IMG/VR virus record: IMGVR_UViG_2667527592_000002
Source: a virus
Taxonomy: Duplodnaviria > Heunggongvirae > Uroviricota > Caudoviricetes
DNA length: 64,000 nucleotides
Reading direction: 5' to 3' (one strand)
Shown: piece by piece, positions 1 to 64,000 of the stretch
Layout of the letters: every line of letters begins with the position of its first letter
Numbering within the stretch: the first letter of the stretch is position 1
Notes under the pieces: generated by a model
Told to the model about the DNA's origin: nothing
Seen by the model: only the letters and a program-made list of their open reading frames with translations
The model's database searches: none
Made by a program: the position numbers and the translations under genes

Positions 1-2
1 GC

Positions 3-146
3 TTTGTCATGCTTCCTGAGCTGAAATACGCAATTTCAGACACTTTAAGCACTATCGTTACTTTTGTGTTTTATCTTTACTTTGATTACTTATTGAGCAC
101 TAAAATCAATGAATTATCCGAGGAAATGCAAGGTGGCTGTAAGTGA
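3..146 (+). CDS. 3' fragment of hypothetical membrane protein (start outside window)
   Basis: Frame open from window edge to TGA 144-146; hydrophobic translation; stop overlaps next ATG (TGATG). Confidence 0.25.
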   Translation, partial: FVMLPELKYAISDTLSTIVTFVFYLYFDYLLSTKINELSEEMQGGCK

Positions 147-274
147 TGGATTTTTGGGCGTTTGCCGATAAGAACCCTGGTTGGACATTTTTATTTTTGC
201 TGGTGGTTGCATATGGGGTCGAGCAAGCGGCTAAAGCCTTACGCGGTTCTGGCAAAAAGCGTAAGCGGAATTAA
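146..274 (+). CDS. small hypothetical protein, 42 aa
   Basis: ATG 146 to TAA 272-274; hydrophobic core and basic tail (GKKRKRN); below ORF-track size cutoff. Confidence 0.3.
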   Translation: MDFWAFADKNPGWTFLFLLVVAYGVEQAAKALRGSGKKRKRN

Positions 275-283
275 CAGTAATCT

Positions 284-359
284 GGCCCTTTAGCTCAGTG
301 GTTAGAGCAGGCGACTCATAATCGCACGGTCACCGGTTCAAATCCGGTAGGGGCCACCA
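284..359 (+). tRNA. tRNA with CAU anticodon (Met or Ile2/lysidine type)
   Basis: 76 nt cloverleaf read by hand: acceptor GGCCCTT/AGGGGCC, D-arm GCTC-AGTGGTTA-GAGC, anticodon loop CTCATAA, T-arm ACCGG-TTCAAAT-CCGGT, encoded CCA. Confidence 0.9.
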
Positions 360-813
360 TATTTGGTTGTAACACGGCGTATGGCACATGCGTCGTTAGC
401 GGTCTGGTGTAGCTGTTAGGTACCTTACTAACACTGCATGGGCACATCAGGTAGCCGGAATGTGCAAGTCACCGCTGGAGGGATAGCGGACTCAGGGACT
501 CACCATCCTGGCGATTCGGTGTGACAGCCGGAATAGCACGGCGCACAACAGGAAAAGGCGTTTAATTAACGCGAGCGCCGTTTCCGTTGTGGTAATTGCG
601 GCTATGCGCTCGTGACGAAGCCATTTTCATTCACTACGTTCTGATAAGTGACGTCGCCGGGAGTGGCTAACCTGGCAGGTGGAGGCACCACCGCCACAAC
701 TCCTTTCAATTCATCATATAGCCGCTCAGGCTGTACCCCTTAATTAATACGAAGTTACGACATCACTACCGGTACTTCCGGGGGATAGTCGCGCGTGTAA
801 AAAAGGAGACGTT

Positions 814-1389
814 ATGTTAATGGCGAACGATAACGCATATGCAGAAGAAGATCTCATTTTGAGTGACTTCATAGGGAAGCGGGAACGCTGGACCCAAAAG
901 CGAGAGGAACTTTACGCCTCATTAGTTCGCAAAGGCGTCAATATCGAAACCGCACAAAGCGGCGATATGACAGTGGTAAGCGTTGGATTGCACGGTGTAA
1001 GCGTGTCAGCAATCAATCATGAGCCATACGTTGCGTTATCCGAGTCAATGGTAAGGTTAGTTAAGTTCCTGAAGTACACAGAAGCGAATAATGTAATCAT
1101 TGGCAAAAAGAATATCCCTTTTTCCTCGGCTTTTTACTGGATGATGAAAGGGCTTGATGCCCGGCGGACATCATGGCCTAAAGGGAGCTATATATCGATG
1201 TTCCGTGGCAGCATTGGCAGCAAAGAAAAGCTCTTCGAATTCTTGCCGGAAGAGGCATTCGATATTGTGGAAGGGTGCGATGTGATGGTGATGCCTCGCC
1301 TGGTAATGATGAATGGGGATTTACAGGCGCAGACAGACTGGTTTGCAACTGGTGTGGATATTATCGCGACTGACTGGGAGGCTTTCTGA
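814..1389 (+). CDS. hypothetical protein (191 aa)
   Basis: ORF track; ATG preceded by AAGGAG; no recognisable motif. Confidence 0.55.
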   Translation: MLMANDNAYAEEDLILSDFIGKRERWTQKREELYASLVRKGVNIETAQSGDMTVVSVGLHGVSVSAINHEPYVALSESMVRLVKFLKYTEANNVIIGKKNIPFSSAFYWMMKGLDARRTSWPKGSYISMFRGSIGSKEKLFEFLPEEAFDIVEGCDVMVMPRLVMMNGDLQAQTDWFATGVDIIATDWEAF

Positions 1390-1781
1390 TGTACGGGACT
1401 ACCAAATTAAGCACTCAACAGGCCACCAATATGGAGTGGTCTATCGCTAACTGTAAGATTGTGTCATGCAATGCCACGCGTACTGATGTGGGCCATAAAA
1501 GCACTATAACAGGCTATCTAGTAATGACCACCAGGGGGATGAGGGTTAGATTTCGCTGGAAAGCAGAGCAAGTAACGCCATTCAGAGAGCCATCAATGCC
1601 GCTGCAGGTTGAGCAGGATTATCTATGTTTACCAGAAATAGATGGAGGAATGCTGGTGGAGTCTGATGGTAGTAAGGCTGATTTTGAAGCCAATTTGAAG
1701 CTGGCACAGGCCGTAATCAATAGTTATCGCGGAAAGTGGATCGCAAAAGTGAAACATGTTGTTCGTTTGTCTCGCTGGTAG
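1389..1781 (+). CDS. hypothetical protein (130 aa)
   Basis: ORF track; start overlaps upstream stop (TGATG), translational coupling. Confidence 0.5.
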   Translation: MYGTTKLSTQQATNMEWSIANCKIVSCNATRTDVGHKSTITGYLVMTTRGMRVRFRWKAEQVTPFREPSMPLQVEQDYLCLPEIDGGMLVESDGSKADFEANLKLAQAVINSYRGKWIAKVKHVVRLSRW

Positions 1782-1798
1782 CGTTAGGTATTTAATAT

Positions 1799-1814
1799 TA
1801 GTTTTCTAATATAA
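1799..1814 (+). promoter_or_regulatory. operator-like motif, variant copy (TAGTTTTCTAATATAA)
   Basis: Member of recurring asymmetric motif family; about 80 bp upstream of the 1890 operon. Confidence 0.35.
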
Positions 1815-1889
1815 TCATCTTTTTACCAGTCTATACAGTTTTAACATTCTCATTATCATCCCCTCGGTCATTTCCTGCCCGGGGGATTA

Positions 1890-2282
1890 ATGGAACAAAT
1901 CAGCAGCGCAGAAATTGCGGATATCATGATCAGGGCTGACTGCTATCTGACAGTCACTGAAATTACCACTCTCGCCAAAGAAAAATACCCTCATCTCCAT
2001 GTTTCACGAGTAAGTGTAACTAACATCATTCGTCATTTTGTTCGTTCAAGCAGGGCAATCTGTGAGCTGGATGATCGTGTGTATCCACGAAAATACTGGC
2101 TACATGGTCTGAACGGATATCAGTTCAAGGTGCGCGGGCGCACGCCTGAATACGGTAGCTTACTGGTTAAAAACTGTAGCAGGAAATCAGTCGAACAGGC
2201 GCGAAAAGAGCAACGAGAGCTGGTGGACATGGCGAATAAGCTGTGGAATGCCGCCGTTAAAAAGCGTGGTGTTGCTTTATGA
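1890..2282 (+). CDS. hypothetical protein (130 aa)
   Basis: ORF track; stop overlaps pacA-like start (ATGA). Confidence 0.5.
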   Translation: MEQISSAEIADIMIRADCYLTVTEITTLAKEKYPHLHVSRVSVTNIIRHFVRSSRAICELDDRVYPRKYWLHGLNGYQFKVRGRTPEYGSLLVKNCSRKSVEQARKEQRELVDMANKLWNAAVKKRGVAL

Positions 2283-3643
2283 GTCTGGTTAATTGGGAGG
2301 AGCACCGCGCCCGCTTTATAGCGTTGCGTGAAGAAAAAGGGATCACTGTAAAGGAATACTGTGAGGAGCATGGCCTTAGCTTCAATACAGCCAGAAAGCA
2401 TCTCAATATGAAAAAAAATGAGGTGCGGTCGCAGGTAAAGACAACAAAAAAAAGCACCAAATCACCTGAAAAAAAACGGGCGGGAAGAGCAACAAAAAAG
2501 CTGGAAGAGGGTGCAGAAAAAACAAAATTTACAGAAATTGACAATTCGCAGGGTGCAGGTTCTTTCCGAAGTATGCCAAGAAAGAAAACTTCGGATCATG
2601 AAAGTAATTCCAATAATAACAATGAGATAAAAGAATCTGTCAGGAGATCATTGCGCGAAAAAATGGCGAAAATGATCCCCGAAGAAGATAAAAGCGCCCC
2701 AAAAATTGAGGGATCTTCAGCAATGATCCCTGGCGGTGCTGTGCAACGTGCCACATTGCCCACTACGAATGTGGCTCGCGACATGATGAAGAACGGCGCA
2801 GAAGAACACCTGCGGTTAGCAATTCAAATGGCGCAAGAGCGCGCACTTCAGTATCAAAGCATTGTTGATCAGGAGGCCGAACGTCTACAGGCGGAAATAG
2901 ACGCCTTGGGCGATAAAGAGCCAGAAGGAATGCACCCTGGGCAGCGCCTTCTCGGTCTAATCAGTGACGCGGCCTACTACATGAATGATTTTATCAGTAG
3001 GTTGGCAGCTATATATCAGTCCGAACAAAAGCTGCGACAGGGGGATGAAAAGCTTCGTCAGAGCGCTCGCCAGCAAGCATTCAAAGAGGCTGAGGCCAGA
3101 GAAAAACTCGAATTAGCACGCCTACAGGCCGAACAGCGTGGCAAAGAGATTGAATATCGCATTGGCGCTGACGCACGCGCTGCCAGAGTTATCGCCGCCG
3201 CTATACGTATGCGTGAGCGCGAGGAACTGGATGATATCGGTGTTGCTGAATACATCGAGCGCCAGGGGGTCAGCGTCCCGGCTATCCTCGCGGCGCGCGC
3301 GGCGAAAGCTATCACTCTTCTCGAACCACCTGTTTCTGACGTCAATGATGTTGATGATGAACAGCTGGACAAAGAGGCAAGGGAGTTTGCAACGCTTCAG
3401 GCTAACCATCCGCAATGGCTGGCAGAGCGCCGGGCGGATGTGGCAACCATTGTTGAAGAATTGGGGTGCGGAGATTACGACCGCAATGGCGAGCGTAAAG
3501 CTGGAGAATTCGAGGCCAGCGACGAAGAGCTGGATATTGACCCTTCGGCAACGGCTGAAATTTACGGTGATTATGATGCATCTGATGCAGGGTATGACGC
3601 CGGAGATGATGATATCGCGATAGAACCGCCGGAGGATGATTAA
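2279..3643 (+). CDS. putative terminase small subunit (PacA-like), acidic C-terminus
   Basis: Immediately upstream of and overlapping the large terminase; N-terminal HTH-like segment; internal GATC cluster; assignment by position, not by recognised sequence. Confidence 0.45.
   Translation: MSLVNWEEHRARFIALREEKGITVKEYCEEHGLSFNTARKHLNMKKNEVRSQVKTTKKSTKSPEKKRAGRATKKLEEGAEKTKFTEIDNSQGAGSFRSMPRKKTSDHESNSNNNNEIKESVRRSLREKMAKMIPEEDKSAPKIEGSSAMIPGGAVQRATLPTTNVARDMMKNGAEEHLRLAIQMAQERALQYQSIVDQEAERLQAEIDALGDKEPEGMHPGQRLLGLISDAAYYMNDFISRLAAIYQSEQKLRQGDEKLRQSARQQAFKEAEAREKLELARLQAEQRGKEIEYRIGADARAARVIAAAIRMREREELDDIGVAEYIERQGVSVPAILAARAAKAITLLEPPVSDVNDVDDEQLDKEAREFATLQANHPQWLAERRADVATIVEELGCGDYDRNGERKAGEFEASDEELDIDPSATAEIYGDYDASDAGYDAGDDDIAIEPPEDD
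2594..2728. other. GATC cluster (5 sites in 135 bp), candidate pac-type packaging site
   Basis: GATC at 2594, 2646, 2674, 2712, 2725, mostly as TGATC[CT] hexamers; P1 pac lies within pacA and is built from Dam-methylated TGATC[AG] hexamers. Confidence 0.35.
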
Positions 3644-5151
3644 TGGCTGGCGGGCGCAAGATTAAATGCGTCACCAGCGATCCACGCTGGCGCGATATGG
3701 TAATCAAATACCGCTACAACTTTACCCAGGCTGTTGTCGATATTTTTGGGATGTTCCCCTCCCACCAGCAGCAGCAGATCATTCAGTCAGTGCAGGAAAC
3801 GGGGAGTAGGACGACCGTCACGTCCGGACACGGAACGGGGAAGTCGTCCCTTACCGCGATGTTGCTGTTGATTTTTATGATCCTGTTCCCCGATGCCCGT
3901 GTCATCATTGTTGCTAACAAGATAGGCCAGGTAAAAACAGGCGTATTCAAATACGTTAAACAGTATTGGGCGAATGCAGTTAAGCGTCATGGGTGGTTGC
4001 AGACCTATTTTGTCCTCTCTGACACCATGTTTTATGAGCGCTCCCGTAAGGGGATTTGGGAAGTTCTCTGCAAAGGTTATCGACTCGGCAACGAAGAAGC
4101 GCTGGCGGGGGAACACGCGGCACATTTGCTTCTAATTCTGGACGAAGCATCTGGTATATCTGATAAGGCGATCGGCGTAATGACCGGTGCTCTTACTGAA
4201 GAAGATAACCGGATGTTGATGCTATCCCAGCCAACAAGGCCAAGTGGTTATTTCTACGATTCGCACCATTCTCAAGCAAAAACCCCAGACAACCCGAAAG
4301 GGATCTGGACAGCAATTGTTCTTAACTCGGAAGAATCACCGTTCGTCACACCACAATTCATCAAGCAGAAGCTTCTGGAATATGGCGGGCGCGATTCTAT
4401 TGAGTACATGGTCAAGGTGCTTGGTCAGTTCCCACGAGAAATTAACGGCTATTTGCTTGGTCGTGATGAATGCGATCGCGCTGCTCGCCGCAAGGTGTTG
4501 TTGGAGAAAAACTGGGGATGGGTGGCAACGGCTGACGTTGGTAATGGGCGAGATAAGTCGGTCCTCAACATCTGCAAAGTATCTGGTCACAGGGATAAGC
4601 GGCGCGTTGTTAACTTTAAGGTAATGGAGATGCCTGGCACTATGGACCCATTGGCCTTTGCTGACTTCATATATAACGAATGTACGCCGGAAAAATACCC
4701 GAATATAACAATCGCGGTTGATGCTGATGGTTTTGGTTCTGATACGTGTGCGCAGTTGGTGCGTCGTGGTGCGAACCCGGTACGTATTCGGTGGGGAAAA
4801 CCCATGTTTGCGAACAAAGACAGGGAGCGATTTGTTAATCAGCGTGCCTACGCAAATATTATGGCGCGTGATGCCATAAAGTCAGGGCGTATGCGGATAG
4901 ACAGTGACCCTAAAACGGCAGAGCAAGCGTCAAAAATCCCCTTTTTACTGAATGAAGAAGGGAAAATGGCGATGATGCGCAAAGAGCACATGCGGCAAAA
5001 GCTAAACATCAAATCGCCTGACCGATGGGATACCTACTGCTTCACTATGCTGGTGGACTATGTGCCTGCTAATGAAGATATTGGTGCCGAAATGGCAACT
5101 TTCCGAGATCAGGTTCTGGCGGATATCGAAATGCCGGATCTGGATATATAA
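3643..5151 (+). CDS. terminase large subunit (PacB-like)
   Basis: 502 aa; Walker A SGHGTGKS, Walker B LLLILDEAS, C-terminal acidic nuclease-like region; start overlaps pacA stop. Confidence 0.7.
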   Translation: MAGGRKIKCVTSDPRWRDMVIKYRYNFTQAVVDIFGMFPSHQQQQIIQSVQETGSRTTVTSGHGTGKSSLTAMLLLIFMILFPDARVIIVANKIGQVKTGVFKYVKQYWANAVKRHGWLQTYFVLSDTMFYERSRKGIWEVLCKGYRLGNEEALAGEHAAHLLLILDEASGISDKAIGVMTGALTEEDNRMLMLSQPTRPSGYFYDSHHSQAKTPDNPKGIWTAIVLNSEESPFVTPQFIKQKLLEYGGRDSIEYMVKVLGQFPREINGYLLGRDECDRAARRKVLLEKNWGWVATADVGNGRDKSVLNICKVSGHRDKRRVVNFKVMEMPGTMDPLAFADFIYNECTPEKYPNITIAVDADGFGSDTCAQLVRRGANPVRIRWGKPMFANKDRERFVNQRAYANIMARDAIKSGRMRIDSDPKTAEQASKIPFLLNEEGKMAMMRKEHMRQKLNIKSPDRWDTYCFTMLVDYVPANEDIGAEMATFRDQVLADIEMPDLDI

Positions 5152-5170
5152 AGCCCCGCGATGCGGGGCC
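5152..5170. terminator. hairpin between convergent genes (GCCCCGC-GAT-GCGGGGC)
   Basis: 7-bp GC stem; T/A-rich run follows on the minus strand, so mainly terminates the 5179..6216 transcript. Confidence 0.5.
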
Positions 5171-5178
5171 GGTTGTGA

Positions 5179-6216
5179 TTACCAGAGCTTCGCGGCGTAC
5201 TGCGTTTGGGGGAATGTGTATCCGTAACGTTCTTCGATTGCTTTGCCGTATTTTTTACGAGCTTCATTCAGTTTAATGCCGGTCAGGTCGTCTCCAGAGG
5301 CCATCATTACCTCTAACAATTCCAGATCCATTTTATCCAGCCTTGCCATTGCTTCACGTGATGTACGTATCTTACGCTCAATGATATGGCGAATAGCCGG
5401 ATCGGCATCCTCCAGCATCTTAGCGGATTTCTGCTTAAGGCTTTCATTGCGAATATCGATGTTCCTTAAGATGTACGACTTCGCAACGTAGCTTGGCTGG
5501 TGTTTTTCCAGGTCACGAACACGATATAAGTTAAAATCGCCGAGAAGGCTGCAAGGTACCGATTCGACGCCAGAATAAATTGTAATGCTCCGGCGTTCAC
5601 CAACATTATTGACAACGGGGATCGTTGTCTTCGGTAGTCTTGCGAAAACCAATGCGCCATGTGCGCCAACTCTAAAGCGAGAAAGGGCATTGCTGCCTTC
5701 GATGTTTGTTGTCAGCACAACATCTGTATATGCCTCTTTACGCGCCCGGTAGATCTCGCCTTCAGGCTCAGCTTCAAAGAAGCGCTGTTCTTCTTCAAGA
5801 GCGCCTACGATTTGAGAAAAAACCCTATTTTTCAGGCTTTTCTTTATGATTTTGTCGTATTTTTTGAGCAATTGTTCACGTGTAAATGTACGTGTTGTTG
5901 TAGCGCTTTGCACAACAACATGCGTGCTTTGATTGGTGTCCTCAATGATGAATGGGATCGGAGAATATACAGACTCAACAATGTTCGACGCTTTGCCGTC
6001 GGCATCGCGGCACATGTCAACGAAGGCTTTCCATTCAGCAAGACATTTTTCAGCTTCTTCTAATATGTTTTGGTCATGCGTTAATGCAACATGGCGGAAT
6101 TCCTCGCCAGCATAACTGGTATCATGGAAAACAGAGTTTGCGACCACCAGCTCTTTCCACCGTTCAGCGGTTTGCAGGAACCGTTTGTACTCTTTCTCGA
6201 TCGACTTCTTACTCAT
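5179..6216 (-). CDS. hypothetical protein (345 aa); candidate lysogeny regulator by position
   Basis: ORF track; ATG with AGGA RBS; operator-like motif 16-33 bp upstream; sits between terminase and lox-cre. Confidence 0.55.
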   Translation of the reverse strand: MSKKSIEKEYKRFLQTAERWKELVVANSVFHDTSYAGEEFRHVALTHDQNILEEAEKCLAEWKAFVDMCRDADGKASNIVESVYSPIPFIIEDTNQSTHVVVQSATTTRTFTREQLLKKYDKIIKKSLKNRVFSQIVGALEEEQRFFEAEPEGEIYRARKEAYTDVVLTTNIEGSNALSRFRVGAHGALVFARLPKTTIPVVNNVGERRSITIYSGVESVPCSLLGDFNLYRVRDLEKHQPSYVAKSYILRNIDIRNESLKQKSAKMLEDADPAIRHIIERKIRTSREAMARLDKMDLELLEVMMASGDDLTGIKLNEARKKYGKAIEERYGYTFPQTQYAAKLW

Positions 6217-6231
6217 TATTCCTACTCGATT

Positions 6232-6249
6232 TAGTTTTCTAACATAAAA
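6232..6249 (+). promoter_or_regulatory. operator-like motif (TAGTTTTCTAACATAAAA)
   Basis: Recurring asymmetric motif; overlaps promoter region of 5179..6216. Confidence 0.45.
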
Positions 6250-6425
6250 TTACTATGACAAATTTATGTCGAATAACAGAGTGAGTAAAGGATCGAACTG
6301 TGATTTTTTGTCATCAATTTTAGAAAACCAACCGTAGAAACCACACTTCGCAAATTAAAGACCATGAAGGCAACGTGTTACTGGTCATCATCAATCTATG
6401 ATGGATTTAAAAAAATCGGCATTTT

Positions 6426-6459
6426 ATAACTTTAAATAATTGGCATTATTTAAAGTTAG
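6426..6459. other. lox-like recombination site (13-bp inverted arms, 8-bp spacer)
   Basis: ATAACTTTAAATA-ATTGGCAT-TATTTAAAGTTAG; arms 12/13 complementary and about 10/13 identical to loxP arms; 150 bp upstream of cre-like gene. Confidence 0.7.
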
Positions 6460-6610
6460 GCTATAATCATGTGTAGATGAACAGTGTTGACATCACTGAA
6501 AATACGTGCCTCGAATCAAAGGCTTGTATTTTGAAAATTAACTTATAGCTACCCTGTCATTTTTATATTTTTCGCGTAGCGTCATCTGTATATAGAGGTG
6601 TAATAGTTTC

Positions 6611-7639
6611 ATGGGTGAATTAATTATCTCTGGCAGTTCCGGTGGTTTTCTGCGCAACATTGGCAAAGAGTACCAGGAAGCCGCAGAAAACTTTATGCGG
6701 TTCATGAATGACCAGGGGGCTTATGCGCCGAATACTCTGCGCGACCTCCGGTTGGTGTTTCATTCCTGGGCGCGCTGGTGTCACGCTCGCCAGCTTGCCT
6801 GGTTTCCGATCTCACCAGAAATGGCCCGCGAGTATTTTCTTCAGCTGCATGATGCCGATCTGGCTTCGACCACCATTGATAAGCACTACGCCATGCTGAA
6901 CATGCTGCTTTCGCATTGTGGCCTTCCGCCACTTTCGGATGATAAAAGTGTTTCTCTGGCTATGCGGCGCATCCGGCGCGAAGCAGCAACTGAAAAAGGC
7001 GAACGAACAGGCCAGGCTATACCGCTGCGGTGGGACGATCTGAAACTGCTCGACGTCCTGTTGTCCAGGTCAGAACGGCTGGTGGACCTGCGCAACCGGG
7101 CTTTTCTCTTTGTTGCATACAATACGCTGATGCGTATGTCGGAAATCTCGCGTATTCGTGTAGGAGATCTGGACCAGACAGGTGACACTGTCACGCTACA
7201 TATTTCACACACGAAGACAATAACGACCGCCGCCGGGCTTGATAAGGTGCTTTCCCGTCGCACTACCGCTGTGCTGAATGACTGGCTGGATGTTTCCGGG
7301 CTTCGCGAACATCCTGACGCAGTGCTGTTCCCGCCGATACACCGTAGCAATAAGGCCAGGATCACGACAACGCCCCTTACTGCACCTGCAATGGAGAAAA
7401 TATTCAGCGACGCCTGGGTGTTGCTGAATAAAAGAGATGCTACGCCAAACAAAGGAAGATACCGGACGTGGACCGGGCATAGTGCACGCGTCGGGGCCGC
7501 TATTGATATGGCTGAAAAGCAGGTGTCTATGGTGGAGATCATGCAGGAAGGAACCTGGAAGAAACCGGAAACACTTATGCGGTATCTTCGCCGTGGCGGC
7601 GTGTCTGTGGGGGCTAATAGCCGCCTGATGGATTCGTAA
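6611..7639 (+). CDS. cre: Cre-type tyrosine recombinase
   Basis: 342 aa; long collinear similarity to P1 Cre including GHSARVGAA...W...Y active-site region and NTLMRMSEISRIRVGD block. Confidence 0.9.
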   Translation: MGELIISGSSGGFLRNIGKEYQEAAENFMRFMNDQGAYAPNTLRDLRLVFHSWARWCHARQLAWFPISPEMAREYFLQLHDADLASTTIDKHYAMLNMLLSHCGLPPLSDDKSVSLAMRRIRREAATEKGERTGQAIPLRWDDLKLLDVLLSRSERLVDLRNRAFLFVAYNTLMRMSEISRIRVGDLDQTGDTVTLHISHTKTITTAAGLDKVLSRRTTAVLNDWLDVSGLREHPDAVLFPPIHRSNKARITTTPLTAPAMEKIFSDAWVLLNKRDATPNKGRYRTWTGHSARVGAAIDMAEKQVSMVEIMQEGTWKKPETLMRYLRRGGVSVGANSRLMDS

Positions 7640-7642
7640 ATT

Positions 7643-7658
7643 AAATTTCTAACACATC
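7643..7658 (+). promoter_or_regulatory. operator-like motif (AAATTTCTAACACATC)
   Basis: Recurring motif; just downstream of cre stop, upstream of 7713 operon. Confidence 0.4.
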
Positions 7659-7712
7659 TTTTTAGATTAACGCCTTTGCTGTAAAGTACCCTCGCCTATT
7701 TAGGAGGGTGCT

Positions 7713-8057
7713 TTGCAGAGTCAAATCACGGAATCAAGACGCTTCAAGGTGGATGGTTACACCGTAACCTTCGCCGCTGGTGTTAAGAACAGTCATGCTG
7801 TCGTTGTGTTCGGCATCATGACCGGGCTTGAGGCCGTCCCTGTGTTTACCCTCGAAAAAAACTGGCGAAATCTGGAGGAAGCAGAAAGCTACGTCCGGAA
7901 AGTAACCATCATTGCCGCCGAAAAACTCCTGGCCCACTATCAGGAAAATTATCGCACTATGGTCGAGAAGATTAATCTCGCTTTCACTCGCCCCACTACC
8001 GGCTTTATTGCACCGGATACTAATGCAGGTCGATATCCTGCAAGGGGGCGTCGGTGA
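7713..8057 (+). CDS. hypothetical protein (114 aa)
   Basis: ORF track; TTG start 5 nt after AGGAGG. Confidence 0.45.
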   Translation: MQSQITESRRFKVDGYTVTFAAGVKNSHAVVVFGIMTGLEAVPVFTLEKNWRNLEEAESYVRKVTIIAAEKLLAHYQENYRTMVEKINLAFTRPTTGFIAPDTNAGRYPARGRR

Positions 8058-8530
8058 AAACTTATTACCCATCTCTGAATTGTTACCCGTCTTCCTATCC
8101 AGAATTATCCGGGAAGCTGTTAGCTCTATTAGCTAAAGCACCTACGGAATGGTTTAAGCCAGTCGTTATCAATCCACACTTCCTGGATTACGGATCTGTT
8201 CGCACTCGTAACGAACTCAAAAACCTACTGGCGCATGGATTCATTCGACACCGTGCCGGGAAAGGCTATCAGTTAGCGATTGCGCCAGAAGAGGCCATGC
8301 GGCTATTCGCATATCGTGACAGCCAGACAAAAGCTCGGGTAATAGCTCAAATACTTCATAACGGCAGCACCTATGCCCGCCAGTTTGGCGGCGACACGTC
8401 GCAGTTCTTGCGGGCGGTGCGATCGCTGGAGGAGCAAGGAGTTATTGAAAGTTCCTGTCTTCCTGTTCCTACCGTTCCACATATCAAACGTCGGGTTTAC
8501 ACCTTCACGCAGAGAGCTAAAAAACAATGA
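8054..8530 (+). CDS. hypothetical protein (158 aa)
   Basis: ORF track; GTG start overlapping upstream stop. Confidence 0.45.
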   Translation: MKTYYPSLNCYPSSYPELSGKLLALLAKAPTEWFKPVVINPHFLDYGSVRTRNELKNLLAHGFIRHRAGKGYQLAIAPEEAMRLFAYRDSQTKARVIAQILHNGSTYARQFGGDTSQFLRAVRSLEEQGVIESSCLPVPTVPHIKRRVYTFTQRAKKQ

Positions 8531-9021
8531 TTTACGTAAAAGTGAAACGCCTACATCCGGCAGCAAAACTTCCAGCTTATGCCACCTCCGGATCGGCGGC
8601 GATGGATTTTGAGGCTGTTGAAATAACACCATGCGTCGATAGCAATGGTGAAATTTCCTCAAGCTGGTGGGTGCATACCGGACTGGCTATGGAGATCCCG
8701 CCCGGCTGGTGTCTGAAACTCTATCCGCGATCCGGATTGGGCTGCAAAAAACATACTCGCCTGGCTAACTGCGTAGGAATTATCGACTCCGATTATCGCG
8801 GTGAAATCATGGCAAAACTGATTACTGATCCCGGCGGGGAAGGCGTTTGTCTCAAGCCTGGAATGGCTGTCATGCAAGGCATTTTTGAGCGTGTTGAACA
8901 AGTCTCACTAGTCGAGGTTGAGGAACTCAACGAAACGGAACGTGGTGCTGGTGGCTTTGGTAGCACATCGGAAGGCCACTTTGAAATTAAGCGTTCACCG
9001 CTTCAGTACGAAAAGTTATAA
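8527..9021 (+). CDS. dut: dUTP diphosphatase (dUTPase)
   Basis: 164 aa; motifs GIIDSDYRGE and RG(A)GGFGSTS typical of trimeric dUTPases; ATGA overlap with upstream gene. Confidence 0.85.
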   Translation: MIYVKVKRLHPAAKLPAYATSGSAAMDFEAVEITPCVDSNGEISSSWWVHTGLAMEIPPGWCLKLYPRSGLGCKKHTRLANCVGIIDSDYRGEIMAKLITDPGGEGVCLKPGMAVMQGIFERVEQVSLVEVEELNETERGAGGFGSTSEGHFEIKRSPLQYEKL

Positions 9022-9035
9022 GCAGAGAAAAGACT

Positions 9036-9713
9036 ATGAATAACATGACAACGAAAGAGCTTTTGACGGCACTTCCAAAATACAAAAGCCATAAAACAGT
9101 TCGTGCCTCAAAAATCAAAGATATCGAAATTATCGCCCTAATGGATGTGGTCCTTCTTTGCAACATCGAAGTCGTTGAGCCAGAAGGGGTAAAAGTCCAT
9201 GTTGATAAAATGTTTTTGCAAAAACACCGACCAGAAATTGGCGGATATCTGGTCGCTTATGAGGACGGATCTCTGTCCTATTCACCAGAAAAAACATTTG
9301 AAGAAGGCTTTAGTCGGACTAACGACTTCTTCGAAAATGGGGCATTGCTCAGCATTGAAGGTCACAATGGGGTGACATTCATTACAGCCAGGGACGTAAC
9401 TATTTCTGCTGGCGGTATCGCTACTCTACAAGAAGAAATCGACCTTGAAGCAGCCGACTTTTCTGACGCGCTGATGTGGCTGAAGGATGGCAAGAAAGTT
9501 GCTCGACGCGGGTGGAACGGCGAAAACCAATTCTGCTGGCTGGTTCCTGAAGGACAGTACCCGGCACGAATGGAAGCCATTAAGGGATATTTCCCCGGCG
9601 ACCTCGTTCCGTATGGTGCTTATTTCGCCTTAAAAAATGCACAAGGTGTAGTTGTTCCGTGGGTTCCTTCTGTAGGCGACTTACTGGCATGTGACTGGTT
9701 TGTAGTGGAGTAA
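9036..9713 (+). CDS. DUF2829-domain protein (Tad2-like C-terminal domain) with extra N-terminal domain
   Basis: C-terminal ALMWLKDGKKVARRGWNG ... DLLACDWFVVE matches the DUF2829 hallmark as I recall it; N-terminal 140 aa unassigned. Confidence 0.6.
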   Translation: MNNMTTKELLTALPKYKSHKTVRASKIKDIEIIALMDVVLLCNIEVVEPEGVKVHVDKMFLQKHRPEIGGYLVAYEDGSLSYSPEKTFEEGFSRTNDFFENGALLSIEGHNGVTFITARDVTISAGGIATLQEEIDLEAADFSDALMWLKDGKKVARRGWNGENQFCWLVPEGQYPARMEAIKGYFPGDLVPYGAYFALKNAQGVVVPWVPSVGDLLACDWFVVE

Positions 9714-9719
9714 TTTGAC

Positions 9720-10526
9720 ATGGAAAGCACCAAAACAATTCAATACCGCTTGCGTAATGGCCTGCTGGTGGCTGTTAACGCCGACATGTCACTGCCGTTT
9801 GACACGATTGAACGCACTATCATGACGTATCTCGGCTTTAATGAAGAACTGAATGAAGAGCATGGCGTAGCTATATGGAGTGATGCAGACAGCGGCGTTC
9901 GTCGTTACATCACCGCCAGGGGCAAAGACTACTCTCTGGAAGAACTGTTTGCCCTTGCGCAGTCTTTCGAATGTGTAGCATTAGACCTGTTTAATGATCC
10001 TGCTATAGCGCAACGACTTATACGCGAGCTTGGGCTATCCGTTACACCAATTATCTTTAAAAATGGCAGCCTGACTGGCACATGGCGCGTAGAACGCATC
10101 TCAAACTACCTTCCATATAACCGACAGTTAAATGGAGTAATCTCCGGCGTTAATCAGCCCGTAGCGTGTGAAAATGTAAATCTGGTTGTCGCTGTTTTGG
10201 CAACCGCATGTCGTGTTATCGGTTTGGCTAAACAGGCATTTATTCATTTCCCAAATGGTGCAGAAGGTAGCGCAGAGATTATCGCGTGTGATTTCGAATT
10301 TACCTGGATGCTACGCGAATATCTGGACCAAACAGTGTTCCGCGCCGAAGAACTGGATATGTATATCACGTCAACGATTCCTGATGATGTGCGTGCTGAA
10401 GCAATCGCCACAGCAAGGGCCAAATGCCGTGCGGCGATTGCAGAACAGGCCAAAGAAGAACAGTCCGATGAAGTCGCGGCAGATGTGGAGGCAGAGGTAG
10501 CGGAGGATGCTGATGCTGACGCCTAA
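9720..10526 (+). CDS. hypothetical protein, acidic C-terminus (268 aa)
   Basis: ORF track; GGAG RBS. Confidence 0.5.
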   Translation: MESTKTIQYRLRNGLLVAVNADMSLPFDTIERTIMTYLGFNEELNEEHGVAIWSDADSGVRRYITARGKDYSLEELFALAQSFECVALDLFNDPAIAQRLIRELGLSVTPIIFKNGSLTGTWRVERISNYLPYNRQLNGVISGVNQPVACENVNLVVAVLATACRVIGLAKQAFIHFPNGAEGSAEIIACDFEFTWMLREYLDQTVFRAEELDMYITSTIPDDVRAEAIATARAKCRAAIAEQAKEEQSDEVAADVEAEVAEDADADA

Positions 10527-11613
10527 AAACATCACCGAATTACCAGAGTGGAGAGAGCTGGTAAGCAAATATAGCCATGACTGGGCATTAGCAGCAGAAG
10601 AGTTGATGGGTGTTAAGTTAACCCACCAGCAAAAGCTAATTGTTGAGGCGATTCAACAAAAAGGTTCAGCAGTCAGCGTCACCACTCCTGAAGGGATAGG
10701 CCAAAAGACGGTTATCGCTATAATTAGTATTCTTTATACAATCCTGATGCCTGAGTCTAAAACGGTTATTGTTTCCCCAAAGTTCTATAATTGTCGCAGG
10801 CAAGTTATCCAATACATAAGTACGTATTGGGATAGAGTCAGTAACAGAATCCCATTGCTGGGAGAATATTTTAAAGTCGATGGAAACGGCATCAATCATC
10901 GTTACCGGGAATATTGGGGCTGCGAAATTAAGCCATATCACCGAAATTATGAGGAAGGTTTCGGTGGATATTATGCTGAACATCTTTTAATCATTGTTAC
11001 GGAGGCGGCTCTTGCTGGCGATCGGCTATTCAGCATGTTAAGAGCATCGTTAGTAAGTGACGATTCACGTATACTTTTAATGTCCGCTCCTTCAGAGGAG
11101 GAGCATGGACACTTTTACGATTCCCATCATGGTCGTGCTAAATCAGAAGAAAATCCATGTGGTATTTATACAGCCATCAAGCTGAACGCAGAAGATACCC
11201 CCATTATTTCTCAAGGTTATCTTGATAACATTGCAGAAATATATGGTGGTAAAAACAGCGATTACTACCGTCGTATGGTTCTTGGTGAGTTTCCTGGTAT
11301 TAGGGGGGCTGTTCTTGAATCAGATATGCCGAAGACAATGCGCTTTTCGATGCCTGATGGTAGTGAATGGATAATGCCATTACGAGTGATAGCCCGGCAT
11401 CATGCACAGCACCACGCCAAAAAACATGGCGTTACAACATTGGAGTGGTTGAAATCGCACACCATTCCACTCTTCACTGCAGATCACAATGCTATCGTTG
11501 AGTGGGCAAAAACAATTCCGTGGGAGAATGTTGCTGAATACGCCCACATGCTAAAACCGCCGAAAGACAGGCAAGAAATTAGCTGGCTGACAGCAGAAAA
11601 AATCATTGAGTGA
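10507..11613 (+). CDS. terminase-large-subunit-like ATPase-domain paralogue with degenerate Walker motifs, no nuclease domain
   Basis: 368 aa; collinear blocks shared with 3643..5151 (HLLII.TEA, RILLMS.P, GHFYDSHH, YGG, GEFP); Walker A GIGQKT, Walker B IVTE. Confidence 0.6.
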   Translation: MLMLTPKNITELPEWRELVSKYSHDWALAAEELMGVKLTHQQKLIVEAIQQKGSAVSVTTPEGIGQKTVIAIISILYTILMPESKTVIVSPKFYNCRRQVIQYISTYWDRVSNRIPLLGEYFKVDGNGINHRYREYWGCEIKPYHRNYEEGFGGYYAEHLLIIVTEAALAGDRLFSMLRASLVSDDSRILLMSAPSEEEHGHFYDSHHGRAKSEENPCGIYTAIKLNAEDTPIISQGYLDNIAEIYGGKNSDYYRRMVLGEFPGIRGAVLESDMPKTMRFSMPDGSEWIMPLRVIARHHAQHHAKKHGVTTLEWLKSHTIPLFTADHNAIVEWAKTIPWENVAEYAHMLKPPKDRQEISWLTAEKIIE

Positions 11614-11648
11614 TAGTAGGAAGCCCGCCTGGTTGAGCGGGCTTCTTT

Positions 11649-12029
11649 TCAAATATTGGAACCATATAGTTCACGTAGTTTTTCCGCTACTGAAGATACG
11701 GGGATTTCACCAGTTGCAGCCCCCACCGCAAGTTCCACCAGCACGGGAGAATCATATACCTGTATACCGTTACGGCGTAGAAATAGCAGCGCACTGTTTA
11801 GCGCGGTACGCTTATTGGCATCATTGAATATATGCCCTCTCGCAGTAGCCACCAGGTAGGTTGCGGAGACTTCGAAAAGGTCGGTGATCTCTTCGTAGGC
11901 AACTCTGGCCTGAACTCTCCCGATAATGGCCTCTGCCCTACCCGGATCTGACATTCCCGGCAGGCCGCCGTAGCGGCTTATATTCGCATCATGAAGCGCA
12001 ATAAGTTCTTCCGGTGATATATGCCTCAT
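11649..12029 (-). CDS. doc: Doc toxin (Fic-family kinase), phd-doc addiction module
   Basis: 126 aa, near-identical to P1 Doc as I recall it ([22 protein letters not shown]... [11 protein letters not shown]). Confidence 0.95.
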
Positions 12030-12250
12030 TATCGGTTAACCAGTTCCTTGTTGGTGGAGTCCAGGGTGTCAAACAGGGATGCAAATTCAGCATCCAGCGC
12101 CGCCTTTTTGTAGGCTTCGAAAGTAGCCTTGCTGACAATTACTGCTGGTTCACGGCCTCTGCGGGTGATTTCAACCTCTTCCCCGGCTTCAACATTGTTG
12201 AGCAATTCAGAAAGGTTGCCGCGCGCGGTACGGAAGTTAATGGACTGCAT
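12029..12250 (-). CDS. phd: Phd antitoxin
   Basis: 73 aa from ATG 12250 ([15 protein letters not shown]...), matches P1 Phd; the track's GTG at 12256 is a 2-codon extension; overlaps doc start. Confidence 0.9.
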
Positions 12251-12322
12251 AAACACCTCGTGTACTCGTTATGTGTACACAATCATAAACTTCACAGGCA
12301 TAAAGCACCAGCACTTTGCAGC

Positions 12323-12712
12323 TTAAATGACCGGACAATCATCAAACTCCCCACTTCGGGCATCATTGATGACATGAGTGATCACACCAAAAACAGCATT
12401 ACTACCCGTGTAACCATCGTCATCTACTGGTAACGCCTCTTTCTTCCCGGTGCTTAAATCCTCCAGGTGCTGGCGCGGATACTTTCGGTATCTCTTTATG
12501 CGATATTCACCCTCCATAGCGCACACAAGCAGCGAACCATCAACTGGAGTAAGCGAAGAATCAACCACCAGCAAAGCACCCTGCAATATTCCCTCACGGT
12601 GATGGCTGTCTGCCGCCCGCATGAAGTATGTCGCTGATGGATGCCTGATTAGTTGCTGATCAAGAGAAATTCTGCTTTCAACATAGTCCGCCGCAGGAGA
12701 AGGGAAGCCCAT
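12323..12712 (-). CDS. humD: UmuD'-like protein (HumD-like, peptidase S24 fold)
   Basis: FPSPAADYVESRISLDQQLIRHPSATYF resembles UmuD; directly upstream of phd-doc as in P1. Confidence 0.8.
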   Translation of the reverse strand: MGFPSPAADYVESRISLDQQLIRHPSATYFMRAADSHHREGILQGALLVVDSSLTPVDGSLLVCAMEGEYRIKRYRKYPRQHLEDLSTGKKEALPVDDDGYTGSNAVFGVITHVINDARSGEFDDCPVI

Positions 12713-12799
12713 AGCGTTTTCACCTCAATAATACTGTTCATTTATACAGTATACATTAAAGAGACACCTTTGGTGCAAACGCGTTATCGCCGGTCATCA

Positions 12800-13084
12800 T
12801 TAACTCCTACATTCAGGGCAAGAGTTCCCTTCCGCAAAATAGGGGAAACTGCTATCAAGCTCATCACACCATCTGCGATGGTCGTAGCACCAAAACGCCT
12901 CCCACGGTGCACGGAAATACTTCATCCACCAGGACACTCGATCAGGTATATCTGCTGGTGGCAGCTCTTCTGGCAATAATTTGCCTGATAATTCCCTTTC
13001 CGCCCGCGCCAGCATTCCTTTTAGACTCGCATTCTCTTTTTCAAGAATCTCTATGCGCGCCTGTAACTCAGCTTTCGTTGGCAT
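12800..13084 (-). CDS. hypothetical protein (about 94 aa, coiled-coil N-terminus)
   Basis: ORF track frame; start placed at ATG 13084 after GAGG RBS rather than the longer overlapping extension. Confidence 0.4.
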   Translation of the reverse strand: MPTKAELQARIEILEKENASLKGMLARAERELSGKLLPEELPPADIPDRVSWWMKYFRAPWEAFWCYDHRRWCDELDSSFPYFAEGNSCPECRS

Positions 13085-13835
13085 GGTCCGCCTCATGTTT
13101 ATCAGCCACCAGCGGCAATAAAGCCTTCGCCATTTCATGAACCAACATGGCATCAATGACGCCTAGCGTATGGCCCGGCTTAATCTTTAATGCGGCCTCA
13201 AGATAGCCTCTTTCCAGAGTGGTTTTTACGCTTTTCCTGGGCGCTTGTTGGGAACTATCCGGAAAATCCGGATGGTTCCCAGCCTCATAAGCTACCCGCA
13301 ACCAGTGCATGAATGTTTCCGCAGACACACAACCGCAGTCCACATCGATTTTCCCGCGTTGCTGTTCCAGCCATTGCTCAAAATCTAACTTGTAAGCCTT
13401 ACTTTCAGACTTAACTTTCTGAGACGCTATGCGAGCTGCTTCATACTGTTCACGAGTGACAACCGATGTAAACGCACTGCGATCAAGGTCACTGATATCG
13501 CAAATAATGCCATCAATGGAATAATTCTTTGATGATTGGTAATTTTTATGGCGCGTACCAAAAAGAACCGTAGCGCGACTACTACCTGGCATCGTAATGG
13601 ATAGATGGCAAAAATCTTTTCCATCAGGCCATCCACGCCCCTTAGATAATTCCTTCACTAACAAGTCAATCAGTGTCATAGCTTTACCATCCTTGCAAGG
13701 CGCTAAAGCTATTTTGGCAAGCTCCAATACTTCATCTGCTGTGTATCCAGCACCGTGACCATACATTTCGATACGGGAAATAATATCTGAAATACGCTCT
13801 TTAGTGATTCTTGTCATAGTTTTATTTCCTTGCAT
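13068..13835 (-). CDS. hypothetical protein (255 aa)
   Basis: ORF track. Confidence 0.5.
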   Translation of the reverse strand: MQGNKTMTRITKERISDIISRIEMYGHGAGYTADEVLELAKIALAPCKDGKAMTLIDLLVKELSKGRGWPDGKDFCHLSITMPGSSRATVLFGTRHKNYQSSKNYSIDGIICDISDLDRSAFTSVVTREQYEAARIASQKVKSESKAYKLDFEQWLEQQRGKIDVDCGCVSAETFMHWLRVAYEAGNHPDFPDSSQQAPRKSVKTTLERGYLEAALKIKPGHTLGVIDAMLVHEMAKALLPLVADKHEADHANES

Positions 13836-14023
13836 GGTTCGCCTTTACGGCAAACAGCTACACGGTCATTTCTTACATTAACCACAGTCACCGTTCCGTC
13901 ATCGCATTGAATAACGATGAAAGAGTGTTCATTCTCTTTTGTGCAATGTTGCTGTTCCCCTGCTGTAACAGTGAGGGGAATTAATAAAATAATAATTACT
14001 GCGAATTTACTAAATGTTGCCAT
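13814..14023 (-). CDS. small secreted protein with signal peptide and 4 Cys (69 aa)
   Basis: N-terminal hydrophobic signal-like segment; ORF track. Confidence 0.4.
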   Translation of the reverse strand: MATFSKFAVIIILLIPLTVTAGEQQHCTKENEHSFIVIQCDDGTVTVVNVRNDRVAVCRKGEPCKEIKL

Positions 14024-14047
14024 AGCAATCTTTCTTTCTGTTTTTCA

Positions 14048-14341
14048 TTATGGTTGAATCCAGTTATCTTCAATAGCAATGCTCAATCTTTGTAACCATT
14101 CTGCTAATTTCAGCATTGCTTCTCTTTCGCTTAAACCACGAGGAAAATCATCAAGCGATATTGTTGGCTTGAAGTTTCCCAAATTATCCATTTCAACGGT
14201 CAGATTTTGCTCCAGCACGGTATTCCTTACGCGGCTATTGTGCCGAAGCAAATATACTGAACGTGATTTATTGGTTTTGTGGTCGAACGTATATTCGGTA
14301 AGTATCATCTGGCTTCCGCCATGATTATTACCGCGCCACAT
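14048..14341 (-). CDS. hypothetical protein (97 aa)
   Basis: ORF track. Confidence 0.4.
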   Translation of the reverse strand: MWRGNNHGGSQMILTEYTFDHKTNKSRSVYLLRHNSRVRNTVLEQNLTVEMDNLGNFKPTISLDDFPRGLSEREAMLKLAEWLQRLSIAIEDNWIQP

Positions 14342-14648
14342 AATTACTCCGTGTTAATTTTACCTTTATCGCGAACACCTTTACCGGTTTATCGCCGAAG
14401 TGCGGGTGTGTGATTATCTTGATTTCATAGCCGTCATACGGAACATCAATTCTGCGGCTGGAATCGTCGCGCTTCGGATATCCCTTTGTGATAATCAGGC
14501 GGTCATACTTACGGTTAACGAGGCGCTTATTCCAGTAGTCATTACACAGGCGATACTCTTCCGTTTTCTCCCCGCGAATCATGGCATCGAAGTATTCACC
14601 TTTAACGGCAAGTTGCAGGTTAGCCATTACCTCACCTCCAGTCTCCAT
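14328..14648 (-). CDS. hypothetical protein, possible ASCH/PUA-like fold (106 aa)
   Basis: ORF track; weak resemblance only. Confidence 0.45.
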   Translation of the reverse strand: METGGEVMANLQLAVKGEYFDAMIRGEKTEEYRLCNDYWNKRLVNRKYDRLIITKGYPKRDDSSRRIDVPYDGYEIKIITHPHFGDKPVKVFAIKVKLTRSNYVAR

Positions 14649-14887
14649 ACCGCCTGACCAATCCGGCTGGCATGGGTATCTTTGGATACTGTTCCGTCTT
14701 TAGCCAGCTCCATAAGAATTTTGCGCAAATCTGCCGAACGCCATTCTTCATCAGGAAATTCCTTCTCCATTGCCAACCGCAGATTCCAGGTTGCCATCCT
14801 GAATGGATATTCCCCGCCGAGAGCTTTATCTTGCAGGGCAGCCCGGGAACGCATCACCTGCAAAACCTTCTCTTTTACATCCATCAT
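14627..14887 (-). CDS. hypothetical protein (86 aa)
   Basis: ORF track. Confidence 0.4.
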   Translation of the reverse strand: MMDVKEKVLQVMRSRAALQDKALGGEYPFRMATWNLRLAMEKEFPDEEWRSADLRKILMELAKDGTVSKDTHASRIGQAVWRLEVR

Positions 14888-15897
14888 TTCGCCTCCTGCG
14901 GCGGTTCTGGTAGCGGCATCCAGTGAGTTACTTTCGATGCCGGTTCTTCCCCATCGTCAGTAACTGCCCACCATTTGTTTCTCGACCAATCGTAATACCC
15001 TTCGAAGGTATTGCACTCAGTCCAGCCGTAAGACTTACCCCAACACCAAACATACTGTTTATCGTTCGGCATTCGCTCACTACAGCTTATCCAACTATCC
15101 GGAATGACCGGAGAGTTGCCAGTCAGTCTACGCAAAATAGCCTTAACAGCCTCAATACGGTCATCATCGCAACTTTCCAGCGTATCTATGCGATCGAGCA
15201 TGATGATGGCGTTATCAATATCAGGATTGCCGGTCCACTCATTACCGCGATTGGATTCGGCAGTCTGGTTGCCGCGTACTGGTTGATTCTCGGCTTTACC
15301 CTGTCTGTCGTTGCTGCATGAATGCCCTTCCAGCCAGGCCAATGCTTGTCGCATGAAATACGCAATATGTTTGCCGTGGTAATCGTCTTCATTGATGTGA
15401 AAAGCGATACTGCGGATGTATTCAATTGCGTTTTCAATGGCCTCCGGCGTTATCGGCGCTGACATATTTTGATTTTGGAGTGCCAAGACGCGGCTGGCAT
15501 CCTCAACACCTTTAACGGCATCTGCGCAGTAGTTATAGCGATTGCATTCCACTAACTTTTGCTTTAGGTTTTCAATTGCTTGCGCGACATCAGCCTGTAT
15601 TACCGGCGCTGGCGGTGCGGTATAAAACTTCGTCCCCAACGGCAACAACTTCATCGCTTTTTCTCCCTTAATGATGCGATAAGTTGATTTCCCGCCAAGG
15701 TCTACCGTTCCATCCATAACAAGGCCATATCGCTTCTCTGAAACTTCACCAATAGGCTCTGCTTCCAGCGATGCCAGTGCGATACGAAACACATTGGCAA
15801 GCAGGCTGTCTGAAGATTGGTTATCGTGCGCCGGGTCGCTCAGGAAACCAGTGATGAATGATTTAATCTCCGCGTTTTCTCTGGTAATAGTGATCAT
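14884..15897 (-). CDS. hypothetical protein with DUF551-like C-terminus (337 aa)
   Basis: C-terminal W-rich segment ending THWMPLPEPP typical of phage DUF551 proteins. Confidence 0.55.
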   Translation of the reverse strand: MITITRENAEIKSFITGFLSDPAHDNQSSDSLLANVFRIALASLEAEPIGEVSEKRYGLVMDGTVDLGGKSTYRIIKGEKAMKLLPLGTKFYTAPPAPVIQADVAQAIENLKQKLVECNRYNYCADAVKGVEDASRVLALQNQNMSAPITPEAIENAIEYIRSIAFHINEDDYHGKHIAYFMRQALAWLEGHSCSNDRQGKAENQPVRGNQTAESNRGNEWTGNPDIDNAIIMLDRIDTLESCDDDRIEAVKAILRRLTGNSPVIPDSWISCSERMPNDKQYVWCWGKSYGWTECNTFEGYYDWSRNKWWAVTDDGEEPASKVTHWMPLPEPPQEAK

Positions 15898-16103
15898 TTG
15901 TTAATCCTTAAAACTTTATGCCCTGGCGCAAAAGCACGTGTTTTGTCTTTGCTTATTCGCCACCCGTCTTTACGGGCCTCTTTTGCACAACCAGACCATG
16001 ACGTACCGATATACTCACCGAAGTCTGGCACTGGATATACACCTTCCGTACACTGGCGGCAGTCACAATAGAGATGCATGGTGTAACTTGCGGCAATAGC
16101 CAT
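15894..16103 (-). CDS. small Cys-rich hypothetical protein (69 aa)
   Basis: ORF track; ATGA overlap with upstream gene. Confidence 0.4.
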   Translation of the reverse strand: MAIAASYTMHLYCDCRQCTEGVYPVPDFGEYIGTSWSGCAKEARKDGWRISKDKTRAFAPGHKVLRINK

Positions 16104-16104
16104 A

Positions 16105-16296
16105 TCAGTCTCCTTTAGTGCGCAGGTGGTTTTTCCAGCGGTTTTGCGCCGCGCTGCGCTTATCTTTTACTCCCTCTCTGGCAATTCCAGAATATAAGTA
16201 CAACACCACACGGCGATTGCTAACTCTCAACCACTGGCTGGGATAGCAACGTCTGTATACACGGGAAATAAGCATCTTTGCTTTACGGTTTTTCAT
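16105..16296 (-). CDS. small basic protein, tandem paralogue 2 (63 aa)
   Basis: Starts MKNRKAK; about 20 nt at the 5' end identical to neighbouring paralogue. Confidence 0.4.
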   Translation of the reverse strand: MKNRKAKMLISRVYRRCYPSQWLRVSNRRVVLYLYSGIAREGVKDKRSAAQNRWKNHLRTKGD

Positions 16297-16469
16297 CTTA
16301 CTGCGTACCCTTTCTTCCGCCTGTTCTGTGACGCGCTAGGCTTACGCTTTGCGGCAAAAGCCACCTGACCAAATGGATGGAGTACCGCTATCTTATGGTT
16401 GCTGATAACCAGCTCCACCACACGCACAGGTCGCTGTAAAAAAAGTCGTTTTGCTTTACGGTTTTTCAT
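16293..16469 (-). CDS. small basic protein, tandem paralogue 1 (58 aa)
   Basis: Hand-translated: MKNRKAKRLFLQRPVRVVELV...; stop overlaps next ATG (ATGA); below track cutoff. Confidence 0.35.
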   Translation of the reverse strand: MKNRKAKRLFLQRPVRVVELVISNHKIAVLHPFGQVAFAAKRKPSASQNRRKKGYAVR

Positions 16470-16641
16470 CGTTTTGCTCTCCTGCGTTTCTTTGCTGCTC
16501 GTCGTGCCGCCGCAATACCTGTATGGCGGCGCTTTGGTGCCGGGATGATGTTGTCAGCCATCAGGACATGCGGCTTTGTAATTAGCGCAGAAGCCCAAAA
16601 ACGAGTCGGATACGGTAACAAGCCGATACATGCCACACGCA

Positions 16642-17121
16642 TTACTCACCTTCTTTGATGCGAATGCCTGCGGCGCGTGGCACATTAACTTCCACGATGC
16701 GCACTGTTGGTTTGTACATCTCAATCGCTGTCAGCCAGTCAGCGCCGGTCATACGCTTTTCTGCATCGCCATTAGTCCACTTAACCGGTACACCAATAGC
16801 CTTCATCGCAATTTCTATTTCCCCGGCAATGGCGCTTTTCCCGCAACCAGTAAAACCAGATACAACGACAAGAACTTCGCCTTTTGCTGGTTTTATTTCC
16901 CGCGCCTCCACCTCTGCAATTCGGCACATAGCATCGATATTTGTGTCTTCCTGGCGTTTAACTTCATCCAATAATGCCAACGCGATATCTGGCGAAAAGT
17001 GCTTCATAAAATCGTTAAGCGCATTAATTCGCTGATCGAAAGGCATTACAGGCGCTTCACCAGCAATTTTTGTTTTTTCAGCAATTTCACGAAGCTTTTG
17101 ATAGTCAATTTTGTTTGTCAT
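16642..17121 (-). CDS. P-loop NTPase-like protein (159 aa)
   Basis: Walker A-like VVVSGFTGCGKSA; start overlaps stop of PAPS-reductase-like gene. Confidence 0.5.
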   Translation of the reverse strand: MTNKIDYQKLREIAEKTKIAGEAPVMPFDQRINALNDFMKHFSPDIALALLDEVKRQEDTNIDAMCRIAEVEAREIKPAKGEVLVVVSGFTGCGKSAIAGEIEIAMKAIGVPVKWTNGDAEKRMTGADWLTAIEMYKPTVRIVEVNVPRAAGIRIKEGE

Positions 17122-17996
17122 GCCACTACCTCTTCGAATTTCAACTCCAATTGGTCACCCCAGATTTCACATGATTCGGAACACGAACCAGTATCAAACC
17201 GCTTGGCCTGCACCATCGCCTGATACAAATTTCTGTAGTCGCTGTCGGCATACATTCTGGCAATCCCGTCAAGCGTCAGGTGACCACGGTACATAACGTC
17301 TTTACCTGTTCTGCGATGACCATCCCTGACGTGTTTGCCTGTAACCAGTTCATTAAAAACCCGCATCAGACCTGGTTCGTCTTTACATGCAAGCCCCAGC
17401 TTTTGCGTTGACTTTTTGATGCAAAAAACACAGTTCCCGAGGTGCTCCGGGATTTGCAAATCAAAAGGTTGTTTTCGCCACCACCGGATAACATCCGACT
17501 TATCAAAATCTGACAGCTCGGCAAGATACCGGACGCCCGGTTTCGGTTTCAGCCTACGGGGTTCGTCCGCACGAATACCCAGCCATGTGATGTAATTCCC
17601 TCGCCCAAAATGGTCATCGCAATATTTCGTGAAAGGGGTGAGTTTTAGCCTGTCAGTACAGAACGCGCCGCCGATGTATGGCGTACCGTACTTTTTAACC
17701 ATGTCCATAAACGGTTTAAGCACCGGCATTCGCGTCTGAATATCCTTTGGTTCCCATTCCGTATAACCATTTGGCTGCCCAAGTTCTGGATTTATATCGA
17801 CCTGCAACACCGTTAGCGGTACATTCCAGAACTTCACAACCTCACGAATAAAGCGATACGTCAGAGGATGTTCACAGCCGGTATCCATAAAAATGAAATG
17901 GACGCTAGCGCCAGCTTTTCGCTGTGCTTCCATCAGATGAACGAGATAAGCCGATGTTCGTCCACCTGAAAAGCTGACGACTTGATGCATACTCAC
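17118..17996 (-). CDS. PAPS reductase-family protein (PP-loop ATP pyrophosphatase fold)
   Basis: VVSFSGGRTSAYL ... IFMDTGCEHPLTYRFI parallels the CysH N-terminal region. Confidence 0.8.
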   Translation of the reverse strand: MSMHQVVSFSGGRTSAYLVHLMEAQRKAGASVHFIFMDTGCEHPLTYRFIREVVKFWNVPLTVLQVDINPELGQPNGYTEWEPKDIQTRMPVLKPFMDMVKKYGTPYIGGAFCTDRLKLTPFTKYCDDHFGRGNYITWLGIRADEPRRLKPKPGVRYLAELSDFDKSDVIRWWRKQPFDLQIPEHLGNCVFCIKKSTQKLGLACKDEPGLMRVFNELVTGKHVRDGHRRTGKDVMYRGHLTLDGIARMYADSDYRNLYQAMVQAKRFDTGSCSESCEIWGDQLELKFEEVVA

Positions 17997-17999
17997 GGT

Positions 18000-18692
18000 T
18001 TATTCCTGAACGCGCTTAAACTCGATTACCCATACCCACGGGTTAGATAGCCAGTTATCCTGCCCGTAAATACTGCGCCAGATATCACCAAAACCAACGC
18101 GATAAACAGCTTCCGGCGGCGTAATTTTGTACATCGCCGGAGATGCGCCTTCTGCTTTAGCATCTGCCTCGCTCATATCACGCAGCCGTTCCACACGCAC
18201 GTCGGTAATTTCCAGCAAAATGCGCGATGCCCAGCGCGGCATGTGAATTGATGGACGCCACCCGCCATCAAATTTTTCATTCACAGTGTGAGGTTTCCAG
18301 TCGGCATCATCGGGTATCGACCACAAGCCGTAATCACCCGGCTTTTGCTCACAACTGGCCCGATAAATCCTTGCTGCGTTCTTCTCATCGCCACGACAAA
18401 GGTTGTCGTTCCAGTCCACACTGCAACCATCCTCATTGCCTAATATCGCCCACGCCTCACGGACCCATATGCGATCACCAACGTTACCGAACGGGCATAA
18501 ACCATGTTCAGGTGCATCCATAACGTGGGTATAGACACCATTGCGTTTCTTGGTCGGTTTACGGATAACCAGGCAGTTATCGGCCCTGACATTTTTTACA
18601 GGTCGGCGAGTCTGCGTCTTCCTTCCTTCGAGGATGGCCCTGACCATCTCATCGTTAAAAATCATCCCGCGTTCTTTCATTTTTTGATCCAC
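18000..18692 (-). CDS. hypothetical protein (230 aa)
   Basis: ORF track; N-terminal MIFNDEMVRAILEGRKTQTRR motif common in phage proteins. Confidence 0.5.
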   Translation of the reverse strand: MDQKMKERGMIFNDEMVRAILEGRKTQTRRPVKNVRADNCLVIRKPTKKRNGVYTHVMDAPEHGLCPFGNVGDRIWVREAWAILGNEDGCSVDWNDNLCRGDEKNAARIYRASCEQKPGDYGLWSIPDDADWKPHTVNEKFDGGWRPSIHMPRWASRILLEITDVRVERLRDMSEADAKAEGASPAMYKITPPEAVYRVGFGDIWRSIYGQDNWLSNPWVWVIEFKRVQE

Positions 18693-18696
18693 CTCA

Positions 18697-19692
18697 TCAG
18701 TTATTGAACGTGATCACTCCGCGCTCGATGGCGAAGTCGAAAAGCTGGTTAGCTGCTACGTAAAGGCGTATGCCATGTGCTTTTTCCCATGCCCGGACAT
18801 CGTTTTCTGCGCTTCTGGCGCAGTCATCGCAAAGAGGAACAGCCCAGCGGTCGTGTTCGTTTAACGAGCGGGCGCGGTACATGAATGGGTGATTAACCTT
18901 GCCGCCGCAGCCTACACACGGGCGAGACACCACAAACCGGAGATAAGCCGGGCTTTTTCCGAGTAAGGTTTTTGGACGGCGCATATATAGGAGGCCAGAA
19001 TCTTCATCGACGGACAGATTGACGATCTGCTCTGCGGAAATATCCACCAGCTCGCGGGTACTATGCTCCCAGGTAATATCCGACTCTTTCAGAGTGCCGG
19101 TAGGGATTTCAGTTTTTGGCTGACAAAATGCAATGCGACCAGCTTCATCAGGCAGTTCGTCTTTAAGATTCCGGCGAATGGCCCAAAAGGTGAGTTCAAC
19201 CATGCTCAGATCGCGATCTGGCGGAAGTTTTAACTCGCTGGCAGCCCAGTTCATAATCCAGTTGGCGCGATTCAGTGACAGTTGGTCTTCCAGCTTGCCG
19301 TATCCCTTCATCATGTATTCCGCATCATGCTTCCAGCACAGGCGAACGGCAGAACCGTTATAGAAATGGGTGGTTAACTGGTGGCTGCAATCGCGCTTAT
19401 CATGCGCCTGGCAATCGTGAATGTTGGTGCTAACCCAGTGAACGAGAGAATCCTCACCACCTAACGCGTTAAATACGCGCTCACTTTGAAAAAAGGGTGC
19501 CAGTGACTGGTTGGTAACCAGTGAATAATTCAGGTCAACGACACCATCAGGGGTGTTTTCAGCCTGTTCACGCGGCAATGGGGATATAAGAAAACGACGT
19601 CCTGCGCCGATGTAATTGCTGGTGGGCTTATCTACAGGAAAGACAGCCACACCAGTTTCATTTACGACATATGGGGTGATTATTGCACTCAT
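18697..19692 (-). CDS. hypothetical protein with C-terminal Cys-rich zinc-ribbon-like motif (331 aa)
   Basis: ORF track; CVGCGG ... CDDCA. Confidence 0.5.
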   Translation of the reverse strand: MSAIITPYVVNETGVAVFPVDKPTSNYIGAGRRFLISPLPREQAENTPDGVVDLNYSLVTNQSLAPFFQSERVFNALGGEDSLVHWVSTNIHDCQAHDKRDCSHQLTTHFYNGSAVRLCWKHDAEYMMKGYGKLEDQLSLNRANWIMNWAASELKLPPDRDLSMVELTFWAIRRNLKDELPDEAGRIAFCQPKTEIPTGTLKESDITWEHSTRELVDISAEQIVNLSVDEDSGLLYMRRPKTLLGKSPAYLRFVVSRPCVGCGGKVNHPFMYRARSLNEHDRWAVPLCDDCARSAENDVRAWEKAHGIRLYVAANQLFDFAIERGVITFNN

Positions 19693-19731
19693 AATGCATA
19701 CCGACTCTGTTTTGTTCCGAGTGGTAAAATA

Positions 19732-19750
19732 ATATGTTAGAAAACTAAAA
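19732..19750 (-). promoter_or_regulatory. operator-like motif (minus strand TTTTAGTTTTCTAACATAT)
   Basis: Recurring motif 40-58 bp upstream of 18697..19692 operon. Confidence 0.45.
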
Positions 19751-19789
19751 TCAATGTTCTAACGCATTTTGAGTGCGTAAATGATTTGA

Positions 19790-20482
19790 TCAGACTTTAA
19801 GCTGCCCTCCCTTCACATGCATTAGCGTCAGATTTCCGCAAAAAACCGCGCCCGTGTCTATGTAGTGCTGATTCCAGTATGCTTTTGGTCTTCGTACCGG
19901 TGTGTGCCCAAAGATAAAGCGATCTGCGCCTGTGATTTCTCCACCAATGCCATCTATCGAATCACCGACGCGACTGCGCGACCAGACAACATCAAAAAGC
20001 GACACATCCTTACCGAACTGGTACTCTCCACCTGGATAGTCGGCATGGGCTATAACGATAGTTTCATGCCCGGTGTTCAACTCAATGATATAGGGCAGAC
20101 GTCTTACCAGCTCCACCAGCGCCCTGGCTAATATTTCCCGATCAGCGTCCAGCATGAAGAACCATTGACCACCATTCATTAGCCAGTTATTCACGTTGCC
20201 TGCGGGACTTAACGCATCGATCATTAATCGCTCGTGGTTTCCCATAACCGACCGAAACCAGGGCATCTGCAATAGCTCCAGGCATTCAACATTTTCGGTG
20301 CCGCGATCGATAAGGTCGCCAACCGATATCAGTAAATCCTGCGCCGGGTCAAAATCCACACGATGGAGTTCGGACATCAGTCTGGTGTAGCAACCATGCA
20401 GATCACCAACAACCCATATGTTTCTGTAGCCAGAACCATCAATACGGCTATATAAATTCACTTCATGCATAGCCTGGATCAT
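19790..20482 (-). CDS. Ser/Thr protein phosphatase (lambda PPase family)
   Basis: [29 protein letters not shown] metallophosphatase motifs; start set at ATG overlapping upstream stop. Confidence 0.85.
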
Positions 20483-20790
20483 GCGGCAACCTTCTCCCGC
20501 AGCCAGATACAAACTGGACCATCTTCAGTGTCATGGATAGAGCCAACAAACCAGCCTTCACCCTCTGGTCGCTCCGGTTCCCAGGCGGCAATATCGGGTC
20601 CATCTGCGTCCAGATCAAAATCATCTTCATCCATACTGCGAATAGTCCACTGAAGATTATTTTCCTTCATCCAGGCGTCAAATTCCTCAGTGGAAATATA
20701 TTCACGACCTGCGCAAAACTTCTCATACTCCGGATGTGTCCAGCAGCCATATTCATCACGTTCTACCGGCATTTTTTTAATGATGCTCAC
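20479..20790 (-). CDS. hypothetical acidic protein (103 aa)
   Basis: ORF track. Confidence 0.45.
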
Positions 20791-21011
20791 TCTTCATCCT
20801 CCAAGTCGGCAACGGCCTCCATCACATCAGAACCGCGAATAACCTCAAAAGCACGGCAGGCCATTTCAAACACCTGTTGTTCTTGCGGATGCGGTGACTC
20901 CCAATACTTAAAACCAGGTCGATGCTCGTAACCCATCATGGAATAAAAATCGCCAGCAAGTTCAATCGCGGCATCAACAAGTTCGCGATTTGTCATCGTC
21001 TGTTCTGTCAT
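20787..21011 (-). CDS. hypothetical protein (74 aa)
   Basis: ORF track. Confidence 0.4.
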   Translation of the reverse strand: MTEQTMTNRELVDAAIELAGDFYSMMGYEHRPGFKYWESPHPQEQQVFEMACRAFEVIRGSDVMEAVADLEDEE

Positions 21012-21283
21012 TTGGTTTTCTCCTGTCTGAACATCACTATCATCAGGTCGCCTTTTGTCGCTATCCTGGCTGTTGTGCCTGGTTCAATGCGGCTAAGTTC
21101 AAATGCGTCATAGAACGCTTCTAATGCCTTCTGGCGTAGTTCCTGTTTGCGCCGTTTTTTCCACTCTTTTAGGAAAATGGAACCCAGCCATCGCCAGGTA
21201 CGGGACATGATGTAAAGCCAACCGAAAAGTGCCAGACCGGTATTTAGGGCCGTATCGATTGTTATCGTGGTGTCGATATTCAC
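21008..21283 (-). CDS. small membrane protein (91 aa)
   Basis: ORF track; hydrophobic segment LALFGWLYIM. Confidence 0.4.
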   Translation of the reverse strand: MNIDTTITIDTALNTGLALFGWLYIMSRTWRWLGSIFLKEWKKRRKQELRQKALEAFYDAFELSRIEPGTTARIATKGDLMIVMFRQEKTK

Positions 21284-21528
21284 TGTGGTGGCTCCTGCTT
21301 TTCTGCCTTCAATACCATGCGCGAACCATCATCCAGCTCCCAATTAATTTCACCGCCTTCAGCCATGACTAGATGCCAAACGAGTTGTGCGGCCTCGTTG
21401 GTTACATCACGACCGCGATCATTGCCGACACGACGTTTTGTTCCATCCCCTAAGTCACGCATTTTTGCCAACACGATGGTTTTTGATAGCGGTGAAAAAC
21501 CAAGCTGTAGTCGTGCGGTATTACTCAC
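21280..21528 (-). CDS. hypothetical protein (82 aa)
   Basis: ORF track. Confidence 0.4.
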   Translation of the reverse strand: MSNTARLQLGFSPLSKTIVLAKMRDLGDGTKRRVGNDRGRDVTNEAAQLVWHLVMAEGGEINWELDDGSRMVLKAEKQEPPQ

Positions 21529-22322
21529 TGTTTACCTCCTTTTCGAAGCTGTTCGGCGATATCTTCGAGAACGCCATCAGAGAATGAGCGGTCAAAATCG
21601 CCTTCCCGCGCATTAGCCATAAACTCAGTAGAGGTAAGAATCATCCGGGCAATATCCGCGGCGTTCTTCGCAGTATCATCAATAAAACCAGCTTCCCAAG
21701 CAGCCAGCATCCTGTTCGCCACAAAGTAAGCGCCCTCCTTGCGTGCTTCAGTCTTCACTTCATCCAGGAAAGTGTCGGTCGCAGGAGTGGTTTTTTGTGG
21801 TGATAGGGCGATACGAATTGTTTCAAGAGCTGGATCTATTTCCACTGTTGGCACCTTGATAAAACCAAGCTGCACGCCATTCATAATGAACGTGCGGCGA
21901 TCCTCACATATCGCCTTCAGTCTCGCATTCTCCGCAGCCAGCGCCGCGCGATTACCCTCCAGCTCTGCAATGCGCTGTTTTGCGGCATCAAGTTCAATCG
22001 ATAATTTTTCCAACTGCTCTTTATGCTTCTTGTATTCCTGATATGCGTGCCAAGACTGACCTTTGCGCACACTATCAGTAATATCAGTAATCTGTTCTGG
22101 TGTTAGCGTGGTCAGTGGCTGTGCTGGGAAAATCAGCACTTTCCCGGAATCCCAATCAAAACCAGCGTGAATTGACTGAACCTCAACTGAGGGTGTTGAA
22201 CCAATGCTGCCAGGCGAATGAACAACGATCGTTACATCCATATCGCGACGATGGCTGTGGTTATTGGACAAAATACGATTCACCAACTCAGAAAATTTGG
22301 AGAATTTCATGCGGAGCCTCAA
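21525..22322 (-). CDS. coiled-coil protein; C-terminal domain paralogous to 22726..23229
   Basis: Shared block AAENARLK / AAENALARK and similar C-terminal halves. Confidence 0.5.
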   Translation of the reverse strand: MRLRMKFSKFSELVNRILSNNHSHRRDMDVTIVVHSPGSIGSTPSVEVQSIHAGFDWDSGKVLIFPAQPLTTLTPEQITDITDSVRKGQSWHAYQEYKKHKEQLEKLSIELDAAKQRIAELEGNRAALAAENARLKAICEDRRTFIMNGVQLGFIKVPTVEIDPALETIRIALSPQKTTPATDTFLDEVKTEARKEGAYFVANRMLAAWEAGFIDDTAKNAADIARMILTSTEFMANAREGDFDRSFSDGVLEDIAEQLRKGGKQ

Positions 22323-22729
22323 TATGCAAAATAGACAGTTGCCACACCGTTATAGTGATCAAACGATACGGCGTTTACTTCATAGCTGGCAGGAAGCTTC
22401 GAGCCGAGAACGTATCCGGGCCACGTTTTCCATGGAATTTCTCTACTCTCACTATCCCCATATACCGTACATCCAAGCGAACCTACAGCCTCGTCAGAAC
22501 GTTTGCCGCATGTTATGAAACCTATATTTTTCTTGCTGGCCTTAATGGCGATTGGGTGAACACTGGCTGATGCATTGGCAGCACGCTGTGACTGTTGGTT
22601 TGCGATATTCGCAGAGTTCGCAGCAGCTACAGCAGCCGTGGTCGCGGCGGTAGATGCCACAATAACTGCTGAAGCCTGCGCCTGTTGGGTAATGGTCAGC
22701 AATGCCGCCACAAAAATCATCTTCTTCAC
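22319..22729 (-). CDS. secreted protein with signal peptide, C-terminal aromatic residues (136 aa)
   Basis: MKKMIFVAALLTITQQAQA signal-like N-terminus; ends VYFAY. Confidence 0.5.
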   Translation of the reverse strand: MKKMIFVAALLTITQQAQASAVIVASTAATTAAVAAANSANIANQQSQRAANASASVHPIAIKASKKNIGFITCGKRSDEAVGSLGCTVYGDSESREIPWKTWPGYVLGSKLPASYEVNAVSFDHYNGVATVYFAY

Positions 22730-23229
22730 TTGTCAGCTCCTTTGCGAATCTGTTCCGCCCATTCTTCAAGGGATTTCTCCGCATATTCACCGGACAGGCC
22801 ATCAATCGGGTGCGATTCATTAGCCAACTCTTCTTTCGCTGACAGAATCATGCGCGTAACGTCGAAAACTTCACGTAAAGACTTATTGATAAATCCGTGG
22901 TTGAAAGCAGCAGCAAGACGGCTTGCGGTATAGTTAATCCCCTCGTTGCGAGCCTCCGCACGAATTTCAGCCAGGAAAGCATCGGTGACTGGCATATTTC
23001 CTGTTGCCTTCATGGCCTCCAAAATAACCAGAACGCCATCTCTCCCTACCACCTCGCAGATAACCTCGGTGTTGTCGCCAACAACATCGCAGAATGCCTG
23101 AACTGCTTTACGAGCAAGTGCATTCTCCGCCGCTAGCGCAGCACACGCTTTCTCAAGTCGGGAAATTTCCGTTACATACTCAGCGTTACGCTCTGCCAGT
23201 TGCGCGGGCGTTAAACCTTCAGACTTCAT
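22726..23229 (-). CDS. coiled-coil protein, paralogue of 21525..22322 C-terminal domain (167 aa)
   Basis: ORF track; paralogy seen by eye. Confidence 0.5.
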   Translation of the reverse strand: MKSEGLTPAQLAERNAEYVTEISRLEKACAALAAENALARKAVQAFCDVVGDNTEVICEVVGRDGVLVILEAMKATGNMPVTDAFLAEIRAEARNEGINYTASRLAAAFNHGFINKSLREVFDVTRMILSAKEELANESHPIDGLSGEYAEKSLEEWAEQIRKGADK

Positions 23230-23536
23230 ACACTCTCCTTTCGAAATAAACGTACTGATTAATCATGCCCAGGGGCATTTCGAGTTTTTCCGCGATCTCA
23301 CGGCGGGGAACGCCACACTGATGAAGCTGCCGCGCCAGCTCTATATCGCTCTGCCGGTATTTGGCTGACTGGTGAAAGTCACCTTTCAGAATCATGCTGA
23401 TCCCAAGCTCTCGCGCTTTAGTCCTGACGGCATCACCGGTACGACCGATCAGCTTCCCAATACTCTCGACCGTCATAGTTCCGGCGCACTGGCGGAGTAT
23501 CATGACTTCTGCCCTTCCCCATCCCCGCCAGCTCAC
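23219..23536 (-). CDS. HTH DNA-binding protein (105 aa)
   Basis: Two HTH-like segments (IGKLIGRTGDAVRTKARELGI; REIAEKLEMPLG). Confidence 0.5.
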   Translation of the reverse strand: MSWRGWGRAEVMILRQCAGTMTVESIGKLIGRTGDAVRTKARELGISMILKGDFHQSAKYRQSDIELARQLHQCGVPRREIAEKLEMPLGMINQYVYFERRVYEV

Positions 23537-24144
23537 GCAGAACTCCTTCTAACCAAAAGAACGCCATCTTCAGAAACAACGTTGCAGGACTTCAGGTAAT
23601 TCATTGCCTCTTTCGGTAATGGATTCTTTGGATCGGCGTTTGCCAGGGATTTCGATAACCTCATGATAAATTTGATCATTACCTTCTGGCGGAGCTTGTG
23701 CTCATGAGATAAAGAAAGGTAATAGGAAATGGTATGGGCTAAACGCTCACGAAGCTGTTCTGTGCCGTGATATACAGCAGCGATATCACGCAGTGCATTG
23801 ACCAGTTCCCGGTAAATATGTGGAGCAACCTGGCATTCAATGTTGGTTGGTGACTCATAAATTACAGTCAGCCCCAGCTTTTCAGCCAGCGCGTGCTCTG
23901 CACGAGCACCAACCGATTCTTCCCATCGATTGAGCAAATAGATCGCATCAGCAGAACGCACCATTGCCAGGCAAATATCCATGTATTCACTCTGGCAAAG
24001 GCCACCAGGTAACACCGCTGGATTCAGAACGATATGCCCTTCAGCCATCAGCTCGCTCGCTTTCGCATTAAACGCCGCACGGTTGTAATCTGGATAACCA
24101 GTCATCGGCCCCGCGATGTAAATTTTCAAAACACGTTTCACCAT
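23533..24144 (-). CDS. DUF4406-like protein (nucleoside 2-deoxyribosyltransferase-like fold), C-terminal extension
   Basis: N-terminal KIYIAGPMTGYPDYN ... NPA ... WEES.GA motifs; start at ATG 24144, not the longer track extension. Confidence 0.55.
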   Translation of the reverse strand: MVKRVLKIYIAGPMTGYPDYNRAAFNAKASELMAEGHIVLNPAVLPGGLCQSEYMDICLAMVRSADAIYLLNRWEESVGARAEHALAEKLGLTVIYESPTNIECQVAPHIYRELVNALRDIAAVYHGTEQLRERLAHTISYYLSLSHEHKLRQKVMIKFIMRLSKSLANADPKNPLPKEAMNYLKSCNVVSEDGVLLVRRSSA

Positions 24145-24299
24145 CAAAATTTCCCCAAAATCGTGACGCAAAACATAAGCACTGCGAAAAGCTCAATACC
24201 AAGCTCAAGTAGCGCCAACGCCCCGAAAAACAACACATAGAACAGGCCAATCTCATTCACAGATGGCTGGTGGATCGCACTTAAAGCTATAAGCATCAT
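24144..24299 (-). CDS. small membrane protein (51 aa)
   Basis: Hand-translated MMLIALSAIHQ...IGLFYVLFFGALALLELGIELFAVLMFCVTILGKF; stop overlaps next start (ATGA); below track cutoff. Confidence 0.4.
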   Translation of the reverse strand: MMLIALSAIHQPSVNEIGLFYVLFFGALALLELGIELFAVLMFCVTILGKF

Positions 24300-24332
24300 G
24301 TCCTCCAAACAGTTATCAGGAATGATATTAAT

Positions 24333-24350
24333 GTTTTGTGTTAGAAAATC
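24333..24350 (-). promoter_or_regulatory. operator-like motif (minus strand GATTTTCTAACACAAAAC)
   Basis: In divergent promoter region between 24299 operon and ref-like gene. Confidence 0.45.
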
Positions 24351-24416
24351 AATTTTGAATATCTAACTATTTTGATCAATCATAGAAAAATCGCTGAAAA
24401 GTAAGAGGCAGCCATC

Positions 24417-24995
24417 ATGCAGAAACAGAGCTATTGGGAGAAACAGAGACAAAAAGCCATGCAAAAATTGGCTGACCCGGCCTGGCGAGAGGAACAAAGG
24501 GCAAAGCGCCTTCAACAAGCTCAACGCCAGCAGCAGCGAGCGAGAGAAAAAGCCGCATCGCCTGAATATCGGCAAAAAAAAATTGAAAAAGCAAAGCAAT
24601 ATGACCAGCGGAGAAAAGAGAAAGCTGTATCCGCTCCGTCCAAAAAAACACGCACGTCACGCGGCCTGAAGGGCAGATCACTCACAGCCGATGAGCGCCG
24701 GATACAGACCGCTATCGGTACTCTCCCCTGCATTGCCTGCCATATTCACGGGCAACATAGCCCAGTAGTATCCCTGCACCATATCTTCGGGAGAACGGCA
24801 GAGAACGCGCATAAATATGTCCTCCCTTTGTGTAAATGGCACCACCAGTACGCAGCGCCAGCCGAGGTCCGAGAACAATATCCCTGGCTGGTCCCTGTTC
24901 ATGCTGATGGAAAAATAGGCGGAAAAGCAGATTTCATACGGCACAATGCCGATGAAATGGCGTTGTATCAGATGGCAATTGAATTGATAAATTAG
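24417..24995 (+). CDS. Ref-like HNH-motif protein with basic disordered N-terminus
   Basis: 192 aa; K/R/Q-rich N-terminal half, C-terminal CIACHIHGQH ... HHIFG ... CKWHH; resembles P1 Ref architecture. Confidence 0.5.
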   Translation: MQKQSYWEKQRQKAMQKLADPAWREEQRAKRLQQAQRQQQRAREKAASPEYRQKKIEKAKQYDQRRKEKAVSAPSKKTRTSRGLKGRSLTADERRIQTAIGTLPCIACHIHGQHSPVVSLHHIFGRTAENAHKYVLPLCKWHHQYAAPAEVREQYPWLVPVHADGKIGGKADFIRHNADEMALYQMAIELIN

Positions 24996-25010
24996 TTTTC
25001 TAACATTTTA
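24993..25010 (+). promoter_or_regulatory. operator-like motif (TAGTTTTCTAACATTTTA)
   Basis: Overlaps stop codon of ref-like gene. Confidence 0.45.
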
Positions 25011-25326
25011 AGTTGAATTGAAAATTTCTCCGATGTACATTCACTACCGATTGGCACACCGGTCAACTTTTTGAGACAAACTATTTAGTTTTTCGTATTA
25101 TTGCCGCCGCCATACCTATGGCGGTGCAATATAGGTGGCTGAAAAGCCCCCGTTGACTCACGGTGTTCCAGCCTTTATTGCGCCGCCACCAGACCGTGGA
25201 ACAGTCGATGGCGGCTCCGAAAGCAAGGAGTCACTACACTATGAACAACTACAGTCTTTTCCCATCACTCGTCGTCCACCACTCACGCGATAATCTGCAT
25301 TCTTTACTCGCGCTGGGGGTGTCAAA

Positions 25327-25494
25327 ATGACTGTTCGCTACCTCAACTTTCAAATCAAGAACATTACTGGCGGTTGCTATGACTGGTTTGTCACTCTCGG
25401 AAAAGAAGTGATCACCGGGAAGCTGGATGAAGTGAAAGCTAAAGCAATGGCCTACGCCTGCAAGCAAGCCCGGAAAAAATCCGCCAAAGCATAA
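25327..25494 (+). CDS. small hypothetical protein (55 aa)
   Basis: Hand-translated MTVRYLNFQIKNITGGCYDWF...; followed by terminator; below track cutoff. Confidence 0.35.
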   Translation: MTVRYLNFQIKNITGGCYDWFVTLGKEVITGKLDEVKAKAMAYACKQARKKSAKA

Positions 25495-25597
25495 AATACT
25501 GACTGTTGCGCCCTGGCATTATCGTGGGGTATATTTCTACGGCACCTTAGAAAAACGGGTGCCGGGATTGGAACCCCGGATAATGCAAAAGGCGACA

Positions 25598-25622
25598 CAG
25601 ACGCCGAAAGCGTCTTTTTTTG
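25598..25622 (+). terminator. rho-independent terminator (GACGC-CGAAA-GCGTC then T7)
   Basis: 5-bp GC-rich stem, 5-nt loop, seven T. Confidence 0.6.
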
Positions 25623-25806
25623 TGTCATGCCATCGCACAGCCATACGTAGCGTTTAGCTCAGAGATCAATGGTAGTGCTGGCTGGGCTGCCGAAAGGCAG
25701 GCCGGTTCCCTTTTGCGCCGGTAGTTCCAACCCAGTCAGTGCTACCGCCATTGAGATTGGAACCTCACGCGGTAGCTCCTTAAATTAGCAAAAGGAGGCT
25801 GCCAAT
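25623..25806 (+). ncRNA. candidate structured regulatory RNA (immI/c4-like position)
   Basis: GAAA-tetraloop hairpin CTGCC-GAAA-GGCAG; repeats CGGTAGTTCC / CGGTAGCTCC; inverted GTTCCAA / TTGGAAC; immediately upstream of icd-like RBS. Confidence 0.25.
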
Positions 25807-26022
25807 ATGGCTACTATCCCTACCCCAACTCATTCTGAATTTATCTGGCGTTTCTATTCCTGCCAAAAACACCTGTATATCTGCGTAATGGCTGCTACCG
25901 AAGCAGAAGCTCGTTCATACCTTCCTGAAGAACCCTGCATTTTTGCCGCACGCTTCACTCTTGATGCGATGGAGATCCTCAATTACTGGAATCTGCCGAT
26001 GAACTGCGTGGAGGTGCACTGA
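25807..26022 (+). CDS. small protein overlapping antirepressor start (Icd-like position, 71 aa)
   Basis: Strong RBS AAGGAGG; stop overlaps next start (TGATG). Confidence 0.45.
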   Translation: MATIPTPTHSEFIWRFYSCQKHLYICVMAATEAEARSYLPEEPCIFAARFTLDAMEILNYWNLPMNCVEVH

Positions 26023-26963
26023 TGAATCTGCCCATCTCTCGCAAAGCGACAATGACCAGTATTGAGATCGCGAAACTGGTGGGAAGTCGTCACTCTGATG
26101 TTAAACGCAGCATCGAAAGACTTGTTGCTAAAGGTGTTATCCAACATACGCCATTGGCTACAGTTGAGAATAATCAATCACTTAGCCCTAATAAATACAC
26201 AAAAGCCTATGTCTTCGAAGGCGAACAAGGCAAACGAGACAGTATCATTGTCGTCGCACAGCTCTCTCCGGAATTCACCGCCCGGCTGGTGGACCGCTGG
26301 CGCGAACTGGAGAATGCCAGGGGACCGTTAAAATCAAAAGCCGAAATCCTGGCTGAAATGGCGCAAATGCATCTTGAGCATGAACGCCGGATCAACGCCG
26401 TAAATGCCCAGGTAGCCGAGGTATCAGCACAAGTATCGATGGTTGCTGAAACACTCGAGCAAATAAAGAAAGGCAATATTCCGGAAGGCTACATTGGCTA
26501 CCGCCAGCTGGCGGCGAAATGCGGCCTGACTGAAGCCAAATGCCGAAACCTGGTCAACGCTTACCGGATTCCCACCGATACGCATGAGTTTTTAACTCCA
26601 GATGGTTTGCTTGCGCGACGCTCCATTGTGGCCCTGGCCCCCTTCCGGAAAGCCTTTAAGCAGGTGATGTCGGAGGCAGAACCACGCAATAAACGCTGGT
26701 ATCATCCAAAGATGGGGATGTTTCAGGCAATCCACCATCCTGTGCCTGAAAGCCCAAAGGATAATCTGTCACTACATACCGCCAGAGAGAAGATCAGGAC
26801 TGGATACGCAACAGTGTGTCGTCGTTCTTCCTGGCCTGAAGGTGTATGGGTATGGCCCGAAGGTGGATCACGAAAGCACTGGCGCACCATCCGGGACGGA
26901 AAAATCCATGCTATTGATTTAGCTCCAAAGGATGTTATTGCTATGGACTGGATTGTTAGTTAA
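26022..26963 (+). CDS. Rha-family phage regulatory protein / antirepressor-like
   Basis: N-terminal TSIEIAKLVGSRHSDVKRSIERL matches Rha-domain pattern; 313 aa. Confidence 0.7.
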   Translation: MNLPISRKATMTSIEIAKLVGSRHSDVKRSIERLVAKGVIQHTPLATVENNQSLSPNKYTKAYVFEGEQGKRDSIIVVAQLSPEFTARLVDRWRELENARGPLKSKAEILAEMAQMHLEHERRINAVNAQVAEVSAQVSMVAETLEQIKKGNIPEGYIGYRQLAAKCGLTEAKCRNLVNAYRIPTDTHEFLTPDGLLARRSIVALAPFRKAFKQVMSEAEPRNKRWYHPKMGMFQAIHHPVPESPKDNLSLHTAREKIRTGYATVCRRSSWPEGVWVWPEGGSRKHWRTIRDGKIHAIDLAPKDVIAMDWIVS

Positions 26964-27022
26964 ATGCTGCATCCCCGGCGACTCCGGGGATTTAACTGCC
27001 AAATAATCGGATTATCCGCACG

Positions 27023-27334
27023 ATGAAAAAAATAGATTTCACTTATTCTGCCGCCACAATCCAGCGACGTTTCAGTCTCATAAGGGAAGTGGAACTATCA
27101 AAAAACTTGTATCAAATTCTACTGGATGAAGAGTTTTCACTGATGGTTATAGCAGAAAAATTAGCTATGCCGAACGACCGGCACAAGGTCATAGCCAGCC
27201 TCGATCTGGTGACAAACAGATACTGGGAGAAAGAGGAACTACATGAGGCGGGAGTAATTCGTGACCTGATGGAGAATTCCGTTCCCCGCCGCTATCGTGC
27301 AGGGAACGGCATCTCCGTGGTTAAAGGTGTTTAA
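27023..27334 (+). CDS. hypothetical protein (103 aa)
   Basis: ORF track. Confidence 0.4.
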   Translation: MKKIDFTYSAATIQRRFSLIREVELSKNLYQILLDEEFSLMVIAEKLAMPNDRHKVIASLDLVTNRYWEKEELHEAGVIRDLMENSVPRRYRAGNGISVVKGV

Positions 27335-27723
27335 AGCTCACCTGCGCGCTGTTTTTCAAGCACAGATTTAACATTTGGCGCTTTCCCTTTAAAAGAATGG
27401 AAAGTGCCACATTTTTCTGTTTTAACCTCGCGCAGAGCTTCGCCATCGGCGTTCTGCCATTGATGGGATAATGTCATATCACCGCGAGAAGGAACATCCA
27501 GCGAGTACAGCGTGTAAGTTCCCCCCATCTCCGCATACTCCTGGAACACATAGCTCATTACGTCAGATTCAGTTTTTCGGTGTGCGTTATCAACCTTATT
27601 CCCATTCAGAAATATGGCATCTGGATAGATTTTTATATCAAACCGACCGCACTTAACTTGTAAATTTCCGGCGCTCGCGATCAAAGGGAAAGACGCCAGT
27701 AAAGCAATAGCCAATCTTTTCAA
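27331..27723 (-). CDS. secreted protein with signal peptide (130 aa)
   Basis: MKRLAIALLASFPLIASA signal-like N-terminus. Confidence 0.5.
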   Translation of the reverse strand: MKRLAIALLASFPLIASAGNLQVKCGRFDIKIYPDAIFLNGNKVDNAHRKTESDVMSYVFQEYAEMGGTYTLYSLDVPSRGDMTLSHQWQNADGEALREVKTEKCGTFHSFKGKAPNVKSVLEKQRAGEL

Positions 27724-27743
27724 TTCTGCCTCCGCTGCGTAAC

Positions 27744-28367
27744 TTATTGCCCGTATTTTTTACACCATTGCTCTGCCATTTGTTTGGCTAAAGGCCCGGC
27801 TACTGCACTGTATTCTGCTGTTTTACTTTGCACACATGAAGCAGATGGTTTTTTATTTCGCTGCTCGGTTAGTTTGCGCTCATAAGCCATCATGCTATCG
27901 AACCCGGCAATATCACTTTGGCGAAGCATTCCCTTTTTAACCAAAAATTGCTGCCCCTCTGGCACCAACGCAAGCATAAAAAGTGGTTGCAATAACTCAC
28001 CTAATCCTTGCTGGCGATACACTTCGAATTGCTGCCATCCCTGACTTAATCTGGAAAGAGTATCTTTGGTTGAATAACCTGTTTTTGTTATAGCTTTGTC
28101 CGTCAGATATGCTGTATATGCAAAAACGCAAAAGTCAGTTTTACCAATAAACTGAGTTCCAACAGGCCGTAATGGAATGCCCTCCCTCTTGCAAAAGTCC
28201 ATAATTGCCGCTTGTGAATGATCCCCACCAGCGTTATTCATAACCTGCTGCCCTGCCCTGAATTGTGCAGGTAACGCAGTTGCATTGGCAGTATTAACAG
28301 ATACGCATCCCAACATAGCCGCGAGCGCGGCCCCTAAAACCCTTAACTTCACTACACCATCCTTCAT
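27744..28367 (-). CDS. secreted/periplasmic protein with signal peptide (207 aa)
   Basis: Hydrophobic N-terminus ending ANA; ORF track. Confidence 0.5.
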   Translation of the reverse strand: MKDGVVKLRVLGAALAAMLGCVSVNTANATALPAQFRAGQQVMNNAGGDHSQAAIMDFCKREGIPLRPVGTQFIGKTDFCVFAYTAYLTDKAITKTGYSTKDTLSRLSQGWQQFEVYRQQGLGELLQPLFMLALVPEGQQFLVKKGMLRQSDIAGFDSMMAYERKLTEQRNKKPSASCVQSKTAEYSAVAGPLAKQMAEQWCKKYGQ

Positions 28368-28582
28368 GTAAACAAAATGAAGTTTTATGTTATAAAAACA
28401 ATTAACTACATCAACATGATTTAGGCCAAATTTCGGTCAAAAAATAAAATCCACAAAAAGTGGTTGACACTATTTTGGAAATCACAAACTACACATAATC
28501 CATCGCGCTAACGGCTCCCGTTGAAGGTTCTTTTGACGATTAACTTTCAGCCGAAGCGCGGTAGGGAGTCATAACGCCAAAG

Positions 28583-28609
28583 CAGGCCGCCATGTGCGGC
28601 CTTTTTTTG
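28583..28609 (+). terminator. rho-independent terminator-like hairpin directly upstream of a gene
   Basis: GGCCGC-CATGT-GCGGCC followed by TTTTTTT; start codon of next gene 27 nt downstream. Confidence 0.55.
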
Positions 28610-28635
28610 TATCCGTCATCCGTGAAGGAAGGACA

Positions 28636-29289
28636 ATGGAAAAGATCGCAATATTCAGCCTGACCACCAGCAAGCCTCAAATGCTCACTGCAATACTGAA
28701 AGACGGTGCTCTCATTATTAACGAAGTAAAACCCCTTCCCGCGTCAGCATTGGAGCAAAAGCAAAAAATTCCTCCAGCTATAGCAGCCCTGCGGAAAAGC
28801 AAATTTAAGGTACTGGTAGACGAAATTACGCCAACGATCTCCGCTGGCACCGGAGCAAGCCAGGTGACTCTCAAGACCCGTCATGCCGATGGCAGAGCAG
28901 CAATCATCGTCGGGATGGAAAGATACAGAGAGTTAAAACTCCAGAAGCTATTATCCCTGCCGCAAAATAACAAAGGTGCTTTCGAAATCCCCGACTCTAT
29001 CGTTGATACCGAATACAACGGTAACGGAGAAGAAGTCTACAGGGTGAACTGGCAGGATATCAGGCCGGAGCATATTCTGATGATCCTGTGTTGCTACGCG
29101 ACCGTATACCAAAACGTTGCCAGTGCAGATTACGTAGAGCAGATGACCGGGACAGTCGAGAAAGAGCAAAAAACAAGCATACTCGCTTCGTTCCTTTCCA
29201 TTATTGGGCATGAAAAAGTTAAAGCAGGCACCTCCCAGCCAAAGTCACTGGCTGGGAAAGAAGTTGATGAAGATACCGTGATACTTTGA
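28636..29289 (+). CDS. hypothetical protein (217 aa)
   Basis: ATG 28636 after GAAGGAAGG RBS; the track's GTG 28594 start lies inside the terminator hairpin. Confidence 0.55.
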   Translation: MEKIAIFSLTTSKPQMLTAILKDGALIINEVKPLPASALEQKQKIPPAIAALRKSKFKVLVDEITPTISAGTGASQVTLKTRHADGRAAIIVGMERYRELKLQKLLSLPQNNKGAFEIPDSIVDTEYNGNGEEVYRVNWQDIRPEHILMILCCYATVYQNVASADYVEQMTGTVEKEQKTSILASFLSIIGHEKVKAGTSQPKSLAGKEVDEDTVIL

Positions 29290-29424
29290 TCACATTAGTA
29301 GCTTTGTTAACTCCCTCAATACCAGGTAGAAGAGTAACAAAAATATTGACGCGAGTATTTGAGTGGTCAATGAAGCGTTCATAAACAGATCAATTAGCAT
29401 TAATAATTCGAAGATAACATCCAT
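29290..29424 (-). CDS. small hydrophobic protein (44 aa), type-I-toxin-like
   Basis: Hand-translated MDVIFELLMLIDLFMNASLTTQILASIFLLLFYLVLRELTKLLM; GGAG 8 nt upstream; abuts stop of convergent gene. Confidence 0.35.
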   Translation of the reverse strand: MDVIFELLMLIDLFMNASLTTQILASIFLLLFYLVLRELTKLLM

Positions 29425-29617
29425 GTCATTCACTCCGTTTAATTTTTAATCTAATGCCAGCAAAGGAAGCTGGCCCCCGCATAAAGATTAATGAAAGTCA
29501 CTTGTCACCAGTGAGGGGATTTATGAACCACATCCCCCTGAACTGGTGGCCTGTCTGTTTCTCGCATTTCACACCCTGCATACAGTTTCCCCCAGGTTAT
29601 GACTGAGAGGCTTTGTT

Positions 29618-29947
29618 ATGGGCTATAGCAGACTCGACGATAGGTACATTGAAGACGATATTTTTCGTGCGCTGTTTCACCAGGAAATGATTAAGCGGGT
29701 ATCGGAGTATCACTCTGATAATTTCCAGTACACGATAAAGATTGATGAAGTATATCGTTCAGACCTTGCAGCCTACAGGGCGTATGGCAATGCAGATTTG
29801 CGCTGGGTATTCCGGGTGCTGGTGGGCCATGAGTCAGAAATGGAAGAAATGCCCGCCGGGACCACGTTAACTCTTCCTGATGTGGCATGGCTGAGGAACA
29901 AGATCCGTGATTACGCGAGCGCGGAACCGGAGATAGAAAATGCCTGA
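29618..29947 (+). CDS. hypothetical protein (109 aa)
   Basis: ORF track. Confidence 0.45.
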   Translation: MGYSRLDDRYIEDDIFRALFHQEMIKRVSEYHSDNFQYTIKIDEVYRSDLAAYRAYGNADLRWVFRVLVGHESEMEEMPAGTTLTLPDVAWLRNKIRDYASAEPEIENA

Positions 29948-31133
29948 TTTCCTGAAAAACCAGGACGGGCGCTATATCACTGACGGCCTGTCCTCTAAGG
30001 ACTTCACGCGTTTATTCGACCTTATCAGGAAAGAACAAACCCGTAAGCGCCGACAAGCTCACCGGACGCTGACGCCAGGCAGACTTAGGAACAAATCCGC
30101 CGAAGATATTCTCAAGTTAGGGAAGAAAAAAGGCGGCACGTTCTTCACGCGAGACGACCTGAAAGGTTTCGAAAAGCTACGGAGTAAAACGCGCGAAAAA
30201 TATGACAGCAAGACGGCTGGCATCACATACGCCCAGCTGGTGGCATCCAGCCAGGCAATCGATATTAAGCGTGCAAATAACGCCGTGGATGACGGATCTG
30301 GTATCAAAAGAGCTACACCCGTATCTCTTCGCCACAATGTGATTAATATCCGCGTAGAAGCATCGGATATATCCGTCCACCAGCACCATATCGTCCGGAT
30401 ACGCTTTGAAGAATGGGATCAGATGGTTGATGACATCGCAGAAGACGATAAATCAGCTCTCAAAATAACTAAATCACTGTGCGCCGGGCGAGTGTCTTTC
30501 GATTGTGACTGTGGTCGCCATCAATACTGGTATCGCTACATCGCCACTGCGGGTAACTTTGCCCTGGCACCGCCAAAAGAATACGCCTATCCAAAAGTTC
30601 GCAACCCTAAGCTGCAAGGTGTCGCCTGTAAACACGTGATTCACGCAATGACGCGGTTACAGTCCGCCAGTTGGCAAATGAGTATTGCTCGTGCGCTACA
30701 AAAGGCTGCAACGCAAATTGCATTTGGTGACGATCGCCGCCGTACAACCAAACACTTCTCAAAAGAAGACGAGAAGGAGTTTAATCGCAATCGTAGCAGT
30801 AAAACGAACGTTGAAGCCGCCAAACGCGAATGGAGGCTCTATCAGAAGCGCCAGGCAGCTTTAAGTACAAAACTGGCAAAGGACAACGGCAAGATCGACA
30901 AACTACGTGACCAATTGACCAAGGCCAGAAAGTTGTCAGACGCACAGAAAAAACGGGCGGCAGCAAAAGAAGCGGCCTTGCAACGTGAGAAACAGAAAAA
31001 CAAGGAGCTTCAGCAACGCCTTGCCGATCAGTTCGCACTGAAGAAGCAGGCGTTCATTGATGCGCTTGTCATGGCTGGAACACCACCAGCACAAGCTGAA
31101 AAAATGTTCATGGAGTATGTAAAAAAAGCATAA
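29940..31133 (+). CDS. hypothetical protein with SWIM-type zinc-finger-like motif and basic coiled-coil C-terminus
   Basis: FDCDCGRHQ ... ACKHVIHA (CxCx(n)CxH pattern); 397 aa. Confidence 0.5.
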   Translation: MPDFLKNQDGRYITDGLSSKDFTRLFDLIRKEQTRKRRQAHRTLTPGRLRNKSAEDILKLGKKKGGTFFTRDDLKGFEKLRSKTREKYDSKTAGITYAQLVASSQAIDIKRANNAVDDGSGIKRATPVSLRHNVINIRVEASDISVHQHHIVRIRFEEWDQMVDDIAEDDKSALKITKSLCAGRVSFDCDCGRHQYWYRYIATAGNFALAPPKEYAYPKVRNPKLQGVACKHVIHAMTRLQSASWQMSIARALQKAATQIAFGDDRRRTTKHFSKEDEKEFNRNRSSKTNVEAAKREWRLYQKRQAALSTKLAKDNGKIDKLRDQLTKARKLSDAQKKRAAAKEAALQREKQKNKELQQRLADQFALKKQAFIDALVMAGTPPAQAEKMFMEYVKKA

Positions 31134-31142
31134 ACCACACAT

Positions 31143-31176
31143 AGCCTAGCTGCCTAGGCTAGGCTTTCATCTTTTT
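31143..31176 (+). terminator. hairpin AGCCTAGC-TGCCTAG-GCTAGGCT followed by T-rich run
   Basis: 8-bp stem; T-tract overlaps stop codon of convergent AT-rich gene. Confidence 0.5.
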
Positions 31177-31895
31177 GAAAAATCAATTTCCGTTTTATCA
31201 AATAAATTTGAAATATCAGCAACCAATTTATTAAAATCATGATCGCCATTATAAAGCGAAGTCTTCTTTATTGCCATTACAAAATCATATAACTTTTCTG
31301 GGGAGTCAATACCAACCCCTCTACTTTTAAAAAGCTCAATGATAACTCCAACATCATCATATAATAACTTTATTGCCGCTATAATCTCTTTTTGCTGCCT
31401 AAGAAATCTCTCAAGTTCATTTTTATTTTCATCCATAATTCTTTTGTTGAATTGTGTATCATTAATACTTTTTATTATTTCAGTCTCTTTTATTTGCAAC
31501 GCCTTTCTTTTATTTTGATCCATGTCGGCATCCAAATACCTTATCTCTGTATATATTTTACTTGTTAGCTTTGATACGCAAAGAGTGACAATCGGAGCTG
31601 CAATTGATGCAATAATTCCAAAAATAAATGGCAAGCCAAAATGATAAAACCAAGGAGACAAAACGCCTTCATAAACTAGAGGAATCTTACCTCCAACAAA
31701 TGTTACAGATAAAGTATATAGGATATCATCCTTTGACTTCATCAATATTAGTATATCTTTCCAATTAATAATTAAAAAAGAAATGAATATATATGCAAAC
31801 ACTTTATTAAAAAGCTTGTCTTTTATGGCATCTCCAAAAGATACTTTGATTAGATCATTTTCAGTCAATTTTTCTGTTGATGAATCTGTATTCAT
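31167..31895 (-). CDS. AT-rich two-TM membrane protein with cytoplasmic coiled-coil domain (242 aa); candidate exclusion/abortive-infection protein
   Basis: Locus visibly far more AT-rich than flanks; TM segments VFAYIFISFLIINW and FGLPFIFGIIASIAAPIVTLCV; K/E/I/N-rich coiled-coil C-terminus. Confidence 0.6.
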   Translation of the reverse strand: MNTDSSTEKLTENDLIKVSFGDAIKDKLFNKVFAYIFISFLIINWKDILILMKSKDDILYTLSVTFVGGKIPLVYEGVLSPWFYHFGLPFIFGIIASIAAPIVTLCVSKLTSKIYTEIRYLDADMDQNKRKALQIKETEIIKSINDTQFNKRIMDENKNELERFLRQQKEIIAAIKLLYDDVGVIIELFKSRGVGIDSPEKLYDFVMAIKKTSLYNGDHDFNKLVADISNLFDKTEIDFSKR

Positions 31896-31957
31896 ATAAA
31901 CTACCGGGATTACTAATATCTATTTTATGAAAATAGCGGTCATCCAGACCGCCAAAC

Positions 31958-32317
31958 TCAAATACCAACCAAGCTTTCAAGAGGAATGCCAAACTGGGAA
32001 TGTAAACGGCGAATCATAGGTAACGTCAAATTTCGTGTCCCATTTAGCACTTCGTAAACACGATTTGACTTACCAATCGCCGGTTCCAGATCCTTCACGG
32101 TCAGCCCTTGCTGTTCCATACGGAATTTAATGGCCTCAATAGGTGATGGTGGCTCAATTGGGTAATGTTTTTTCTCGTACTCCTCAATGAGAAGACACAT
32201 GACCTCAAAGAAATCACCTTCCGGGGTGTTCATTTCCGGTTCGTTATCGAACATCGGTTCGACCGCACGCAGTGCGGCCTCATAATCTTGTTCTGTACGG
32301 ATAGGTTTAATGTTCAT
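31958..32317 (-). CDS. higA: HigA-family antitoxin (HTH)
   Basis: C-terminal GKSNRVYEVLNGTRNLTLPMIRRLHSQFGIP matches HigA HTH region; downstream of higB. Confidence 0.8.
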   Translation of the reverse strand: MNIKPIRTEQDYEAALRAVEPMFDNEPEMNTPEGDFFEVMCLLIEEYEKKHYPIEPPSPIEAIKFRMEQQGLTVKDLEPAIGKSNRVYEVLNGTRNLTLPMIRRLHSQFGIPLESLVGI

Positions 32318-32320
32318 GAT

Positions 32321-32623
32321 TTACTCCAGTTCTATTGTATCCGCGTCAATGGCATCGTATTCCTTGTGTGTTCCAATAAATTTAACGAACATCCATCCTC
32401 GCTGATAAGCAATTGCGACAATTAACCTGTAATCATTTCCCTTAATATTGAACACCACGCGCCTGTTTTTAAGGATGCTGGCTGTCCGGTACTGTTCTTT
32501 GATCTCAGCCGGATTTTTCCAGTCAGCCTTTGTTGCTTCATCAACCCATGCCTTTAATGGCTGTTCTGCATCGGGATTCTTCGCCCAGAAATCCCTTAGT
32601 GTCTTTACCGAAATTATTTTCAT
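32321..32623 (-). CDS. higB: HigB-family toxin (RelE/ParE fold)
   Basis: FNIKGNDYRLIV ... KFIGTHKEYD parallels E. coli HigB; ATG 32623 after GAAGGA RBS. Confidence 0.8.
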   Translation of the reverse strand: MKIISVKTLRDFWAKNPDAEQPLKAWVDEATKADWKNPAEIKEQYRTASILKNRRVVFNIKGNDYRLIVAIAYQRGWMFVKFIGTHKEYDAIDADTIELE

Positions 32624-32653
32624 CACAGATTCCTTCTTTCTGAAAGTATAGTA

Positions 32654-32699
32654 GTCCCAATATGGGACAATGTAAAGTACTTTAGTCCCATGCTGGGAT
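32654..32699. promoter_or_regulatory. two palindromic operator-like sites in higB promoter
   Basis: TAGTCCCA-ATA-TGGGACA (32654-32668) and TAGTCCCA-TGC-TGGGATA (32685-32699), 31 bp apart. Confidence 0.45.
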
Positions 32700-32726
32700 A
32701 TGAATTGAAATCACAATCTCCAGACA

Positions 32727-33560
32727 ATGCACCCTCGATACCTGATAAATCGACCTTTGAGGATGCTTATGGGCCGTTTTGACGAATGGTTTGCTGACGA
32801 TGCAAACCTGGCAAGTAAGGAGTCAGAACATGACAGCACGCAGAGAGAAACGCCAGCGGCGGTTGAAGCGGATGCAGGAAGCGCGCCGGAACATGGCAAT
32901 GCCGGACCGGATTCATTCAGCATTCTGGAAGAGCAATCCACCGCCGAAGCTGATAGCCATGATAATTTTGCTGATAGCAACGGTGGCCTTACTCCGGACG
33001 CTGGCGAATCAAATATAGCCATACTTCCACCTTCCCTGGCTGGCAGAGAACCGACTCCACAGCTAAAAGCACGCTATAACGGGCATAAAGCCTTTAACGA
33101 CCAAATCCGCGCAGACTGGATGCTGATTATTGAATCCAGCCCAGACGCGTTTCAGGCTCTCTTATATCGACCAGATGTTGGCACATATGGGGTAGTCAGC
33201 GACGAAACAGGAGAAGAGTCATTCACTGAACTGGATAACAACCAACGCGAACTGACTTACCAGGAACCTGAAATCGTTTATGTGCTGGATAACCCGGACG
33301 GGCGTGACTCTTTCCATGCGATTGACGCAGACGGTGAGCAGGATGGCTTAACCGATGATGTTCTGATTCTGCGTATTGCAGCAAATAACGTCCCCGTCGG
33401 ATCAATTCTTGAATGGAATGAAGAGATGGTAAACGGCGTAGCCCGCCGCTGGTTGTACGTGCACCGTATTTTTAGCTACGGCACACAGCATGTTGGTTCG
33501 CTTTACTACTGCATACCGGCCAGGAATTTTGATACGACTCAAAACGGAGTGATCGAATGA
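32727..33560 (+). CDS. hypothetical protein, acidic N-terminus (possible virion protein)
   Basis: ORF track; alternative start ATG 32769 has the better RBS. Confidence 0.45.
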   Translation: MHPRYLINRPLRMLMGRFDEWFADDANLASKESEHDSTQRETPAAVEADAGSAPEHGNAGPDSFSILEEQSTAEADSHDNFADSNGGLTPDAGESNIAILPPSLAGREPTPQLKARYNGHKAFNDQIRADWMLIIESSPDAFQALLYRPDVGTYGVVSDETGEESFTELDNNQRELTYQEPEIVYVLDNPDGRDSFHAIDADGEQDGLTDDVLILRIAANNVPVGSILEWNEEMVNGVARRWLYVHRIFSYGTQHVGSLYYCIPARNFDTTQNGVIE

Positions 33561-34324
33561 CTTCAAATAAAACCCTCCTGGCGCGAACAGGTGAATGGCA
33601 AACCTCACGCACAGGAAAATTCCAGACCACGGGCTTTGAAAGCGTGGATAACGCGTTTGCTACGCTAATCAGCAATATCTTTTCTGATATCTTACTGGTG
33701 GCCCCCGCGCCGGAAGAAAAACGCTTTGCGTCATTCCTGAATCGTCCACCAGCAGAGCGTGTCTATGTGGCCCGTTTCGACAATGCGATCGAGTTTCTTA
33801 AAGCAGTTCGTCGCGCAAATGCCGGGCAAGGGAGAAAACCTGAAAACCAGAACATTAACCGGGATGCTCTCCCCCTGGTCAATATCTCACGCACTATGGA
33901 TATCAATTATATCAACGATGATCAGCAGATTGACCGCAAAAAAGTAGCCAGTTTTTGCGAACCGGATACCGGAATGCCTTTAGCAGAACTGGAATACACC
34001 CAGGCCATTCTGACGTATGACGTTACGTTAATGGCAACTGATAAAGCGACCATGAGTCTGATGTGTAATTCGCTGGGCGCACGGCTTCGCCTGATGACAG
34101 GTACACAATTTGAAGCAACCACTCACCTTGTTCGTGTCCCGGTCCCGCTGATTTGCTCGATACAGGATGCCAAAGAAGTCGGCTTTACGGATGTTTCAGC
34201 ACCAATTGGAGAAGAGCGTATTTATGCCACACAAGCGCCGATAAGTGTGATTGCAGACGTGATCACAGCATGGGAGTTGGACGCAAAACGTATTATTACC
34301 GAAACCTCGATATCTATGGGGTGA
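33557..34324 (+). CDS. hypothetical protein (possible baseplate component)
   Basis: ORF track; ATGA overlap; upstream of spike gene. Confidence 0.45.
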   Translation: MTSNKTLLARTGEWQTSRTGKFQTTGFESVDNAFATLISNIFSDILLVAPAPEEKRFASFLNRPPAERVYVARFDNAIEFLKAVRRANAGQGRKPENQNINRDALPLVNISRTMDINYINDDQQIDRKKVASFCEPDTGMPLAELEYTQAILTYDVTLMATDKATMSLMCNSLGARLRLMTGTQFEATTHLVRVPVPLICSIQDAKEVGFTDVSAPIGEERIYATQAPISVIADVITAWELDAKRIITETSISMG

Positions 34325-34327
34325 TAA

Positions 34328-35308
34328 GTGGCCCAGGAGTTACAACAATATTTTCTACAGTCAGTGCTCATTAACGATAACAAAGTGCCACGAGACTGGA
34401 TTTTTACCGCAGTATATGTAGAAAAAACCAGCCTCAAAGCCCCTTTGCTAAAACTGGAAATTCATGACGCTACCGGCACCGTAATTGATGACTGGAAAGC
34501 CAAATACGGTGCATCGCTGGTGGCTGAAATGGGCGATCCAAACGGTAATGCAGGCACTTTTAAAACAGATTTCTTTGTTACGTCTGCAATGCTGGCTGGT
34601 GATGTTGTTACCGTTATTGCTGTCAGTGAAGACGTGCGCAGGTTTAAGATCCCCTCCCCGCGCACAAATTTACATACCAACAAAACACCAGACGCTATAT
34701 TCAAGGCATATTCCGGCAAGCTTAAAATTACCAGCAGCGTGCTAAAACGCGCAGTTACATATCATCTGAATGCTGGTGACAAACCGTCAAAAATGCTTTC
34801 GGAGATAGCGCGAGACAAAGGTGCATTGTGTTGGGTATGTCGGGGGGAATTTAACTTTTACACCCTGGCTGATCTGATGAAGCAAACGCCATCATTTACC
34901 TACGAGGGGAATAACCCTAAAGCAGAATACACTTTGTCAAAAATGCGCCTACTCCAACAGGAACATGCGTCAACAGCAAAGAATCAATATCGTTTTGTTG
35001 GGTATTCCATGACCGATGGCTACGTCGAATATGGCGATAGCTCACTCCCAGTGCGTTATATATCCGACTCTGATATGGAAACTCTTCGCAATATGCAGCT
35101 GTCTCTCGTCCCCAAAATGGATATAGAAGTCGCAGGCAATCCTGATATAAAACCGGGGATGGTAATAGAGATTATCGTATACCGCTATGACCAGGAAAAC
35201 CGCATTGATGAATCAATGCCCCGTAAGCTGATAGTAAAAAATGTTGCGCACTTTGAGGACCGCGTAGGCTACACAACACGAATGATATTGGGAGTGCCGA
35301 ACAAATGA
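34328..35308 (+). CDS. hypothetical protein (possible baseplate hub component)
   Basis: ORF track; immediately upstream of spike gene. Confidence 0.45.
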   Translation: MAQELQQYFLQSVLINDNKVPRDWIFTAVYVEKTSLKAPLLKLEIHDATGTVIDDWKAKYGASLVAEMGDPNGNAGTFKTDFFVTSAMLAGDVVTVIAVSEDVRRFKIPSPRTNLHTNKTPDAIFKAYSGKLKITSSVLKRAVTYHLNAGDKPSKMLSEIARDKGALCWVCRGEFNFYTLADLMKQTPSFTYEGNNPKAEYTLSKMRLLQQEHASTAKNQYRFVGYSMTDGYVEYGDSSLPVRYISDSDMETLRNMQLSLVPKMDIEVAGNPDIKPGMVIEIIVYRYDQENRIDESMPRKLIVKNVAHFEDRVGYTTRMILGVPNK

Positions 35309-35958
35309 AGCGTAGAGCGCAAATTGTTGGAACTGTGCACCCGGCAGGGCTTATGCGTGCTCAAGTCCGTGTTTTACCTGACTGGAATGGCGTTCCTGAT
35401 GACGATCTCCCATGGGCAGAATACCTGTTACCCATAGGTAACGCGTTTGTACCTACAGTAAAAGGCGACCTAGTATGGGTAGAGTTTCCTTATCTGGATG
35501 TTAATGGTCGAATTGATACCAGACGCCCAATGATAGTTGGCGCGGCTCAGGATGCGCCAGGCGGAATTCCAAACGTTGCACCAGAAGCATCTGGCAAAGG
35601 CAACGGCTGGACGCCGCCGGAAGTAGATGGAGCACCTCCCCGCCCCCAAATCTCAGCAACGAAAGACTTCGTTATTCACCGCAACAATATTCTTGAAGTA
35701 CGAACTGCTGGTGGCGGCTATGAAATTGCCAATACGGCAGCTGGCTCAAGGATTGGCATGAATGAGTCCGGGCAGATATATATCATTGGTCCGGCTGATG
35801 TAATCGTGAATGCAGGAGGGAGTGTTAACGTCAAATCAGCCAACAACATCAATGTTAATGGGGAAAATATAGCTGTCACCGCTAACGGGGACATAGCTTT
35901 CAAGGCAGGAGGAACCTTTCAGGCCACTGCTGGCAACTTCGATTTCAAGAAAGGATAG
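35305..35958 (+). CDS. baseplate spike protein (gpV-like OB domain plus beta-helix repeats)
   Basis: N-terminal VGTVHP ... DLPWAEYLLPIG ... GDLVWVEFPYLD; Gly/Asn/Val-rich C-terminal repeats. Confidence 0.55.
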   Translation: MKRRAQIVGTVHPAGLMRAQVRVLPDWNGVPDDDLPWAEYLLPIGNAFVPTVKGDLVWVEFPYLDVNGRIDTRRPMIVGAAQDAPGGIPNVAPEASGKGNGWTPPEVDGAPPRPQISATKDFVIHRNNILEVRTAGGGYEIANTAAGSRIGMNESGQIYIIGPADVIVNAGGSVNVKSANNINVNGENIAVTANGDIAFKAGGTFQATAGNFDFKKG

Positions 35959-35968
35959 AAAACGCACC

Positions 35969-36010
35969 CATTTGTGTTAGATAATTAACATGCATTTTCT
36001 AACACAAATG
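35969..36010. promoter_or_regulatory. inverted pair of operator-like motifs (13-bp perfect arms CATTTGTGTTAGA / TCTAACACAAATG)
   Basis: Arms 16 bp apart; right arm ends 8 bp before rdgC start. Confidence 0.5.
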
Positions 36011-36017
36011 GTGAGAC

Positions 36018-36923
36018 ATGAGATCAGTCGCTTTCAAAAATATCTTCATCTATCGTCTTTCACGCGAAGTTAACTGGGATACCGCAGAAGTAAATGCTGC
36101 CCTTAGCAAGTTTGTGTTTACCCCATGCGGTTCTCAGGATATTGCTAAAGCTGGTTGGACCCCCGTCCTTGGCGACAACCTCACCCATGAATACAAGGGT
36201 TTTCTTCTGATACAGCATAAACGAGAGGAAAAAATCCTACCTTCTCAAGTGCTCAAAGAAGAGCTACAGAAAAAAATCCTGAAACTTGAAGAAGAACAAG
36301 ACAGAAAGCTGAAGAAGACCGAAAAAGATTCGCTGAAGGATGAAGTGCTTCACTCTCTTCTTCCTCGTGCTTTCACGAGAAAATCAGTCGCTAAAATCCT
36401 GATAGACCGAAGCAATCATCTGGTTTTTGTCGAGGCGAGCAGTGCTAAAAAAGCAGAGGATCAGCTGGCTTTGTTACGGAAATCTCTTGGCAGCTTGCCC
36501 GTTGTCCCCTTCTCTCCGAAAGACCCATTAGAACTGACCATCACTGGCTGGATTAAAAATGGCTTCCCGAACGGTTTCCGTGCCGGTGAGGAAGCGACCT
36601 TAAAAGCATTGCTTGATGATGGCGGCGCGGTCCGCTGCAAAAAAGTGGACCTGCTATCCGACGAGATCATGAGTCATATAGAAGCTGGTAAGGTTGCAAC
36701 CACAGTTGCGGTTAACTGGCAAGACCGTGCATTTTTCAGACTGAATGACGATATGAGTATCAAGGCTTTGTCGTTCAGCGACGAATTGTACGACCAGAAC
36801 GACGATATTGATCGAGAGGATGTTGCTCAACGATTTGACGCTGACTTTATCCTGTTTACTGCTGAATTATCAGCGATGTTCACTTCGCTGGTGGAGGCCG
36901 TTGGTGGTGAAGCAGAACGTTAA
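36018..36923 (+). CDS. rdgC: recombination-associated protein RdgC
   Basis: Collinear with E. coli RdgC as I recall it: [45 protein letters not shown]. Confidence 0.85.
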
Positions 36924-36936
36924 CAATAGACCTCTT

Positions 36937-37587
36937 ATGGTGAGTCTTTGTGATTTCACGGGGAAAATGGTCGCCCCCTGGCTGGAGCATGGTATAGATG
37001 CTGTTATCGTCGATCCACAACACGCAAAGACCACAGATGAGCTGATGCAATCAGGCGCAGTTCTGACACGTATCAGTGCGATTATCGATAGTGATGAAGT
37101 TTATGCTTTTCTCCGAAATAATTTACAACGTATTGTGTTTTTAGCTGGTTTTCCGCCGTGCACGGACCTTGCTGTTTCCGGTGCGCGCTGGTTTGCACAT
37201 AAGGCTGACAAAGATCCGGTTTTCCAGTTCAAAGCGATGCAAGTCGTCTGGCAGTGTTACGACATTGCAAAGATGATTGGTTGCCCGTACATGATTGAAA
37301 ACCCGGTCAGCCAAATATCGACATTCTGGCGTAAACCTGATCACATCTTCCATCCTTACCACTTCACTGCATATTGCAAGGAAGACAATTACACCAAAAA
37401 AACATGCCTCTGGAGCGGGCAGGGCTTTGTCATGCCTGATGCCCTAATGGACGAATCATTAGGCAAGCCAGATAACAGAATCCATACCGCGCCACCTGGG
37501 CCTGAAAGGGCTAATTTTCGAAGTGCTACTCCGAATGGATTCGCAAAAGCAGTTTTCGAAGCAAATAAGGGGGTGCTCTATGAGTAA
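36937..37587 (+). CDS. short DNA (cytosine-5) methyltransferase-like protein
   Basis: GFPPC (PC catalytic motif), MIENPV (ENV motif); only 217 aa, no obvious target-recognition domain. Confidence 0.45.
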   Translation: MVSLCDFTGKMVAPWLEHGIDAVIVDPQHAKTTDELMQSGAVLTRISAIIDSDEVYAFLRNNLQRIVFLAGFPPCTDLAVSGARWFAHKADKDPVFQFKAMQVVWQCYDIAKMIGCPYMIENPVSQISTFWRKPDHIFHPYHFTAYCKEDNYTKKTCLWSGQGFVMPDALMDESLGKPDNRIHTAPPGPERANFRSATPNGFAKAVFEANKGVLYE

Positions 37588-38485
37588 ATCTCTAGTAAGC
37601 ACAGCCATAGAAAGACATGATTCGATGGCGGAAATTAGCTATATGCGCACCATTCGGACTCCGGATGAATACGAGCGTCCGATCTTCAAATGGGTAGGCG
37701 GTAAATTTTCAGAGTTGCCTATAGTGCTTGAGCATCTACCACACGGTAAGCGGTTAATAGAACCATTCGTTGGTGGCGGTTCCGTATTTACGAATGCAGG
37801 ATTTCGCCACAACCTGCTTAATGATATTAACGGTGACTTGATTAACTTCTATCAGACATTGCAGCGAGAAAGACATTCTCTAGTCACGCTGTCATATAGT
37901 TTTTTCCAAAATTACAACAACGCTGACGCTTACCTCGAAGTGCGTGAGGCATTTAACAGAGGAAAGTATGACCAACTACATCATGCTGCTGCCTTTTTGT
38001 ACCTTAATCGGCACTGTTTTAATGGCGTAACACGGTACAACCAAAATGGCGAGTTCAACGTAGGGTATGGTAAATACAAAGCGCCCTACTTCCCACATGC
38101 AGAGATGGAGGCATTTTTGGCTGATGACGTACTCAAAAACACTTCCTTTGTATCAGGTGACTTTGCTGGCGTCATCGAGGCGGCTGGTGAAGGCGATGTG
38201 ATTTTTTGCGATCCGCCGTATGAACCGCTGCCGGATACAGAAGGGTTTACCAGTTATTCAGGAAATAGCTTCCGTTTCGACGAACAGAAACGGCTGGTAT
38301 CTCTATTGGTGGAAGCCCACCAGCGCGGCGCTAAGGTAGTGATTACAAATAGTGGTGCTCCAAACATCCGTGAACTATATGAAGGAAACGGGTTTAAAGT
38401 ACATCATATGGCAGCCAGACGGTCGGTTTCCTGCAAGGCGTCAACACGTGTAGTTGCTAACGATATAATTGCAATAATGAAGTAA
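37580..38485 (+). CDS. Dam-family DNA adenine methyltransferase
   Basis: KWVGGK, EPFVGGGSVF and DPPY motifs; start overlaps upstream stop. Confidence 0.85.
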   Translation: MSKSLVSTAIERHDSMAEISYMRTIRTPDEYERPIFKWVGGKFSELPIVLEHLPHGKRLIEPFVGGGSVFTNAGFRHNLLNDINGDLINFYQTLQRERHSLVTLSYSFFQNYNNADAYLEVREAFNRGKYDQLHHAAAFLYLNRHCFNGVTRYNQNGEFNVGYGKYKAPYFPHAEMEAFLADDVLKNTSFVSGDFAGVIEAAGEGDVIFCDPPYEPLPDTEGFTSYSGNSFRFDEQKRLVSLLVEAHQRGAKVVITNSGAPNIRELYEGNGFKVHHMAARRSVSCKASTRVVANDIIAIMK

Positions 38486-38486
38486 A

Positions 38487-38516
38487 AAACGCCGCAGTAG
38501 CGGCGTTTACTTTTTC
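38487..38516. terminator. bidirectional rho-independent terminator between dam-like and glnS
   Basis: AAACGCCGC-AGTA-GCGGCGTTT with T-runs on both strands. Confidence 0.6.
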
Positions 38517-38533
38517 ATGTGGCGAAATACCTA

Positions 38534-40195
38534 TTAACCTAACTTCGCCCAGGTATCACGCAGCCCAACGGTGCGGTTAAATACCGGTTTTTCCGCCGTA
38601 GAATGGCGGCTGTCGAGGCAGAAATAACCTTCACGCTCAAACTGGAATGCTTTACCCGCTACCGCTTCTTTCAGCGACGGTTCAGCAAAGCCTTGTTTGA
38701 TCACCAGCGATTCCGGGTTAATCACCGACAGGAAATCATCCGCAGCACCTGGGTTCGGTACACTGAACAGACGGTCGTACAGGCGAATTTCAACCGGCAG
38801 CGCATGTGCCGCGCTCACCCAGTGAATAACGCCTTTCACTTTACGACCATCTGCCGGATCTTTGCTTAAGGTGTCGGCGTCATAAGTACAGAAGATGGTG
38901 GTGATATTGCCTTCGGCATCTTTCTCCACGCGTTCAGCCTTAATGACGTAAGCATTACGCAGACGCACTTCTTTACCCAGCACCAGACGTTTGTACTGCT
39001 TGTTAGCTTCTTCGCGGAAATCGGCGCGGTCGATCCAAATCTCACCGCTAAACGGCACCTGACGGCTACCCATTTCCGGTTTGTTTGGATGGTTCGGCAT
39101 GGTGACCATTTCGCCTTCGCCCTGGTAGTTTTCGATAACCAGTTTCACCGGATCGATAACCGCCATTGCGCGCGGGGCATTTTCGTTGAGATCTTCACGG
39201 ATGCAGGATTCCAGCGACGCCATCTCAATGGTGTTGTCCTGCTTGGTCACGCCGATGCGTTTGCAGAACTCACGAATAGAAGCCGCAGTGTAACCACGAC
39301 GACGCAGACCGGAAATGGTCGGCATACGCGGGTCATCCCAGCCTTCAACGTGCTTGTCGGTCACCAGCAGGTTCAGCTTACGCTTGGACATCACGGTGTA
39401 TTCCAGATTCAGGCGCGAGAATTCGTACTGGCGCGGGTGAACAGGAATGGTGATGTTGTCCAGTACCCAGTCATACAGACGACGGTTGTCCTGGAACTCA
39501 AGCGTACACAGAGAGTGCGTAATACCTTCCAGCGCATCGCTGATGCAGTGGGTGAAGTCGTACATCGGGTAGATGCACCACTTGTTGCCAGTCTGGTGGT
39601 GTTCAGCAAACTTAATACGGTACAGCACCGGGTCGCGCATCACGATAAACGGCGAAGCCATGTCGATTTTCGCACGCAGGCAGGCTTTACCTTCTTCAAA
39701 ACCACCGGCACGCATTTTTTCGAACAGCGCCAGGTTCTCTTCAACGCTGCGGTCGCGGTACGGGCTGTTTTTACCCGGCTGCGTCAGGGTGCCGCGGTAT
39801 TCGCGGATCTGTTCCGGCGTCAGTTCGTCAACATACGCCAGGCCTTTGTTGATCAGTTCAACAGCATAGGCATGGAGTTTGTCAAAATAATCGGAGGAGT
39901 AACGGATGTTGCCAGACCAGTGAAAACCTAACCATTCAACGTCGTTTTTAATCGACTCAACGTACTCGATATCTTCTTTTACCGGGTTAGTGTCGTCGAA
40001 ACGCAGGTTGCACTGGCCTTTATAGTCCTGGGCGATCCCGAAGTTCAGGCAGATAGATTTCGCATGACCAATATGCAGATAGCCATTCGGTTCCGGCGGG
40101 AAACGGGTATGTACTGTGGTGTGCTTACCACTGGCCAGATCTTCATCGATGATCTGACGAATAAAGTTAGTCGGGCGGGCTTCTGCCTCACTCAT
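38534..40195 (-). CDS. glnS: glutaminyl-tRNA synthetase
   Basis: 553 aa; near-identical to E. coli GlnRS from memory ([17 protein letters not shown]...; HIGH in YLHIGHAKS; MSK in VMSKRKL). Confidence 0.95.
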
Positions 40196-40369
40196 TGTGG
40201 ATTCCTCAAAGCGTAAACAACGTATAACAGCGTATGATCTTATAAGCCGAATAGGCTGACAACCACTAGTTGATTAGAAATTGCTTTCTATCGTTATTTC
40301 AATAATGAGCTTTTTCATGAAGCCCACTTTTGCGCATAAGTAAATTAATGATAAATGGTACACAATCGG

Positions 40370-40428
40370 AACCAAAAAGGATGTAAAGGTGCACCAAATT
40401 AGTGGTGTATTGGTACACCTTTGGTTCA
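40370..40428. promoter_or_regulatory. long imperfect palindrome (GGTGCACC / GGTGTA..TACACC), candidate centromere or terminator
   Basis: AAAGGTGCACC ... GGTACACCTTT inverted arms with outer GAACCAAA / TTTGGTTC. Confidence 0.3.
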
Positions 40429-40463
40429 AGACTTTTTAAGTTCTAAAACCAACCTGAAAGACT

Positions 40464-40751
40464 TTATTTTGCTTCCTCAGACTCCGCTAACATGAGGATA
40501 GCATGGCGGATCATATTCAATTTGCTGCGATTATGCTTTTTACTTAACGCATCAAGTACTTGGTACTCGTATTCATTGAAACCAACACGAATAGATTTAA
40601 AATCACGTGGAGCGTCCTTATCGAGCACTTTGTTGTCTTCTGGTTGCTCACCCGGCACCAAATCAGCCTTACTGGCAAAATCCTCAATTCGGCGTTCAAG
40701 ATCGGGGTCTTTTACTTCGGGGGCTTTTACCGATTTACGAGGCTTAATCAC
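40464..40751 (-). CDS. ribbon-helix-helix centromere-binding protein (ParG-like)
   Basis: 95 aa; C-terminal RHH-like RVGFNEYEYQVLDALSKKHNRSKLNMIRHAIL; overlaps parA stop. Confidence 0.6.
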   Translation of the reverse strand: MIKPRKSVKAPEVKDPDLERRIEDFASKADLVPGEQPEDNKVLDKDAPRDFKSIRVGFNEYEYQVLDALSKKHNRSKLNMIRHAILMLAESEEAK

Positions 40752-41385
40752 TTAATAACTCCTTAACCAACATCTGGATTTCACCTTTAGCTTTCCCGTT
40801 GTCCATCTCAACAACGCCCTTCCCTTCAGCCATGCAATCGCGGTAAACCTTACGATCACGAATGATGGTTTTCAGCAACTTCAGTTGCGGATATTCAGCC
40901 AGGTACTCTTTGGCCTCATTAGTTTCATTCACAACCGGATTGGATGGGGCCATTGTTAAGACTGCGAACGCCTTAATGCTAGGATTAGGCATCAGGTCCA
41001 AAGCCTCTTCAAACACTTCAACAAAGTGTGCCAGCGTGTCTAAATCTGGTTGAGATGGTCTGAATGGGACCAACACAATATCTGCAGCGGTTATGCCTGT
41101 ACGCATCTCTTTGCTATCGCGCCCGGCTGTATCAACAACTACAAATTCATAACGCTTATCCAGATCGAGAAGTGTTTCTCGAATATTACCAAACTTCTGG
41201 ACACAATGAATTACAGGAGAAACCTCTGCCGTGTTACGGTCAGCTGCCCAGCGGGCAGCTGTTCCTTGCTTGTCTGCATCTAGTAACACTACATCCTTAT
41301 TTGCGCGGGCAAGCTCCGCACAGATGTTTACGCTTGTGGTTGATTTTCCACAGCCACCTTTTTGGCTGACTACCAATATAATCAT
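40744..41385 (-). CDS. parA: ParA-family partition ATPase (small type Ib, ParF-like)
   Basis: Deviant Walker A SQKGGCGKST, VVVDTAG Walker B; ATG 41385 after GAGGAA RBS. Confidence 0.85.
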   Translation of the reverse strand: MIILVVSQKGGCGKSTTSVNICAELARANKDVVLLDADKQGTAARWAADRNTAEVSPVIHCVQKFGNIRETLLDLDKRYEFVVVDTAGRDSKEMRTGITAADIVLVPFRPSQPDLDTLAHFVEVFEEALDLMPNPSIKAFAVLTMAPSNPVVNETNEAKEYLAEYPQLKLLKTIIRDRKVYRDCMAEGKGVVEMDNGKAKGEIQMLVKELLSD

Positions 41386-41625
41386 ATCCGTTCCTCGGTG
41401 TGATTTTGGTATCAAAACGGTTCCAGATAAGAGCCTTTTTGATGCGGGACAGGCTCTATAATGGAGTCATGAATGTTTGGCAAAGTATAACATCAATCAG
41501 ACCAAATACACCTTATATTGCATCCTATTTAACACGAAATCAGCCCTAAATTGGAACCAGATACAAAATTGCACCATAACAGCACCTAACTGGTGCCAGA
41601 TTAACACTAATTAGACACCATTAAG

Positions 41626-41654
41626 GCATAAAAAAGGCTGCAATTTGCAGCCTT
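41626..41654 (-). terminator. rho-independent terminator downstream of parR
   Basis: AAGGCTGCA-ATT-TGCAGCCTT perfect 9-bp stem; T5 follows on minus strand. Confidence 0.6.
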
Positions 41655-41672
41655 ACACCAGCACATCTTCTG

Positions 41673-42017
41673 TCAATCAGGTAGAGAGTCAGCCAGATTG
41701 CGCGCCGACGCGCTTTTGGCAACAACTTGCTCCTTCACTGGCTCAATGGAGGCAGGGCGCTCCTCAACCGCAGCTGGTAGTTCCAGGAAGGATGCCAGCA
41801 TTTTTCGGATCAGCTCCGGGTTGTTGTCTTCGGTCAGCAGGGAAGCCAGTAATCCTGGAAGCCTGCTATCGACTTCTCCCAGCGCAAGCCCTGCCAACAA
41901 TGCGGTTCTTGCCATATCGCTATGTTTTTTTATCTTCTCGCTCGCCGCCTTTTCATTGGCATAAGCCTCTGGGCGAAGATAAATCATCACTTTCTTACGT
42001 TCCTGAGACATGGACAT
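41673..42017 (-). CDS. parR: ParR-like adaptor (type II partition)
   Basis: 114 aa directly downstream of parM; ARTALLAGLALG resembles ParR N-terminal region. Confidence 0.6.
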   Translation of the reverse strand: MSMSQERKKVMIYLRPEAYANEKAASEKIKKHSDMARTALLAGLALGEVDSRLPGLLASLLTEDNNPELIRKMLASFLELPAAVEERPASIEPVKEQVVAKSASARNLADSLPD

Positions 42018-42024
42018 TACCTCG

Positions 42025-42981
42025 TTAACCGATTGCTTTCAGGCCATGAACAAGAGCAAGTTGCGGGTCATCCGCCACGAAGAAACGGTCATCACGAATA
42101 TTAACTTGCTCGCGAATTGCATCTGCCACCAGCGGTGCGCCACCACCGATCACCATGACATGCGTATATCCTTTAAAGTCGCCAATCACATCAAGAACTC
42201 GGGTACGCAGACGGTCAATGCTTGCGGCAATGGCCTTTTTCACATCACCAATCGCTGATGGGTCATTGATATTGTCGTTCAGATAATCTTCATCGTGGCG
42301 GTTAATAATGAGCTGATCAACATTGTAATTTGACGTTTCGGTATTGGCCCTTGCAAGTGCTTGCCTTACTTCCCTGGTGACCAGTGATACACCAAGATTC
42401 GAATCGCCAAAAACACGGGAAACTGCCGTCATTTGCCCGGCGACCATTGAAACATCAAGGGTAGTTCCACCCAAATCGACGATAAGAACAGAATGGGCAG
42501 GGTTCAGATTGTCGCACAGGCCAATTCCTGCCGGAATAGACTCCGGTCGTACCGTAACTTTCTTAATCGTGAACACATTGCCTTTATTCAGCGTGACGGG
42601 GCGCATAAGGCTGGCTTTCTTGCGCTCGATGTTATCGAGATTGTATTGCGCGTCGTCGTCGTAAAACTCCGCCAGAGGCAGCGTGACCACAATTTCTACT
42701 TCCTGCGGCTCAATACCGCTTGTCAGCAGGGCATGGTGAACAGCCAGGACGTTAAGCGGGCTGTATTGCCATTCCACGTTATTCGTCGGCAGAACATCTG
42801 GCGAGATCAAATCATACGAATACTTCTCGTCGTCAATGACATAGTTAAACGGCTTGCCAGCACCAAATGTTGCTGACCATCCGCGCTTAAAGCTGTTAGG
42901 ACTGATGTGAGTGCGAGTTTCCCCGTCGTGCTCCCACAGCATTTTGATATTGGTTGAACCATCATCGATAAAAATGCGCAT
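42025..42981 (-). CDS. parM: ParM/StbA actin-like segregation ATPase
   Basis: MRIFIDDGSTNIK ... HISPNSFKRGW ... VLAVHHALLTSG collinear with R1 ParM; ATG 42981 after GGAG. Confidence 0.85.
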   Translation of the reverse strand: MRIFIDDGSTNIKMLWEHDGETRTHISPNSFKRGWSATFGAGKPFNYVIDDEKYSYDLISPDVLPTNNVEWQYSPLNVLAVHHALLTSGIEPQEVEIVVTLPLAEFYDDDAQYNLDNIERKKASLMRPVTLNKGNVFTIKKVTVRPESIPAGIGLCDNLNPAHSVLIVDLGGTTLDVSMVAGQMTAVSRVFGDSNLGVSLVTREVRQALARANTETSNYNVDQLIINRHDEDYLNDNINDPSAIGDVKKAIAASIDRLRTRVLDVIGDFKGYTHVMVIGGGAPLVADAIREQVNIRDDRFFVADDPQLALVHGLKAIG

Positions 42982-43007
42982 CTTCTTGCTCCACTTCTGA
43001 GACACAT

Positions 43008-43162
43008 TTGAGAATCAAAATGTAATTTTAAAAGAGAAGCACCCAAAAATCCACACCAAACGAGACAAAAAAGAGCGCTTGTTGAGTTTATTTTGAGAAT
43101 ATCTTAATCACCCACTGAATGATGGCCTGATAGTGAGATTTATTTGAGAATGAATTGAGAAT
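43008..43162. repeat. parC-like centromere repeats (TTGAGAAT x4 plus degenerate copies)
   Basis: TTGAGAAT at 43008, 43093, 43144, 43155; variants TTGAGTTT (43082), GTGAGATT (43132); upstream of parM. Confidence 0.45.
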
Positions 43163-43248
43163 ACAAAAAATATTCCGAAATTTAACTCTCCGTTTGAATG
43201 ACGAAATAACAAAGTGATGACAATAGGAGGATAACCAGGAGGTGAAGA

Positions 43249-43533
43249 ATGAGCGCAATAGCCACCAGCGACACCCTTTGTTCTGGTCACGGAGGATTTC
43301 CGCCGCGACTGGTAGCTGAAACCGTTCCCTGGTTCACCGTTAACGGTAAGCCAGTTGTTGTAGATGGTGCCATGTTTCCCAGTCACACTGACGGTAACAG
43401 TGCACACCCAGGGGCAGCTGTATCGACGCGAGTATGGTTTTCGATAGGTGGAAAGGGAGTTGTCTGTGTAGGCGATCCGCTTTCTTGTGGTTCTGTTATC
43501 GCCAACGGCGAGGATATTTTTCAGGTTGCATAA
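43249..43533 (+). CDS. PAAR-motif spike-tip protein
   Basis: 94 aa; CSGHGGFPP ... PSHT ... GSVIANG pattern; AGGAGG RBS. Confidence 0.6.
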   Translation: MSAIATSDTLCSGHGGFPPRLVAETVPWFTVNGKPVVVDGAMFPSHTDGNSAHPGAAVSTRVWFSIGGKGVVCVGDPLSCGSVIANGEDIFQVA

Positions 43534-44339
43534 TGCTTGATTCAATAGGTGAAGTTAAAGCCTTCAAAATTCTGTCAGATGCCGGTATCTCTACACCAGA
43601 ATCTATAACCATAAGCCGGGCAGCTTCTGTAAAAGCCTCATCGCTCGCCAGCGCCATACAGGGAATAGTTCACGCCGATAAAACCTATCCTGATTCTGTT
43701 TCGGCCTGGGCTACTCAATTGCTTGGCTTTTCTGAACAGCTCAATGAGGCCAGCAAAGCGTCTTCATTACTGGCTGATTCTCTTTCCCCATACACCAAGC
43801 CATCAGAGCTGTTACAGATGAAGATTGGCTGGGAATGCTACGCAAAAGGTAACGAGCTGCCCCTCATACCTGCTTTCGCCCTTGTTGAGGGAATGGGTAA
43901 TGTTTCCATTCCGCAATCTCTAACGGACGCATTGACGGCGCTAAAACTTGATGCTCTGAAAACCGCCATGAACGCCATTAACGCAAAAATTGAAGCTGCC
44001 GGAAGTGCTGGTGGTGGTGATAGCAATGGTGGACAGGGTGGTGCTGGGGGCGCTCAGGCTCCAGTCATTACTCAGGATGAAATTGATGCTTTACGGGAAG
44101 CAGTGACAGCCGCCGAAGCTTTACTCTCCGAAATTAACTCAGCAAGTGAGAGTGTCGTAGCCCTTACAGGTCGCATTAAAACGTCAACCACTCAGGCAAC
44201 CAAAGGTTTAGAGAACGCTGTCGCCATCACGTTAACTGGTTCTCTACTGGATGATGCAGTAATGAGTCCGGCAATCAGTTTAATCATGCCACAAGGCGTT
44301 ATCGATGCACTCCAAAAGAACACCAAAAAGGAACCATAG
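43533..44339 (+). CDS. hypothetical protein, Gly-rich central linker (268 aa)
   Basis: ATG overlaps PAAR stop (TAATG); track's longer 43434 start is an out-of-context extension. Confidence 0.45.
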   Translation: MLDSIGEVKAFKILSDAGISTPESITISRAASVKASSLASAIQGIVHADKTYPDSVSAWATQLLGFSEQLNEASKASSLLADSLSPYTKPSELLQMKIGWECYAKGNELPLIPAFALVEGMGNVSIPQSLTDALTALKLDALKTAMNAINAKIEAAGSAGGGDSNGGQGGAGGAQAPVITQDEIDALREAVTAAEALLSEINSASESVVALTGRIKTSTTQATKGLENAVAITLTGSLLDDAVMSPAISLIMPQGVIDALQKNTKKEP

Positions 44340-44394
44340 CAACACCACTTAGGAACACAAAAGGATGTGAATTGGTACATGTTTAACACCAAAA

Positions 44395-44868
44395 ATGAAC
44401 CTGAAGAGGATGGTTTTGAAAAAGATAATTTTGATTGTAATTGCGCTTTTAGCCATTTCTGGAATTTACCGAACAACGACGGCAGTTATCGAACACATCA
44501 GGTATGTCCGATCGCTTGAAGACTCAAAATCACAACTGGAAAGCACGAACAACACGCTTTCTACCGCATTACAGTTAAGTGAGAACGCTCGCTCAGCCAT
44601 GCTGACCGAAAACGAAAGAATTAAAGCACTGGAAAAGGAGTACCAGCGCAAAACAGCAGAACTGAATGCCAACCTAATCAAACAACGGGAGGAAAGCCAG
44701 AATGAAATCACTCGCCTTGAAAATGCGTTACGCCGTGCTGGGATTAACGATGTGCGTGTGCCTGATGACGTTATCAGGATGCAGCGGGAACGGGCAAAAG
44801 CCATCAACCAGCGTGCCAGTGAAAATTACCGTAGAAGCCACCAGCAAGCCGCAGGCAAATCTGATTGA
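44395..44868 (+). CDS. Rz-like inner-membrane spanin (i-spanin)
   Basis: N-terminal TM (IILIVIALLAISGIY) then coiled coil; alternative start ATG 44410 has better RBS. Confidence 0.55.
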   Translation: MNLKRMVLKKIILIVIALLAISGIYRTTTAVIEHIRYVRSLEDSKSQLESTNNTLSTALQLSENARSAMLTENERIKALEKEYQRKTAELNANLIKQREESQNEITRLENALRRAGINDVRVPDDVIRMQRERAKAINQRASENYRRSHQQAAGKSD

Positions 44869-45034
44869 TTACTCCCCTTGTTTAGTGCCAGAAGACACGC
44901 CAGTGCTGTTAAACAAGTATCCGACATACGCTGAACAGTTATTCAGCACGATCGACGAATGCAACCAACGAAACGCACTGAATAACCAAAGAAACAGGGA
45001 GATTTGGGAAGGGAAGGGGGATCAAGGCTCCTGA
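44702..45034 (+). CDS. Rz1-like outer-membrane lipoprotein spanin (o-spanin), overlapping Rz in +1 frame
   Basis: Lipobox LMTLSGC after short signal; Pro-rich; starts inside Rz and extends past its stop. Confidence 0.5.
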   Translation: MKSLALKMRYAVLGLTMCVCLMTLSGCSGNGQKPSTSVPVKITVEATSKPQANLIDYSPCLVPEDTPVLLNKYPTYAEQLFSTIDECNQRNALNNQRNREIWEGKGDQGS

Positions 45035-45480
45035 AGCCAGATGTCCTGGCTGTCAGCTTCTTCGAAACCGTGACAGACGTTAAAGTCACTCAAACGATAC
45101 TGACGCTGACGGCCCCTATTTCGCTCATGCCAATGCATATATCCACCAGCAAATGCCAGCGGACAATCGCTATAGTCTATGTAACCAATACCATTCCCCA
45201 AACGTGCTTCGCGCGCACCAGCTTTCCAGGACAGTAGAAAAGAGTCACGATCCGCCAGCATAACAACAAAATCGTCCGGATCTCCGATACAGTGAAGAAT
45301 ACCTGCCTTACATAACTGCTTGAGCGCTTTTGACTGGCTCAGGATGTCTTCTCCGTAATACTGAAAACAATCATCAACAACAGCGGGATAGCCTGCCGGG
45401 GGATTCAGGCTGGTTGGTATAGCTGACGCGATCGCCAGCATTAAGCGATATTGTGTTTTTGATGGGTTAACGTGACTCAT
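45022..45480 (-). CDS. hypothetical protein (152 aa)
   Basis: ORF track. Confidence 0.45.
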   Translation of the reverse strand: MSHVNPSKTQYRLMLAIASAIPTSLNPPAGYPAVVDDCFQYYGEDILSQSKALKQLCKAGILHCIGDPDDFVVMLADRDSFLLSWKAGAREARLGNGIGYIDYSDCPLAFAGGYMHWHERNRGRQRQYRLSDFNVCHGFEEADSQDIWLQEP

Positions 45481-45496
45481 TTTGTCCCTTGTTTAC

Positions 45497-45889
45497 TCAT
45501 TGTCGCCATGCATTTTTTAACTCAGGAATATCTGCCATTTCAATTAACTTGCGAAGTCCAGCACTGACTTTCCCATTGCCAACCATAGCAAGCCAATCTC
45601 TTACAGCTTTCGGCATGTAGAGCGTTGCAGTTACCGGCTCTTCAACCCTGGCAGGACATCCGCATACAGGCCATTTAATTGATTCCATAACTTCGGATGC
45701 CGGGGTGAGGGCGGGGACATTGAGTATATCTCTACCAGAAAACTGGATAACGATCCGTTCAGCGAGCGAGAGTATCTCACTTTCGGCAAGAATTGATGCC
45801 AACTGCGCCTCAACAAGAAAGCGACTTGTTGTGTTCAGAGAGTGGCTCTTAGCGCCATTTTTATACGAAACAAAGATTCGATACGCCAT
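45497..45889 (-). CDS. hypothetical protein (130 aa)
   Basis: ORF track; operator-like motif 12-31 bp upstream. Confidence 0.45.
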   Translation of the reverse strand: MAYRIFVSYKNGAKSHSLNTTSRFLVEAQLASILAESEILSLAERIVIQFSGRDILNVPALTPASEVMESIKWPVCGCPARVEEPVTATLYMPKAVRDWLAMVGNGKVSAGLRKLIEMADIPELKNAWRQ

Positions 45890-45900
45890 AACTCTAATGA

Positions 45901-45920
45901 TTTGTGTTAGAAAACTAAAA
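45901..45920 (-). promoter_or_regulatory. operator-like motif (minus strand TTTTAGTTTTCTAACACAAA)
   Basis: Recurring motif between divergent 45889 and 46048 genes. Confidence 0.45.
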
Positions 45921-46047
45921 TTAAATCACATAACAACATGCGTGTTAATAGATTTTATTTTACTAAACCTATTGACTAAATCACAAAGTAGGTATTGTTA
46001 GCCCGTCAAAAGAACCTTCACGCCGCGCCCGAATTTAGGGCTTAACC

Positions 46048-47745
46048 GTGAATAAAAACATTCAGCCAGCTCGTGATCGCGAGCGCGAGATTATGAATCG
46101 GGCGGCAAGCGTCATGGCTATGACCGTCGATCCGACCACCGATGCAGCAGGCAACATGATTGCTGACCAGGCAGTAATGATGGAAAACCTGGATAAAGCA
46201 ATCCAGAAAGTGCCTATGTTTGAAGGCGTAAATCCAGAGGTCGCTCGTCAGATCACTGGTGGGTGGGCTATGTCTCTGCATGAGTATAAACGTCAACATG
46301 GTCATTACCCGGCAAGTGACATCCTGGCGAACGCACACATGGCTCTTGAACGCCTGATGACTGAATGTGCCAGTGATACCCATGAAGGCACGGGTAAGGC
46401 AATGTTTGAGTCTGTCGCGCAATCAATGCGTAGCTCTGACGGCGTAATGAAAGTTGCTCAATATGCTGCTCTAATTCTGCCTGCCTCTCTGGGCGCTGCT
46501 ACCAGTGATGCCTGTACTTTTGTTCCTTGTGATCGTGACGAGTCAAATATTTATGAACTGGTCAACGTAGCAGGCACAAAATTCGGCACCTTCAAACAAG
46601 GTGACGAACTGAATATGCAGTCAGCTGGTGTTTATTCTCAAATGAAGCGCCTGTATACCCTTTCCACTAAAGGGGATGGCAGCACCAAAACCTTCCAGTT
46701 CGACATCCAAAATTTTGAGGGACAATCCTGCCCGCTTCGCGCTGGTTATAACAAACTGCTGATCAACCGCAAACCGTCCAAAGTTGACGACGGCGATGGC
46801 AACCTTTATTTCAATGCTAAAGACAGCAAAGGCAATGCTTTCTCAGCGACTGCCAAAGTTGCCTATGACACTGGTGTCATTGACATTACATTTACCCAGG
46901 CTCCGCCAGAAGGTACTGAAATTGCTGTTCAGGTCGAAATTAACATCGAGCGCAATCCAAGCCTGATTCCTGTGATCAACCAGGCTATGCGTAAGTACGA
47001 AGTTCGTCCGTCCCAGTACGTAATTGCTTCCGAACACACGGTAATGTCCGCATCCGATTTAAGCCGTGAGCACGGCCTTGAATTAGCGGCACTTCAGTTC
47101 TCCGCGATGCGTAACTGGATCTCCCATGAAACCGACATCATGCGTCTGCGCACCCTGGTATTCCATACCGTTTATGGTCGTGAATTTGATGTGGCTCTGC
47201 CGGAAGCTCAAAACTATGAGTCCTGGGTCGGCCTCCTGCGTCACGTAGTAAACGCTCTGTCTCAAGAAATGGCAAATCGTACCCTGACAACGGGTATTCG
47301 TGGCGGCTTTGCTGGTGGTGACGCCGCGAACTTCCTGCGCTCTCTGCCTCCACAGCACTTCCAGATCGCACCAGGTTACGTTCAGTCGCCGTATGTACAG
47401 TACATCGGCACCCTGTTTGGCACGATTCGTATTTACGAAGTGCCGCAACCTGTCTGTGAGCAATTCCAGGCACAGGGATATGACTTCGGGCTGGATGACA
47501 TCTTCTTCTATGGGCGTGGCGAAGGCATCGGTAAAGCCGGTCTGATTGCTGGTGATGCAGTCCCTGCAATCCCTTACGTGCATGAAACCAATCCGTCTCT
47601 CGTTAACCGTACCACTCTCTGGGGCAGTGCCATCAACGAAGTACATCCTCGCAACGGTGAAAACTACTTCACCCGCCTGCGTCTGACTCGTGCCAAAGAA
47701 GGCGCTATCGACATGCTGTCAGGCAAGGTTAACGAAAAAAAGTGA
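46048..47745 (+). CDS. putative major head (capsid) protein
   Basis: 565 aa; first large ORF of virion block, followed by Ig-like ORF; by size and position only; GTG start uncertain. Confidence 0.4.
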   Translation: MNKNIQPARDREREIMNRAASVMAMTVDPTTDAAGNMIADQAVMMENLDKAIQKVPMFEGVNPEVARQITGGWAMSLHEYKRQHGHYPASDILANAHMALERLMTECASDTHEGTGKAMFESVAQSMRSSDGVMKVAQYAALILPASLGAATSDACTFVPCDRDESNIYELVNVAGTKFGTFKQGDELNMQSAGVYSQMKRLYTLSTKGDGSTKTFQFDIQNFEGQSCPLRAGYNKLLINRKPSKVDDGDGNLYFNAKDSKGNAFSATAKVAYDTGVIDITFTQAPPEGTEIAVQVEINIERNPSLIPVINQAMRKYEVRPSQYVIASEHTVMSASDLSREHGLELAALQFSAMRNWISHETDIMRLRTLVFHTVYGREFDVALPEAQNYESWVGLLRHVVNALSQEMANRTLTTGIRGGFAGGDAANFLRSLPPQHFQIAPGYVQSPYVQYIGTLFGTIRIYEVPQPVCEQFQAQGYDFGLDDIFFYGRGEGIGKAGLIAGDAVPAIPYVHETNPSLVNRTTLWGSAINEVHPRNGENYFTRLRLTRAKEGAIDMLSGKVNEKK

Positions 47746-47892
47746 TGGTGGCGAACGTGTCGGTATCACCAACGTCACTTGACGTAGATGAAGGTGAAAC
47801 TATCGCCGCGAACACTTCAAAGGCACAGAAAAAAACAAAGCAGAAGTAAGGCAAAAACACGCCCCTGAATAAGGGGCGTTCAGGAGAAAAGA

Positions 47893-48171
47893 ATGGCAAA
47901 CATTCAAGTAACTATCTCGCCATCTGACGCAACAGACAAATCTTTCACTGTTGAGTCCGATCACCCTGAAATTGTCCAGGTTGATGGCACTACATGTACC
48001 GCTCTTAAGGCCGGGCAGGCAGTGCTGACAATCAAAACCAATGACGGCAATAAAACCGCACAGTGCACAGTCACTGTTAGGGAGGCACCTAAAAGCGTAA
48101 GCGCCGTCAGTGTTGAACCAACTACGAAAGAAGTAACCGTAGGCGACAACTTCACGGTAAGCGAATCCTGA
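47893..48171 (+). CDS. bacterial Ig-like (Big_2-type) domain protein
   Basis: 92 aa; TISPSDAT ... VTVREAPKSVSAVSV pattern. Confidence 0.5.
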   Translation: MANIQVTISPSDATDKSFTVESDHPEIVQVDGTTCTALKAGQAVLTIKTNDGNKTAQCTVTVREAPKSVSAVSVEPTTKEVTVGDNFTVSES

Positions 48172-48238
48172 TCAGAGGCTGCCCATTAACCGTGGGTAGC
48201 CTTGCCTCGTTCTCTCGCTTTAGAGGATAAGAACCAGC

Positions 48239-49897
48239 ATGAATAAGATTAGTTTTTCGGTAGGGCAGGCAGCTGGCGTTGCTGTAATGTCAGTAAATGC
48301 TGACGCTACCCTCACCAATACCAGCGGTGGCGCTTCCGTCTTTGCTGGGCTTGTAATATCGCGTCGTGGCGCACCGGGTAAGGTACTGAAAGTTGACGAT
48401 ACGACTTATCAAAGCGTATTAGGTTCACCGATTCACCCTCGCCTGGGCGCGGCATTTGAACCATACCGCCACGTGGAGCGTGCAGTAAAAGGCGGTTCTG
48501 GATATGTCGTTCGAGTTTGCGCTAAAGACATGAAGGTACCGGGTATTTCTGTTTCCGTTGTGGGCAGAGCAAAAGCGGCAAAGGCGAGTAAAGAACTTTC
48601 CGTTGAACCAACTGAAACCACAGTAAATCCAGGTGACACATTAAGCGTTGGTGTTGCTTCAACAGCAACGACTCAATCAGTGGTCTTCACACCAAAAGAG
48701 ACGCCTCAGATAAAAGGTGATGAGAAAGCATTATTCTTCATCAAAGATGGTGATGCATCTCAAAATCGCACGTTATCACTAACCCGCGATAATGAAGAAA
48801 GCGAACTCTTTACGCTGACGCTGAAAGAAAAACAAACTGATGGGTCCATTGAGGTACTGGAAAGCCACCAGGTGTCCTTCAATCCAGAAGGCACTAACGA
48901 CATGGGCCAACCTGCATGGATTCCGACACTGCTTGAAAGCCAGTCCACTCGCATTGGTGCCGTGCTGGCAGATGATGCAGAAGCATCTGCTGCTCAACTC
49001 ATTTTTGAGGATGTAGCTTTTGAAGGTGGTACTGATGGCGATCTGTCCACAATTAACACTGAAGACTATCTGGAAGCATTAAAGGTTCTCGAAGCTTCAG
49101 AGGTTAATTACACCGCATTGCTGTCACTGGGTTGTTATGACGCATCCGCCTTAGCCGCAATCAAAAAGCTGGCTGAAGATGTTCGCGTAGACATGTTCTA
49201 TGACCTGAAGGGTAACCAGACACCTGAAAACGCTATTTCAGAAGCGAAAAGCCATAGTTTTGGCGGCTCACATCAACCAAGCCGTTACTACTTCCCGCTT
49301 TCCTGCCGAGATACCTTCACTGGGATGAATGTCGTCTATGGCATTAGTTGCGACGCATTCGTAGCGAAAGCAAAAGGAGTTGCGCTGGTACCGGATGTTG
49401 GTGGTTGGCATTACGCACCCGCAGGTATATCACGCGCGATTATTGATCGACAGAACATTGCCCGAATTCCAAATATCGGTGCGGTTGATCGTGAAGCGTT
49501 CGTTCTTGCGCGCATTAATCCAGTTTCAGTTGCTGCTGACGGGTCCGTTTACATTGACGACTCTTTAACAACTTACAGCAAAAACAACTATCTGCGATTC
49601 CAGCATGTGTCTTCCTTGATGAACGCCATCGCCAGAAATTTCTATGACGTAGCTCAGGCGATTAAGCACGAACCGGATGGCATTACCAAAGAAACGCTCA
49701 TGAAAGCAATGACTGAATTGCTTGACCGTTACGTTGCAGCCGGTGCGCTGGTTACTCCACGTGACAAATCCCAGGGCGAAGATCCATATGTTGTTCAGGT
49801 TGTCCAAAAGGACATCGATCTGTGGGAAGTGTCCTGGTCTGTTTGTCCGACCGGTACAGCTCGCCGAATCGTCGGTAAGCCAATTCTGATGCGCTGA
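48239..49897 (+). CDS. putative tail sheath protein
   Basis: 552 aa; AGAGG RBS; by size and position in a contractile-tail gene set only. Confidence 0.4.
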   Translation: MNKISFSVGQAAGVAVMSVNADATLTNTSGGASVFAGLVISRRGAPGKVLKVDDTTYQSVLGSPIHPRLGAAFEPYRHVERAVKGGSGYVVRVCAKDMKVPGISVSVVGRAKAAKASKELSVEPTETTVNPGDTLSVGVASTATTQSVVFTPKETPQIKGDEKALFFIKDGDASQNRTLSLTRDNEESELFTLTLKEKQTDGSIEVLESHQVSFNPEGTNDMGQPAWIPTLLESQSTRIGAVLADDAEASAAQLIFEDVAFEGGTDGDLSTINTEDYLEALKVLEASEVNYTALLSLGCYDASALAAIKKLAEDVRVDMFYDLKGNQTPENAISEAKSHSFGGSHQPSRYYFPLSCRDTFTGMNVVYGISCDAFVAKAKGVALVPDVGGWHYAPAGISRAIIDRQNIARIPNIGAVDREAFVLARINPVSVAADGSVYIDDSLTTYSKNNYLRFQHVSSLMNAIARNFYDVAQAIKHEPDGITKETLMKAMTELLDRYVAAGALVTPRDKSQGEDPYVVQVVQKDIDLWEVSWSVCPTGTARRIVGKPILMR

Positions 49898-49941
49898 TTT
49901 ATAACCCCCCGCTAAATGATGCGGGGGAAAGAGGTTTGAAT

Positions 49942-50676
49942 ATGAAAAATTATACTGCTGATCCTTTTATGCGTGCGATTTTCGGTTCTGGCTGCTTTGA
50001 AAGCGGTGATAAATCCACGCAGGACAATAATGATAACGCCATGCTGGAAAGCGCAGGACAGAAAGGGAAGGACACTCAACCAAAGCCCAAAGACGACATT
50101 GAAACCGCAATGATGGAAGCGGTTGAATCCCGTGCACAAGGTGATATGCGCAGCCTGGCAGCTTCCATGCTTGCTGGTTGGGTTGAAGATGGTGATCCGG
50201 AGGCTGACTCATTTGATGCATTAGCAATCACTATGGCTGGTCTGGCTGATATCGATGAAGACACCGATTTCACCGATGAGCAAATCGATGCTTATAACGA
50301 TGCTCTCGCAGCTCTTGCTGATGCAGCTGTTGCGCTTGGCGCTGATCAGGACGATGTAACCGAAATGATCGACGATGAAGATGACTCAGCTGCCGAACGT
50401 GTTTATGACGCTCTTTCCGAAAGCGACACCGACATGATGGAAACAGCTATTGCCATTTACACCGTTGCTGGTGGTGATAGCGCAATGCTGGAAGCGGTAC
50501 GTAAAAAAGTGGTTCGTGATGGCAAGGTTACCATCATCCGTAAACGCCCGCGTCCTCGCCGCATGACGTCATTGCAAAAACAGGCGCTGAAAAAAGCACG
50601 CCGCAAAGCACATACATCCGTAGCGAATATCAACCGCAAAAAATCAATGCGCATTCGCAAAAAACGCGGTTTGTAA
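49942..50676 (+). CDS. highly acidic protein with strongly basic C-terminal tail
   Basis: ATG 49942 after GAGG; long D/E-rich segment then RKRPRPRR...RKKSMRIRKKRGL. Confidence 0.5.
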   Translation: MKNYTADPFMRAIFGSGCFESGDKSTQDNNDNAMLESAGQKGKDTQPKPKDDIETAMMEAVESRAQGDMRSLAASMLAGWVEDGDPEADSFDALAITMAGLADIDEDTDFTDEQIDAYNDALAALADAAVALGADQDDVTEMIDDEDDSAAERVYDALSESDTDMMETAIAIYTVAGGDSAMLEAVRKKVVRDGKVTIIRKRPRPRRMTSLQKQALKKARRKAHTSVANINRKKSMRIRKKRGL

Positions 50677-50725
50677 GTGACATAGGCCGCCTGCAAAGGT
50701 GGCCTCTACCTGGGAGAAATAGCGT

Positions 50726-51316
50726 TTGATTTGCGGCGCGATAATGCCTGACGGAATAAGTCCGTTAATGAAGGTTTATATCCTCTCTTCAGAGGATATG
50801 GTCGTCGGTTATATCGGTGAAGGATCTACCGCAGAACTGTCATCAATGTGGCAATCACCATTTGAAAACCAGTCAGTAGGAGGTTTGCTTGGCGGTATTA
50901 GCGCTGCGGCTGGCTCTCTTGCAGATACGCTTCAGACCGCAACCGGCGTAACAACAAAAACCCTCTTCAACTCAATGCTTGTTTGGGAAGGTCAGCAACC
51001 GCCTGAATTTAATCTGGTAATTGATTTCATGGCGACAACGAACGCGCAACTTGAAGTGAACGCAGCCATTACAGCATTGCTGAAGATGGAATCGCCGGAA
51101 CTGAACAATGTAGCGCCATTCGGTCGTCGCCCTGAGACAGTAACGTTAAACATAGGTAGGAACATAGCCCTTACCGACGTTGTTATCAAAAGCGTGAGTT
51201 ACCAACTGGACGCCCCACGCACACCGGAAGGCTATTTCACTCATAACACGGTAACCCTGCAATGCAGCGGAAACACCTCGATTAACCGTAGCAACATATC
51301 ATCTGTTTTTGTGTAG
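50726..51316 (+). CDS. hypothetical virion protein (196 aa)
   Basis: ORF track; start uncertain. Confidence 0.4.
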   Translation: MICGAIMPDGISPLMKVYILSSEDMVVGYIGEGSTAELSSMWQSPFENQSVGGLLGGISAAAGSLADTLQTATGVTTKTLFNSMLVWEGQQPPEFNLVIDFMATTNAQLEVNAAITALLKMESPELNNVAPFGRRPETVTLNIGRNIALTDVVIKSVSYQLDAPRTPEGYFTHNTVTLQCSGNTSINRSNISSVFV

Positions 51317-51324
51317 GAGTATTT

Positions 51325-51816
51325 ATGTCCGGTTTTGCAAATACAAAAGCCGATATCGCTTTTCTGAAATCCCGGTTGAACAAAAACCTGGCAGCGGGCG
51401 AAAAACTTATTGGTTCAGAATTCTGGATGACTATTAAAGGTTACGAAAAACTATCTGTACTTGTTCGTACCACTCAGTTGCCGGAAATGACACGCGAAGA
51501 CGTGGAAGACTATGGTCCTGGCGGCATGAAGATCAACCAGCACGGGCCATTGCGTAACTCAGGTGAATTCCAGGTCACCTGCTCTGAAACCATCGAAGGG
51601 GATGTTCTGGCAGCCGTAAAACAAATGGTATATGGCAAAGAATATCTGGAAATTACCTTACAGGCAGCGGCTGAATCCAATAGCGGTAACCATAAAGGTC
51701 TGATCCGCACATATTATCACTGCAAAGTGTATTCCGACGCAGTGGACTTCTCCACCGAAGACGTAACAGCAGTCGTTAAGCCTTCCCTGCGTATTGTTTA
51801 CAACTGGGTAGAGTGA
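51325..51816 (+). CDS. putative tail tube protein
   Basis: 163 aa; size and position only. Confidence 0.4.
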   Translation: MSGFANTKADIAFLKSRLNKNLAAGEKLIGSEFWMTIKGYEKLSVLVRTTQLPEMTREDVEDYGPGGMKINQHGPLRNSGEFQVTCSETIEGDVLAAVKQMVYGKEYLEITLQAAAESNSGNHKGLIRTYYHCKVYSDAVDFSTEDVTAVVKPSLRIVYNWVE

Positions 51817-51868
51817 TCTCTTTCCCGCCCTTGTGGCGGGAACTCCTTGTATTTGAGTTGTAGGTACG

Positions 51869-52420
51869 ATGACACCAACCGAATTATTAGAAAGCGTTAA
51901 AGCACGATTTAATCCACTGCTTGTGCGTGAAGAAGAAACGCTGAAAGCCTTCTTGATCAAAGCTCTGACCACGTATCAAGACAGGGCAGGGGTAGTGAAA
52001 ACGTTAAAACTTGAAAGAGCTGGTGGTACTGCAATCCCGTTGCCAGAAGATTATCTCTCTCTGGTTCATGTTACCGACAACAACGGCCTGTTGGTCTATT
52101 CGGATGAATTATCCGGCTTTATTGAATTAGAGCTAACAGGTTCAGAACGCTGGCCTTTTCGAATGCTGTATCTGGTTAATCTACGCGACAGAAAGCTGGA
52201 TGAATGGCAAGTGCCTCCTGCAATCATTGGAATGCTGGAGGAATATCTGGAGGCGCTTATCAATGTAAGAAATGTCGCCCGGCAGCGTAGAGCGTCCATC
52301 GACGGGAAATTTGACTACTCCGATCTTCCCGATGAAGCCACGCTATATGCCCGCGTGCAGGAGATTGAGGAAAAAATGTCCTCAAACCGGGCCATTATTC
52401 CGGGGGCTACCATTTTTTAA
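51869..52420 (+). CDS. hypothetical tail protein (183 aa)
   Basis: ORF track. Confidence 0.45.
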   Translation: MTPTELLESVKARFNPLLVREEETLKAFLIKALTTYQDRAGVVKTLKLERAGGTAIPLPEDYLSLVHVTDNNGLLVYSDELSGFIELELTGSERWPFRMLYLVNLRDRKLDEWQVPPAIIGMLEEYLEALINVRNVARQRRASIDGKFDYSDLPDEATLYARVQEIEEKMSSNRAIIPGATIF

Positions 52421-52435
52421 CGCTGGAGGCGCAGA

Positions 52436-53143
52436 GTGAGTATTTTCAGCAGCGTTGGTAGAACGTTGACCACCGCATTGTCATTCAACACGAAATCATT
52501 CACCAGCAACCTCATTAGCGACATTCTTGATAAAGCCATATCAGGCGGCGGGGTAAGCGGGAATTACAGTAGCGATATTGTCTACGGAAAAAATATTGTT
52601 GCTGCCGCTATGCGTATCCGTTACGCCCAGGGGTGGCAGTGGACCGTTGAAGTGGATGGTCTGAACGGCTTCGATATGTTCGTGAAGGATATCACCTACA
52701 GCAGTGGGAACATCGAGACAGAAAGCAAGGTGATCGGCAGCGTAGAATTCAGCAAGCCAACCTATGTTAGCGCCGGACCGGTCACTATGACCGTGAGGGA
52801 TACCGAAGATGGCAAGATCATGGACTGGTTCAAAGAGCGTCGTTCTCGTGTAACAAATCCTGATGGAACAATAAACCTTCCTCCGGAATATCTGATGAAA
52901 ATCCGTGTCTACCGGGTAACTCAGGACGGCGGAAAAGAACTGGAAGAAGAAATGCGCGTATTTCCTACACAACTTGGGGAAATCACTCGCTCACGTGATC
53001 AGGTGTCAGAGTTCTTGTCATACCCAATCACTTTCCAGAAATACACATCCGCAGGCTCAGGTGTTTCTGCTTTGGTCAACGGTGCCGCTGGAATGGCTAC
53101 AAGTGCGTTAAAGGGGGCTGTGAGTGGAGTGATCAAATTCTGA
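52436..53143 (+). CDS. hypothetical tail protein (235 aa)
   Basis: ORF track. Confidence 0.45.
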   Translation: MSIFSSVGRTLTTALSFNTKSFTSNLISDILDKAISGGGVSGNYSSDIVYGKNIVAAAMRIRYAQGWQWTVEVDGLNGFDMFVKDITYSSGNIETESKVIGSVEFSKPTYVSAGPVTMTVRDTEDGKIMDWFKERRSRVTNPDGTINLPPEYLMKIRVYRVTQDGGKELEEEMRVFPTQLGEITRSRDQVSEFLSYPITFQKYTSAGSGVSALVNGAAGMATSALKGAVSGVIKF

Positions 53144-53233
53144 ATAGCTTTAATTATGTGTGCTGGAGGGTTGCTCATTTCCCGTCAGCACCCACGCCCT
53201 CAACGATAGCGGGTAGGGAAGGAAGCGCAATTT

Positions 53234-53528
53234 TGAGGGCATTTTTTACATCATCAATCCATCTGTAATGAAGGCATTCTTTACACATTTCAATAATATC
53301 AATCAGTTAACACCGTGAATGATAATGAAAAAGCACAATAAGAATGCCAGAAACACACGATATTGGTTGAGGGCAATTTTTACATAAACCTTAAATATCA
53401 ATAGGTTATATAAAAACACAACTTGCTAATAACAAGATACATGCAATTAAGATGTAAAAATTGCCCTCAATTGCCGATCGTTAAGGGCAAATTCTACACC
53501 TTGAGAGGGGTGTAAAAATTGCCCTTAA
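53234..53528. repeat. incA-like iteron array downstream of repA (about 6 copies, both orientations)
   Basis: 19-bp units TGAGGGCA(A/T)TTTTTACA(T/C)C at about 53234, 53270, 53367, 53451(rev), 53482, 53509(rev); last overlaps repA stop. Confidence 0.6.
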
Positions 53529-54280
53529 GACTGCTGATAGGTAAATTTTATCCTGGTAACTTTGCCGCCTTCCGTCACCTCTGAGAAGACTATTTTCATT
53601 TTTGTATTTTTTTCAATCTCTGCTACAGCCTTCGTTAAAAAACTTCTCTTAAATTCGGCATACCGCTGATAGCTTTTTGGTAACCCATAACGCTCCCGCA
53701 TCCATTCGACGCCAAGTATGGCAAAGCCGCTTCCATCATCCTTCCTGTACTGGCATAAGGACTCATAAAGCCGCATAGAATAAGGATTTGTAAGGCGAGA
53801 CACTTCGGTAAAATTCAGCCTTGTGAATCTCTTATCAAGCAGAGTAAAAAACGGCATGAGATATGGATTAAGATGAATAATGTAAGTCCCGCGCCGTGGT
53901 GAATAGGCATCCTTAATCATCCAAGGATAAGACTCATAACTATCTTCTGATTCGGTCGATTCATCAGGGTTATATATCGTAACTTTCTTCTCGCTAAGCC
54001 CTGAAATGGCCTTACGAATATCCTTGCTGGCTTCAGCAGAGGGCAAATTATACATCTCTGCATATTCGTTGACCGTCAACTCACAGGCACCTGAACCAAG
54101 AACGCCATCCTTAGAAGCATAGCGAAGTCTTCCCACCACAATAAACAACAGTCGCTTTTGGTCGCGAGTCAGGTGATAAGCAGCCTCCGTGATCTCATTG
54201 GCTTGTGCCAAACTACGACTAATAGGTGTCGCTGACTCAATCAGGCTGACGGCTTTTGCTGTTAATTCCGCTCTGTTCAT
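53525..54280 (-). CDS. repA: iteron-binding replication initiator RepA (Rep_3 family)
   Basis: C-terminal MRERYGLPKSYQRYAEFKRSFLTKAVAEIEKNT ... KVTRIKF typical of Rep_3 initiators; flanked by iterons; ATG 54280. Confidence 0.85.
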   Translation of the reverse strand: MNRAELTAKAVSLIESATPISRSLAQANEITEAAYHLTRDQKRLLFIVVGRLRYASKDGVLGSGACELTVNEYAEMYNLPSAEASKDIRKAISGLSEKKVTIYNPDESTESEDSYESYPWMIKDAYSPRRGTYIIHLNPYLMPFFTLLDKRFTRLNFTEVSRLTNPYSMRLYESLCQYRKDDGSGFAILGVEWMRERYGLPKSYQRYAEFKRSFLTKAVAEIEKNTKMKIVFSEVTEGGKVTRIKFTYQQS

Positions 54281-54304
54281 AACCCTGTGTGATCCTTCAA
54301 ATGG

Positions 54305-54421
54305 TGAGGGCAATTTTTACATCACTTTGAGGGCAATTACTACACCTTTTGAGGGCAAATCTTACACCTTTTGAGGGCAAATCTTACACCGATCGTATTT
54401 AATTGAGGGCAAATCTTACAC
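54305..54421. repeat. oriR-like iteron array: five direct 19-bp iterons
   Basis: TGAGGGCAA(T/A)T(T/A)(T/C)TACA(T/C)C at 54305, 54327, 54349, 54371 (22-bp register), 54403; inverted copy at 54545-54564. Confidence 0.7.
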
Positions 54422-54517
54422 CAGTCTCCTCTACAGCCCGCGCCACTACTGGCTCCAGCGACGCCTAAAAAGGATCTAAAAAGGATTAAAAATGGAAAAA
54501 GGTTTATAAAAATACTC

Positions 54518-54526
54518 TGTGGATAT
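54518..54526 (-). promoter_or_regulatory. DnaA-box-like 9-mer (ATATCCACA)
   Basis: 8/9 match to TTATCCACA in AT-rich stretch between iterons. Confidence 0.35.
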
Positions 54527-54668
54527 GTGAGTAGCGTCACTTAAGGTGTAAAAATCACCCTCAATAATCGCTTCACGACCGGCAAAGATCTTCATTCAAT
54601 CCCCATCGCAAATCACACACTCCCTATCCTCTGGAAAATGAACAGATACCTGCTTTTCGGAGGAATAA

Positions 54669-55490
54669 TTGAACATTCCAAAATTCCCATTGCCTTCCCG
54701 TCCTGAGACAGAAATTCAGTTCCACGCCCCTACCGTGAAGGATGCGCTGAAATATTCTGACCTGAACCCGGCAGAAGATGAGGCAACTACTACAGAGTAC
54801 CTTAACTCTATGCAGGATGGTGAAATTAACGACAGTGCTAACTGGACAGTTCAGGATCGCAGAACTGCTCTTTGGTGGATATTTGTTAATTCGCGCCCCG
54901 ATGCAGTAATGACTTACTCCTATGAGTGCAGTCACTGCGGTAATACGCATCACGCCGATATAAACCTGGGCGATCTGGCTCAAACAGTAGAGATACTCAC
55001 TGTACCGCCTTACGTAAAAACCAACGTACCGGTAAACGGTGTACCAACTGACTGGATACTTAAACCATTAACCGGGAAAGGCGCGGAACTCCTTGAACGT
55101 ATGCGTGCGTCACTTCCTGATATGAAAAGCCCTGAATACAGTGCAGGCGTGGCCCGTATGCGCATTGCAGAACTCGCTTTATGCACGGCACTGGACGACG
55201 ATCCGGAAGACTTCACTCAAGCAGCTAACCGACGCTTCGACATCATTGAAAGCATGGCGCTTGAAACCGAGTTTACACCGCTTGTGGCTCGCATACAGCT
55301 TATGCAAAAAGACCTACGCCACGGCCTGAAAATGTCTATTGAGAGAGGCACAAGCCGACTGATCCTGCCTCCGCAACATTGCAAAAACGCTAAGGAGGGT
55401 GCAGATGTGACAACCACACTGTACGTCCCCTTTCTCAATAGAGAGTTTATCCCATCAATTAGATCTGAATGGATGGCTAACCATTATTAA
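54669..55490 (+). CDS. hypothetical protein (273 aa)
   Basis: ORF track. Confidence 0.5.
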   Translation: MNIPKFPLPSRPETEIQFHAPTVKDALKYSDLNPAEDEATTTEYLNSMQDGEINDSANWTVQDRRTALWWIFVNSRPDAVMTYSYECSHCGNTHHADINLGDLAQTVEILTVPPYVKTNVPVNGVPTDWILKPLTGKGAELLERMRASLPDMKSPEYSAGVARMRIAELALCTALDDDPEDFTQAANRRFDIIESMALETEFTPLVARIQLMQKDLRHGLKMSIERGTSRLILPPQHCKNAKEGADVTTTLYVPFLNREFIPSIRSEWMANHY

Positions 55491-55504
55491 CAACCTGACT
55501 CTAT

Positions 55505-58500
55505 ATGGATATCAGCCCGTTAGCGACGTTGAACAATTACCGCAATGGCGAGCACTCCATATGTCAAAAGCCCTGGAAGAAAAATACAAAGCTCAAGCCG
55601 GGAAACGTTGATCGCGCTGGTAAAAGAGAGGTTATTTTGAAAGAAAATAAAGACCGTATCGCAATAATTGACGCTATTCAGGAAGCGAGCACAAACGAAC
55701 TTAAAGCTCTTGCTGAGGTAAAAGACGCCATTCTTTCTGGGGCAAGCACCATAACTCAACAGGACGAAAGGCAAGGCAGAGTTAGCAACAGACTATCACG
55801 CAGGCGTAAAGACTACGAGCAAAGTACATCTGATAGCGTTAGAGATGTCCAAACTAACCCATATAAAAAACGTCTCCCTGCTAAAAAGGAGAGGGCACCG
55901 ATAAACCAAACCGTGGACCGCTCTATCGTTGCAACGAACACACCAGAAAGTGTTCGTTCTGTGCAATCACGTCAGAACATCCGAAAATCGGACGGTTCTA
56001 TACCGGTAGCTGCTAATTCAACTCCTCTTGAACCACAATCCCCCCAAAGTCTAAAAGGCCCGCTGCGGGATAGTAATGGACGTTTTGTATCCCAGAAAAG
56101 CAATGAGGATGTAGCCAGAAAAAAAGAACTGCAGAACGCACGTAAAGCCGACGCAAAATTACAAGCTGGCTTTCTCAGAAAGCTGGGTTCCATTATGGGG
56201 GTAGATGGCAATCAGTCTTCCAGTGAAGAGTCTTTAACAAATGCAGCTGGTGTCGGTGCTGGTGGGCCGTTATGGATGGCAGCTCGTGGCATGTACGACA
56301 TAACTAAAGAGATCACAGGTAAAGCAGAATCTCTTAAAGAATGGGTAGAAAAGGGGAAAAAAGAAACATCAACCTCGAAAGCGATATCACCAGTAATTAC
56401 TTATCCGGCGGCGGTGAATTCTCAAAAAGCAACATCTGCAAAAGCGTTCAATAACGCTGTTGAGACAAAATCCGCACAAGCAGTAGAAGAGCAAACCAAA
56501 ATCCTTCAGACCAATGACAACAAAATAATTGATGGTCTGGAAAATGTTTCTGACGAGATAGTTAAGCTTCGGAAATCAGTGTCTTCTGGAAATAAGTTCG
56601 GCTTAAGTGATCTCTGGAAAAATCGAGCAAGCAGAAGAAATAAAATCAATATTGGTGATCAGACGGGAAAAAATAAACGGAACAAATCGAAAAGGAAAGG
56701 CCGCAATCTTGGGAAAAAAGCACTCTCCGCTGGCGAAAAAGTTGCTGCCGGTAGCGCTGCGGCTGGCACTGGTGTCGGAGCAGCAAAAGTAGTTAAAAAT
56801 AAGATCAGCAAACCCAAAGATGTAAGCACTATCAGCGATACATCAAAGGGGATTGCAAAGGAAACAAAAAATACTGCTAAGGCCGTGAAGTCAGCTGGTG
56901 TTGTGGCTGAAGATGCCACCATTAAAACCGGCGAAGCCATTGCAAAGAAAAAAACTGAATCTGTAGCCCTCAAAAGTGCAGCAAAAATAGGTGTTAAATC
57001 AGCAGCATCCACAGCGGCAAGAGCGGTCCCTATCATCGGTTCGCTGGCAATGGCTGGATATGACGCCATAGATGGTTACACAGATACAGAGGCGCAAAAG
57101 GCAGCCTTTGGTTTAAGTGACGATGATGCTGTATCCGAACAGAAAAAAACGGCTTACGCAACAGCTAATGTGCTCGATATGGGGGGCTTGGTGTCGGGCG
57201 CAACGAACTTGATAGGAAAAGGAATTTCTGCGCTAGGATTTGAAAGAGCAGGTGAAAAACTTCAGAATTTTGATACCGGAGATATTGCTCGTGGTGTTAA
57301 CGGCGCGGTAGATATCACCAAATCTGTTTTTGGTAGCCTTAAGGATACATTTTTATCCACTGACGAAAACACGAAACAAGTAAAAAAAGCTGTTGAAGAC
57401 GGCACCAAAAAAACTGTCGATGCGATTCATTCTCTAGGTGAACAATTACAAGGTGGGCGTAATGGCGAGGATGGAGTTGGTGAGCACGGATATACTTCTC
57501 CAACTGAATTTAGTGCACCTGCCAACAACACCATTGCAGCGGATCTGAATATTGGCGGCAGCAACGCTAAAAACCGCAATTACCGAAATAATAATCTCGG
57601 CAATCTTGTTTTTGCCAACCAGGAAGGGGCGACGCTGGAATCGCCAAATGCAAAAGGGGAACAACGTTTTGCGCGATTTAACACACCTGAAGAAGGGATC
57701 AGGGCACTGGCAAACCAGGTTTCCAGCTATTACAACGGCACCAGTGCCGCAGCGGGATATCAGAAGTTACAGACGGTATCCAGCATCATTTCAAAATGGG
57801 CACCGCCAAATGAGAACAATACTAACCAATATATTGATAACGTCAGTAAATATCTTGGTGTATCGCCTAATGAAAAAATAGATGTCAGCAACCCAGAGGT
57901 TATGACGCAATTAGTTCGTGCAATTGCGACGAAAGAAGGCGGAAATCCGGCAGTTAATAATGAGTTCATTAAGAATGCACTTGGAGCATTTAACACAAAC
58001 ACTGGTCGATGGGAGGGACAATTCTCTGACGAAACATTGGCGCGGATTAATAAAATTCAGAAAGAAAATGGTGGTCAGCTAATTGCCCGCGATTCGCAAT
58101 ATAGTGTTGGTCGCAAGGTAAAATATGCTAATGGAAAATCTCCAGCTCAACCAGTTTTGAATGCCGTTCCGACAGCAACACAACAGCCAATTGAGGTTGC
58201 ACAACATGCCCAGGCAGTCAAAAAGCCACAAAAAACAGGCAATCAATCGCAACCGATTAATCCAGAGAATGTTGATGTTAATACTGGCTCGCCATCAAGT
58301 CTGCTTGAGAGATTAATCGCTATAAATGACAGCGGGGTAGGTAATTTATTTGGAGGTGCGGCTACCAGCCTTGCTGGTACAAGCCTTGGCCTGATTAAGG
58401 ATTTTGCGTCGGCGACTTCGTTTGGTTCTATATCTTCGCTTTCCGAAAAAGCGAAAGGAATGGATCAGGCTCTTACTGAAAAGATATCCAGCTTAACCGG

Positions 58501-59287
58501 TAAATCTTTTGGATTTCAAAAAGCAAGCCAGGTAACTGATATAAGAGACGCTTTACAAAAAAGACCAAAAGCTGAACGCGATATGCCTTCAGTGGATCTT
58601 CTTTCCGGTGTTTCTTCGGCAAGTGAGAGTGAAAAAATCTCTGTAAACTCAAGGGGGATTCCAGTTTATGACAATGGATACAAGGTAATTGATGGTGAAG
58701 ATAAGGGGGTACTTGGCTCTTTGTTTGACTCGTCATTAACAGGTCTGAAACGTATTAGCTCTGCTGTGTTACCTGCAATTGGCGATAACGTTTCACGACT
58801 TATTGGTGGGGTAGATGGCACTGGCATTGTTAATGATTTGGTTTATCAGGCTACTGGGCAGAACTCAACAATTGCCAGGGCTATTAGCCCGCTTACCAGG
58901 AGCGCCGGTAGTTGGCTGAATAATGGTATTCAACAAACCGCAGATAGCATTAGAGGTATATCAAACGAAGCCAATAATGCCATATTTGGCTCTGCGTCAG
59001 CCGTGCAAGAACCTTTTCTTGCTATGCCACCACAGCTTCCTACTGTAACAGATCTCGCACGAAGCGGAATAAGACAACCATTAACTACTGACACTATAAA
59101 TAACGATCCTGCTATGTTGAAGGCGCTGGATAACATCTGCTCTATCCTGAACGACCTTCTGAATGTGAACAAGAACAATACAAAAGGCGATCCGGATAAG
59201 GTTGTCAAAACATCGCAGCCGCAACCGCGACCACGTGCTAGCACAACTATTAATGACCCGTCGCTGGATGCTCTGCTTGAGGATTAA
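55505..59287 (+). CDS. tail tape-measure-like protein (Sit-like), possible cell-wall hydrolase region
   Basis: 1260 aa, largest ORF, just upstream of baseplate genes; Ala/Gly/Lys-rich repeats; central NRNYRNNNLGNLVF... block. Confidence 0.55.
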   Translation: MDISPLATLNNYRNGEHSICQKPWKKNTKLKPGNVDRAGKREVILKENKDRIAIIDAIQEASTNELKALAEVKDAILSGASTITQQDERQGRVSNRLSRRRKDYEQSTSDSVRDVQTNPYKKRLPAKKERAPINQTVDRSIVATNTPESVRSVQSRQNIRKSDGSIPVAANSTPLEPQSPQSLKGPLRDSNGRFVSQKSNEDVARKKELQNARKADAKLQAGFLRKLGSIMGVDGNQSSSEESLTNAAGVGAGGPLWMAARGMYDITKEITGKAESLKEWVEKGKKETSTSKAISPVITYPAAVNSQKATSAKAFNNAVETKSAQAVEEQTKILQTNDNKIIDGLENVSDEIVKLRKSVSSGNKFGLSDLWKNRASRRNKINIGDQTGKNKRNKSKRKGRNLGKKALSAGEKVAAGSAAAGTGVGAAKVVKNKISKPKDVSTISDTSKGIAKETKNTAKAVKSAGVVAEDATIKTGEAIAKKKTESVALKSAAKIGVKSAASTAARAVPIIGSLAMAGYDAIDGYTDTEAQKAAFGLSDDDAVSEQKKTAYATANVLDMGGLVSGATNLIGKGISALGFERAGEKLQNFDTGDIARGVNGAVDITKSVFGSLKDTFLSTDENTKQVKKAVEDGTKKTVDAIHSLGEQLQGGRNGEDGVGEHGYTSPTEFSAPANNTIAADLNIGGSNAKNRNYRNNNLGNLVFANQEGATLESPNAKGEQRFARFNTPEEGIRALANQVSSYYNGTSAAAGYQKLQTVSSIISKWAPPNENNTNQYIDNVSKYLGVSPNEKIDVSNPEVMTQLVRAIATKEGGNPAVNNEFIKNALGAFNTNTGRWEGQFSDETLARINKIQKENGGQLIARDSQYSVGRKVKYANGKSPAQPVLNAVPTATQQPIEVAQHAQAVKKPQKTGNQSQPINPENVDVNTGSPSSLLERLIAINDSGVGNLFGGAATSLAGTSLGLIKDFASATSFGSISSLSEKAKGMDQALTEKISSLTGKSFGFQKASQVTDIRDALQKRPKAERDMPSVDLLSGVSSASESEKISVNSRGIPVYDNGYKVIDGEDKGVLGSLFDSSLTGLKRISSAVLPAIGDNVSRLIGGVDGTGIVNDLVYQATGQNSTIARAISPLTRSAGSWLNNGIQQTADSIRGISNEANNAIFGSASAVQEPFLAMPPQLPTVTDLARSGIRQPLTTDTINNDPAMLKALDNICSILNDLLNVNKNNTKGDPDKVVKTSQPQPRPRASTTINDPSLDALLED

Positions 59288-59292
59288 TACAG

Positions 59293-59667
59293 ATGCTTTA
59301 TGAAATAGACGCAAGACTTCAAACGAATGAGAGCGGTGTCATTATTGCAGAAGGAAGTACCGCAGCATGGATGGCCCGACTTGACGAGTGGCTACGAACC
59401 CCTGAAGGGAGTGTTTATGGTTTACCCTCTTGGGGGAATCCAATGGAAGAATTTAAGCATGAACCATTCGGCTCTGAAACTTCGCACATAGTTGAAGTGG
59501 CTATTGAAGGGAGAATGATGAAAAAACTACGACAAGACTTGCCAGGTTTGGATGTGCAGGGGATTCGTTGCACATCAATTTCTGAAGATTCTTTATTAAT
59601 TAGTTTTTATGCGAAAGGTGGGAGCATGGATATTGTTATGCAGAAATCAAGTGGGGTGGGCGCGTGA
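59293..59667 (+). CDS. putative baseplate wedge protein (gpW/gp25-like by size and position)
   Basis: 124 aa; ORF track. Confidence 0.4.
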   Translation: MLYEIDARLQTNESGVIIAEGSTAAWMARLDEWLRTPEGSVYGLPSWGNPMEEFKHEPFGSETSHIVEVAIEGRMMKKLRQDLPGLDVQGIRCTSISEDSLLISFYAKGGSMDIVMQKSSGVGA

Positions 59668-61094
59668 CGATTACAGAATTACTGGACAAATTTAACGCCA
59701 AGTTAAATGAAAACACATGGTGGTCACGATTTGTAAATAGTCAGTTTGTGCAGATGCACGCGATATTCGGATCACAGCTTATTTATATTGCCCGTACATT
59801 TGCAAGCCGCGGCCTCACTGAGGGACTTATTTCAACGGCTACGCGCCGCTCAAGTATTTTAGCGGTTGCTGAAGACCGTAGCTACGTAGGGCGATTTGTT
59901 AGTGCTTCATACGGAACAACGTCTATAACCAATAAAACTGATCGGGATATTACGTTACCAGCCGGGGCTGAATTGCTTGCCAATGACCAAACACCTTTGG
60001 CAATTATTAACAGTGTTGTAATTCCTGCTGGAGGAACTGTTTCTGGCGTAGAAACTAAACAGCATGAAGCTGTTAGCGTTACATTTGATATTGAGAAGGA
60101 AACTTTATTTCTGACATTGTTGCTTTCCAGAGAGTTAACAAAAGAAGTCTCTAGCCTGGATGTTTATGTTATTACAGATGGCGTAGAAGAAAAATGGACA
60201 TATAACCCATTATTTAGAATGTCCAGAGACAAGAGTAAGCACTATTCATTGGCATATAAACCTACAGAACAACTTGGAGTCAAGTTTGGTGATGGTTCTA
60301 TGGGTATGATGCCTCCAGCAGGCTGTCAGGTTCGAATCGATGTTATGGCTAGCCTTGGCGACTATACTTTGGCTGAAGGACAAAAGTTAGAACCGGCTGG
60401 AAATATCGCTCAATATGTGGAGTCACTAGAGTTTAAAACTGATTCGATCATTACCGGTGGTAGTGGTATGGAAACTACAGAAGAAACTCGAAATCGTGCT
60501 CAGTATTATGTTGCATACGATGAACAAGTGGTATGGGGCGGTGATTATCGCCAATTCATTCAGAATGTTGTTCATGGAACTTCATGGTTGAACGTTTGGG
60601 GCGAAGCGTTACAAGAGAAAATAACTGGGTTTGACGTTCGAAACATCAACAAGATTTTCTTTTGCGGACATAAGCCAGGTGTAAGCCAGGCTCAGCTAAA
60701 ATCAGAAATACTGAAAGCTCTAGAGAATGTTCCAAATGAGTTGAACAAGCGGTTTGAGTATGTAGATACAAATGAACAACCATTTACTATAAAATTTACA
60801 GGTATTGCACGTAAAAATGTTCTGATAGACGACGCTCAAAATGCTATTAAAGCAGCGTTGGAAGATAATTTTGGTCGTGATTCGTCATCATTCAGTTTAT
60901 TACTACAGAGTGATGATGATTCTCAGCAATGTTATGCACAGGTAAAAGTTAAAGATATTTGGCGAGTAATAGAGTCGCTGGATATGTTTCTCTCTTATGA
61001 CATAACAATACAAAATATGAAAGATGCAGTTTACTTTAATGACTTCATTTATCTTGACGTGAAATCTTCAACGTTCAGTATTTCTTACCCGTAA
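59664..61094 (+). CDS. putative baseplate protein (gpJ-like by position)
   Basis: 476 aa; ATGA overlap. Confidence 0.45.
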   Translation: MTITELLDKFNAKLNENTWWSRFVNSQFVQMHAIFGSQLIYIARTFASRGLTEGLISTATRRSSILAVAEDRSYVGRFVSASYGTTSITNKTDRDITLPAGAELLANDQTPLAIINSVVIPAGGTVSGVETKQHEAVSVTFDIEKETLFLTLLLSRELTKEVSSLDVYVITDGVEEKWTYNPLFRMSRDKSKHYSLAYKPTEQLGVKFGDGSMGMMPPAGCQVRIDVMASLGDYTLAEGQKLEPAGNIAQYVESLEFKTDSIITGGSGMETTEETRNRAQYYVAYDEQVVWGGDYRQFIQNVVHGTSWLNVWGEALQEKITGFDVRNINKIFFCGHKPGVSQAQLKSEILKALENVPNELNKRFEYVDTNEQPFTIKFTGIARKNVLIDDAQNAIKAALEDNFGRDSSSFSLLLQSDDDSQQCYAQVKVKDIWRVIESLDMFLSYDITIQNMKDAVYFNDFIYLDVKSSTFSISYP

Positions 61095-61104
61095 TGAGGT
61101 TAGC

Positions 61105-61950
61105 ATGAAAGATAATTGGCTTAAGGAACGATTAACTAAAGTAAAACAGGATTCACATCTCTGGAGTGCATTTATAGACGCTTTACAGGATGTCTGGAAT
61201 GAGGCAGTAGAACCAATATTAACAAGAATAAGTAACAGAAAATCCTTCTTCACTATGGACAGTGAGGATATGGATGCCCGCATTGCTGAATACGGGCGTT
61301 TTTTCGTTATCACTGAAAAAGATAAGGCTCGTAGGCCAATGCTGCTGGCACAACGTTTAGATGAAGTGCACTTTAAAGGCACTATCTTGCCAATTGAGCA
61401 GACATTCTGGCGTGAATTCGGTTGTATTCCTGTTAGTTGGGAACCGCTGTATGCACCTGTAAATATAGAAAAACACCCCTATGGTTCATATTTTGCGACC
61501 GAAATAGAAATACCTACGGCACAGGCTCAATTCGGTGAGTTCTTCCTGACATCAAGGGGGCTGGTCGTTGTTGATCAGAACAAGCTATATCGCTCATATG
61601 GAGAGCAGGATAAAGAAGCCGCTGTACAGAAATTGTTATCTGACTTCGAAACAGTAATAGCCCCTTTATTGCCATTGCATATTGTTTTTGATGGCGTCTC
61701 GTTTCGGCTTAGTGCTGTATTCCCTGAAGTGGCAGAAATACTAAATTGCTTGTCTACGGATGTTTCGGTAATTGAAGGTGTTTATGTTACTGAGAGTATG
61801 GCTGATATGCTATCCCGTAGTGATACCTCCTGCCAGGTAGACAATATTTCTCTTAACGCCATACCGAACCGAACGGCAGAAAAGCAATTACATCTTGATG
61901 TAACCCCACTCGATGCGTGGCCTTTGGATTACCACCTTCAACCTGTTTAA
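61105..61950 (+). CDS. putative baseplate/tail protein
   Basis: 281 aa; ORF track. Confidence 0.45.
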   Translation: MKDNWLKERLTKVKQDSHLWSAFIDALQDVWNEAVEPILTRISNRKSFFTMDSEDMDARIAEYGRFFVITEKDKARRPMLLAQRLDEVHFKGTILPIEQTFWREFGCIPVSWEPLYAPVNIEKHPYGSYFATEIEIPTAQAQFGEFFLTSRGLVVVDQNKLYRSYGEQDKEAAVQKLLSDFETVIAPLLPLHIVFDGVSFRLSAVFPEVAEILNCLSTDVSVIEGVYVTESMADMLSRSDTSCQVDNISLNAIPNRTAEKQLHLDVTPLDAWPLDYHLQPV

Positions 61951-62044
61951 TAATTCTTCCCCCGCATTTGGGGGAAGAACAACGGAAATCACAAACTGAG
62001 CATACTCTCCTTTGGTTCATTGCTTATGAAGGAGCTATGTTCGT

Positions 62045-62491
62045 ATGGCTGAAAATTTAAAGGCAAGAGATGGTAACCGCCTGTATAAGGCGCAATTGCT
62101 TTCCTACTATTATTCACGCCGCGCAGAGTCGGCGATCGGCAAAGGTGCGCGTTTTGTTATCTCTAAGGCGTATTGGTGCAAATCTAGTCTGGTAACTGCT
62201 AATGGTGCAGGAGGCTGGAATATAGCGGACATTCCACTCGATTTTAAATTGAGTGACGCTCAACAGTTTGCCGTGTCCGATCTGATATTATCCAGCGTGG
62301 ATGGGATTATCACTATCAATGCAGCCTTCCCTCAAGAAAGAATGCCGGATAACACGCCTTACGACTTTAACACGCTTGTGCTTGTTGATGCTGAGGAACA
62401 GGCTTTTGGTGTGCTTTGCACCCAGCAAGATACCCTCTATAAAGGTAAACGTTACAGTATTCTCATGACAATCGAGCAAGTTGAGGGTTGA
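62045..62491 (+). CDS. hypothetical tail protein (148 aa)
   Basis: ORF track; directly upstream of tail fibre. Confidence 0.45.
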   Translation: MAENLKARDGNRLYKAQLLSYYYSRRAESAIGKGARFVISKAYWCKSSLVTANGAGGWNIADIPLDFKLSDAQQFAVSDLILSSVDGIITINAAFPQERMPDNTPYDFNTLVLVDAEEQAFGVLCTQQDTLYKGKRYSILMTIEQVEG

Positions 62492-62493
62492 TT

Positions 62494-64000
62494 ATGGGGG
62501 CTGATAAAACGAACAACATAATGACACTATCCTCTGGTGTCTCACAGCCTTTGCTTGCTGATGTTCAATATTTCGAACTCTATAGTAGTTCGGCTCTTAA
62601 CAGAAAACTAAAAAATATTGTTTTGCCTGGCTTTTACTGTGGATTTGAACCAGTTCCCGGCACAGGGTTGAGCGTCCGTATAACTTCTGAAAATTCAGAA
62701 GGTAAAGGGGCTGCTTCAGTAGATGTAAATAATGTTCAGATATCCGTTCAGCAAATAGAAGATGTGACTGTCTCGGTAAAGGCAGGGGCTACCAACATTA
62801 TTGTGCTGGAAGCCAATTTTGAACATGGTGTAAAAACGACACAGGTAGATAGCACATCTTCTGTCAGTGCTGCAAGAATTTACGCGCGTACGGACAATAC
62901 TATTGGGCAGAATCAAATTGAATTATGTCGAGTTATCGTGCCTAGCGGCGCAACGGCTGTGACTAAAGAAATGATTGTGCTTAAATACCGGGTTAACCGT
63001 GCTGTTGGTGTCGAATTCTCTAATGAAATAAGCAGTACAGAAGAAAGAAAAGCGGCTACACCTCTGGCTGTCAAAACTCTCCATGATTTGGTTGATACAA
63101 AAGCTCCGCTCGATAGTCCGCATCTGTCAGGTACGCCGACTTCGCCAACACCTGAACCCGGTACAAAAAACACACAGATCGCAAATGCGGCCTTTGTCTA
63201 TGCAGCTATAAATGCGCTTATCAATGGTGCTCCGGGAACGATGGACACGCTGAAAGAAATTGCAGCAGCCATCAATAACGACCCAAAATTCAGCGAAACT
63301 ATCAATAACGCACTGGCTCTTAAAGCTCCTTTGGCAAGCCCTGCATTAACGGGTGTCCCTACTGCGCCGACCGCCGCACAGGGCACAAATAATACGCAGA
63401 TTGCTACGACCGCTTATGTAAGAGCTGCCATTTCCGCATTGGTTGGTTCATCACCAGAAGCTCTTGATACCCTGAATGAGCTTGCCGCAGCACTTGGCAA
63501 TGACCCGAACTTTGCGACAACAATGACAAATGCGCTGGCAGGCAAACAGCCTCTGGATGCAACTTTAACCGCGCTTGCTGCCCTTGCGACTGGTGCAAAC
63601 AAACTGCCTTATTTCACCGGTAAGGATACGGTAGCGCAGACTGATTTAACGTCAGTCGGTCGCGATATTCTGGCTAAAACAAGCACACTGGCCGTTATCC
63701 AATACCTTGGTTTAAGAGAACTCGGTACCAGCGGTGAAAAGATCCCCCTGTTGAGCACGGCTAACACATGGAGTGCGCGCCAGACTTTCAACGGCGGGAT
63801 CACCGGGGCGCTGACAGGGAACGCCGATACCGCGACGAAATTGAAAACAGCCAGAAACATTAATGGCGTCAGGTTCGATGGTTCGGCTGACATTAATATC
63901 AATACTCTGGTATCACGCGGTCGAGTAACTGCTCTGGCGTCGAATGCGCAGGGGACATCCGGGATTCAGCTGTATGAGGCATACAACAATGGCTACCCTT
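62494..64000 (+). CDS. tail fibre protein, 3' end beyond window
   Basis: Open from ATG 62494 to window end; repeated NTQIA..A(F/Y)V...AP(L)xSPxLTG.PTAPT motifs typical of P1/Mu/P2 tail fibres. Confidence 0.7.
   Translation, partial: MGADKTNNIMTLSSGVSQPLLADVQYFELYSSSALNRKLKNIVLPGFYCGFEPVPGTGLSVRITSENSEGKGAASVDVNNVQISVQQIEDVTVSVKAGATNIIVLEANFEHGVKTTQVDSTSSVSAARIYARTDNTIGQNQIELCRVIVPSGATAVTKEMIVLKYRVNRAVGVEFSNEISSTEERKAATPLAVKTLHDLVDTKAPLDSPHLSGTPTSPTPEPGTKNTQIANAAFVYAAINALINGAPGTMDTLKEIAAAINNDPKFSETINNALALKAPLASPALTGVPTAPTAAQGTNNTQIATTAYVRAAISALVGSSPEALDTLNELAAALGNDPNFATTMTNALAGKQPLDATLTALAALATGANKLPYFTGKDTVAQTDLTSVGRDILAKTSTLAVIQYLGLRELGTSGEKIPLLSTANTWSARQTFNGGITGALTGNADTATKLKTARNINGVRFDGSADININTLVSRGRVTALASNAQGTSGIQLYEAYNNGYP

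Follow-up and report, generated by a model that had tools for sequence, protein, structure and literature searches.

What does an intrinsic terminator do directly in front of a phage gene when no gene on the same strand precedes it? The window, a 64-kb stretch of DNA, is a D6-like, P1-family phage-plasmid in which this arrangement lies between a simB-like gene (27744-28367, minus strand), directly upstream, and the maturation control protein gene mat (28636-29289, plus strand), in a region 95% identical to phage D6. The mat product, which matched no Pfam domain, is 98.6% identical to D6 Mat and 34% identical to P1 Mat. At 28584-28608 on the plus strand, a hairpin (28584-28602, AGGCCGC-CATGT-GCGGCCT) of seven pairs, six of them G-C, with a 5-nt loop runs into seven T residues (28602-28608), giving the G+C-rich stem, short loop and immediate U-tract of an intrinsic terminator. 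The terminator end (28609) lies 27 nt from the mat ATG at 28636, which is preceded by the ribosome-binding site (RBS) GAAGGAAGG. The first-pass annotation had described this placement just before the RBS, and was also right that no plus-strand gene lies upstream: the neighbour is on the minus strand, so no plus-strand gene terminates at the hairpin, and because the reverse strand of the hairpin offers just TGCTTTGG, the terminator is essentially unidirectional.

Comparison of related sequences suggests that the hairpin is the 3′ end of something larger, and that 28505-28609 is probably not a stray terminator but a hitherto undescribed phage riboregulator. This 105-nt block is nearly invariant, its flanks being divergent or replaced, and homologues occur upstream of mat in Escherichia, Salmonella, Shigella, Enterobacter, Citrobacter, Klebsiella, Leclercia, Pantoea, Serratia and Xenorhabdus; in the distant genera the block stays upstream of mat regardless of the gene on its other side. 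The hairpin itself (28584-28602) is kept in all relatives examined, with compensatory changes of G-C to A-U in the Enterobacter and Xenorhabdus copies, and across 13 distinct sequences its helix is 100% paired, with both sides changed in two pairs. The region is present in 121 plasmids of a plasmid collection and in 100 of 5,426 complete E. coli genomes (about 2%), where it is plasmid-borne in every case, at one copy each, and nowhere annotated as RNA. A scan of a genome collection for the element returned two species, and a protein-based search for the capsid-gene locus returned close relatives only. No such element was found before mat in P1 or upstream of a Vibrio Mat homologue (31% identity). 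A plain insulating terminator placed between divergently transcribed genes, with everything else a coincidence, would fit the frequency of such hairpins, which are common in a lenient scan of 3 kb (5 against 3.5 expected), so that the hairpin alone is not rare. That account is contradicted by four observations: the entire 105-nt block is conserved between flanks that diverge, it keeps its place before mat in distant genera with differing upstream genes, its fold covaries, and its complementarity, described below, is conserved. We consider the probability of this account negligible.

The region 28490-28612 (123 nt) folds better than its shuffled versions (z = -3.4, 0 of 200 as good). The predicted fold begins with a three-way junction; an A-rich linker and then the terminator come after it. 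The long closing stem of the junction, P1, pairs 28505-28519 with 28564-28577; hairpin P2 (28522-28549) pairs 28522-28529 with 28542-28549 around a 12-nt loop (28530-28541); and P3 (28550-28562, GCCG-AAGCG-CGGU) is a small G+C hairpin whose AGCGCG(G) motif is invariant across all lineages. The A-rich linker and U-tail are suggestive of dependence on a chaperone (Hfq/ProQ). In the window the core of P1 is GGCUCCC (28513-28519) with GGGAGUC, and its five junction-proximal pairs read UUCCC/GGGAA in the Citrobacter/Klebsiella type, UUCGG/CCGAA in Serratia and UCUGG/CCAGA in Xenorhabdus. A MAFFT and RNAalifold consensus of 11 diverse copies yielded only five invariant pairs; the distant copies were misaligned, and a covariance model was therefore used in its place. 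This model matches 28505-28609 at 113 bits, and when it was built without the Serratia and Xenorhabdus copies it recovered both at full length and in the expected place (E of about 0.04). In the alignment fitted to the model structure, which comprises a small set of about seven independent lineages, 91% of the cells are paired and 16 pairs have changed on both sides; shuffles gave 6.7 ± 1.6 such pairs, none of 500 reaching 16, and slid controls gave no more than 7. We therefore hold with high confidence that 28505-28609 is a conserved structured RNA element. Rfam contains nothing for it; the sole match, to isrK (RF01394), scores 14.7 bits where the gathering score is 50 and covers the terminator only. 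A literature search on phage-plasmid small RNAs and the capsid, outside the P1 and D6 genome papers, returned nothing relevant, and we found no description of this RNA. A small protein gene was considered and rejected: the TTG open reading frame of about 17 codons from 28521 has no RBS and is 7 codons long in the Klebsiella-type copy.

Where such an RNA would begin depends on its promoter. The first-pass annotation had started the transcript from a TTGACA at 28463; the hexamer, actually at 28464-28469, is too distant from the -10 hexamer CATAAT (28494-28499) to be a -35, and although its remark that the spacing is suboptimal holds, 24 nt makes the two an unworkable sigma-70 pair. TTGAC is conserved in most lineages, about 24-26 nt 5′ of the -10 in the D6, Klebsiella/Citrobacter, Leclercia and Pantoea types. 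Six nucleotides upstream of CATAAT lies a recurring motif, AAATCACAA (28479-28487), presumably the box of a late-promoter activator; counterparts of the -10 in relatives are CAAAAT, AATACT, TAAAAT, TATCTT and TACAGT. The pattern AAATCACAA-N6-nAnnnT occurs at four sites in the window, all on the plus strand (0.29 expected; 0 of 100 shuffles reach four), and a relaxed search adds a fifth AAATCACAA-type site. All five stand before morphogenetic operons: besides the element, the box precedes those for the capsid, tail, baseplate-spike and tail fibre, the capsid gene having AAATCACAA-N6-TATTGT at 45978-45998. Because, the element aside, the box recurs only before these four morphogenetic operons, we read the promoter as a late promoter. 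Each lineage has its own variant of the box (AAAGTACAA or AAATTACAA in other genera), common to the RNA and the capsid gene.

The box appears to match, by position, the -22 box of the Lpa-dependent promoters of P1. The P1 promoters LPmat, LP23, LPpro, LPlyz and LPdar have the same architecture, a 9-bp box and a -10 with no -35 at functional spacing, and LPmat and LP23 occupy orthologous positions (mat and gene 23); P1 Ps is located before gene R. In location the sites of the window behave like Lpa-dependent promoters, lying upstream of late operons at places that include P1-orthologous ones. In sequence they differ: P1 has AAGTGAYTW with a 4-nt spacer and a TAnnnT -10, whereas the conserved box of the window is AAATCACAA with a 6-nt spacer, and at LPmat the mat gene follows directly, without an RNA element or terminator. 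A literal P1-type late box, AAGTGGTTG-ACAC-TATTTT at 28458-28476, is not conserved in the Shigella, E. fergusonii and CP085065-type copies; it was rejected on this ground, whereas AAATCACAA-N6-(-10) is conserved and recurring. A search of the window with the P1 C1-operator consensus gave no site. Recurrence of the motif and positional homology with the P1 late promoters thus point to a promoter at AAATCACAA-N6-CATAAT, whose position would place the start near 28505 and make the RNA, from there to the end of the terminator U-tract, about 105 nt long rather than the 140 nt proposed earlier. The remainder of that proposal, a short transcript ending at the terminator and a hairpin that attenuates mat, gains support from the comparative evidence. 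If transcribed from the promoter class of the capsid, tail, baseplate-spike and tail-fibre operons, the RNA would presumably be made late in lytic growth, as the class is common to morphogenetic operons.

We found a candidate target for this RNA 17.4 kb away, in the leader of the major capsid protein gene (46048-47745, plus strand, GTG start), the homologue of P1 gene 23, whose product is 99.6% identical to its D6 counterpart and 44% identical to P1 gp23. The segment UGAAGGUUCUUUUGACG (28522-28538), comprising the P2 5′ strand and most of the loop, is the exact 17-nt complement of CGUCAAAAGAACCUUCA (46004-46020, plus strand), with which the capsid mRNA is predicted to begin (its first 16-17 nt). 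The chance expectation of such a complement is about 8e-4 by our estimate, and with both strands of the 64 kb considered, no site forms a better duplex than 46004-46020 (-27.8 kcal/mol, z = -8.4). Conservation of the capsid leader starts exactly at 46004, 6-7 nt after the -10, the preceding spacer bases being variable, and the complementarity starts at the same base.

The complementarity persists in all seven other lineages examined through compensatory and G.U changes, even where the sequence is unrecognisable. At least six positions of the duplex have changed on both sides (for example, U.A to A.U, C.G to U.A and A.U to G.C), and in Serratia GGGGUUUUGCUUUUCGACA and UGUCGAGAAGCAAACCCC form about 18 bp despite having little sequence in common with D6. 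Replicon-wide ranking with 20-nt loop queries in five other replicons (about 16,000 windows per replicon) placed the orthologous capsid leader first in Pantoea PSNIH1 and Serratia, second in Leclercia and Xenorhabdus and third in P. eucalypti. Queries of 40-50 nt were too noisy and were set aside, a G+C-rich match in Leclercia being no copy of the element. For the Citrobacter type, the exact 16-mer that we predicted as target was not found elsewhere on those contigs; the prediction had the first 10 nt right, one compensatory base included, and the actual target departs from it by a bulge and wobbles. In a cross-lineage energy matrix the cognate pairs are not always strongest: the Enterobacter RNA prefers the D6 leader to its own, and the Xenorhabdus RNA prefers the Leclercia leader. 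A second contact, between AGCGCGG of the RNA and CCGCGC of the leader, was rejected, with cognate pairs no better than non-cognate ones and shuffle fractions of 0.00-0.23. On the strength of these comparisons, pairing of the RNA with the capsid leader is likely to be functional.

Covariation of two sites could in principle also arise at the level of DNA, if both 17-bp sequences were bound by a single phage protein, Mat or a late regulator perhaps, and changed with its specificity; the same sequence does occur in inverted orientation near two promoters of one class. By a hand count, however, about 9 of 12 within-genome differences between the two sites are compatible with G.U pairs in RNA, and single-base bulges are tolerated in mid-site, against expectation for a DNA site; both features favour RNA pairing over a common DNA site. 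Further, the two sequences differ in their distance from the promoters (+1 to +17 and +18 to +34), the copy in the RNA gene coincides with the apical loop of a covarying hairpin, and the three remaining promoters of this class do not have the sequence. We regard two protein-binding sites as very improbable.

We propose that the P2 loop and 5′ strand would pair in trans with the first 16-17 nt of the gene 23 mRNA, and that polymerases passing the terminator would produce the mat mRNA. Sign of regulation aside, this combination of a late, leader-derived trans-acting small RNA (sRNA) that pairs with the capsid mRNA 5′ end and of read-through into mat seems to us reasonably probable. That the pairing raises capsid production is a narrower proposal, on which we are close to evenly divided. 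In one possible route to activation, the duplex would sequester the 5′ end of the capsid mRNA from 5′-end-dependent decay. The target lies 28-44 nt upstream of the capsid start codon, outside the ribosome footprint. In Streptococcus pyogenes, pairing of FasX at the extreme 5′ end of ska mRNA stabilises that mRNA, and complementarity from the first target nucleotide, far upstream of the RBS, is the geometry in all eight lineages here; FasX is unrelated in sequence and is encoded on a Gram-positive chromosome rather than by a phage, and stabilisation by the element would be an extension of that likeness.

In a second possible route, open to several lineages, the duplex would displace a stem in the leader that hides the start codon. 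The Citrobacter, Leclercia and Pantoea leaders each have GUGAG, at the start codon, paired with the 3′ portion of the target, and the codon has a predicted unpaired probability of about 0.00; masking the target raises the predicted accessibility in these three and in Xenorhabdus (pairing of the start codon or Shine-Dalgarno sequence, SD). This resembles anti-antisense activation, in which an sRNA binds the upstream strand of a leader stem masking the translation start, as DsrA, RprA and ArcZ do on the rpoS leader and RNAIII does on hla. Compared with those systems, the likeness here is one of predicted structures, and the masking stem of the D6 clade is weak and context-dependent. Unmasking of the start codon was not predicted in the D6 and Enterobacter leaders in a 110-nt folding context, which makes the direction of regulation uncertain.

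The RNA might instead act negatively, with the duplex of about 17 bp triggering cleavage (for example, by RNase III) or otherwise lowering capsid output, so as to tune the stoichiometry of heads to tails or to silence leaky capsid expression. Most classical phage antisense RNAs repress, C4 of P1/P7 included, the D6 duplex is long and nearly perfect, and in D6 and Enterobacter masking of the target leaves the predicted RBS accessibility unchanged. By contrast, the position of the target 28-44 nt upstream means that the ribosome would not be occluded, the predicted gain in accessibility in the Citrobacter, Leclercia, Pantoea and Xenorhabdus leaders runs in the other direction, and in several lineages the duplex has bulges or mismatches and falls short of the usual length of an RNase III substrate. 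Negative regulation, which differs from the activating proposal in sign alone and overlaps with it in probability, is in our judgement possible but doubtful.

The second part of the proposal concerns mat. There is no room for a promoter belonging to mat alone, so mat expression must come from read-through of the terminator. In Leclercia, Pantoea and Serratia the element and its terminator precede a contiguous mat-26-25-7-24-6-5 operon, and there read-through would produce the whole baseplate operon. A strong U7 terminator ahead of essential genes is hard to account for without considerable read-through or antitermination. With a terminated RNA and a read-through mRNA as its two products, the element would be both an RNA gene and an attenuator. 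A short late-promoter transcript with a strong terminator, followed by morphogenetic genes that need read-through, is likewise found in the PR′-6S RNA-tR′ region of phage lambda; no trans target is known for 6S RNA, and in lambda read-through depends on Q acting at qut, whereas no Q-like factor or qut-like site was identified for the element. An operon leader that doubles as a base-pairing RNA, as we propose here, has precedents in rnTrpL of the trp attenuator and in the riboswitch-derived SreA and SreB of Listeria, prematurely terminated leaders that act on another mRNA. Those leaders sense a metabolite or translation, whereas for the element we found no sensing mechanism or conserved antiterminator.

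These same observations could be taken to mean that the element acts in cis only, as a structured leader, an attenuator or a put-like antitermination RNA, with no trans role for its match to the capsid leader. The sole plausible promoter and mat are separated by the terminator, which in the three genera named also precedes the entire operon, and there are indications that P1 encodes antiterminators (PMC10695390). An alternative 5-bp pairing between GCGGU of P3 and GCCGC of the terminator 5′ strand is possible in most lineages, but it is absent in Serratia and Xenorhabdus and, both strands being invariant, offers no covariation. A cis-only element would also leave unexplained the covariation of the P2 loop with the capsid leader in seven other lineages and the replicon-wide ranks of first to third, and read-through and trans action can coexist; we judge a purely cis-acting element improbable. 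A trans-acting RNA with read-through allows one further step, which we offer as a long shot: the read-through mat/baseplate mRNA carries the P2 loop of the terminated RNA, so the capsid mRNA may act on it in turn, as an effector in a two-way link between head and baseplate. The capsid mRNA would capture the P2 5′ strand of the nascent leader and free the anti-SD-like 3′ strand, AACUUUCA, which resembles the complement of the mat RBS; the freed strand could alter termination or mat translation. If true, the 5′ end of an mRNA would serve as an attenuator effector, keeping the synthesis of heads and tails in balance with no protein sensor involved.

P1-family phage-plasmids are common in Enterobacterales and are known carriers of resistance genes, and their late gene control is thought to depend on one protein activator, Lpa. 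If the proposal is true, the element would add a post-transcriptional layer to virion morphogenesis and would be a rare phage riboregulator of the phage's own main structural gene. The natural covarying pairs of RNA and target provide a ready orthogonality set for experiments and engineering, and the essential baseplate genes behind the terminator make long-suspected P1-like antitermination or read-through control directly testable. The known phage RNA to compare is the C4 antisense RNA of P1/P7 (RF01695, immI), which is likewise small, structured and trans-acting, with loops complementary to phage mRNA. C4 controls an antirepressor, and thus immunity, and is cut out of a longer transcript without a terminator of its own. 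The element matches it in neither sequence nor structure, has its own terminator and apparently its own late-type promoter, and is complementary to the mRNA of a structural gene. A genuine C4 RNA lies elsewhere in the window, at 25665-25752 (76.7 bits, Rfam RF01695), as does an isrK-like match, also outside the element.

The window is a D6-like phage-plasmid of the P1 family, and the region of the predicted structured small RNA (28505–28609, +) is 95% identical to Escherichia phage D6, in which the flanking genes are annotated as simB-like and mat, the maturation control protein gene (28636–29289, + in the window). This region is carried by 121 plasmids from Escherichia, Salmonella, Shigella and Enterobacter and occurs in 100 of 5,426 complete E. 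coli genomes, every time plasmid-borne and in single copy. None of these 100 genomes has an RNA annotated at the element, and an Rfam scan, which matched C4 antisense RNA, isrK-like RNA and tRNA elsewhere in the window, returned no family for it. Alignment of six diverged copies revealed that ~28504–28612 is nearly invariant and the remaining intergenic region divergent; one copy, on an Enterobacter hormaechei plasmid, has an unrelated upstream flank and a compensatory G-C to A-U change in its terminator stem. Distant copies, reached via Mat and capsid homologues, were found in Klebsiella, Citrobacter, Leclercia, Pantoea, Serratia and Xenorhabdus, and all adjoin mat on its upstream side regardless of the genes beyond. 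The element is missing from phage P1, where mat comes directly after the late promoter LPmat, and from a Vibrio plasmid whose Mat is 31% identical. The K. pneumoniae plasmid NZ_OW970446.1 (50.4–53.4 kb) holds a remnant, ref – small RNA – mat – 26 – 25, and ~129 other Klebsiella records match Mat. The remnant carriers are large IncFIB sil/pco/ars resistance plasmids without a capsid gene, so that the RNA persists there, or was recently gained, in the absence of its presumed target, the capsid mRNA.

The first-pass annotation had described a hairpin plus T7 ahead of the mat ribosome-binding site (RBS), with no plus-strand gene upstream, and both observations hold. The terminator hairpin AGGCCGC-CATGT-GCGGCCT (28584–28602, +) has seven pairs, six of them G-C, and a 5-nt loop; the T7 run follows at 28602–28608 (+), the mat start codon lies at 28636 (+) with GAAGGAAGG just before it, and the adjoining upstream gene (27744–28367) is on the minus strand. 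TTGACA is present as well, at 28464–28469 (+), one base from where it had been placed, so the description was correct save for this offset. Its proposed role as promoter element for CATAAT (28494–28499, +) fails, as at a spacing of 24 nt it cannot be a −35. The segment 28490–28612 folds more stably than its shuffles (z = −3.4).

Conserved together with CATAAT, six bases upstream of it, is the box AAATCACAA. The window contains four plus-strand sites of the pattern AAATCACAA-N6-nAnnnT and none on the minus strand (0.29 expected), and a slightly relaxed box pattern adds one, making five. With genes named from the D6 annotation, the site at 28479 precedes the element and mat, 32708 precedes gene 7 (tail/baseplate operon), 43204 upfC/upfB, 45978 the major capsid gene 23 (46048–47745, +) and 61986 gene R (tail-fibre operon). 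Within each lineage the RNA and the capsid gene share their own box variant (AAAGTACAA in Citrobacter and Leclercia, AAATTACAA or AAAGTACAA in Pantoea). In phage P1, late promoters are annotated at the corresponding positions for mat and 23, and a further one lies ahead of gene R. The late promoters of phage P1 consist of a 9-bp box and a −10 without a −35 (PMC10695390), whereas the window box differs in both sequence and spacing; we therefore term the class late-promoter-like and not a P1-consensus promoter. Given the usual 6–7 nt between a −10 and a start, the RNA is predicted to begin at about 28505. The P1-style pattern AAGTnnnTn-N4-TAnnnT occurs seven times in the window against 1.9 expected: at 4242, 9193, 29261 and 56787 (+), at 29485–29503 and 31786–31804 (−), and as a rejected match at 28458. 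Of these P1-style sites, AAGTGACTT-TCAT-TAATCT is a minus-strand one located in the interval from mat to gene 26 and directed back at mat; there may be a second promoter class or an antisense transcript.

Folded individually, most copies share one architecture, in which a long closing stem P1 (core GGCUCCC, 28513–28519, with GGGAGUC, 28564–28570), a hairpin P2 (28522–28529 with 28542–28549, 12-nt loop) and a small hairpin P3 (GCCG/CGGU) are followed 3′ by an A-rich linker and the terminator. Nine enterobacterial copies, with Serratia and Xenorhabdus left out, were used to build a covariance model, which recovered the elements of these two genera full-length and at the expected location (E ~0.04 each). 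In the model-based alignment of 13 distinct sequences, which is fitted to the covariance model and hence biased toward structure, 91% of cells are paired and 16 of 30 pairs have changed on both sides, compared with 6.7 ± 1.6 in column shuffles (0/500 as high) and at most seven in slid controls; these controls and independent single-sequence folds agree with the model structure. The five junction-proximal pairs of stem P1 read CUCCC/GGGAG in D6, UUCCC/GGGAA in the Citrobacter type, UUCGG/CCGAA in Serratia and UCUGG/CCAGA in Xenorhabdus. The sole internal motif invariant in all lineages, Serratia and Xenorhabdus included, is AGCGCG(G) (28555–28561, +); pairing with three candidate partners, CGCGCU near the start site (28504–28509), the terminator 5′ strand and leader CCGCGC, found statistical support for none.

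When the window was searched for complements of the element, 28522–28538 (UGAAGGUUCUUUUGACG) proved exactly complementary over 17 nt to 46004–46020 (CGUCAAAAGAACCUUCA) on the same strand, a match with an estimated chance expectation of ~8e-4 (105-nt query against 128 kb). This target lies 28–44 nt upstream of the GTG start and 6 nt past the −10 of the capsid promoter, and is thus predicted to be the first 16–17 nt of the capsid mRNA. With the loop as a 20-nt query, no other duplex site in the window comes close (−27.8 kcal/mol, z = −8.4, against −19.8 kcal/mol for the runner-up). In D6-type contigs the bases from the −10 to 46003 vary freely and those from 46004 onward are conserved; at 46004 one variant has T in place of C, and either base pairs with G28538. 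Loop and leader, both written 5′ to 3′, form 17 bp in D6 and the window. The Enterobacter pair (UGAGGGUUCUUUUGACG, UGUCAAAAGAACUUUCA) includes three G·U, and the CP085065/AP027414 type combines the D6 loop with leader CGUCAAAAGAAUCUUCA and one G·U. The duplex comprises 10 bp, a bulge and 6 bp in the Citrobacter type (UGAGGGUACUUUUGACA, CGUCAAAAGUAACUCUCG), 11 bp, a mismatch and 4 bp in Leclercia (CGAGGGUACUUUUGACA, UGUCAAAAGUAACCUCA), and 12 bp, a mismatch and 3 bp in Pantoea eucalypti (UGAUGGAAUUUUUGACA, CGUCAAAAAUUCCCUCG); Pantoea PSNIH1 has the P. eucalypti loop and leader GUCAAAAGUUCCCUCG, one position becoming G·U. Serratia (GGGGUUUUGCUUUUCGACA, UGUCGAGAAGCAAACCCC) forms ~18 bp with one G·U and one bulge, and Xenorhabdus (GAGGUUAGCUUUUUCGAC, GUCGAAAAGCCAGCCUCC) ~16 pairs. 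Relative to D6, at least six duplex positions are altered on both sides, and all cognate duplexes reach −20 kcal/mol or lower and begin at leader nt 1–2. The orthologous capsid leader ranked 1, 2 or 3 of ~16,000 windows in all five other replicons scanned. The Citrobacter-type target, predicted as an exact 16-mer, had no exact match; the first ten bases of the prediction were correct, compensatory T included. In the Leclercia plasmid NZ_CP040893.1, a G+C-rich site at 28766–28795 (+) within the long tail gene (27864–32387) gives −28.9 kcal/mol with the RNA loop, against a weaker −21.6 kcal/mol for the capsid leader, and may be a chance match.

Because the two loci hold identical duplex DNA, inverted relative to each other, it is conceivable that they are a shared site for one protein. 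However, about 9 of 12 within-genome differences between the sites (hand count) are of the type that gives G·U in RNA, single-base bulges fall mid-site, the promoter-to-site distance is unequal at the two loci, and in the RNA gene the site makes up the apical portion of a hairpin that covaries, all of which speak against a DNA site. Downstream of the remaining three promoters in the late-promoter-like class, the complementarity sequence is absent.

The evidence throughout is comparative and thermodynamic, from ~7 independent lineages with inferred start sites. The target lies beyond the ribosome footprint, which makes direct occlusion improbable. Its 3′ part (CUCGC or CUCAC) is predicted to pair with the start-codon GUGAG, whose predicted unpaired probability is 0.00, in the leaders of Citrobacter, Leclercia and Pantoea, and with the Shine–Dalgarno (SD) sequence in that of Xenorhabdus; predicted accessibility in all four is somewhat higher once the target is masked. 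The analogous D6 stem UUCACG/CGUGAA is predicted in a 67-nt context and absent in a 110-nt context. In all lineages the duplex coincides exactly with the 5′ end of the mRNA, which suggests that sequestration of this end matters. In other systems such sequestration shields mRNA against 5′-end-dependent decay, and since the duplex lies exactly at the 5′ end we favour, by analogy and at close to an even chance, a positive effect: the loop would pair with the capsid mRNA 5′ end, the end would be sequestered and more capsid would be made. The main alternative is that the RNA represses capsid production. The capsid leader at 46021–46041 (+) also holds a conserved CCGCGC motif and a GCCC-N7-GGGC hairpin, the 3′ arm of which overlaps an SD-like AGGG; this stem is retained with other loops in Citrobacter, Leclercia and Pantoea.

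The gap between terminator and mat is too short for a promoter, and in Leclercia, Pantoea and Serratia mat-26-25-7-24-6-5 form a single contiguous operon right after the terminator, so essential baseplate genes would depend on read-through for their expression. The U-tracts are interrupted in Leclercia and Pantoea (UUUUUGCUUUUC, UUUCGCCUUUUC). According to PMC10695390, phage P1 is known to require mat, 25 and 26 as essential genes and shows indications of antitermination. No conserved antiterminator structure was found among the lineages compared; a 5-bp GCGGU/GCCGC alternative is possible in most and absent in Serratia and Xenorhabdus. The P2 3′ strand AACUUUCA (28542–28549) is anti-SD-like and could pair with the mat RBS region GUGAAGGAAGG (28623–28633) in read-through transcripts, with a Klebsiella-type analogue of CUUCC against GGAGG.

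In its predicted mode of action the element resembles a base-pairing RNA that derives from a leader and acts in trans. Its closest counterparts in function are sRNAs that bind a target at its very 5′ end or unfold a stem in the leader, the C4 RNA of phage P1 and the lambda PR′-6S-tR′ unit. The element belongs to no Rfam family, and no description of it was found in the literature searched, which did not include the D6 genome paper. Unusual features are the predicted target, the phage's own major capsid mRNA, and the position of the RNA gene as gate to the baseplate operon. In the immunity region, before icd and an ant/Rha-like gene, an isrK-like Hfq-binding RNA (25542–25620, +; 62.5 bits, gathering score 50; terminator included) precedes a full C4 antisense RNA (25665–25752, +; 76.7 bits) by 45 nt; an isrK-type RNA immediately ahead of C4 may be of interest. 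A tRNA gene (284–356, +; Rfam tRNA, 68 bits) lies close to the window start.

Follow-up and report, generated by a model that had tools for sequence, protein, structure and literature searches.

All 11 late promoters of bacteriophage P1 carry a 9-bp inverted repeat, which is the Lpa site (PMC10695390). In the annotated P1 reference record, a late promoter consists of this 9-bp '-22 region', 4 nucleotides and a -10 hexamer. Examples are LPmat, with the sequence AAGTGACTT-cagt-CAGAAT, and LP26, with the sequence AAATGACTA-gcgg-TAGAAT, whose box is also that of the divergent promoter LPpmgL. We recovered the same layout in the complete P1 genome upstream of mat, prt, lyz, lydA, R, gene 23, pacA and pmgC, and the consensus of the P1 late promoters can be written (A/G)AC-AAGTNACTT-N4-TAnnnT.

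P1 also encodes small membrane proteins, among them the accessory holins LydC and LydD. Both tune lysis, each is non-essential for plaque formation by P1, and cloned lydC is lethal (PMC9025707, Bednarek et al. 2022). The lydC gene, a holin paralog, has been described with only a 'putative early promoter' (PMC9025707). Small membrane peptides of another kind are the type I toxins encoded on enterobacterial chromosomes and plasmids (Hok/Gef, Ldr, TisB, Ibs, ShoB, ZorO and DinQ), which have fewer than 60 aa and one transmembrane helix.

Here we analyse a small gene, orf77, carried by a 64,000-nucleotide stretch of viral DNA (hereafter the window). Sequence identity of this region reaches 98.6% with Escherichia phage D6 and 99.9% with a plasmid of E. 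coli O111:H8; the window is accordingly a phage-plasmid of E. coli, D6-like and related to P1. The gene sits on the minus strand, in a variable spacer between two plus-strand genes: mat (28636..29289), which encodes the maturation control protein and converges on orf77, and the baseplate gene 26 (29618-29947), next to the tail gene 25 (29940-31133, plus strand). The genes after mat in P1 are lxc and then res/mod, and a synteny comparison found no counterpart of orf77 there. The evidence presented below establishes orf77 as a genuine accessory gene, for a small predicted membrane protein, of D6-like phage-plasmids, a family that is widespread in E. coli, Salmonella and Shigella; the gene itself is already catalogued as a hypothetical protein.

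The open reading frame and its annotation

The coding sequence of orf77 comprises 44 codons and a stop codon (29290..29424, minus strand; ATG at 29424-29422, stop at 29292-29290), and its 44-aa product is MDVIFELLMLIDLFMNASLTTQILASIFLLLFYLVLRELTKLLM. A Shine-Dalgarno sequence, GGAG (29433..29436, minus strand; CTCC on the plus strand), stands 8 nucleotides upstream of the ATG. An initial annotation, made from the sequence, had proposed a minus-strand ORF of 44 aa with a GGAG at proper spacing, and both were confirmed, the peptide exactly as quoted. It had also placed the stop of this ORF beside that of the gene at 28636..29289; the two are directly adjacent, the TGA of mat at 29287-29289 adjoining the stop of orf77 at 29290-29292 (TCA on the plus strand). 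The GGAG is present in most alleles and is weakened to AGTG in one lineage (L032). A GTG further upstream in the same frame would give a 47-aa form; since this codon has no Shine-Dalgarno sequence and is missing in two loci (L025 and L041), the ATG is the likely start.

Several other reading frames of the region were considered and rejected. An 18-codon upstream ORF ends 1 nucleotide before the orf77 ATG, and its own ATG precedes the predicted transcription start described below; the position of this ATG is also unconserved in the other allele class. In alleles linked to a TA cassette, the peptide could be extended at its N-terminus to 63 aa. Window-type alleles have a stop codon at this place and lack the extension, so the 44-aa core was taken as the gene. 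Neither D6 orf76 nor a 50-aa plus-strand ORF at 29454-29606 has a conserved start codon, and the differences among copies are mostly non-synonymous in both.

The initial annotation also called the ORF unannotated. This holds for PGAP/RefSeq plasmids, in which orf77 is uncalled, and for PLSDB, where 0 of 101 plasmid records have a feature under the tblastn match. It does not hold for phage D6, two records of which annotate the ORF as orf77, hypothetical protein, with a 100% identical product, nor for PHROG 38362 (function unknown), which the peptide matches end to end. In the nr database, one member of the family is named 'membrane protein'. Annotation pipelines routinely miss small membrane proteins; orf77, uncalled in 101 plasmid records, is an example, and its evolution clearly proves that it is coding.

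Evidence for purifying selection

Could orf77 be a functionless ORF that arose by chance in an AT-rich spacer, on its T-rich strand, and owe its hydrophobicity to base composition? Its mere existence is not beyond chance: an ATG-initiated ORF of at least 44 codons occurred in 564 of 2000 shuffled spacers (28%). The coding strand is 38% T, and a T-rich strand by itself yields hydrophobic codons. That PGAP does not call the ORF and that it is broken in some copies would also fit a chance origin. The conservation pattern of orf77, however, is beyond chance.

We compared 39 loci that carry orf77 after mat. All 44 codons are intact in 38 of them, and 19 distinct DNA alleles are represented. The window-type allele and the Shigella-type allele are separated by 11 synonymous and 3 non-synonymous differences (dN/dS 0.06), and two alleles of a second class by 14 and 7, respectively (dN/dS 0.09); between the two classes, dN/dS is 0.2-0.37. 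In the other frames of the region dN/dS is about 1 or above, except for the mirror frame, which shares third positions with orf77. The variable sites of window-type alleles are distributed over codon positions 1, 2 and 3 as 7/5/21 (binomial p = 3.5e-4), and it is in the orf77 frame only that synonymous excess and third-position variation are seen. The second class, MNIFNKLIDLLNKFISASLTQQVSTSVFLLLFYLVLRELTKLLM and its relatives, has about 52% DNA identity to the window type over codons 1-28, and retains the start position, the 44-codon length and the helical pattern. The plus-strand frames across orf77, for their part, contain stop codons. As the frame is kept across classes, dN/dS is low and variation is concentrated at third positions, orf77 is a real gene under purifying selection; a chance ORF appears extremely unlikely.

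The predicted product

When AF2 was run on the family alignment, the peptide was modelled as two helices, at residues 2-16 and 19-43, with a mean pLDDT of 95. The only segment above the usual hydropathy threshold, and the predicted transmembrane segment, covers residues 18-36 (KD19 = 2.07). The N-terminal helix (2-16) is amphipathic, with a muH of 0.37 in the window type, where it contains three acidic residues, and of 0.70 in the second class. The description of the peptide as membrane-helix-like throughout, given in the initial annotation, is thus right for residues 18-36 and wrong for residues 2-16. Its broader reading as the gene of a small membrane-type peptide is borne out by the conserved coding sequence and by the single transmembrane helix that AF2 and hydropathy both predict. 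All basic residues of the window-type peptide lie in its C-terminal tail, RELTKLLM, and the positive-inside rule therefore suggests a cytoplasmic C-terminus. On these predictions, the peptide most likely sits in the inner membrane.

An orphan family of D6-like elements

Searches of Pfam, NCBIfam and PADLOC gave no match to orf77 at E <= 10. A profile search of 1.84 billion representatives returned 8 hits, all from the family itself, and no relatives beyond it. Word-index searches likewise retrieved only the family and degraded copies, the latter with frameshifts, one stop-loss and one 29-aa nonsense form. With tblastn, orf77 was found in 101 PLSDB plasmids (80 from Escherichia, 15 from Salmonella and 6 from Shigella), D6 was the only phage record to contain it, and a scan of genome contigs for Mat yielded one locus. 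The family is an orphan confined to D6-like elements.

Even among these elements, the gene comes and goes. The most distant relative (L037, whose Mat is 77% identical) has a spacer of 60 nucleotides that contains only a late-promoter-like motif and a hairpin, without orf77, and the spacer of another locus (L031) is occupied by a different toxin-antitoxin cassette, also without orf77. The gene and a RelE/ParE-HigA cassette occur together in about 20 of 119 PLSDB plasmids. In one lineage, codon 30 is a nonsense codon; in one disrupted copy an IS200/IS605-family element lies within the gene, and in another disrupted locus IS2 is inserted directly upstream of the ATG. Because it is absent from some relatives and independently broken in others, orf77 is an accessory gene that plasmid carriage does not require. 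At 34% GC, compared with 47% over the window, it constitutes a compact AT-rich module together with its own promoter and leader hairpin.

A putative P1-type late promoter upstream of orf77

The most interesting result of this analysis concerns the promoter of orf77. Upstream of the gene we identified a putative late promoter whose sequence is of the P1 Lpa type (29485..29509, minus strand) and which reads GGTGAC-AAGTGACTT-TCAT-TAATCT. The flank GGTGAC (29509-29504) is followed by the 9-bp inverted repeat AAGTGACTT at 29503-29495, a 4-nucleotide spacer TCAT and a -10 hexamer TAATCT at 29490-29485, and transcription is predicted to start at about position 29478. The 9-bp box is identical to that of P1 LPmat, and the window sequence agrees with the P1 late-promoter consensus at every position. 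In the TA-linked alleles the promoter variant is GTCAACAAGTGACTTTCATTAATCT, of which 18 nucleotides are identical to the promoter upstream of P1 gene 23. No other P1-type late promoter occurs within the window.

Conservation singles out the same sequence. Between allele classes, a 21-nucleotide block at 29485-29505 is 95-100% identical, against 49-52% for the 5' UTR and 31-39% for the sequence to the right of the block, and this is the sole conserved segment upstream of orf77. The -10 differs among alleles at its fourth position only (TAATCT, TAACCT, TAAACT), as would be expected of a working hexamer, and this supports a functional promoter. Inspection of the sequence 16-18 nucleotides from the -10 found no -35, and a promoter scan found no sigma-70 promoter for orf77 upstream on the minus strand. 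Read on the plus strand, the palindrome (AAGTCACTT-GTCA-CCAGTG) is without a credible -10. These observations likewise favour a functional promoter on the minus strand. In sequence, nothing expected of a P1-type Lpa late promoter is missing from the block upstream of orf77, and the gene is probably activator-dependent.

A few nucleotides after the predicted transcription start lies a GC-rich hairpin, GCCAGC-N7-GCTGGC (29456..29474, minus strand). It is kept in all leaders; its core CCAGC/GCUGG does not vary among 13 distinct leaders, two of which show a compensatory change of the closing pair from G-C to A-U. In the second-class, TA-linked alleles the stem is longer, despite an identity of only about 50% in the UTR around it. 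This hairpin is probably a 5'-terminal stem-loop of the orf77 mRNA, and we infer for it a stabilising role. The fold of the whole leader is not better than that of shuffled sequences (z = -1.2). We also considered whether such a hairpin could be a general feature of late leaders, and rejected this, as it is absent from the other D6-type and P1-type leaders.

A putative late signal of the element itself

The late operons of D6 contain no P1-type box. The sequences that precede lydA, R, prt, pmgB, ddrB and orf16 in D6 instead yielded a different putative late motif, AAATCACA-N-ACT-N3-(T/C)AnnnT, in which the spacing between box and -10 is 2 nucleotides longer than in the P1 type. With 0-1 mismatch, this D6-type motif is found at five sites of the window, all on the plus strand (28479, 32708, 45978, 54610 and 61986), and with 2 mismatches at 43204. 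The site at 28479..28499, AAATCACAAACT-ACA-CATAAT, is a perfect match located 157 nucleotides upstream of the mat ATG. A weaker element with 3 mismatches, ATTTCACACCCT-GCA-TACAGT, lies at 29566..29586 on the plus strand, 52 nucleotides upstream of gene 26; it varies little and stands at the same distance from gene 26 in all spacer variants. The P1 box AAGTNACTT was also tried as a general late signal of the element and discarded: it has one occurrence in the window, and relaxed scans gave no enrichment.

It was unexpected to find a P1-type late promoter in an element whose own late genes appear to rely on a different signal. The element has one Lpa homologue (window positions 1890-2279), about 31% identical to P1 Lpa, and no second homologue was found in it.

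A predicted convergent transcript from mat

The initial annotation had pointed out that readthrough from the plus-strand gene would be antisense to the ORF, and the predicted signals agree with this geometry. A strict terminator scan found no intrinsic terminator between the mat stop and orf77. The first strong hairpin on the plus strand (29504..29563, with the hairpin proper at 29504-29550 followed by a U-rich tail) is located beyond orf77 and its promoter. As the gap is free of terminators up to this hairpin, a transcript starting from the perfect D6-type motif at 28479 would be fully antisense to orf77, and this motif is a likely source of such RNA. The hairpin has a folding energy of -23.3 kcal/mol (z = -2.3) and is non-canonical, so that the strict scan did not call it; we regard it as a candidate 3' end for the mat transcript. 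In variants, a cleaner hairpin with CUUUCU is found at the equivalent place after the TA cassette. The antisense transcript could be limited by a terminator-like hairpin followed by T7 in the mat leader (28584-28602).

Possible roles of orf77

What could be the role of a small membrane protein so placed? To one interpretation we give about an even chance: orf77 would be an accessory membrane-protein gene that a late activator turns on and the convergent mat transcript opposes, with a role at the membrane in lytic growth. The gene would be silent in the resting plasmid and then activated late, either by the resident Lpa or by a P1-type Lpa. The late mat transcript, whose 3' part would be antisense to orf77 and to its promoter, would restrain expression through transcriptional interference or formation of an RNA duplex. 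The peptide may act on the cytoplasmic membrane in lytic growth, for instance as a holin-like, lysis-timing or exclusion factor, and not as a plasmid-addiction toxin; this membrane role is suggested by the shape predicted for the peptide. If the resident activator reads both late signals, orf77 would simply be a minor late accessory gene.

The initial annotation had likened the geometry to that of type I toxin/antisense pairs, in which case the orf77 peptide would be a toxin that damages membranes, a complementary RNA would limit the translation or the stability of its mRNA, and the module would serve plasmid addiction or abortive infection. The size of the peptide, its single transmembrane helix and its basic C-terminal tail would suit a toxin; the gene is plasmid-borne, the spacer holds type II TA cassettes in relatives, and the several independent inactivations (nonsense, frameshifts, IS2, IS200/IS605) are indirect hints in the same direction. 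The Shine-Dalgarno sequence and start codon can also pair with codons 3-6 in a local stem. The antitoxin RNA could be the 3' UTR of mat, whose transcription unit is predicted to overlap orf77 fully in antisense, or a short RNA initiated inside orf77, where a plus-strand promoter-like sequence, TTCATA-18-AATAAT (29378-29407), could provide a start and yield an RNA covering the Shine-Dalgarno sequence. However, this site agrees at 9 of 12 positions, a quality found at chance frequency (2 found, 2.9 expected), and it lies in coding sequence, where its conservation is inseparable from coding constraint. A short antisense RNA would moreover be without a terminator, the hairpin at 29456-29474 having no U tract on either strand, and Rfam yielded no antitoxin RNA, only snoRNA/miRNA noise at E > 1. 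The only clear antisense source is of the late type: by analogy with P1, the mat late transcript would be off in the plasmid state, just when an antitoxin would be needed. The absence of any toxin-family match, the activator-type promoter without a -35 and a leader that folds no better than shuffled sequences also speak against a toxin. With neither a known antitoxin sRNA nor a dedicated antisense RNA, the type I status of orf77 is unproven and less likely; the locus is probably no classical toxin/antisense pair, and we consider the toxin hypothesis unlikely.

Alternatively, orf77 could be a 'moron' expressed during lysogeny: host RNA polymerase, together with some factor, would transcribe it in the plasmid state, host or prophage would profit (for example through superinfection exclusion or a modulated membrane protein), and convergent late transcription would shut it off on induction. 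All late-type promoters found in the window face the other way, on the plus strand, and the nearby minus-strand genes are of accessory type (higBA, a simB-like gene and one with a product that begins with a lipoprotein-like signal sequence). A GC content below that of the window, a presence that varies among relatives and the name 'membrane protein' given to one member in nr would be in keeping with such a cargo gene. The promoter evidence argues against it: the minus strand upstream has no sigma-70 promoter, and the one block conserved there matches a P1-type late promoter exactly, element by element. The whole window is also devoid of a P1-type C1 operator at <= 3 mismatches. A moron is in our opinion somewhat unlikely, and late activation opposed by mat transcription is the reading that we retain.

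Comparison with known systems

The gene shares with type I toxins its small size, its single transmembrane helix, its plasmid location and a predicted convergent transcript that would overlap it fully. It differs from them in that it matches no toxin family and that no antisense sRNA gene equipped with a promoter and a terminator was found for it; its promoter is of the activator type without a -35, and its antisense partner would be the 3' region of a late mRNA.

Comparison with the accessory holins of P1 is also instructive. Like LydC and LydD, the orf77 product is a small phage membrane protein. Those proteins, however, have 84-93 aa and two transmembrane helices, against 44 aa and one helix for orf77, with no sequence similarity. 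Nor is orf77 part of a lysis cassette: its neighbours are mat and gene 26, D6 lydA and lydB are located elsewhere, and PHROG, Pfam and NCBIfam gave no match to a holin family.

In its setting, orf77 comes close to P1 pmgL. Both are small, non-essential genes beside gene 26 that are read away from it, and both have a promoter made of the 9-bp Lpa box, 4 nucleotides and a -10. The products are dissimilar, as PmgL is a Cys-rich protein of 81 aa without a membrane helix and shows no sequence similarity to orf77. In P1, a single box serves LP26 and LPpmgL in both directions, whereas the orf77 site has a credible -10 on the minus strand only, and gene 26 has here a separate D6-type element, unlike in P1. 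Phage D6 orf77 and PHROG 38362 are the same gene as the one described here, and stand in the records as 'hypothetical protein' and 'unknown function'.

The identity of the orf77 box with that of P1 raises a further scenario, distinctly unlikely in our estimation, in which the gene is a trap for rival phages. Once a P1-type phage reached its late phase in a D6-like lysogen, P1 Lpa would turn on orf77, and the resulting membrane damage would exclude the rival or abort its growth. During lytic growth of the element itself, antisense RNA from mat would hold the peptide silent. Among complete E. coli genomes, 650 of 5426 (12%) contain a P1-type lpa and 100 (1.8%) a D6-like region. The P1 genome in turn contains exactly one D6-type box at <= 1 mismatch (about 0.09 expected by estimate), 59 nucleotides upstream of lydC. 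Judged by motif matching, this box is suggestive of a mirror image of the P1-type promoter of orf77. If true, cross-talk of this sort between related phage-plasmids would be a simple example of one mobile element sensing the late programme of another.

The mat-gene 26 spacer as a cargo site

The spacer between mat and the baseplate gene 26 (29290-29617 in the window) is a hot spot for cargo, as judged from the variants found there and in the related loci L006, L007, L020, L029, L031, L035 and L037. In L037, the most distant relative, it is reduced to 60 nucleotides holding a promoter-like motif and a hairpin only; in the window it measures 328 nucleotides and carries orf77 alone, while in about 20 of 119 PLSDB plasmids orf77 is accompanied by a RelE/ParE-HigA cassette. 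L031 has no orf77 and presents a different toxin-antitoxin cassette at this site.

Several copies of orf77 are disrupted. Two different insertion sequences have struck it (L030, 3290-4620; L045, CP043746.1, 3570-4970): IS2 lies directly upstream of the orf77 ATG in one disrupted copy, and a TnpB element of the IS200/IS605 family lies within the ORF, past approximately codon 23. Other broken copies comprise one nonsense allele and frameshifted ones. At the junction with mat, the two adjoining stop codons make up the sequence TGATCA (29287-29292), which includes a Dam methylation site, GATC.

A second minus-strand ORF of the spacer is D6 orf76 (29498-29581, 27 amino acids), which carries a hypothetical-protein annotation and shares sequence with both the plus-strand hairpin and the element that precedes gene 26. 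Its differences among lineages are mainly amino acid changes, and it is replaced in the variants with toxin-antitoxin cassettes; orf76 is unlikely to be a true gene.

Late-promoter motifs and the leaders behind them

Upstream of late operons, D6-like elements share a recurrent motif, AAATCACA-N-ACT-N3-(T/C)AnnnT. Matches occur at 28479, 32708, 43204, 45978, 54610 and 61986 in the window, all on the plus strand, and at 19215, 25241, 27747, 31531, 38135 and 45511 in L044. This motif differs in sequence from the P1 late-promoter box and lies 2 nucleotides further from the -10 element, which fits with a resident Lpa, the late activator, that is only about 31% identical to that of P1.

The part of the mat leader that separates the late-promoter motif from the start codon of mat holds a hairpin resembling an intrinsic terminator, followed by a T run (28584-28609). 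Gene 26 of L037 is preceded by the same arrangement of motif, then hairpin with T5 (3176-3198). Late transcripts may, on this layout, be subject to antitermination or attenuation.

The P1 genome (OP279344.1) contains one D6-type late box, AAATCACAAAGT-ACA-TACCGT, at about 27010-27030 on the minus strand, 59 nucleotides upstream of lydC. That gene encodes a holin paralog and reportedly has no P1 late promoter. This lone D6-type box before lydC in P1 mirrors the lone P1-type box before orf77.

Follow-up and report, generated by a model that had tools for sequence, protein, structure and literature searches.

In phage HK97, gp15 is an inner-membrane superinfection exclusion protein encoded by a moron in the tail operon, with an aberrant GC content and its own terminator; the protein was called small, and its precise mechanism is not known (PMC3594210). 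SieA of phage P22 is an inner-membrane protein encoded by the prophage and sufficient alone, and its sequence types are less than 30% identical (PMC10883804). In the PD-lambda-2 system (Vassallo et al. 2022), component B is a fusion of HigA with a peptidase and component C is P4-antitoxin-like (PMC9519451). The word "transmembrane" is absent from the descriptions of the Tai (tail assembly inhibition) proteins (PMC11364771). We compared these systems with a gene, here called X, that lies next to a higBA pair in a window of 64,000 nucleotides (the whole stretch of DNA that was analysed). The resemblance of X to gp15 and SieA is limited to logic.

The window is a D6-like phage-plasmid from the P1 family. 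The DNA of the X locus is 98.7% identical to orf73 and orf72 of phage D6. X and D6 orf73 are one and the same gene, which falls in PHROG 8191; the ORF thus has existing database entries, and it belongs to no described family or fold. Matches to the locus were present in 95-127 of the 5426 complete Escherichia coli genomes. Related DNA occurred in 95 complete E. coli genomes, always on a plasmid and never on the chromosome. The features of the locus are the following (coordinates in the window, strand, description).

29940..31133, plus strand: tail protein like that of P1 gene 25, bordering the cargo site on the left
31142..31165, both strands: terminator-like hairpin, between the X stop and that of the gene 25 homologue, which is convergent with X
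31167..31895, minus strand: X, coding sequence of 242 aa with an ATG start (phrog_8191; WP_044869656.1), GC 0.29
31896..31933, minus strand: X leader of about 38 nt, ..TTTTCATAAAATAGAT..GGTAGTTTAT-ATG, kept across diverged alleles
31934..31954, minus strand: hairpin (GGCGGTC-TGGAT-GACCGC) straight after the higA stop and before the X start
31958..32317, minus strand: higA-like HTH antitoxin of 119 aa (PF01381)
32321..32626, minus strand: higB toxin of about 100 aa (PF09907, 3.4e-34; PD-Lambda-2_A, 3.5e-42, full length)
32727..33560, plus strand: tail protein like that of P1 gene 7, bordering the cargo site on the right

The preliminary description of this DNA had singled out X for its AT content, and both the coordinates of the ORF (242 codons) and its outlying composition were borne out. 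The GC content of X is 0.291 (GC1 0.37, GC2 0.27, GC3 0.23), compared with a mean of 0.469 for the window. The GC profile revealed X as a compositional island, the lowest-GC stretch of 729 bp in the whole 64 kb (z = −5.0), and no other gene of the window has a GC content below 0.40. X has no paralogues within these 64 kb. A hairpin terminator had been noted beside the gene, and terminator-like hairpins were indeed found on both sides of it. Terminator-like sites numbered 8, against 1.6 expected.

The position of X is best understood from its relatives. P1, P7, and Cronobacter phage JK004 have gene 25 directly followed by gene 7, in an unbroken late operon 26-25-7-24-6-5. In the D6 lineage the same operon is split between genes 25 and 7 (26-25 and 7-24-6-5) by a cargo island on the opposite strand (window 31134-32726). 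In plasmid pTB423, which lacks X, a single hairpin (GGCGGTC-ATACA-GACCGCC) parts gene 25 from higA, and in the relatives without X the hairpin after the higA stop is the sole one between these two genes. Relative to pTB423, the window has X and a second hairpin inserted between the pTB423-type hairpin and the gene 25 stop, and the alignment shows that the hairpin at 31142-31165 is part of the inserted X cassette. X is missing with precise boundaries from both pTB423 and pCREC455-3. It has most of the marks of a moron in the sense of Hendrix and Juhala (PMC3594210): absence from close relatives, a GC content unlike that of its neighbours, and a terminator hairpin of its own.

If the site is a hotspot, related elements should carry different cargo at the position of X, as the preliminary description had pointed out, and this was the case. 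We found at least eight cargo states at the junction of genes 25 and 7 (in loci including L001, L003, L008, L044, L045, and L046). The junction holds higBA alone in pTB423; higBA and X in the window and in CP066033; relE-higA, a lone HTH gene, and X in D6; relE-higA and an HTH gene without X in pCREC455-3; relE-higA, a 66-aa higA remnant, and X in further relatives; and umuD-umuC with X in Klebsiella grimontii. Another relative carries a "stationary phase growth adaptation protein" there, and yet another a lone small HTH gene. The island of K. grimontii also encodes the Lamassu protein LmuA (6.5e−198), 4.7 kb from umuDC and X. X is thus an autonomous, horizontally exchanged accessory cassette, or moron, in an insertion hotspot of the D6 lineage: a fixed site in a conserved tail operon that receives swappable toxin-antitoxin modules, Lamassu, umuDC, and hyper-divergent membrane proteins. 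Our search of the literature on phage-plasmid hotspots returned nothing specific to X.

Two other regions of the window deserve mention. At 27331-28367, two genes on the opposite strand (minus) encode proteins of 130 aa (phrog_13864) and 207 aa (phrog_12786) with N termini resembling signal peptides, and in D6 the same position is occupied by a simB-like "superimmunity accessory" gene. This region may be a second variable cargo site. A homologue of Ant/Rha-type anti-repressors (phrog_63, 2.3e−59; PF09669) is encoded at 26022-26963, upstream of a cluster of small genes.

X had been described as belonging to no recognised family, and our searches agree with this. Pfam, NCBIfam, and PADLOC (PADLOC-DB v2, E ≤ 1) gave no match, and the sole strong match in PHROG was phrog_8191 (full length, 5e−113), whose annotation gives no function. 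A fold search of the X model against PDB and BFVD gave no match either, and sequence searches of PDB, using either X alone or the family profile as query, returned only compositional matches (transmembrane segments of GPCRs, SMC, ZapB, ATP synthase subunit b). Similarly, the comparison of 77 family members with described families yielded only compositional coiled-coil noise (LmuB, JetC, ZapB). A scan over the locus with Rfam identified no RNA family, no source gave an informative name for the X family, and a literature search by accession and PHROG identifier retrieved no paper on X.

The family is real but rare. A word-indexed protein search with X returned 19 clusters, nearly all from E. coli, and an exhaustive profile search of 1.84 billion proteins identified 86 representatives at E ≤ 1e−3; a scan of genome contigs yielded no confirmed relatives. 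One of the distant members belongs to a lambdoid prophage, where it is encoded between the replication and nin genes on the opposite strand. Others, with upstream intergenic regions of 0.4-0.75 kb, are found in islands with genes for methylases, DUF4942 proteins, H-NS, and WYL regulators. These neighbourhoods are weak in defence genes, with the exception of K. grimontii. A conserved neighbour shared by the distant members was considered and rejected, since the downstream genes of 149 aa in two of the loci (L036 and L039) are not homologous. Many database copies of X are labelled "partial" and end at contig borders, and short-read assemblies often break inside the gene, which might be caused by its extreme AT content or by co-resident alleles.

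The X protein is predicted to cross the inner membrane twice and to have its N and C termini in the cytoplasm. The AlphaFold2 (AF2) model built from the family alignment is confident (pLDDT 88.6) and, together with hydropathy and conservation, gives the following parts (all on the minus strand).

31740..31802: transmembrane (TM) helix 1 (about aa 32-52), holding N44 and W45; from hydropathy, AF2, and conservation
31656..31739: predicted periplasmic loop (aa 53-80), low in K+R
31572..31655: TM helix 2 (about aa 81-108), with near-invariant P89, G93, and P101; from hydropathy, AF2, and conservation
31323..31571: long polar helical stalk (aa 109-191), predicted cytoplasmic and hypervariable; from AF2
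31194..31301: small C-terminal helical head (helices at aa 199-211 and 219-234), moderately conserved; from AF2

The two N-terminal TM helices proposed earlier are predicted both by hydropathy and by the model. The arrangement of a membrane anchor followed by a cytoplasmic domain is also supported, by positive-inside statistics over the whole family. Among 77 members, the N-terminal flank has a K+R density of 0.21, the C-terminal flank one of 0.19, and the loop between the helices one of 0.11, and the two flanks together are richer in these residues than the loop in 73 of the 77. By the positive-inside rule, this predicts an N-in/C-in topology and would place the stalk and the head in the cytoplasm. 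The coiled-coil domain of the preliminary description fared less well. In the AF2 model one unbroken helix follows the TM segments up to residue 191 and ends in a two-helix head, which had not been mentioned. The long helix thus stands, and a coiled coil is plausible only, since the heptad periodicity is weak.

Conservation is concentrated in the membrane part of the protein. Across the family, N44 is conserved in 100% of the members, W45 in 94%, and P89 and P101 in 99%; S39, S54, and G93 are conserved as well. Among close alleles, the inter-TM loop conserves K53, S54, D57, T61-L62-S63, and G68. The residues conserved family-wide all lie in or beside the TM helices, which makes the membrane module the functional core that the family conserves, and more than an anchor.

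The divergence of X is out of proportion to that of its neighbours. We compared 27 phage-plasmid loci pairwise at the protein level. The median identity was 98% for the gene 25 homologue and 96% for the gene 7 homologue, against 37% for the whole X protein. Within X, it was 56% in the TM module (aa 20-120), 22% in the stalk (aa 121-175), and 32% in the C-terminal head (aa 176-242). Within allele classes, pN/pS was 0.33-0.43 for X and 0.04-0.10 for gene 25, indicating that X is under purifying selection, which is looser than that on the tail gene. Intact copies of X make up large protein clusters of 208 and 535 members.

The AT-richness of X had been read as a sign of recent horizontal acquisition. 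The insertion itself is supported by pTB423, where X is lacking, and by the adjacency of genes 25 and 7 in P1. Its recency is open to doubt: the allele class of the window also occurs in D6 and in numerous isolates of E. coli and Salmonella, and the AT-richness is family-wide. X is AT-richer than its flanks, by 6-18 GC points, in every allele and distant member with usable flanks. Being common to all of them, the AT-richness is an old trait of the family and not in itself evidence of recent arrival.

Copies of X are also found outside phage-plasmids. About 55 Klebsiella plasmids, such as pQDE2-C of Klebsiella pneumoniae (L004, 4171-6765), carry higB-higA-X on large non-phage IncFIB replicons. 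There the locus is surrounded by IS elements and X is cut in two by IS903B; compared with the Enterobacter allele, the two parts of the split gene are 57% (N-terminal) and 44% (C-terminal) identical. Since it has been split, X must be dispensable on these plasmids.

What X does is a matter of comparison with the systems introduced above. We consider it plausible, though short of probable, that X is an anti-phage determinant expressed by the lysogen and acting by exclusion or abortive infection (Abi). Four observations argue for this reading: the site gathers toxin-antitoxin modules and, in one relative, Lamassu; the allelic diversity at a fixed site of a conserved backbone is deep and comparable to that of P22 SieA; HK97 gp15 provides a precedent; and a conserved membrane module that continues into a variable cytoplasmic part would follow the effector-plus-sensor logic of Abi systems. 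Against it, coiled-coil regions diverge fast even without an arms race, the overall pN/pS of X is below 1, the family matches no known defence model or fold, the defence neighbourhoods of distant members are weak, and the copies on Klebsiella IncFIB plasmids are disrupted.

The comparison with gp15 rests on a gene in the tail operon, a GC content off the norm, an own terminator, and a product in the inner membrane, which is predicted in the case of X. The two differ in that X has 242 aa with a long cytoplasmic stalk while gp15 is small, and the family libraries reveal no sequence relationship between them. The divergence among SieA sequence types is comparable to that among X alleles (26-58% identity), but SieA has 162-164 aa, three predicted TM helices, and no stalk, and has no detectable homology to X. 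More generally, no homology to characterised superinfection exclusion (Sie) proteins was detected by PHROG, where only families of unknown function were matched, or by comparison with BFVD and PDB folds. The predicted cytoplasmic position of the variable part of X agrees better with intracellular sensing than with the blocking of a periplasmic conduit and would thus slightly favour Abi over Sie.

Lambda RexB and the TM effectors of CBASS and Pycsar combine a conserved membrane module with a variable or ligand-sensing cytoplasmic part. X may share this logic of membrane effectors; a partner sensor or cyclase gene is absent from its locus. In such a mechanism, the variable stalk and head would recognise a product of the incoming phage or mobile element, or, alternatively, hold the protein as an inactive oligomer. 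The conserved membrane module would then act as the effector, by making the inner membrane permeable (abortive infection) or by hindering the translocation of DNA across it (exclusion). Membrane permeabilisation by X is purely hypothetical and is proposed by analogy with these effectors. It is possible, if somewhat doubtful, that X is the founder of a new family of single-protein anti-phage systems, made of a membrane effector (Asn-Trp, Pro/Pro), a rigid stalk, and a diversifying sensor head with allele-specific phage ranges, and that the D6-type gene 25/gene 7 junction is a defence hotspot comparable to those of P2 and P4.

Alternatively, X could be an accessory membrane protein unrelated to defence, involved in the envelope or division physiology of the host lysogen, in tuning the lysis or DNA entry of the phage-plasmid in the manner of a holin or antiholin, or in plasmid retention as a membrane toxin. 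We regard this as rather unlikely, albeit worth serious attention. Class II holins have two TM helices in the N-in/C-in topology predicted for X; they are small and encoded in the lysis cassette next to the endolysin. X was rejected as a member of this class. Its topology fits, but it has 242 aa, about 135 of them predicted cytoplasmic, unlike known holins, and it lies between tail genes, on the strand that does not carry the late operon and not near any lysis cassette, with no lysis gene adjacent. Its absence from P1 and from some D6-like relatives argues that it is not needed for the phage cycle. In favour of a role outside defence, part of the other cargo at the site has no defensive function (umuDC and the "stationary phase growth adaptation protein"), X matches no defence model, and many of the functions encoded by known morons are unrelated to defence (PMC3594210). 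Against such a role, loci involved in conflict are the more typical place for such extreme diversity of alleles at a fixed site.

The neighbours of X offer another explanation, namely that HigB, HigA, and X form a tripartite system similar to PD-lambda-2, in which the toxin-antitoxin pair would regulate or arm the membrane protein. The adjacency of X to higBA, part of the preliminary description, was confirmed: the two genes show the arrangement of a type II HigBA system, with the toxin first, a RelE-fold HigB (PF09907) followed at 3 nt by an HTH antitoxin (PF01381), on the same strand as X. The functional link that it seemed to imply did not hold, since X is also found without an intact higBA. 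The three genes do share strand and order, with a gap of 62 nt between higA and X, and in this they are like PD-lambda-2, which also consists of three genes on the same strand starting with HigB-like and HigA-like ones. HigB and HigA also match PD-Lambda-2_A and the N terminus of PD-Lambda-2_B, respectively. A higA-like gene directly precedes X in about 30 of the 33 loci fetched, and the order higB-higA-X recurs with divergent higBA in Enterobacter phage-plasmids and in the non-phage Klebsiella IncFIB plasmids.

Nevertheless, several observations make a tripartite system improbable. In the commonest X allele class (P0002 cluster, 535 members), higB has been replaced and higA is reduced to 62-66 residues without the HTH, while X is intact; the hairpin between the higA remnant and X is gone as well. 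In K. grimontii, umuDC and not higBA is upstream of X, the distant members of the family are stand-alone genes, and higBA occurs without X. In the window, a terminator-like hairpin parts higA from X. As a general rule, the tripartite arrangement is ruled out by the class with truncated higA, the umuDC context, and the stand-alone distant members. The loss of higB and higA, these contexts, and the existence of higBA without X indicate that X is autonomous and that it is the history of the hotspot that has placed it next to higBA. The identity with PD-lambda-2 itself was rejected. Component A has its counterpart in HigB (3.5e−42). The PADLOC match of HigA to PD-Lambda-2_B (7e−43) covers only positions 1-119 of the 402 of the profile, the protein has 119 aa, and Pfam identifies no peptidase domain in it; X has no match to PD-Lambda-2_C. 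The higBA of the window (31958-32626) may be a plain toxin-antitoxin relative of the kind from which PD-lambda-2-type systems are built.

Finally, X could be a decaying or selfish remnant without function, its AT-richness and divergence reflecting a foreign origin, as the IS-disrupted copies on Klebsiella plasmids, the relatives without X, and the lack of a strong promoter might suggest, but this is very improbable given that the frame is intact in all allele classes with pN/pS of 0.33-0.43, that the TM residues are invariant although the family has diverged to about 15-20% identity, and that the family alignment yields a confident AF2 model.

If X is an anti-phage determinant of the lysogen, as we tentatively propose, it should be expressed from the prophage state, and the region upstream is relevant to how this could occur. 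No sigma-70 promoter with a match of at least 9/12 was found directly upstream of X, and the candidates identified by eye were weak (8/12), overlapped the hairpin, and were not counted as evidence. The expression of X in lysogens is therefore putative. From its sequence context, expression of X may depend on read-through of the weak hairpin after higA, which would make this hairpin (31934..31954) a possible attenuator between higBA and X. The leader between the hairpin and X has a pattern (..CATAAAAT..GGT-N7-ATG) that is also present in loci L002, L021, L023, L025, and L026. These approximately 38 nt are conserved while the coding regions of the alleles are only about 35% identical, which suggests that the leader is a regulatory element.

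Remains of higA are frequent upstream of X. A 66-aa N-terminal remnant without the HTH (phrog_10398) is found just upstream of X at 5725-5925 of locus L016, and also in L013-L020 and L033; it was retained in the commonest E. coli allele class after a relE-higA pair replaced higB. D6 keeps a full-length orphan higA at this position (L001, 4859-5218). The retained 5' half of higA may carry signals for the expression of X.

Phage-plasmids of the D6 and P1 types are frequent in E. coli and Salmonella, and phage-plasmids have been linked to the spread of antibiotic resistance. The site between genes 25 and 7 is a defined place to seek new genes involved in conflicts between phages or between phages and their hosts. 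If X is not anti-phage, it is still an unexplained and selectively maintained membrane protein present in many clinical and veterinary isolates. If X excludes or aborts phages, its series of alleles, 26-98% identical in a near-identical backbone, would be a ready system for mapping specificity.

Follow-up and report, generated by a model that had tools for sequence, protein, structure and literature searches.

We propose that a D6-like phage-plasmid carries an orphan methylation module, which probably combines a free-standing, catalytically competent cytosine-5 (C5) DNA methyltransferase with a GATC-methylating Dam, and in which the C5 module has been replaced by comparison with the Dmt enzyme of phage P1. 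The module would consist of three overlapping, co-translated genes: rdgC, the gene of a minimal C5 DNA methyltransferase, and dam. The proposal is built on the structure of the genes and their synteny, the predicted fold, the conservation of catalytic residues, family membership and evidence of purifying selection.

The locus and its existing annotation

The window, that is the whole stretch of 64,000 nucleotides analysed here, corresponds to a D6-like phage-plasmid related to P1. Many E. coli plasmids match it with 100% identity, and it shares 91.5% identity with phage D6, of which it represents a variant lineage. The element is present in 101 of the 5426 complete E. coli genomes, in every occurrence as a plasmid, and D6-like phage-plasmids are common in E. 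coli and Salmonella. At the locus, rdgC is followed by the short C5 gene, dam and then the convergent glnS. There is no restriction endonuclease gene next to the pair, since its neighbours are rdgC and glnS and no nuclease ORF was found between 35300 and 40200. The genes of the module and their junction are the following.

36018..36923, + strand: rdgC, first gene of the module (PF04381, 1.4e-101; phrog_724), counterpart of P1 hrdC
36907..37587, + strand: short C5 cytosine methyltransferase gene, 226 aa from a GTG or 216 aa from ATG 36937
37580..37587, + strand: start/stop overlap ATGAGTAA of 8 nt, with the dam ATG (37580) inside the stop region of the C5 gene
37580..38485, + strand: dam, N6-adenine DNA methyltransferase of 301 aa (PF02086, TIGR00571, phrog_116)

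The C5 and Dam pair is already known, as it is annotated in phage D6 (MF356679). The products of D6 orf64 and orf63 are 91% and 97% identical to the C5 and Dam proteins of the window, respectively, and gene order and neighbours match, with rdgC upstream and glnS convergent downstream. In the annotation by Gilcrease and Casjens, orf64 is labelled 'putative DNA-cytosine methylase' and orf63 'site-specific DNA-adenine methylase, similar to C-term half of P1 dmt only'. A methylation module is also mentioned for a D6-like Salmonella plasmid (PMC6799933). On the E. coli plasmids, RefSeq/PGAP describes the short gene as a 'hypothetical protein' starting from the later ATG (36937) and flags Dam as a pseudogene 'missing N-terminus'; both calls are probably mis-annotations. 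Taken by itself, the locus is a correct and ordinary annotation point, already labelled in phage D6.

The short gene is under purifying selection and overlaps the start of dam

The initial annotation had reported a 217-aa protein. The ORF is real, but from ATG 36937 to the in-frame TAA (37585-37587) it encodes 216 aa. Moreover, this ATG is not kept, being replaced by GTT or GCG at the same position in phage D6 and in loci L014-L019. All D6-like loci share an in-frame GTG (36907 in the window), which follows GGAGG (36893-36897) and corresponds to the start used in the phage D6 annotation (226 aa). Because of this conservation, GTG 36907 is more likely to be the real start than ATG 36937, and the gene most likely extends from there to 37587, overlapping the rdgC stop codon (36921-36923) by 17 nt. 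Both the short C5 gene and dam are under purifying selection. For the short gene, the dN/dS ratio calculated against D6-like relatives is 0.08-0.13 and, together with the residues invariant in 64 representatives and the narrow length range of one segment described below, this value indicates that the ORF is neither a chance ORF nor a decaying fragment.

The downstream gene had been described as a complete Dam-type (DPPY) adenine methylase, and our searches confirmed this description. Dam matches over its full length both PF02086 (2.5e-56, 191.7 bits for a cut-off of 22) and TIGR00571 (1e-73, 248.3 bits for a cut-off of 114.85), and occupies positions 510-777 of the 779 positions of the phrog_116 profile. 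An AdoMet motif of the FxGxG type (EPFVGGGSVF) is found near the N-terminus, and the catalytic motif can be read directly.

38210..38221, + strand: DPPY catalytic motif of Dam, residues 211-214

With the E. coli Dam equivalog model, the score is 239, below the cut-off of 441. In PADLOC, the top match is the orphan-methyltransferase model, with a Type II methyltransferase model as a close second. As stated in the initial annotation, the stop of the C5 gene overlaps the start of dam; ATGAGTAA is identical in two other D6-like loci (L011 and L014), and AAGGGGG lies 6-7 nt upstream of the dam start. This spacing and the overlap are consistent with a translational coupling of the two genes.

Upstream and downstream of the module, we observed putative control signals.

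35956..36011, + strand: promoter-like site TAGAAA-18-GATAAT (consensus match), within the 59-nt gap that precedes rdgC
35968-35981 / 35998-36011: perfect 14-bp inverted repeat CCATTTGTGTTAGA, overlapping the promoter-like site
38487..38508, unstranded: bidirectional intrinsic terminator common to dam and the convergent glnS, with a 9-bp stem that includes 6 GC pairs and with runs of T on each strand

The promoter-like site and the inverted repeat form a candidate control region for an rdgC-C5-dam operon. To determine whether this operon is controlled by a repressor, like Pdmt in P1, we scanned the window with the consensus of the P1 C1 operator, ATTGCTCTAATAAATTT, allowing up to 3 mismatches; no matches were found.

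The short protein has a C5 catalytic core and almost no recognition domain

Conservation was assessed in a set of 64 representatives, each 34-51% identical to the window protein. Cys75, Glu121, Pro123, Lys154, Thr156, Trp159 and Gly201 (216-aa numbering) are invariant in 64 of 64. The main features of the protein are the following.

37153..37161, + strand: motif IV Pro-Pro-Cys, with the nucleophile Cys75 (216-aa numbering) or Cys85 (226-aa numbering), invariant in 64/64
37297..37305, + strand: motif VI Glu-Asn-Pro (ENV equivalent), Glu121 and Pro invariant in 64/64
37420..37518, + strand: segment equivalent to the target-recognition domain (TRD), residues 162-194 (216-aa numbering), mostly loop according to the predicted secondary structure, with high pLDDT

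The PC and ENV motifs of C5 methyltransferases had been reported in this protein. The PC motif is indeed present, GFPPCTDLAVSG within the ORF giving GFPPC with the Cys codon at 37159-37161. Motif VI is present as well, but it reads E-N-P-V (IENPVS, Glu codon at 37297-37299) and not literally ENV, and Asn122 is kept in 59 of the 64 representatives. At motif I, the protein has (L)xDxTG in place of FxGxG, and at motif VIII it has YTKKT(C)LW, with the invariant Lys154, in place of QxRxR.

The TRD-equivalent segment is flanked by the strand YTKKTCLW, which resembles motif VIII, and by RSATP, which resembles motif IX, and it contains a subfamily-specific PDNRIH..PPGPERAN. Its length is 33 aa in the window protein and varies from 29 to 46 aa across the family (median 33). 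In the predicted structure, a separate small domain or TRD between motifs VIII and IX is absent and the loop packs on the catalytic domain; with only ~30 aa where a TRD would sit, the protein is too short for a normal one, as had been suggested. The predicted structure comprises an AdoMet-methyltransferase catalytic domain with C5-methyltransferase topology, and its best structural matches are all DNA C5 methyltransferases. Such a model supports the reading of the short protein as a C5-methyltransferase catalytic domain devoid of a normal TRD.

At the sequence level, PF00145 gave no match to the short protein at E up to 1, nothing was matched among the NCBIfam and PADLOC models, and the precomputed Pfam assignment was '-' for all of the 120 relatives listed. 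Searches of PDB sequences by phmmer and with a 64-sequence profile returned noise only and no methyltransferase. By hhalign, E values of 0.3 with the N-terminus of P1 Dmt and 0.14 with a Dcm+Dmt alignment were obtained, and in these non-significant alignments motifs I, IV, VI and IX fall in register. Cys75 is placed on the PC of Dcm and Dmt, although the similarity itself (E 0.14-0.3) is non-significant. Since profiles give no significant link, the C5 assignment rests on the predicted structure and the short motifs.

By comparison, M.HhaI, M.HaeIII and E. coli Dcm (PF00145) are 100-250 aa longer and possess their own TRD/small domain of at least 80 aa, which the short protein lacks. It also differs from canonical type II C5 methyltransferases in that their motifs I and VIII are not kept as such, no significant profile match is found and there is no partner nuclease here. 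The catalytic domains of DNMT3A and DNMT3B, which are the eukaryotic C5 methyltransferases with the smallest TRDs, share 10-15% identity with the short protein, a homology at most of superfamily level; they have ~280 aa, are oligomeric and are associated with regulatory domains.

A homologous phage enzyme produces 5-methylcytosine

The short protein belongs to phrog_757, whose profile it matches over its full length (8.3e-78; residues 2-214 on positions 18-222 of 247). This is a phage family of several thousand members of ~220 aa with a C5 core and almost no recognition domain, for which Pfam, NCBIfam and PADLOC have no model. The family contains >6900 clusters at 90% identity and 1555 at 50%, and 1571 phage records. 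Among its members is the Dcm of phage K42/KarlJaspers (Bas06; bas06_0055), which is 37% identical over its full length (BLASTP E 2e-42) and whose C82, E128, K175 and K176 align exactly with C75, E121, K154 and K155 of the window protein. When expressed alone, K42/KarlJaspers Dcm generates 5-methylcytosine (5mC) on msDNA and triggers retron Ec86 (Eco1); its product matches a 5mC standard by LC-MS, and 5mC is not produced by the C82A/E128A/K175A/K176A mutant (bioRxiv 10.1101/2023.08.16.553469). In that study, the two Lys were given a substrate-binding role by structural overlay, and CCWGG specificity was assumed, not mapped, in a dcm+ host strain (bioRxiv 10.1101/2023.08.16.553469).

By analogy with this homolog, the window protein is probably active as a cytosine-5 methylase, and it would most likely use AdoMet and the motif IV Cys to form 5mC within a short sequence context. 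Neither protein has a separate TRD. However, K42/KarlJaspers Dcm has 236 aa versus 216-226 here and carries a 14-aa insertion before motif VIII relative to the window protein, and its gene is solitary, with a PF05869-type Dam 7 kb away, whereas the window gene is co-translated with a D12 Dam. Since the TRD-equivalent loops of the two proteins are unrelated in sequence, they need not have a common specificity. A study of phage TET and C5 methyltransferases (PMC8256090) was also considered as a source of specificity; its data are not transferable because those enzymes are Pfam-annotated and their membership in phrog_757 is not shown.

The pair is a counterpart of P1 Dmt with another C5 module

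P1 Dmt is a single bifunctional polypeptide of 754 aa, whereas the window contains two ORFs in different frames, an arrangement that is conserved with its 8-nt overlap in D6-like loci. Dmt comes directly after hrdC and the window pair directly after rdgC, which is the equivalent position. Dam is 66% identical to residues 462-753 of Dmt, i.e. its C-terminal half, and its N-terminal 30 aa align gap-free to the Dmt interdomain linker. The shared order rdgC/hrdC-C5-Dam and this identity support the pair as the equivalent of P1 Dmt in both position and function, and two proteins would here do the job of one bifunctional enzyme. Dam is the ortholog of the C-terminal half of Dmt and, since Dmt is annotated as GATC-methylating, GATC is its most likely target.

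The N-terminal half of Dmt is a canonical PF00145 domain of ~460 aa (1.6e-35), to which the short protein has no detectable similarity (BLASTP best E 0.9; hhalign E 0.3). For this reason, the sequences argue that the C5 module has been replaced by a non-homologous one and was not split off Dmt. The initial annotation had envisaged a split form of the P1-type enzyme. Such a split would mean that a stop or frameshift had broken dmt and that the short ORF was a remnant of its C5 domain. Although the pair occupies the genomic position of dmt, Dam begins with a linker-like stretch and PGAP considers its N-terminus missing, we regard such a breakage as very improbable: PF00145 matches the N-terminal half of Dmt and not the short protein, which is full-length in an independent family of thousands of ~220-aa members, and purifying selection on the short gene is strong. 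As no similarity to residues 1-460 of P1 Dmt was found by BLASTP, a split was rejected at the sequence level.

Partnering with adenine methylases and alternative readings

The short C5 gene has been joined to adenine methylases on several occasions. The rdgC-C5-dam trio is kept in relatives down to 63% identity (locus L007), and one protein of 563 aa (P0121) is a natural single-chain fusion of the short family to a D12 Dam. This fusion appears to be in a different context from rdgC-C5-dam. The ORF upstream of it (contig L010) does not look RdgC-like, as judged from its translation read beside the RdgC C-terminus. In another 7 viral loci, a gene for a PF05869-type or -like adenine methylase, unrelated to D12, overlaps the short C5 gene or lies directly against it. 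These joinings, the start/stop overlap and the presence in P1 of a different C5 domain joined to the same Dam lineage would agree with a two-subunit enzyme, equivalent to a bifunctional Dmt-type one but not covalently joined, in which the TRD-less C5 protein needs Dam for DNA binding or targeting, or else regulates Dam. We consider this unlikely. Indeed, at ~63 of the 80 sampled viral loci, in the Drexlerviridae phages and in a Pseudomonas prophage, no adenine methylase is found within 5 kb of the short gene, and the K42 homolog needs no partner for its activity on expression. In addition, the partners come from two unrelated adenine-methylase families, which is easier to reconcile with a co-expressed methylation module than with a specific interface between the proteins. 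The role of a non-catalytic specificity or regulatory subunit, also suggested in the initial annotation, is disfavoured because Cys, Glu and Lys of the catalytic site never vary, most relatives are solitary and a homolog makes 5mC by itself. Nevertheless, the tight coupling, the P0121 fusion and the fused Dmt may leave room for a functional cooperation between C5 and Dam. It is conceivable, with little probability in our opinion, that the co-translated Dam targets the TRD-less C5 enzyme and that the repeated joinings (P1 fusion, D12 overlap here, P0121 fusion, PF05869 overlap in other phages) reflect a two-activity enzyme with a composite target, which could be, for example, cytosines beside GATC in the pac region.

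Another reading concerns chemistry or substrate: the protein could transfer another group to C5, such as carboxymethyl, as CmoX does, or act mainly on single-stranded DNA or RNA. The sole demonstrated substrate of the family is retron msDNA, a stem-loop single-stranded DNA, and the TRD-equivalent loop is tiny. However, the product of the homolog behaved as 5mC by LC-MS, the structural matches point to DNA C5 methyltransferases and no TET/5mYOX, glycosyltransferase or Cx-SAM synthase gene adjoins the pair, so that we find this reading rather doubtful. A non-catalytic relic, whose degenerate fold would be kept only for binding AdoMet or DNA, is suggested by motifs I and VIII being off the canonical consensus and by the lack of a Pfam match; it is extremely improbable given the invariance of Cys75, Glu121 and Lys154 in 64/64, a dN/dS of ~0.1 and the loss of activity when the equivalent residues were mutated in the K42 homolog. 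As a separate point, it is conceivable, again with little probability, that no natural DNA C5 methyltransferase is smaller than the phrog_757 enzymes and that their target is very short or relaxed.

Possible roles of the module

The activity of this particular protein, GATC specificity, expression timing and biological role are inferred here. Comparison with P1 and with orphan methylases of other phages points to two likely roles. Methylation of phage DNA would likely blunt host restriction, at the price of exposing the phage to defences sensing 5mC, such as retron Ec86 or Type IV enzymes. The P1 and D6 lineages keep C5-plus-Dam at the same locus with unrelated C5 modules, which suggests that the presence of both marks is selected for. 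Should 5mC be made by the D6-type enzyme, plasmid carriage or induction could alter host methylomes, and sensitivity to 5mC-dependent defences could change.

In the other role, Dam methylation of a GATC-rich pac region would likely control packaging; P1 packaging requires Dam methylation of pac (PMC12707154). The terminase small-subunit gene of the window contains 5 GATC in 200 bp. Tetranucleotide counts over the window showed that GGCC, CTAG and GATC are depleted. Depletion of these three tetranucleotides is generic for enterobacterial elements.

Structure of the methylase locus

The reading frame that opens at ATG 36937 and closes with the TAA at 37585-37587, as seen in the sequence and in the ORF list, encodes 216 amino acids and not the 217 given in the initial annotation. 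It carries GFPPCTDLAVSG and IENPVS; of the two cytosine C5-methyltransferase motifs attributed to it, PC is indeed present (as PPC) but the supposed ENV is in fact ENP(V). The dam frame starts at ATG 37580, within ATGAGTAA, and ends at 38485, with DPPY at residues 211-214 of Dam, and the proposed overlap of the C5-like stop with the dam start amounts to 8 nt. Phage D6 and six other D6-like loci have GTT or GCG at codon 36937, and all of them keep a GTG in the same frame at 36907, preceded at nine bases by GGAGG. The D6 record annotates the gene from this GTG, and ATG 36937 is therefore probably not the true start. The short gene most likely covers 36907..37587 (226 aa), with a 17-nt overlap with the rdgC stop; residue numbers below follow the 216-aa form.

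We observed that rdgC, the short methylase gene and a complete dam overlap one another in an operon-like chain, and that both methylase genes are under purifying selection. The dN/dS of the short gene against D6-like relatives is 0.08-0.13, and the gene is therefore maintained by selection.

Features of the methylase locus
35968-36011: perfect 14-bp inverted repeat CCATTTGTGTTAGA, overlapping a promoter-like site that directly precedes rdgC
36018-36923, + strand: rdgC, counterpart of P1 hrdC
36907-37587, + strand: short methylase gene (most likely extent)
37580-38485, + strand: dam
38487-38508: bidirectional terminator at the end of the chain, common to dam and the convergent glnS
38534-40195, - strand: glnS, full-length glutaminyl-tRNA synthetase (553 aa), convergent to dam

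The glnS gene is a known cargo gene in all D6-like genomes (PMC6799933). The window has no match to the P1 C1 operator consensus with up to 3 mismatches. Further copies of the 11-mer core of the repeat, TTTGTGTTAGA, are present at 24335 and 45901, and copies with one mismatch at 6238 and 57989; those at 6238, 24335 and 45901 lie between listed ORFs and that at 57989 inside a 1260-aa ORF (55505-59287). The window holds six such sites in total, a number reached in none of 100 shuffles. The repeat is a candidate for an operator bound by a repressor or for an element of late promoters.

The short protein belongs to a phage family with a C5-methyltransferase fold

The short protein matches no Pfam, NCBIfam or PADLOC entry, and a PDB sequence search, profile search included, gave no match. 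PHROG 757 ('DNA methyltransferase') matches it end to end (8e-78). This is a large family (over 6900 clusters at 90% identity, 1555 at 50%) with matches in 1571 phage records, among them Drexlerviridae, rV5-like, Klebsiella, Vibrio, Campylobacter and Flavobacterium phages. We selected 64 full-length representatives (identity with the window protein 34-51%, median length 220 aa), in which Asp26, Cys75, Glu121, Pro123, Lys154, Thr156, Trp159 and Gly201 are invariant. The AlphaFold model built from them is very confident (pLDDT 96.7, pTM 0.92) and displays the C5-methyltransferase catalytic fold with conserved catalytic residues. In motif-level hhalign alignments to Dcm and Dmt, which are non-significant, LxDxTG falls on motif I, the catalytic PPC, containing Cys75, is in register with motif IV, ENP falls on VI and RSxTP on IX. 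Only 33 residues, predicted as a loop (29-46 in the family), separate YTKKTCLW, a motif VIII-like strand, from RSATP, too few to hold a normal target-recognition domain (TRD), as the earlier remark has it.

A characterised relative comes from a preprint on retron Ec86, in which escape mutants were isolated from phage K42, which is related to KarlJaspers/Bas06. Plasmid-borne expression of the K42 protein alone increased 5mC on the retron msDNA as measured by LC-MS, and that of its C82A/E128A/K175A/K176A mutant did not (bioRxiv 10.1101/2023.08.16.553469). KarlJaspers bas06_0055 (711 bp) aligns with the window protein over the full length (37% identity, E 2e-42), and its C82, E128, K175 and K176 align precisely with C75, E121, K154 and K155. 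Because of this match, with catalytic residues in register, we assign the window protein to an experimentally active family. The proposal that the C5-like part is a non-catalytic subunit is disfavoured by these conserved residues and by the 5mC made by a homolog expressed alone. Specificity is not transferable, since the CCWGG target of the K42 protein was assumed from the name Dcm and backed only by msDNA-site mutation in a dcm+ host (bioRxiv 10.1101/2023.08.16.553469), and the TRD-equivalent loop of Drexlerviridae is unrelated to the D6-subfamily loop PDNRIH..PPGPERAN.

Some matches have larger architectures. Two proteins of uncultured Caudovirales in BFVD, A0A6J5SE15 (1397 aa) and A0A6J5NPY6 (1126 aa), match the short C5 fold in fragment models (_1, _2); one is labelled 'Helicase/UvrB, N-terminal', and they are reminiscent of big methylase-helicase anti-restriction proteins such as P1 DarB. 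Family member P0197 (348 aa) has a C-terminal HNH_2 nuclease domain. P0244 (532 aa), fused to a Mu Gp48-like baseplate domain, and P0003 (305 aa), a gene call merging the RdgC C-terminus with the short methylase, may be gene-calling or assembly artefacts.

The methylase pair is a counterpart of P1 Dmt

In P1 the gene order is uhr, hrdC (RdgC family), dmt, and in the window it is rdgC, short gene, dam. P1 Dmt (754 aa) joins a canonical PF00145 C5 domain, in the N-terminal ~460 residues, to a C-terminal PF02086 Dam domain. Because the window Dam and Dmt 462-753 share 66% identity, without gaps through the interdomain linker, we consider the two Dam parts orthologous and the locus syntenic. The short protein, in contrast, has no detectable similarity to Dmt 1-460 (best BLASTP E 0.9; 64-sequence profile hhalign E 0.3), which rules out that it is a piece split off Dmt. 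The pair is a functional and positional counterpart of Dmt, which makes the initial interpretation partly right, but not a split form of it; its cytosine module is, by sequence comparison, a replacement by an unrelated one. Against the D6-like loci L014-L017, dS over 36018-38485 falls from ~1.7 for rdgC to 0.57 for the short gene and 0.17 for dam, and such sharp shifts indicate that recombination breakpoints lie inside or between the three genes.

A 3.3-kb region that includes the locus is 91.5% identical to Escherichia phage D6, a P1-related phage-plasmid. The pair is 100% identical in many ~90-kb E. coli plasmids; among 5426 complete genomes of E. coli, 101 have it, plasmid-borne in every case. 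GenBank labels the D6 genes 'putative DNA-cytosine methylase' and 'site-specific DNA-adenine methylase; similar to C-term half of P1 dmt only'; with this annotation and a characterised family member, novelty is low. In record NZ_CP027309.1 (4001-5549, equal to window 36937-38485), RefSeq/PGAP starts the short gene at the non-conserved ATG, as a 'hypothetical protein', and marks dam as a pseudogene 'missing N-terminus'; these calls are probably artefacts that arise when longer proteins of the Dmt type serve as reference.

Pairing with adenine methylases

We fetched 80 viral loci with relatives of the short protein and scanned them for adenine methylases. The row rdgC, short gene and D12 Dam occurs only in nine D6-like loci (at least 88% identity); the same trio is present on an 85-kb contig whose homolog is 63% identical. 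A phage Dam of the unrelated PF05869 type overlaps the short-gene start in five loci, L082, L085 and L088-L090 (~4400-5750), which belong to a 43-44%-identical subgroup; here a C5 gene is paired with an adenine methylase in a second, independent way. A PF05869-like ORF abuts the short-gene end in two loci and lies 1.5 kb upstream in one. P0121 (563 aa, metagenomic) is a true fusion of the short family with a D12 Dam.

In about 63 of the 80 loci no adenine methylase is detectable within 5 kb of the short gene. The gene is also solitary in PaulSarasin, KarlJaspers and one Pseudomonas prophage. From these counts the pairing is recurrent yet not obligatory and, since the D12 and PF05869 partners are also not homologous to each other, a co-expressed methylation module fits better than a dedicated heterodimer; a subunit model is improbable.

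Putative role of the module

Phage orphan methylases are usually proposed to give protection from host restriction. No nuclease gene is adjacent to the pair. The short enzyme would methylate cytosine at C5, with Cys75 as nucleophile and Glu121 protonating N3, and its 30-residue loop would read a short target; the window Dam would methylate GATC as P1 Dmt does. Methylation may carry a cost in exposing the phage to retron Ec86 and other systems that sense 5mC. Packaging in P1 depends on methylation of pac by Dam (PMC12707154). The densest GATC cluster of the window, five sites per 200 bp at 2594-2790, lies in the terminase small-subunit gene (ORF 2279-3643, PacA-like, phrog_1711) and is similar in this to the pac site of P1, which lies inside pacA and is regulated by Dam. 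Given this cluster and the P1 requirement, it is plausible that the window Dam serves packaging in a similar way.
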